Under the pieces are notes generated by a model, which saw nothing but the letters and a program-made list of their open reading frames with translations, was not told the DNA's origin and made no database searches. Shown in pieces: positions 1 to 14,401 of a DNA stretch of 14,401 bases. Each line of letters begins with the position of its first letter. Within the stretch, counting starts at the first letter, position 1. The position numbers and the translations under genes were made by a program. This DNA is from an uncultured archaeon (GTDB taxonomy: Archaea > Altiarchaeota > Altiarchaeia > IMC4 > SCGC-AAA252-I15): NCBI GenBank assembly GCA_902384455.1, contig CABMCB010000061.1, forward strand, positions 1 through 14,401, given 5' to 3'.

Positions 1-764
1 AAAATATGCTGCGTGGCACATCGGATTTGGGCGCAATGTGCGACCAAGCCTATGGCATTCGGAAGGACCGCGTGCTGTACGCGAACGGCGACGGGCCGAT
101 GGAAATTGACCTCGTGTCCCTCAAGGACCGAGAACAAATCGGGCAGTTGACCACGCTTCGGCTTGCAGCTTCCAAACTCGCTCCGAGCGGGAATCTCTTC
201 CCAACTGTTTCCATAATCCGCGAGACTGGCAATTTCAAGGTAGTCAGCAAGTCCGAAACCTTCCAGCGGGACATCAACCATCTGGTGACGTTGGTCCAGC
301 GTGATTCGAGAATCCCCATGAAGGAACTCGTGCGACAGTCTGGTTTGAGCGAGTATGACGTGGAGTCGAGACTCAAAGACCTCGGATGGCATCGAACGAA
401 GGGCGGTAAGGGCGGTGCTTCTCCGTGGCATCAAGACGGCTCCAGTCCATGCCCGTTCGCCAAAGACGAGGCGAAACCCGAGCCGGAAAAGACCGTGGCT
501 CCTGTGCCTTCTAGACCACGCAGGCCGGGGACCAAGGAAGCCATCACCATGCTTTCTAGCCTGCTTGAAGGGACCGACCCCGAAGGCGAGTACGTGGAGG
601 CTCGTGACGTGTACGAAGAGGCGAGCCGACTGGGTATCTCGGACAACGTCCTCGAAAAGGCAAGGAAAGCGTTGGGTGTGGTCATCGGCACGGAATGCGG
701 ATGGAGCCTACCGGCTCCGCAGACGACTGTGGAAACCACCGGTCAACTGGCGAGCGTAGGGTGA
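1..764 (+). CDS. C-terminal part of a RecA-fold AAA_25/RepA-like helicase or replication protein with C-terminal HTH/wHTH domains (5'-truncated by the window)
   Basis: The frame is open to the window edge. LRGTSDLGAMCDQAY resembles the RG(S/T)S..(G/A)..D motif of AAA_25/SF4 helicases. PMKELVRQSGLSEYDVESRLKDLGW is HTH-like. The C-terminal ARDVYEEASRLGISDNVLEKARKALGV...WSLP resembles the wHTH tail of these proteins. Walker A/B would lie upstream of the window. Confidence 0.7.
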   Translation, partial: NMLRGTSDLGAMCDQAYGIRKDRVLYANGDGPMEIDLVSLKDREQIGQLTTLRLAASKLAPSGNLFPTVSIIRETGNFKVVSKSETFQRDINHLVTLVQRDSRIPMKELVRQSGLSEYDVESRLKDLGWHRTKGGKGGASPWHQDGSSPCPFAKDEAKPEPEKTVAPVPSRPRRPGTKEAITMLSSLLEGTDPEGEYVEARDVYEEASRLGISDNVLEKARKALGVVIGTECGWSLPAPQTTVETTGQLASVG

Positions 765-788
765 AAACCAACGTTGGCTTACCACCGT

Positions 789-1049
789 TAGGTGAAGTCC
801 GGTACCCATATACCGGACGTTTCACCTATCGGTAGGTGAAAGCGTTCGGTGAAGCGTTCGGAAAGCGTTAACGGTCACCGAACGCTTCGCCTATCGGTCC
901 TAAGTATTTGCACAATAAAGACTTACAGGTTGCACAAAAGCGATTTTTGAAAAAGCGATAGGTGAAGATTTTTTCTGGTTGCACAAAGCGTTCGGAAAGC
1001 GTTCGAAAACGAAAGTGTTTCACCGAACGCTTCGCCTATCGCTTTTTTC
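789..1049. repeat. Nested direct and inverted repeat cluster (putative replication origin with iterons)
   Basis: Hairpin TAGGTGAA-GTCCGGTA...TACCGGAC-GT-TTCACCTA at 789-828. Exact 22-bp direct repeat TCACCGAACGCTTCGCCTATCG at 875-896 and 1020-1041. Several AAGCGTTCG and TAGGTGAA units. Imperfect inverted repeat at ~949-967 versus ~1030-1049. Lies directly downstream of the helicase-like gene. Confidence 0.75.
901..925. promoter_or_regulatory. 25-bp dyad TAAGT-N2-TT-N7-AA-N2-ACTTA (tyrosine-recombinase core-like site), copy 1
   Basis: TAAGTATTTGCACAATAAAGACTTA has 9-bp imperfect arms around a 7-bp spacer; same geometry as 1123-1147. Confidence 0.5.
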
Positions 1050-1122
1050 TGCGCTGTCAGGCATTTCCTAGAAACTTCGTGCTCCGAACGCCCAAAACCT
1101 GATTTTCGTGTAAATCAGCTCT

Positions 1123-1147
1123 TAAATCGTTTAGTTTCAATAAGTTA
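1123..1147. promoter_or_regulatory. 25-bp dyad TAA.T-N2-TT-N7-AA-N2-A.TTA (tyrosine-recombinase core-like site), copy 2
   Basis: TAAATCGTTTAGTTTCAATAAGTTA has the same 9-7-9 layout as 901-925. Confidence 0.5.
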
Positions 1148-1315
1148 TATTGTAAAAGAGGTAAGGATGGACGGTTTTCGCCTAATCTTCACCCAAACGA
1201 TTCGTAAAGCCGCCAGCCGTGAAGCGGAAACGGGGCGTAGGCGCACGATATCCATGGCGACGAGCCAACAAGGCTTCCCTCGGCTCCAAGCCCTTCTCAG
1301 AGGCTCCGTAGGCGA

Positions 1316-1382
1316 TACCTAACAGTTGGGTTGTTAGCGGTCGAGGACAGAGCGGGCGGCTGGCGAACCAAACGGATGGGTT
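1316..1382. promoter_or_regulatory. Two copies of a 17-bp imperfect palindrome (putative operator) at 1316-1332 and 1366-1382
   Basis: TACCTAACAGTTGGGTT and AACCAAACGGATGGGTT match the palindrome in the promoter spacer at 2361-2377 (AACCTATCCGTTGGGTT, reverse complement AACCCAACGGATAGGTT) at 14/17 and 15/17 positions. Confidence 0.55.
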
Positions 1383-1515
1383 ATCCAAGCCAGAGGGCTG
1401 GCATGGGAAGCCAAGGCTTACAGTGGACTCCAAAGCCCAAAACGCAACACTTAATGCCAGATTCAGTTTTTGGAAGCCCCCGAACAAAAGGACTTGTAGG
1501 CGGCGAGGGCGGAAT

Positions 1516-1547
1516 AACGCAACAGTCCGCGCCCAGATTGTTGCGTT
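1516..1547. promoter_or_regulatory. loxP/res-like site: 12-bp inverted arms with an 8-bp asymmetric spacer
   Basis: AACGCAACAGTC-CGCGCCCA-GATTGTTGCGTT has 11/12 arm symmetry. A further half-site AACGCAACA sits at 1441-1449. The site is ~80 bp downstream of the recombinase stop. Confidence 0.5.
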
Positions 1548-1577
1548 TCTAGAAGGGCACAAAATCAGGGGTTGGGC

Positions 1578-1606
1578 AAAGAAAAACCCGCCCAACATCG
1601 GCGGGT
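1578..1606 (-). terminator. Rho-independent terminator of the recombinase operon
   Basis: On the minus strand ACCCGCC-GATGTTG-GGCGGGT is followed by TTTTCTTT, ~24 nt after the stop at 1630. Confidence 0.75.
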
Positions 1607-1629
1607 CGTTGGAGCGGTCTGTTTGCGGG

Positions 1630-2223
1630 TCAGAAGAGGTTACTGGCAGCACGTTGGACGGCAGTATCGGCTTGCGAGTCAGAGACGCCGACGTAGCACA
1701 ACGTGGATTTATAGGAGCGGTGCCCAAGGGCTTGCTGAACGTGAGCCAGATTCTCGCCAGCGGCTACCATGTGGGAAGCCAGCGAGTGCTTGAGTACACG
1801 AGGGTTGCGCTTCTCTTGCGGGATACCAGCCGCCGCCGCAACATCCTGAAACATACGCCAGAAGGCAGTGCGGTCCATTTCGCCGCCCTTCTGGGACGTG
1901 AAAACGAAGGTCGATTGGTCGTCGGCGGGGCGTTCAGCGAGCCAAGAGCGTAACGCCTTCTCTTCGTCAAGAAGGGGCACGCCACGCTGTTTGCGGAATG
2001 CCTGTTTGGTCTCCAACGAGTCTTTCAAACGGCGAATCGTCAACGCGTCGTTCTCTTTGTCGATGTCGGCAAAGGTCAATCCGCAGACTTCGCTTGCCCT
2101 CAGAGCGTGCCAATAACTAGTGCAAATCATAGACCATGCACGATTTGAGTGTTGACGGGCAGCCGCAAGCAGAGACAAGAGTTCATCGGGTGACAGGAAC
2201 AACATCTGATTGCGCTTTTTCAT
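1630..2223 (-). CDS. Tyrosine recombinase, catalytic-domain-only, FimB/FimE-like (197 aa)
   Basis: N-terminal FLSPDEL; box I HALRASEVCGL; catalytic-K region IRRLKDS; FVFTSQKGG; box II NPRVLKHSLASH; LGH and nucleophile Tyr in LGHRSYKSTLCY. No N-terminal core-binding or arm-binding domain. SD-like AAGGTG upstream. Confidence 0.92.
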   Translation of the reverse strand: MKKRNQMLFLSPDELLSLLAAARQHSNRAWSMICTSYWHALRASEVCGLTFADIDKENDALTIRRLKDSLETKQAFRKQRGVPLLDEEKALRSWLAERPADDQSTFVFTSQKGGEMDRTAFWRMFQDVAAAAGIPQEKRNPRVLKHSLASHMVAAGENLAHVQQALGHRSYKSTLCYVGVSDSQADTAVQRAASNLF

Positions 2224-2348
2224 CGCTTCACCTTTGCCTTTCGTGGTCTGCCGCCCTTCTTTCCATTCTCACGAGCAGCAGCGGCTTTGGCTTTCGACGT
2301 TCGTCTGCCAAGTTCGGCCATGACTTTGGAGATGAGCCTCTTATCCAC
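2220..2348 (-). CDS. 42-aa basic peptide with AKAAAARENGKKGGRPRK motif (AT-hook-like, putative DNA-binding); not in the ORF track
   Basis: GTG start; translates MDKRLISKVMAELGRRTSKAKAAAARENGKKGGRPRKAKVKR*. The stop overlaps the recombinase start (ATGA). I recognise the motif from small phage and mobile-element proteins. It lies directly after a near-consensus promoter. Confidence 0.8.
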   Translation of the reverse strand: MDKRLISKVMAELGRRTSKAKAAAARENGKKGGRPRKAKVKR

Positions 2349-2355
2349 GGTAAGA

Positions 2356-2384
2356 ATTGTAACCTATCCGTTGGGTTTTGTCAA
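2356..2384 (-). promoter_or_regulatory. Sigma70-type promoter TTGACA-17-TACAAT with a palindromic operator in the spacer; leaderless transcript
   Basis: -35 TTGACA at 2384-2379, 17-bp spacer, -10 TACAAT at 2361-2356, then 7 nt to the GTG at 2348. Confidence 0.8.
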
Positions 2385-2750
2385 GCACAATCGGCAATCG
2401 TTGCAACGATTCGCGCCGCATCAACCGAGCCGAGCCGCGCAAGCATCGGCAACGCCCCGAAATTCAGGGGAGGAGAATTCCTCCCTCGTGTCGATTTTGT
2501 TTTTCGTTGAATGTTGCAAAAGTTTTTGCGGGTCCCATGTTTGTAAGGGGGCGGCAGGTATGGGTGTGTGGAGCCCCCGACGCCTCGTCTTTTGTGCTGA
2601 GGCTCTACGTGGTTGTGCGACATCTTCCGAGCAGAAAACGACAGAAGAAACTAACAATCCTTTTTCTGAGGGTGGGGCAGTGCCAAGGGGCTATCACAAA
2701 TTTTAAGGTCCCATTTTAAGGGACCAGTAGCAAAGGAAAGAAAATGCAGA

Positions 2751-3053
2751 CTAAGCTCGAAATTCAGCGTCAAGACTCTCAAATCGCTCTCGGACTTCTT
2801 GATGAATATCGTCGGGAAGTTTTCGAATCGACGTTCCCAGAATTGAAGCATATTTCTGATTCATCTTCTCGTGAAGAGCGGGAGATTGCCTCGCGGAGGC
2901 TAAACGAGCGTCTAGGAATTCCTTCAGATTCGGGTGCTCTGTTAGCAAAGCCGTGAAGGTGGCCTGACGAGCTTCAATCTCAGTATCCGCCTCTTTCAAC
3001 AAACGCCACGCTCTGGCGAACTCCTCAAACAGGAACTCTTCTAAATAAGTCAT
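2751..3053 (-). CDS. Hypothetical protein (100 aa, helical)
   Basis: Strong SD GAAGGAG 5 nt before the ATG; protein-like amphipathic composition; divergent from the operon starting at 3131. Confidence 0.55.
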   Translation of the reverse strand: MTYLEEFLFEEFARAWRLLKEADTEIEARQATFTALLTEHPNLKEFLDARLASARQSPALHEKMNQKYASILGTSIRKLPDDIHQEVRERFESLDAEFRA

Positions 3054-3130
3054 CGCTTCTCCTTCAGAGACCCGATTGGATTTTCATTTCAAAGTGTAGT
3101 GCCACCACATCGTGGCAAAGGATTTTTCCC

Positions 3131-3958
3131 ATGAAAACTGAACAGGAAGTAACACCGCTCCAGAGCGGCTCAAACGAAGTGTCTTCGCTGCTATCGACTG
3201 AAGCAGTCGAAAAAATCAAGGCGAAGGAAACCGCGCAAATTGCTGTCCGTGAGGAACGGCGTCAGAAGAAATCCGCCGCTGAAAAGTTGGCTGATGTCCT
3301 GCGCCGTGAGGAACTCAGAGAACTCGGAAAGCAGCGCAGCCACGAGGAAACGAAAGAGTTCAACCGCCTCGAAGCCCGAAGACGCAGAGCAGGCAAATCA
3401 CCGAAGGACAACGCTCTTGCGGACGTTTTGAACGCTCAGGAATTCTGGAACGCCAATCGACTTCTTCTTCCGAAGAAAAAATCGGATGAATACTTAGCGC
3501 AGCAAGAGCGGGTGTTCGACATTTTATTTTGGATGAGTGACGGGTGGCGGGAGCCCCAAGCCCCCGACTTTGTTTCGCTCGGTGAAGGTATAGCTGATTT
3601 AGAAAACTTTGTCAGCGAGCACGGCGTCATTAGCGACGACCCGAGTTCATACAAACACCACACGCTTCAGGACTTCGTCCCGAGTTGGGGAGTTTGGGCG
3701 GAGCGCGACATCGAGAGCGACCCAATCTGGGGTTACGTCGAACCGTTTTATAAAGACGCGGAACGCTTCAAGGCTCTGTGCTGCGAGTCGCCAGCCACCG
3801 AGATTTACGCCCGCTACGGAATTCGAACCGCCTTGCCTGCTTTCCACCTTCGAAAGTTTTTGAGCCGCATTGAGGCACACAAAAACGGAGTGCATCGCAG
3901 CGAATCAAACGAGAAATGCTGGCTCTGTCAATTCGAGCGGCAAAACAGGAGTTTATGA
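3131..3958 (+). CDS. Hypothetical protein with a charged coiled-coil N-terminus and a possible C-terminal H..H..CxxC metal site
   Basis: 275-aa ORF at the head of a tightly packed operon; ends HKNGVHRSESNEKCWLCQ. Confidence 0.75.
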   Translation: MKTEQEVTPLQSGSNEVSSLLSTEAVEKIKAKETAQIAVREERRQKKSAAEKLADVLRREELRELGKQRSHEETKEFNRLEARRRRAGKSPKDNALADVLNAQEFWNANRLLLPKKKSDEYLAQQERVFDILFWMSDGWREPQAPDFVSLGEGIADLENFVSEHGVISDDPSSYKHHTLQDFVPSWGVWAERDIESDPIWGYVEPFYKDAERFKALCCESPATEIYARYGIRTALPAFHLRKFLSRIEAHKNGVHRSESNEKCWLCQFERQNRSL

Positions 3959-3959
3959 A

Positions 3960-4193
3960 ATGGCACTCACAACAATTAAATTCGGAAGGACAGAAGACCT
4001 CAGCGATTCCGCACTTGAACGCTTTCACAGACTGGCCAACACAGACTTGCAAACGAAGAACTGCCGCGCTCGGAGCGGCGATTTCCGCTGCACATTGGAC
4101 GCCCACCACCGAGAACTCGGGACGGCGCACGTTCACAGGAACGCAAACGGAACGCTTACTGCTTTTCGAATCGAGGCGAAAAACGATGAGTGA
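3960..4193 (+). CDS. Hypothetical protein (77 aa) with C/H cluster CRARSGDFRCTLDAHH...H
   Basis: ATG at 3960, 1 nt after the upstream stop; SD AGGAG at 3947-3951; start reassigned from the ORF-track 3870. Confidence 0.65.
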   Translation: MALTTIKFGRTEDLSDSALERFHRLANTDLQTKNCRARSGDFRCTLDAHHRELGTAHVHRNANGTLTAFRIEAKNDE

Positions 4194-4464
4194 TATCGGC
4201 CAAGAACTAACCGACATTCTTCTGCGACTTACAGCGACCGATGTTGAGTTGCTTCGCTCATTCATTCGAATGCAAGCGACTGGCGAAGCCGAAGATTTGG
4301 GTTATCTCGCCCAGAAGAAAGCAGCGCTTACAGCGAAAGCACTCCGAATCCTTATTGACGCCGAACTGATAGCCGAAATGGATGCAAGAGACGCTATTTC
4401 AAAAATCATGGAACTCATCGGCGAACTGGAATTCCGATGCAAGCAGGAGGAAATACACAAATGA
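4186..4464 (+). CDS. Hypothetical helical protein (92 aa)
   Basis: ATG at 4186 with GAGG upstream, overlapping the previous stop by 8 nt; translates MSDIGQELTDILLRL...; start reassigned from 3916. Confidence 0.7.
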   Translation: MSDIGQELTDILLRLTATDVELLRSFIRMQATGEAEDLGYLAQKKAALTAKALRILIDAELIAEMDARDAISKIMELIGELEFRCKQEEIHK

Positions 4465-4628
4465 ACCAACCCCGATTCGCCCCGCTACCGCCCGACTACA
4501 AAGGGCAACCGTGGAGCGTAGTAACGCTTCGCGGTCTGAGTTCCGAAGAAATGAGAAAAATTCTGAGGCTTTACGGAGCTTCACAAATAAACGCAGCACT
4601 AAATGCCCAACACGGGCGGGAGAAATAA
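4461..4628 (+). CDS. Hypothetical protein (55 aa)
   Basis: SD GGAGG; ATGA overlap with the previous gene; translates MNQPRFAPLPPDYKGQPW... Confidence 0.65.
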   Translation: MNQPRFAPLPPDYKGQPWSVVTLRGLSSEEMRKILRLYGASQINAALNAQHGREK

Positions 4629-4630
4629 AA

Positions 4631-5317
4631 ATGGCAACAAAAATAAATACAGGCGTGGGCGACCCGCAATGGGAATCGTGGAGTCTCGAAAGAACACGCG
4701 AAGCGATAGAGCGACTCGACCCCACGAGAACGACGCAACAAGCGTTTCTCAACATGGTTAGGGACCGCATTTTCAAAACAGGTCGTCTCGATGACGAAAA
4801 GCACTGTTCAAACGTCATCCGAGAAATGATGCGGACGGGTGAACTTCCGCTGAAGTTGGAAATCCAGAATGCGTTAACGGAGGCGTGGCAATCGAGCCCG
4901 TACCAGCGATGCGATGCCAACGACTTGCAAGTTTTGCAAGAGGCACTCGGAGGAGGGCTCGTCGATATCGCCGATGCGCAATCGCTTCTCGAAATCATCG
5001 AACGCCTCGGAGCGCAGCAAAATTGGCTGCTGAACCCAGAAGGCGAACATCAGCGCCAGGAACAACGAGCAGCCGAACATCGTCAAAGTTTGATTGTGCG
5101 AATTGCAGAAGGTAGAGCCACCTATCCACTTTGGGCAACACGATACGGCGGCTTCAAGTGGCTTCAATGCTCGACGCTCGAACATGAGCCAGACGCAATG
5201 CTCGAAGCCCTCGCCCAACGGGTACCCGAGTGGCGGTCGCAAATCGATGGACGACGTAACCCAGAGCAAAGAAAACAATTCAGCGATTCGCTTGGACGCG
5301 ATGTCGCCAAAATATAA
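4631..5317 (+). CDS. Hypothetical protein (228 aa)
   Basis: ATG at 4631, 2 nt after the previous stop; SD GGGAG; start reassigned from 4382. Confidence 0.75.
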   Translation: MATKINTGVGDPQWESWSLERTREAIERLDPTRTTQQAFLNMVRDRIFKTGRLDDEKHCSNVIREMMRTGELPLKLEIQNALTEAWQSSPYQRCDANDLQVLQEALGGGLVDIADAQSLLEIIERLGAQQNWLLNPEGEHQRQEQRAAEHRQSLIVRIAEGRATYPLWATRYGGFKWLQCSTLEHEPDAMLEALAQRVPEWRSQIDGRRNPEQRKQFSDSLGRDVAKI

Positions 5318-5323
5318 GGAGAA

Positions 5324-6085
5324 ATGAAAATGACACACGAAGAATTCACCATAGCAGCGACACAGGTTGCACAAGAGTTTTGGGACAAACATCGTCCATC
5401 AAATTTGTTGTTCACGGAAAACAACGCCAATGAGCTTGCGCAAGGTATCGTGAATTTTGTGCGATACAGCGGAGCGATGCCGGGTCCAAAAGACATTTGC
5501 GCAATCGTGAAGTTTTTGGGCGACATTGAAAACGGCGGCAAATTGCAGTTCCACCATCCGCCGAAAGCGGTCGGTGAGCAGCCACCCCCGCCACCGCCGC
5601 AAAATCCTGCGGACAATCTGCCGTTCTGGGAAGTCAAAGAACTCAAATTCTTACGAACGGTGGAGGATGTACAGCGCTTCAAGGCACGACTTGAGCGAGA
5701 CGGTACCGGATATTTGTCGGGATTCAAGCGCTTGCGACCTGAATCACAAAAAGACTACGAAGAGTTGAACGCCCGTCTCACCTACATTGTGCAAAACGAA
5801 CTTGATGCTTCTCACTGCGAGACGGACGCCCCCGCACAACCAGCAAAGCCGCGCGTAACAATTCCCACTTTGATAGCGCAAGCAAGAGCGGCTGTCGATG
5901 CGATGACGGTCGGAGATGTTGGGCAATCGGGAAGTTCTGCGGGTCGAAGGCAACTTCTTCAAAACAAGAAACAACGCCTTTACAACGAAATCAGCAAATT
6001 GTGGGGCGAAGGTATTCCGCACAACGTGATTCTGGAGCGCACAAAAGACGCCATCCGAGACTTCGGTTCGAGCAGCATTCGGTGA
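5324..6085 (+). CDS. Hypothetical protein (253 aa) with Pro-rich linkers
   Basis: SD TAAGGAG (start at 5324 or 5330); QPPPPPPQ and APAQPAKP linkers suggest three small domains. Confidence 0.75.
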   Translation: MKMTHEEFTIAATQVAQEFWDKHRPSNLLFTENNANELAQGIVNFVRYSGAMPGPKDICAIVKFLGDIENGGKLQFHHPPKAVGEQPPPPPPQNPADNLPFWEVKELKFLRTVEDVQRFKARLERDGTGYLSGFKRLRPESQKDYEELNARLTYIVQNELDASHCETDAPAQPAKPRVTIPTLIAQARAAVDAMTVGDVGQSGSSAGRRQLLQNKKQRLYNEISKLWGEGIPHNVILERTKDAIRDFGSSSIR

Positions 6086-6101
6086 AAATGGAGGAAAAAA
6101 A

Positions 6102-6401
6102 ATGGACTCTACTATTTTTGAAAAGGCCGTAGGCATGTTCTGGCGTGGACACTCTCCGCTGTTCGTGGCTCAACAGTTGGGCGACGAGAACCTAGACACG
6201 ATTGACGACGCAGCGGAGTTTGTCTCCGAACGAAAACAGAATGCAGTGGAAATTTCGGAAACGATGTTCAGAGCGGGAGCAAAACACCGAGCAGTTTTAG
6301 ACGCTCTGCGAGACTTAGAAATACCCGACCATAACGCAGCCGAAATCAGTCTGGCCGCAATGGCGACCGCCCGCCGTGAGAAAGAGGAGCAAAAGGCATG
6401 A
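6102..6401 (+). CDS. Hypothetical helical protein (99 aa)
   Basis: SD GGAGG; the stop overlaps the next start (ATGA). Confidence 0.75.
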   Translation: MDSTIFEKAVGMFWRGHSPLFVAQQLGDENLDTIDDAAEFVSERKQNAVEISETMFRAGAKHRAVLDALRDLEIPDHNAAEISLAAMATARREKEEQKA

Positions 6402-7117
6402 ACGAAAATCTAAGCGAGGCTTTGAAAGCAATTCAAACGCAGACCGATGAATTGCAGCGCCAGAAAACGGAACTCGCCCGAGGACCGAAAGGCGATAGGG
6501 GCGAACCCGGAATTGGAAAAGATGGGCGGGATGGCATCAGTCCGAAACTAACGATTGGTCAAGTTTCGTCGGGCGATAATCCCCACGCCGAAATTCGAAA
6601 CCTTGGCGAGGGAATCTTCGAACTTAATTTAGTTCTGCCTCGTGGCGAACGCGGTGAAAAGGGCGAAGCATCAACAATTCAGGGACCTGCGGGGCGAGAT
6701 TCGTCGGTACCCGGACCAGCCGGAAGGGATGGCGTCAGCGTGAAAGGTCCAAAGGGCGATGCCGGTTCGATGCCGGAAGTCAGAGTCGGACAAGTTTCTA
6801 TCGGTGATGCTGCGGTCAAAGCGAAGCCGTTTGAGCGAGGAGTGATTCTAGACTTTACGTTGCCAAAAGCGAAGGACGGCGTTGACGGAAAGCAGGGCGA
6901 CCCCGGAAGGAGCGGTTTTTCGGAAGACGAGATTCGAACGATTGTGACCGAAACGATTATCAAAACACTTTCGGACGTGGGTGTCATTTCCGAGCAAGCC
7001 GAAAAACTCATCCGAGTCCGAACGGAACTCAAACGAAAACTACATGAGGTAGATGCCCGACACATTTCCGAGATTTCGGATTTTGTTAAACGCGTGGACC
7101 GGATTTTCGAGAGCTAA
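6398..7117 (+). CDS. Collagen-like (Gly-X-Y) fibre protein with coiled-coil ends
   Basis: Gly-X-Y tracts GPKGDRGEPG, GKDGRDG, GERGEKG, GPAGRD (twice), GPKGDAG and GVDGKQGDPGRSG. Two related inserts, LTIGQVSSG...LNLVLPRG and VRVGQVSIG...LDFTLPKA, resemble those of phage-associated collagen fibres. SD GAGGAG. Confidence 0.85.
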   Translation: MNENLSEALKAIQTQTDELQRQKTELARGPKGDRGEPGIGKDGRDGISPKLTIGQVSSGDNPHAEIRNLGEGIFELNLVLPRGERGEKGEASTIQGPAGRDSSVPGPAGRDGVSVKGPKGDAGSMPEVRVGQVSIGDAAVKAKPFERGVILDFTLPKAKDGVDGKQGDPGRSGFSEDEIRTIVTETIIKTLSDVGVISEQAEKLIRVRTELKRKLHEVDARHISEISDFVKRVDRIFES

Positions 7118-7122
7118 TAGGT

Positions 7123-7740
7123 ATGAACCTCGTAAAGATTTCGCCCACGGTTACAGCCGCGCAGCGATACGACCCGCGTTTCACCAAATTGCTGAAGCAA
7201 AGTGAAGCATTCTTCAATTGCCGCAAGCCCTGTTGCTTTGGCGAGAAGTTCCGCGCAATGCTTTGCCTTCACGAAGGAGCCCATGCGTATTTCGCACGAA
7301 AGGCGGGAGCGACCAATATCGTATTTCATGGCCCGGAAATGTTCTGGGACTCACGGCCAGAGTACAATCGCCCTGCAATTTCAAAATCCAGCGTGAGCTG
7401 GGATGAGCCTGTTGGCGGCTTCACTGGCGAAACCGCGAAAGCGGATTTGGCTGGCTTCATTTGTCGTCGAGAGATGACCGACAGCCCCAACGACGAAATC
7501 GCGATTAGTTCGGACATCGCAACTTGCCGAGGACGTTTTGACCGCTACATCGGCACTGGCGACGAGGCTTTCAAGAAGCTCCTGAAAGACGTGGAGGCGG
7601 CTTTGTTGGTGGACTTGAAGTCGCCGTCTATTCGGGCGGAAATTTGGGCGGAAGCAAAGCGATTTGAAAAGCAAATATTTCCAGCCCCTAAGTTAACGTC
7701 GGACATGCTGAGAGCGAAGCGACTCGGCTGGATGCCGTGA
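7123..7740 (+). CDS. Stand-alone M41/FtsH-protease-like zinc metallopeptidase
   Basis: HExxH as LHEGAHA (compare FtsH HEAGHA), downstream DLAG, and ISSDI (compare FtsH GASxD third ligand). No AAA or TM domains. Confidence 0.65.
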   Translation: MNLVKISPTVTAAQRYDPRFTKLLKQSEAFFNCRKPCCFGEKFRAMLCLHEGAHAYFARKAGATNIVFHGPEMFWDSRPEYNRPAISKSSVSWDEPVGGFTGETAKADLAGFICRREMTDSPNDEIAISSDIATCRGRFDRYIGTGDEAFKKLLKDVEAALLVDLKSPSIRAEIWAEAKRFEKQIFPAPKLTSDMLRAKRLGWMP

Positions 7741-7891
7741 GAGAAAATAGCACAGCCCTGATTCGAGCCTCGAAGTGAGTCTGTATTGGCCTTCACCTTT
7801 AGTGAAGTAATTATTTCGACATACCTGTACCTCGCCCCGATGGTGCTGTCGGCGTTACGACGGAAACTGGGAGTCACACCGGAGGCACGCT

Positions 7892-8071
7892 ATGACAAGA
7901 CGCCGAACTACGGTTACCGTAAGCGAAGACGATAATCCGTCTCGGCGACGCTCAAAGAAGAAATCCAGTGCGGTTTTGGTCGCTATCATACTTGTGCTGT
8001 TGGGCCTAATCGTAGCCAGTCGGAACCAACGGCAAGTCGTCCATTCTCAATCAGTGTCGGGGCGTCGGTAA
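7892..8071 (+). CDS. 59-aa single-pass membrane peptide; not in the ORF track
   Basis: SD GGAGG 6 nt before the ATG. Translates MTRRRTTVTVSEDDNPSRRRSKKKSSAVLVAIILVLLGLIVASRNQRQVVHSQSVSGRR*: a basic patch followed by a ~16-aa hydrophobic stretch. Confidence 0.65.
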   Translation: MTRRRTTVTVSEDDNPSRRRSKKKSSAVLVAIILVLLGLIVASRNQRQVVHSQSVSGRR

Positions 8072-8120
8072 GATTTCAGTGTCTGCAATATGCTGATAGG
8101 CAACGAGATGCCAAATCTAC

Positions 8121-8149
8121 TTGACAAACTTAGACGCTAAGTTTATTCT
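8121..8149 (+). promoter_or_regulatory. Sigma70-type promoter TTGACA-17-TATTCT with a perfect palindromic operator
   Basis: -35 at 8121-8126 and -10 at 8144-8149; AAACTTAG-ACG-CTAAGTTT (8126-8144) fills the spacer; 23 nt upstream of the ATG at 8173. Confidence 0.75.
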
Positions 8150-8172
8150 TTTCTTGAAGTTGGTACACGAAC

Positions 8173-8322
8173 ATGGCAAAACCTATTGAAGCAACACCCA
8201 TTCTGAAGGGCAAGGATGCGCGGGCACTTCTTGCGCGGTTGAATTCCGCCGTGATGACGCCGGAGCGGATGCAGTATCTTGAGTCGCTGGCTGCGGAAAG
8301 TAAGCGCAGCGAGAAAAAGTAA
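8173..8322 (+). CDS. 49-aa putative antitoxin of the GNAT toxin; not in the ORF track
   Basis: Translates MAKPIEATPILKGKDARALLARLNSAVMTPERMQYLESLAAESKRSEKK*. I recognise the MAxPIxxTPxLxGxDA start from small proteins that precede GNAT toxins. Ends 16 nt upstream of the GNAT start. Confidence 0.75.
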   Translation: MAKPIEATPILKGKDARALLARLNSAVMTPERMQYLESLAAESKRSEKK

Positions 8323-8338
8323 ATCTCTTTGGCAGTTC

Positions 8339-8872
8339 ATGCCTTTCCAGCCCCCTGCTGACCTCACAATCACAGATGCTGACCACGAAACGCAGGATAT
8401 AGCTTCGTTCACGTGTGGCGACGCGGATTTAGAAGATTTCATCAAGACTGAGTGTATCGCGTGGGGGCAACAGAGGCTTTCTGTAACCAAAATCGCCCTG
8501 CTAGACACCGCCGTGGTTGGGTATATAGCGCTGGCCGCTGACTCTATACCGCTGGAGTTAAAAGAGCGCGGGTGGCTACCTAGTGGCGTAACGACTCAGC
8601 ATATACCCGCACTGAAAGTGGGCCGACTCGCAGTTCATTCGGGTCATAGAGATGCGGACATCGGTACTGCCCTAATGCGCTACGCGCTCGGGGTGGCTTT
8701 TCGACTTAGCACTGACCTTCACGTCGGTTGTAGATGTCTCACTGTGGATGCGTATCCGGCGTCAGTTAAATTTTATGAAAAACTCGGATTCGTGAAAAGC
8801 GAGCATCGGTGGTTCAAGAAGCGGACCAACGCAGCTATGTACTATGACATTGTCGGCGGTCAGCCTTTTTGA
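8339..8872 (+). CDS. GNAT-family acetyltransferase, AtaT/TacT-like TA toxin (177 aa)
   Basis: Motifs FTCGDADLEDFIK, VVGYIAL, IPALKVGRLAV, IGTALM and VGCRCLTVDAYPASVKFYEKLGF are typical of aminoacyl-tRNA-acetylating GNAT toxins; start reassigned to the ATG at 8339. Confidence 0.88.
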   Translation: MPFQPPADLTITDADHETQDIASFTCGDADLEDFIKTECIAWGQQRLSVTKIALLDTAVVGYIALAADSIPLELKERGWLPSGVTTQHIPALKVGRLAVHSGHRDADIGTALMRYALGVAFRLSTDLHVGCRCLTVDAYPASVKFYEKLGFVKSEHRWFKKRTNAAMYYDIVGGQPF

Positions 8873-8879
8873 AGAGCAG

Positions 8880-9410
8880 CCGTCGTCGATTCTCTACTTG
8901 AGTCCCGTTTCTCCGACTTGAGGTCTCTACCTTGCATACCGAACAATCTTCGAGGTACTCTTTGACTGCGGTCGCCAGCAAATTCCGAGTGACCGCAACC
9001 AGTCAAATCTTTGACAATAGGTAATGGGGGCGACCCGACTTGAACGGGCATACTCTCGCTTAGCAGGTGAGCGCTCTATCCAGTTGAGCTACGCCCCCAT
9101 TGTCTAACCTCACGGTCTTTCGACCGAGCGTTAACGACTCTTCCCTTCAAATTTTCTTGTAACTCGGCATCAACCTGAAGGACGAGGAAGGTCATTCTGG
9201 TTTTTGCCGCAACTCCAAATACACTTTGAAAAAGCTAGGCTGCTTGATTTGCAGCCCTACTTTCTCAAAACGCGCGCTCATCTAAGCGCACGCTCTCGCT
9301 AGGTTTTTCGGTTAAAACCCGGGCCGGTTTCGTGGGTCTTGTCGCACGAACCCACCGCGAGAAGGTCTCGACGGGTCCGCCTGGCGCTTCCACGTTCCCC
9401 CGAATCTGTG
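8880..9410 (-). ncRNA. Putative large structured ncRNA containing a tRNA-like domain (boundaries approximate)
   Basis: No credible CDS. Consecutive stem-loops at 9358-9370, 9326-9352, 9302-9319, ~9270-9293, 9225-9269, 9136-9193, 9105-9133 (GAAA tetraloop on the minus strand), the tRNA, and 8961-9007. Several stems close with G-U pairs only on the minus strand. A promoter lies upstream. Confidence 0.55.
9025..9098 (-). tRNA. Non-canonical tRNA, anticodon GCT (nominally Ser) but class-I, Arg-like body; no encoded CCA
   Basis: GGGGGCG TA GCTC AACTGGATA GAGC G CTCAC CTGCTAA GCGAG AGTAT GCCCG TTCAAGT CGGGT CGCCCCC A. Perfect 7-bp acceptor stem, D-arm with G18G19, TTC loop, A15:U48, one A-C mismatch in the anticodon stem, 5-nt variable loop. 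Confidence 0.85.
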
Positions 9411-9414
9411 GAAA

Positions 9415-9443
9415 AGTATCGGCGGATGCAAATTTCCTGTCAA
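9415..9443 (-). promoter_or_regulatory. Sigma70-type promoter TTGACA-17-GATACT driving the ncRNA/tRNA transcript
   Basis: -35 TTGACA at 9443-9438, 17-bp spacer, -10 GATACT at 9420-9415; predicted start near 9408. Confidence 0.6.
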
Positions 9444-9489
9444 GATAAAAACGCAAACTGTGGATGTGTTTTTCGTACTGCACCTACAT

Positions 9490-9714
9490 CTAGTGGCTCG
9501 TTTTCTTATCGCCTACTCCGCAGTCTAACCGGGTCTCTACCAACCATCGGCCAGAGCCCGACCAAACCTCAATTATCCGTCGTGGGTCAAACCACCAAAA
9601 CTGCCATGCGCTTCTCGTCGCCTGTCTCGCTGCATCGAATAGGCTAGCCGCTTCGCATGAATACTCGTGTTTCGAGTTGTCCTGCCCGGTAAGAACTACT
9701 GTGACGCGCCGCAT
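9490..9714 (-). CDS. Small hypothetical protein (74 aa)
   Basis: SD CAGGAG. The pattern MRRVTV..G.D..KH....EAASLFDAA resembles small conserved proteins I associate with acidobacterial mobile regions. Confidence 0.65.
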   Translation of the reverse strand: MRRVTVVLTGQDNSKHEYSCEAASLFDAARQATRSAWQFWWFDPRRIIEVWSGSGRWLVETRLDCGVGDKKTSH

Positions 9715-9823
9715 GCGTGCTCCTGCGGCAGAGGAGGGAACTGAATTCTATCAAATCTTCTTCGCGGAAAGTTCAAGCCCGACGGATTTCACTGTCGTCG
9801 CCGGAGTGTCCTAAAATGGCGAT

Positions 9824-10885
9824 ATGGCAATCGGTTCACATACCATTCCCGCATTTTATCTCGCTCAGTTCGCCGAACCGAGCGGTGAGGACACGCGTAA
9901 ATGGACTCTGTGCGTGTACCAGAAAAACAAAAGACCGCGAATTAGTTCGACTGAGCGTCAAGGGTTTGAGAACGGATACTTCGGTCCGATTCGGGATGAC
10001 GGGAAAATTGATACGGATTCGGAAATCTCACTCGAACAATCGCTCAGGGATATTGAGAAGCGCTCTCAAGAAATGTTGGTTTGCGCCCGAAGTCCAGTAG
10101 CGGATTTAACGTCAAATCAAAATCGGAACAAACTGGCTTTCTACATGGGCCTGCTATTTGCGAGGGCCACGTCGAGGCAACGATTTTCGCGCGGCAATTC
10201 AGCCAAGCTGAAAGTAACGCTTGAAGAACTGATGCAAAATGAAGCATTTGTTCGCGACCTAGCAGATTTTTACAACAACAAACGCGGGGTTCCAACTACA
10301 CGGGAAGAGGCGATAGAGAGTCTTCGCAGTCAAGCGGATAGCCTCGTTGACCGAAAGTCTGTGCACAACGCATTTATCAGAGACCTTCAGACTCACGCAA
10401 ACCAGTGCGGGAGCTTGCTTTTCGAGAAATCATGGCAAGTCTGGGCAGCCCCGCAAGGAGTCGGCTTCATCACATCCGACAATCCAATCGTGAGTTTTGT
10501 CGAACTACAGCCCGGACTTTGGCATCCAGGCTACGGGTTTGGAAGGCCAAATGCGATAGTCGCCTTCCCGCTGTGTTCATCCGCGTGCCTGATGATGGGA
10601 ATTACGGGTCCAGAATATCGAGATGTGACAGTGGATGACGTAATTAGAGTGAACGAGACCGTAATCCGTTGCAGTCACAAGTTCGTGTATTCCCGAACTC
10701 ACGACGACCAGCTCAACACTCTGATTCAACAAATTGGGGGAACCTGTATCGCCGGAGTAAACGCGTTCGTTGGTCAATTTCCGAATTCAACGACACTAGA
10801 AGATTACCTGCGGAAGAAACTTGGCATGAGGCCACGCATCTTACTTTCGGAGCCTTCACAACCACAGTTTTCTAATTTCACCTAG
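9824..10885 (+). CDS. DUF4238-family protein
   Basis: N-terminal SHTIPAFYLAQF (HxxPxxYLxxF) and internal FITSDNP followed by FPL are the motifs of DUF4238. Confidence 0.85.
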   Translation: MAIGSHTIPAFYLAQFAEPSGEDTRKWTLCVYQKNKRPRISSTERQGFENGYFGPIRDDGKIDTDSEISLEQSLRDIEKRSQEMLVCARSPVADLTSNQNRNKLAFYMGLLFARATSRQRFSRGNSAKLKVTLEELMQNEAFVRDLADFYNNKRGVPTTREEAIESLRSQADSLVDRKSVHNAFIRDLQTHANQCGSLLFEKSWQVWAAPQGVGFITSDNPIVSFVELQPGLWHPGYGFGRPNAIVAFPLCSSACLMMGITGPEYRDVTVDDVIRVNETVIRCSHKFVYSRTHDDQLNTLIQQIGGTCIAGVNAFVGQFPNSTTLEDYLRKKLGMRPRILLSEPSQPQFSNFT

Positions 10886-10941
10886 ATTTAGATGCCGGAC
10901 GCTCGTTCCTCGGCGTGTCCTAATGAGGTAAGATATCTTGA

Positions 10942-11751
10942 ATGGAACTCCCCGACTTTTTGGAACAAACTGAAAAGCCTTCTGGCTCTGTTCACAGCAA
11001 AATACAATCAGCCGCCGCGGTTGTTACCTGCATTGCTGCCGTGGCTGCCGCCATCTCGGCATCCAAAGACAGAACCATCGCCTGGATACTCATAGCAATT
11101 TGTGCGGTCGCAGTCTTAGTGATGTTGTTCCCTTTTATCCAGAGCACGGTAGCGTCTGCAAAGAAGCGAAAAAGGCAGGCGGCAAAGAATGTGGCTGCGA
11201 AGTCGAAATACTCGGAACTCGTAAGTTTGGCAAAGCGATTTGGAACATTCACGAATACTGGCGACCCATCCAACATCTTGCTCATCATTCAGAATTCCTG
11301 TGCAAATGACACAGATAAATATTCCGAAATTTGCCCGCCTGACTACATGAAGGATGTATTCCCGATATTTCTTCAGCACTTAGAGACGAGGCCACCAGAA
11401 AACGAAGCTCAATTCCTGTTGAGTATTCAGGAGTTGTACGCGTTGGTAGCGTCTTACACCCGAGAGTATGTCTCGGAGCCGTTTCGAAAAATGCGTCTGA
11501 AGAAGTGGCCATTGCAAAATCCGTCCGTTCTCCATGAGGCCATGGGAACAGCGAATCCGTCGAATCCCAAGCTCGGCCCGTGGCTCTATAGCTTGCCTCC
11601 CCACTATCGGGAGTCTGCTGAAGCTCAAATCGAGGATTTTCGTGAACGGTGGGCAAGCTTTCAAGACGACATGAAGAAATGGATGGTTGGTATAAACGAA
11701 TCCTTTGGAACAACTCTTCATACCTATTTTGAGCGCCCCAAGAAACTGTAG
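10942..11751 (+). CDS. Hypothetical protein with two N-terminal transmembrane helices
   Basis: Hydrophobic AAAVVTCIAAVAAAIS and IAWILIAICAVAVLVMLFPFI, then a basic stretch and a soluble domain; SD GAGGT. Confidence 0.75.
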   Translation: MELPDFLEQTEKPSGSVHSKIQSAAAVVTCIAAVAAAISASKDRTIAWILIAICAVAVLVMLFPFIQSTVASAKKRKRQAAKNVAAKSKYSELVSLAKRFGTFTNTGDPSNILLIIQNSCANDTDKYSEICPPDYMKDVFPIFLQHLETRPPENEAQFLLSIQELYALVASYTREYVSEPFRKMRLKKWPLQNPSVLHEAMGTANPSNPKLGPWLYSLPPHYRESAEAQIEDFRERWASFQDDMKKWMVGINESFGTTLHTYFERPKKL

Positions 11752-11890
11752 GTTTGGGCACAGTGGGTTTCACGCCGCCATCGCTTCTGTGATGAACGAA
11801 TTCGCAATGGACCAGGATACGGCCAGATATTGGGTAGCGACGGCGGCGGAGCGGTCATGAAGGGTCGCTTTTGTGGTAAATTTCGCTTAG

Positions 11891-12622
11891 ATGCCAATAC
11901 GTTTTTCGAATTTCTCTCTTTCCAAACTGGACATCTCTAGACTCGCGTTGATATGCCGTACGGCTGTCAGACGTTTACGACGAAGAACTCGTCAGCAGAC
12001 ACTCAGATTCTCTCTCATCGCGACGACTCGTATTCGTCACTGGCGTGTATGGTTGTATGTGAAGGTATCGAAGGCGCGCCTATTCGCATGGGCTCTGGTC
12101 CCCACTCTACTCGTGCTCGCGATTGGCGGGACCGTGTTCCGCCATCGGTTTCAATGGCAGACAGCTAGCGAAACCCTTGCCAACAAAGGCATTCTGTCGC
12201 AGTTGGAGATTGCGGTAGGTGCCGCCATGCTTGGTGTAATCGGCATTGTGTTTTCGCTTAGTATTTTTTCAATCCAGCAGGTTTCCGAAAGAGGCACAAC
12301 ACTTACTCTACGAGAGTATGCGCGCGATTGGGTTTTCCAGGTTGTGTACTGGACTCTTGCATTGTTCGCATCGTTAGCGATGCTGAGCTCCTTGCGGAAA
12401 AATGAGTCTGGTCTATTTCGGGCATGCCTAACTTTCGGTATTTTGGGTGGGAGTTTTCTGATTCTCAAGGTTTATTTCGACCGCACCATGAAGTTTCTTG
12501 ACCCGCATTTCACGATTGCGAAGGTCGCGAAGAGAGCGGAAAAACAGCTTAAACAAATTCAACGTCTTGAGCACGTTGTTCAGAGCGAAATTCGTCATCA
12601 GCGGAGCAGGAGACGTAGATGA
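11891..12622 (+). CDS. Multi-pass membrane protein, DUF2254-like N-terminal domain
   Basis: About four TM helices; GAAMLGVIGIVFSLSIFSIQQVSERG...REYARD resembles DUF2254; the true start may be downstream of 11891. Confidence 0.65.
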   Translation: MPIRFSNFSLSKLDISRLALICRTAVRRLRRRTRQQTLRFSLIATTRIRHWRVWLYVKVSKARLFAWALVPTLLVLAIGGTVFRHRFQWQTASETLANKGILSQLEIAVGAAMLGVIGIVFSLSIFSIQQVSERGTTLTLREYARDWVFQVVYWTLALFASLAMLSSLRKNESGLFRACLTFGILGGSFLILKVYFDRTMKFLDPHFTIAKVAKRAEKQLKQIQRLEHVVQSEIRHQRSRRRR

Positions 12623-14280
12623 GCGCCGCACGACAAATGAGATGGAAGGATTTTCGTTTTCATTTTTTTGACCGGAATCCCCAACTCTTTGCGGCATTTG
12701 AGCTATCGCTCGAAGAACTACAAACGATGGTTTTCGATTTCTCAAATCGAAAAAAATATGACCTAAGCCAACACGCTCTCAACGAGCTCCACAAACTTTT
12801 ATCAGCTTACATAATCGCACGTAGCGACTCTCTTCGAATACCTTCCGCTACGATGGCAGTATTCTTGCCATCCGAGAGAAGATTTGATTCCGTCCTTACG
12901 CGGCAGTTGGAGCGGTTGAAGGCCCACGCGACGCGAGGTGTTTCCAACTCAGACCAGGAATTTGTTAAAGAAGTTGTATCAACCCTTGGGGGTCTCAGCC
13001 TCACCTCTTTGAAATCACGCTCGTACTTTGACAGGGCTGGCGAGAATTCAGTTGCCACGCTCATCGCTGGTTATCTAAATGGAAGTATTCAGGAGGCTGC
13101 AGTACGTAAGCTCGATGATGTCGCATTGGATGGTGCAGACCATCTAAGGGATTTGTGCAAAGCCTTAATTGAGAATGCGCTTTACTCGGCTGCAATAGGT
13201 GTAGCTAACGACCTGGAAAAGCTAGCGACGATGAGTATTCTCAGCACGAACGATATCGTCTTGAACGCTGCGGTTCGTGCCTTGGCGGATTGTTTGTTGC
13301 ACAACTGCATTCACGGCCACGCTGGGACCCACGTCGGCACACATCTGCTTGAAAGTCTGTTTCGTATTACAGGTGAGCGCCTTGCAAGCCCTCTTAGTCT
13401 CGATATGACCAAGGTGTCTTACTCTATTGGCCCGTTCGTCAGTCCGACAGAGCATTCGAGCTTCGCTGCTATAAACATAGGTATGGTGAATGGAATCGCT
13501 GAATTCTCTCGGTCCGGCCAGCATGAGGATGCAACCCGATTGATGTCCCTGTATGAGGAGTTACATAAAAGAAGCTGGCTCGATTTTGCTGAACTTGGTA
13601 TCGAAGCGGTAAAGAAGAATTCTTTCCTGCTGCACTACATTAACAGCAGTATCGAAGAGACCGTTAAGGCGCATTTTTGGTTGTTGCACGCTTTGAAAGA
13701 CCTCCCACGAATAGAGGAAAGGGGCCCGGGAACCGTCAGTGCTCAGTATTACCGGGATAGATTTCGCGACGAACTAGAAAGCAAAATCCGATGGGAAACA
13801 ACTGGTGTGTATTCACGAATCATTCCGGCGATGTTTGAGCACAAACAACTTAGCTACCTCAATGACACGGTCGAAATGCAGGTTCTCTTTGCGTTTTGGG
13901 CGATGCGCGCTCACGTGGAAAATGTGGCTGGTGAGGCTTCGAGCAGAATTTTCAAAGCATGTGAGCGACTGCAAGACCCACAGTACAAAGATTTCTACGG
14001 TTCAGCGCGGCTTGCCATTCACATCGCGCAAATTGGAATCTACGCCATTGCAGTAGATGACCAGCAAATATATAAAACCGCAACGGAACAATACAGCACG
14101 TTGAGACGAACTTTCCTAGAGCGATACCCGGACACGCGCTTTGTGGGTGACTTTGAATCTGCGAAGCGTGAGCTCCTTGAGGACAGATGGAGGGGGCCAC
14201 ATTTTGACGAGCATGAGAGAGAGTTTTTCTCGACTGTCGCTCCCGAGCAGATAGAGAATTTTTTCAGTAACTTGGAATGA
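12619..14280 (+). CDS. Large all-helical hypothetical protein (553 aa), probable cytoplasmic partner of the upstream membrane protein
   Basis: ATGA overlap with the upstream stop; SD AGGAG; amphipathic helical composition; no catalytic motif recognised. Confidence 0.75.
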   Translation: MSAARQMRWKDFRFHFFDRNPQLFAAFELSLEELQTMVFDFSNRKKYDLSQHALNELHKLLSAYIIARSDSLRIPSATMAVFLPSERRFDSVLTRQLERLKAHATRGVSNSDQEFVKEVVSTLGGLSLTSLKSRSYFDRAGENSVATLIAGYLNGSIQEAAVRKLDDVALDGADHLRDLCKALIENALYSAAIGVANDLEKLATMSILSTNDIVLNAAVRALADCLLHNCIHGHAGTHVGTHLLESLFRITGERLASPLSLDMTKVSYSIGPFVSPTEHSSFAAINIGMVNGIAEFSRSGQHEDATRLMSLYEELHKRSWLDFAELGIEAVKKNSFLLHYINSSIEETVKAHFWLLHALKDLPRIEERGPGTVSAQYYRDRFRDELESKIRWETTGVYSRIIPAMFEHKQLSYLNDTVEMQVLFAFWAMRAHVENVAGEASSRIFKACERLQDPQYKDFYGSARLAIHIAQIGIYAIAVDDQQIYKTATEQYSTLRRTFLERYPDTRFVGDFESAKRELLEDRWRGPHFDEHEREFFSTVAPEQIENFFSNLE

Positions 14281-14401
14281 TAGGAGCCCGGAAAACTAGG
14301 TATCTAGTTATCAATATGAGGGTCGGAAAAGTGGCATTTTGCTCGTAAGCGACACCAAAACAAGCATTTAGATTTTGACCCTGTTCGGCTACGAACCAGA
14401 A

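Follow-up and report, generated by a model that had tools for sequence, protein, structure and literature searches.

A class-I tRNA gene with an arginine-type body and a serine anticodon on a contig resembling a mobile element

Which amino acid would be carried by a tRNA that combines the body of a tRNA-Arg with the anticodon of a tRNA-Ser, and is such a gene maintained for this combination or is it a passing mutant? The question is raised by the single tRNA gene in the stretch of DNA analyzed here (the window, 14,401 nt), which ARAGORN calls as tRNA-Ser(gct) on the minus strand (9024-9099), as the original prediction had expected of annotation programs. The same prediction had seen an Arg-identity body behind the anticodon and had proposed a mistranslating or decoy tRNA.

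Structure of the tRNA gene

The gene matches Rfam family RF00005 from 9098 to 9025, over model positions 1-71 of 71, with 59 bits (E 7.6e-11). Against a gathering score of 29 bits, this is a tRNA match far past chance. Its features are as follows.

9025..9098, minus strand: class-I tRNA gene of 74 nt with an Arg-type body and anticodon GCU, CCA not encoded (Rfam, ARAGORN and the cloverleaf from the sequence)
9062..9064, minus strand: anticodon G34 C35 U36, AGC on the plus strand, in the loop CUGCUAA
9064, minus strand: G34, the sole base different from tRNA-Arg(CCU) relatives with the same anticodon arm
9079, minus strand: A20, on which bacterial ArgRS chiefly depends, within the D loop AACUGGAUA (sequence, and the identity table within PMC9976931)
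9058..9068, minus strand: mismatch of A30 (9068) and C40 (9058) inside the 5-bp anticodon stem CUCAC/GCGAG, from the mismatch marks of the Rfam alignment
9025, minus strand: discriminator A73, from the sequence
9020-9024, minus strand: trailer UUACC, directly after A73
9018..9106, minus strand: leader/trailer complementarity lengthening the acceptor helix, with U-1:A73, A-2:U74, A-3:U75, two mismatches and three further pairs

The acceptor stem (GGGGGCG/CGCCCCC) is Watson-Crick paired at all seven positions, G3:C70 among them. The gene has U8 and A9, a D stem of GCUC/GAGC and a 5-nt variable loop, AGUAU, and the T arm reads GCCCG-UUCAAGU-CGGGU with a G·U pair at 49:65. By alignment, the tertiary-pair positions U8:A14 and G18/G19 with U55/C56 are kept, and A15:U48 is a compensated Levitt pair where the relatives have G15:C48. 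ARAGORN draws the acceptor stem with 8 bp; pairing is possible between the leader AAU and A73-U-U, and the leader and trailer form an inverted repeat with 87% complementary arms (9018-9032 and 9092-9106). Since the trailer UUACC follows A73 directly, the CCA end would need to be supplied post-transcriptionally. The cloverleaf, the anticodon GCT, the 5-nt variable loop, A20, A73, G3:C70 and the lack of an encoded CCA had all been described before and agree with Rfam, ARAGORN and the sequence, whereas the minus strand, the A30·C40 mismatch, the G·U pair at 49:65 and the pairing of leader AAU with A73-U-U had been missed.

The A30·C40 mismatch also occurs in five tRNA-Arg(CCT) and one tRNA-Ile(GAT) from metagenomes, and is thus by itself no sign of decay. 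The single-sequence minimum free energy fold (−31.2 kcal/mol, z −2.38) does not contain a cloverleaf. Such folds commonly miss the cloverleaf of tRNAs, and its absence carries no weight against the covariance-model match. We found no signs of decay except at position 34; the tRNA gene is genuine and its structure intact.

Identity elements and ancestry

tRNA-Ser usually has G73. Bacterial tRNA-Ser(GCU) also has a long variable arm, and the tRNA studied here, with its 5-nt loop in place of a class II arm and A73 at 9025, has neither of these features and resembles that group in nothing but its anticodon and its CUGCUAA loop. Given the short variable loop and A73 it is not a tRNA-Ser of the bacterial type, a point on which the first reading was right. 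The four other tRNA-Ser(GCU) genes of the assembly have the normal long arm and are 87-90 nt long.

According to the identity table within PMC9976931, the bacterial Arg identity set consists of A20, C35, U/G36 and A/G73; the same part of that source gives G73 as an antideterminant against LeuRS. With A20, C35, U36 and A73, the tRNA has all four Arg elements of that table, which bears out the predicted ArgRS identity set, and the nearest relatives that were found are all tRNA-Arg. In an unselected set of tRNAs, the A20-type D-loop motif was present in 13 of 23 tRNA-Arg and in 5 of 170 non-Arg tRNAs. At the position of the G3·U70 wobble pair that would mark a tRNA-Ala we found G3:C70. A naive-Bayes isotype classifier (262 of 369 correct on leave-one-out) gave only negative scores, with Ala at −0.6 and Arg at −6.2; its training set was small and mixed and lacked the pattern-fetched tRNA-Arg, which biases it against Arg. 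The anticodon GCU pairs with AGC/AGU and corresponds to none of the Arg anticodons (NCG, or U/C-C-U). The molecule is therefore a tRNA-Arg by its body and its predicted charging, and by decoding it is not. G34 need not act as an anti-determinant, as it is found in tRNAs with the Arg anticodon GCG on two contigs of the same assembly (C59 and C71); by analogy with these natural GCG tRNAs and from the identity literature, we infer that ArgRS would tolerate G34 in a YCU-type tRNA.

Sequence searches point to the origin of this body. A blastn search of the tRNA region against 50,697 phage records matched four, all of them annotated as tRNA-Arg. For one of these, from Streptomyces phage Wakanda, ARAGORN gave the anticodon CCT, and it likewise called tRNA-Arg(CCT) in the sole plasmid match, Pseudomonas sp. 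Leaf58 pBASL58. The 27-nt 5' half had 11 exact matches in genomes, comprising eight tRNA-Arg (seven ACG, one CCT), two tRNA-Asp and one locus at a contig end, and one in viruses, a tRNA-Arg(TCT). The E. coli search covered 5,426 genomes and gave a weak best match (E=2, 24 nt) in 5,425 of them, annotated as tRNA-Arg in 12 of 12 among the matches listed; it shares the D arm with the 5'-half search. When the anticodon arm was required to be exact, A30·C40 included, and the anticodon left free, seven metagenome loci were found: the five tRNA-Arg(CCT) and the tRNA-Ile(GAT) mentioned above, and one that is not a tRNA. All five tRNA-Arg(CCT) match AGAGCGCTCACCT-CCT-AAGCGAGAG, and within the anticodon arm only position 34 differs.

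The tRNA-Arg(CCU) of pBASL58, of Wakanda and of the five metagenomic arrays share with our gene the A20 D arm, C35, U36, A37, the 5-nt variable loop and A73, and the metagenomic ones in addition the entire anticodon arm except position 34. Their C34 reads AGG (Arg), whereas G34 reads AGC/AGU (Ser). Further, differences in the acceptor and T stems show that none of these relatives is an orthologue, and the gene studied here lacks an encoded CCA. The closest Arg relative is identical at 59 of 74 positions, is like the others no true orthologue, and comes from a neighbor list that the pattern searches biased towards Arg; no tRNA orthologue was present among the 40 relatives. As judged from these sequences, the gene most likely descends from a tRNA-Arg of the CCU isoacceptor type, known in bacteria and phages as the argW type. 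Because no Arg relative is a true orthologue, it can only be inferred when position 34 changed and in which direction.

The original prediction had asked whether GCT, A20 and the short variable loop are conserved together. They are not: homologs with a called tRNA carry CCT, TCT, ACG or other isotypes, and GCT is found in none, nor did we find conservation of GCU in the 40 relatives or in sequence searches of genomes, viruses and metagenomes. As none of these homologs is a true orthologue, the result weakens the proposal of a mistranslating or decoy tRNA without killing it. Its biochemical part is plausible, in that charging with Arg and reading of AGC/AGU are soundly predicted from the sequence; we found no sign that the GCU anticodon is conserved or selected.

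Genomic context and frequency of G34 variants

The contig looks like a mobile element of plasmid or phage type. It was placed in the bin of an archaeal MAG, and its composition groups it with phage contigs that were assigned to an archaeal MAG. Besides the genes described below, the element has a helicase-like ORF and a 553-aa ORF. The ORFs that flank the tRNA are intact, and translations of the contig's ORFs with the standard code give clean Pfam matches. AGY accounts for 94 of 265 Ser codons in these ORFs and the contents of Ser (7.4%) and Arg (7.9%) are ordinary. At this level of codon and amino-acid composition, nothing in the contig's ORFs points to recoding of AGY, and a tRNA(GCU) that inserted Arg efficiently would harm the element's own proteins.

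The neighboring gene at 8339-8872 encodes a GNAT protein and is convergent with the tRNA, its stop codon lying 153 nt from the tRNA 3' end; upstream of the GNAT gene is a 49-aa ORF. All 12 of its sequence matches in the PDB are acetyltransferases (E 4.7e-8 to 5e-3). One of them, 5zgn, is KacT by its database name. The entries 6GTP, 6G96 and 5XUN are cited by work on AtaT, the Salmonella acetyltransferase toxins (TacT) and KacT/ItaT, and those matches that can be traced are tRNA-acetylating toxins of toxin-antitoxin (TA) systems.

Neither an aminoacyl-tRNA synthetase nor a dedicated regulator is encoded on the contig. A simple scan upstream of the tRNA gave no sigma-70-like promoter, and inspection by eye no archaeal TATA element around −26, both being weak evidence. 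The tRNA 3' half is not repeated directly in the window, which therefore offers no evidence of an att site. A tyrosine recombinase (1630-2223, 197 aa), which lies 7 kb from the tRNA, is of the short Xer/FimB-like kind and no typical tRNA-targeting integrase. The GNAT protein and a DUF4238 protein have no close relatives in viral contigs, and DUF4238 is absent from the 40 relatives. PADLOC returned no matches in the window, and paralogs of the window's proteins were found neither elsewhere in the assembly nor in the fetched loci; their ESM Atlas matches serve as leads only.

To gauge how frequent G34 is in tRNAs of this kind, we searched viral contigs with a pattern combining an Arg-type D arm, CTxCTAA and a 5-nt variable loop. 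G34 was found at 17 loci, A34 at 21 and C34 (CCT) at at least 116. The similar counts of G34 and A34 are what untargeted transversions would be expected to produce. Among 80 sampled viral loci with position 34 left free, 77 had T, two C, one A and none G. In 401 bacterial genomes, one of them unpublished (G431), the pattern with free position 34 occurred in 359, and a variant with a purine at this position in none. Viral TCT loci of the Arg-type pattern are far more numerous than CCT loci.

Only three of the 17 viral G34 loci are cleanly intact, and the other 14 lack a fully paired acceptor stem. The intact ones are class-I tRNA(GCU) with A20 and A/G73, scoring 66 (L036), 57.5 (L033) and 53.6 bits (L025). 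Two of them reside in phage genomes that are rated 99-100% complete and have only two tRNA matches each, which would be odd for junk. In twelve further cases a viral contig contains a conserved core that resembles a tRNA and has the CUGCUAA loop of our gene, yet lacks an acceptor stem and thus cannot be charged. A non-decoding use of the loop in these cores is conceivable.

Explanations for the gene

We favor, with a probability of about 0.6, the explanation that the gene arose sporadically by a C34-to-G change in the anticodon of a tRNA-Arg borne by a mobile element and is not part of a conserved recoding system. A single substitution at the wobble position (C, possibly U, to G) would have turned an Arg anticodon into GCU. 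If transcribed and also matured by RNase P, 3' trimming and CCA addition, the tRNA would be charged by an ArgRS of the bacterial type, given that this enzyme reads A20, C35, U36 and A73 and not position 34. The charged tRNA would pair with AGC/AGU and insert Arg in place of Ser. Such a mutant would be recent, neutral to mildly harmful and still awaiting purging, and would not represent a maintained device for recoding, mistranslation or decoy. With a gene body that is intact outside position 34, the gene could equally be maintained, yet a selected role as mistranslating or decoy tRNA seems improbable to us.

The alternative that fares best, though we consider it unlikely, is a mistranslating or missense-suppressor tRNA that the mobile element keeps under selection. 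It would place Arg at AGC/AGU at a low level, diversifying or stressing the proteome, or would suppress an Arg-to-Ser (CGY-to-AGY) mutation in the element or its host. The intact cloverleaf with the compensated A15:U48 pair, the full Arg identity set, the location on a mobile element and the sparse intact Arg-like tRNA(GCU) of phages, of which two come from nearly complete genomes that have just two tRNA matches each, are in line with it. The lack of conservation in the relatives, genomes, viral contigs and metagenomes searched argues against it, as do G34 being no commoner than A34 in viruses, the 14 of 17 viral G34 loci without a fully paired acceptor stem, the normal AGY use of the element's genes, and the contig's lack of a dedicated synthetase or regulator and, by the simple scan, of a promoter. 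A natural precedent is tRNAProX of Streptomyces and Kitasatospora (PMC11415595, PMC10404621), which also joins the body and identity of one amino acid to the anticodon of another. It differs in forming a conserved family, encoded together with a ProRSx of its own, and in the odd features A33 and A15-A48. Our tRNA, in contrast, is a singleton for which we found neither a dedicated synthetase nor conservation, and it does not have the conserved mismatched anticodon and nearby synthetase of a tRNAProX-like system.

A role outside translation, as decoy, dedicated substrate or modulator tied to the GNAT gene of toxin type, or as uncharged mimic absorbing a tRNA-targeting enzyme, is very improbable. 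The 153 nt between the two genes, the resemblance of the GNAT protein to tRNA-acetylating TA toxins and the unchargeable viral cores with the CUGCUAA loop would fit. However, the two genes are convergent and therefore not co-transcribed, and as mobile elements commonly carry tRNA genes as well as TA modules, their adjacency is expected by chance. The passages we retrieved from the literature on such toxins report no GNAT system that includes a tRNA gene, and the tRNA has all that ordinary charging requires. A wider form of these proposals, which we doubt, holds that the element carries an ArgRS-charged tRNA(GCU) on purpose, as a tunable device for proteome stress or missense suppression or as substrate or decoy of an AtaT/TacT-type toxin, and that it belongs to a sparse, undescribed set of Arg-identity xCU tRNAs of phages and plasmids with a purine at position 34 (the 17 G34 and 21 A34 viral loci).

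It is also very improbable that the gene is an ordinary tRNA-Arg(CCU) whose position 9064 was misread in assembly or consensus or represents a minority allele. The whole anomaly does come down to one base in a metagenome-assembled contig, and the same anticodon arm with C34 is found in five metagenome contigs, but per-base consensus errors are far rarer than real G34 variants (17 viral loci from several unrelated lineages), and no other sign of poor assembly was seen, the flanking ORFs being intact. Finally, a genuine class-I-shaped tRNA-Ser, or a reassignment of AGY codons in the host, can practically be dismissed: class-I-like tRNA-Ser(GCU) exists in animal mitochondria (PMC8450103) and ARAGORN assigns Ser from the anticodon, but the mitochondrial type lacks the D arm that is present here. 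A tRNA with A73 and no long variable arm is not expected to be recognized by a bacterial or archaeal SerRS, the assembly already has its four normal long-arm tRNA-Ser(GCU), Ser/Arg content and AGY use are ordinary, and standard-code translations give clean Pfam matches.

If the gene is a sporadic mutant, as we favor, it adds one more anticodon-shift variant and a small data point on the persistence of potentially toxic variants on mobile elements, considering that viral contigs have 17 G34 loci, compared with 116 or more for CCT and far more still for TCT, and that none was present in 401 bacterial genomes. It also calls for caution in annotation, since the anticodon-based label tRNA-Ser stands against an Arg body with Arg identity elements. 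Should the gene turn out to be maintained and its product charged, then, as far as our searches of open-access full text and preprints show, no other natural tRNA of prokaryotes is described that places Arg at Ser codons. It would also be the first borne by a mobile element, and would bear on whether such elements manipulate the translation fidelity of their hosts.

In E. coli, a tRNA-Arg(UCU) was reportedly recruited experimentally to Thr(UGU) (by Saks and coworkers in 1998). Shifts of this kind between alloacceptors, or tRNA remolding, are treated in PMC3923123 and PMC4783518, and like our gene they involve a point change in the anticodon on a body closest to another isotype. In remolding, however, the new anticodon also switches the synthetase, whereas the tRNA described here keeps the Arg determinants C35 and U36, so that its amino acid should not follow the anticodon and mistranslation would be expected instead of recruitment. 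We dropped a comparison with 'superwobble' tRNAs with a 4-bp anticodon stem (PMC13092985), as these concern the loss of the stem's top pair and not an internal 30:40 mismatch. A parallel to remolding is seen in a phage tRNA(UGU) (L004), in which a D arm of Arg-like type is combined with our tRNA's anticodon stem in its canonical, C:G-paired form.

Structure and predicted identity of the GCU tRNA

ARAGORN finds a single tRNA in the whole window (contig C61, 14,401 bp, from an assembly of 2.41 Mb in 103 contigs), at 9024-9099 on the minus strand. It labels this gene tRNA-Ser(gct), as the original prediction had anticipated of automatic annotators. The Rfam tRNA model matches 9098->9025 over its full length with 59 bits (E 7.6e-11, gathering score 29).

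Elements of the tRNA, all on the minus strand
Acceptor stem: GGGGGCG/CGCCCCC, 7 bp, all Watson-Crick, with G3:C70 (hand reading)
U8 and A9: both present (hand reading)
D arm: stem GCUC/GAGC, loop AACUGGAUA; A20 is window position 9079
Anticodon stem: CUCAC/GCGAG, with an A30·C40 mismatch at 9068/9058
Anticodon loop: CUGCUAA; G34-C35-U36 at 9064-9062
Variable loop: AGUAU, 5 nt
T arm: GCCCG-UUCAAGU-CGGGU; 49:65 is G·U
Discriminator: A73 at 9025
3' trailer: UUACC, directly after A73, so that CCA is not encoded

The window thus encodes an intact class-I cloverleaf with A20, C35, U36, A37, A73 and the anticodon GCU. Hand reading, ARAGORN and Rfam bear out each structural item described earlier, and add the minus strand, the A30·C40 mismatch and a pairing of leader and trailer (inverted repeat I22) by which the acceptor helix can be extended. 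The Levitt pair is A15:U48, a compensated form of the G15:C48 of its relatives (alignment A1). Minimum-free-energy folding of the tRNA alone favours a structure other than the cloverleaf; tRNAs commonly fail to give a cloverleaf in single-sequence thermodynamic folding.

The proposal of an Arg body is supported by the nearest matches, which are mostly to tRNA-Arg, and by the identity elements. A blastn search with 8700-9400 against a phage collection matched four records (two Streptomyces phages, two accessions each), every time inside an annotated tRNA-Arg gene; in the one fetched, the anticodon by ARAGORN was CCT. The one plasmid match was tRNA-Arg(CCT) of Pseudomonas sp. Leaf58 pBASL58. The exact 27-nt 5' half (acceptor strand and D arm) occurs at 11 loci in species-representative genomes, 8 of them tRNA-Arg (7 ACG, 1 CCT), 2 tRNA-Asp and 1 cut by a contig end, and at one locus in IMG/VR, a tRNA-Arg(TCT). 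Among 5,426 complete E. coli genomes the sole match was weak (24 nt, E=2) and fell in an annotated tRNA-Arg gene in 12 of the 12 matches listed. Exact searches of metagenome contigs with the anticodon arm, requiring A30·C40 and leaving the anticodon free, gave seven matches: five tRNA-Arg(CCT) in tRNA arrays, one tRNA-Ile(GAT) and one non-tRNA. Since A30·C40 also occurs in these tRNA-Arg(CCU) genes, which look normal, the mismatch does not point to decay.

PMC9976931 gives A/G73, A20, C35 and U/G36 as the main bacterial Arg identity elements; for E. coli ArgRS it names A20 as the main determinant, and position 34 is absent from its list. The window tRNA carries all four (A20, C35, U36, A73). 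Among 193 distinct, unselected tRNAs (the rest of the assembly and tRNA arrays), the A20-type D-loop motif was present in 13 of 23 Arg and 5 of 170 non-Arg tRNAs. Archaeal tRNA-Arg genes of the assembly also carry a GGAUA D loop, and the conclusion on Arg identity is therefore independent of the host. In body and predicted charging the molecule is a tRNA-Arg, in decoding it is not, and we assign it to neither isotype. An improvised profile classifier (leave-one-out 262/369 correct), whose training left out Arg tRNAs fetched by our own patterns, did not favour Arg: it ranked Ala (−0.6) above Arg (−6.2), with negative scores for all isotypes. tRNA-Ala identity is excluded by G3:C70.

After transcription, maturation would require RNase P at the 5' end, trimming at the 3' end and the addition of CCA, which the gene does not encode. 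By established identity rules ArgRS would accept the product, and G34 would pair with C or U as the third base of the codon, so that Arg would enter at AGC/AGU. That G34 may be compatible with Arg tRNAs is suggested by the tRNAs with a GCG anticodon, hence Arg, on contigs C59 and C71. A simple scan found no sigma-70-like promoter for the tRNA.

The surrounding contig and its host

Genes and elements on C61
6-764, plus strand: truncated ORF, like the C-terminus of AAA_25/DnaB-like replicative helicases (an ESM Atlas lead only)
810-1045: cluster of direct and inverted repeats (TCACCGAACGCTTCGCCTATCG three times, AAGCGTTCGG and others), just after the helicase-like ORF
1630-2223, minus strand: short Xer/FimB-type tyrosine recombinase, 197 aa, catalytic domain alone
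Elsewhere on C61: collagen-repeat, tail-like protein
8173-8322, plus strand: 49-aa ORF with no family match, 16 nt upstream of GNAT
8339-8872, plus strand: GNAT acetyltransferase, 177 aa
Listed after the tRNA: DUF4238 and membrane proteins

These genes look like those of a plasmid or phage-like element, and the repeat cluster resembles iterons or an origin of replication. By eye, the recombinase has VLKHS where relatives show an HxLRH motif, and its second catalytic Arg may be replaced by Lys. GNAT has 12 sequence matches in the PDB (E 4.7e-8 to 5e-3), acetyltransferases without exception. Those that could be traced belong to aminoacyl-tRNA acetyltransferase toxins of the AtaT/TacT/KacT type; 6GTP, 6G96 and 5XUN are cited in papers on AtaT, the Salmonella acetyltransferase toxins and KacT/ItaT. 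The 49-aa ORF and GNAT form a candidate type II toxin-antitoxin pair; DUF1778, the usual antitoxin of such pairs, was not detected. Close relatives of the DUF4238 and GNAT proteins were not found in viral contigs, and DUF4238 was found in none of 40 related genomes.

The core of the assembly is archaeal, with ribosomal protein S8e on its largest contig and no bacterial L27 found. The bin also contains foreign DNA. Its sole SSU rRNA (C6:1064-2424, locus L180) fits the bacterial model with 1242 bits and the archaeal with 853, and this 2.9-kb contig is probably misbinned. C59 (99.9 kb) and C38 (36.7 kb) are tailed-phage contigs inside the archaeal MAG, both with genes for portal proteins and the large subunit of terminase. 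C59 further encodes a major head protein, DNA polymerase, helicase and ribonucleotide reductase. Together with C4 (69.2 kb) they carry about 25-37 tRNA genes each, mostly in dense arrays and most with encoded CCA, unlike the window tRNA; oddities among them are a tRNA-Phe(AAA), an 89-nt tRNA-Ile(UAU) and tRNA-Arg(GCG).

In a tetranucleotide PCA, C61 groups with C4, C38 and C59, apart from the archaeal core contigs. The AGR share of Arg codons is 0.23 in C61, 0.25-0.28 in these three contigs and 0.39 in the archaeal core; no proteins common to C61 and the three were found. The host of C61 is probably not the archaeon.

Frequency of G34 variants and origin of the tRNA

No orthologue of the tRNA was found in 40 genomes from the same family and order; a single genome gave matches at all, to a tRNA-Ala(UGC) with 73% identity and to a tRNA-His in its 5' part. 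For a base rate, an Arg-type pattern (D arm GGATAGRGC, loop CTxCTAA, 5-nt variable loop, GTTCRA) matched 17 loci in IMG/VR with G34, 21 with A34, at least 116 with C34 and at least 119 with any base, and in 80 fetched any-base loci position 34 was T in 77, C in 2, A in 1 and G in none. G34 variants are a small minority, about as frequent as A34 variants, as would be expected from untargeted transversions of UCU or CCU. Across 401 genomes from a single bacterial phylum (including one unpublished genome, G431), the pattern occurred with any base at 34 in 359 and with a purine in none.

ARAGORN calls a tRNA in 5 of the 17 viral G34 loci; 80 of 80 any-base and 20 of 21 A34 loci are intact by the same program. 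A full-length Rfam match with a clean acceptor stem is found in three G34 loci (L036, 66 bits; L033, 57.5 bits; L025, 53.6 bits), whereas acceptor pairing is defective in L039 and L034 and absent in the other 12.

The most likely reading, at about 60%, is a mutational variant of an ordinary though uncommon kind: a mobile-element tRNA-Arg whose anticodon mutated recently and sporadically, and for which no new role has been selected. The simplest history is a tRNA-Arg(CCU) lineage with a single C34 to G change. The mutant reading is favoured by the lack of conservation found, by the rarity of such variants and their purine symmetry, by the mostly disabled acceptor stems of the viral G34 cases, and because screening very many windows picks out exactly such rare events. 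Two observations speak a little against it. The phage genomes of L036 and L033, with completeness ratings of 100% and 99%, contain just two tRNA matches apiece. L025 lies in an AT-rich 89-kb phage fragment (G041) that carries a tmRNA besides 41 tRNA matches; the parts of it that were fetched (L183, L188, L192-L212) contain a long-arm tRNA-Ser(GCU) and a tRNA-Arg(ACG), and no tRNA-Arg(UCU) was seen in them. The class-I Arg-like tRNA(GCU) of L025 seems to occupy the Arg(UCU) slot, and the best explanation for it is a mutated tRNA-Arg(UCU).

In the original prediction of a mistranslating or decoy tRNA, the GCU anticodon is confirmed and the Arg body supported; a mistranslating or decoy system, though possible, is unsupported. 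A selected mistranslating or suppressor tRNA is unlikely: efficient mistranslation would be harmful to the element itself, and the ORFs of C61, where AGY makes up 94 of 265 Ser codons and Ser and Arg content is ordinary, give no hint of recoding in codon and amino-acid use. The tRNA resembles natural mistranslating tRNAs such as tRNAProX, but these are conserved and have a dedicated synthetase, and it has neither. The 49-aa ORF/GNAT pair is convergent with the tRNA at a distance of 153 nt. A role outside translation, as a decoy or as partner of the GNAT toxin, is quite improbable, and so is a base-call artefact at G34. A true Ser tRNA or codon reassignment can practically be dismissed, the normal bacterial or archaeal tRNA-Ser being ruled out by A73 and the missing long variable arm; four canonical tRNA-Ser(GCU) genes (87-90 nt) lie elsewhere in the assembly.

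As a mutational variant, the tRNA works like anticodon-shift variants, known mainly from eukaryotes and mitochondria (PMC3923123, PMC4783518); in contrast to true remolding, its amino acid should not follow its anticodon. In the open-access literature searched, we found no description of a tRNA from a prokaryote or phage that combines Arg identity with a GCU anticodon. Annotators will mislabel the window tRNA as tRNA-Ser, and its importance would rise sharply if G34 were fixed, conserved and expressed.

Other unusual viral tRNAs

The 21 A34 loci (L093, L160-L179; 13 distinct sequences) are Arg-type tRNAs with the anticodon ACU, an unusual one for bacteria; by eye, the anticodon stems of several are poorly paired.

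The 12 viral contigs without acceptor-stem pairing (L024, L026-L032, L035, L037, L038, L040) share a tRNA-like core with the loop CUGCUAA, in two sequence groups. The core (e.g. L027:4770-4829) comprises D, anticodon and T arms, reaches 48-50 bits with Rfam over model positions 7-64, and has three conserved hairpins on its 5' side and, on its 3' side, a hairpin and T run like those of a terminator. Its T stem has a compensatory A:U to G:C pair between the groups. In L027 its neighbours are a Rha/antirepressor gene and a SNF2 helicase, and no integrase adjoins it. Possibly this is a small phage RNA that contains a tRNA-like domain.

A further phage contig, L004, encodes at 10415-10490 (minus strand) a tRNA(UGU) whose D arm (GGAUAGAGC) is Arg-like and whose anticodon stem is the C:G-paired version of that in the window tRNA, likely an Arg-to-Thr anticodon shift. 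At 4036-4234 (plus strand) it has two tRNAs with the anticodon CUA, of the amber suppressor type.
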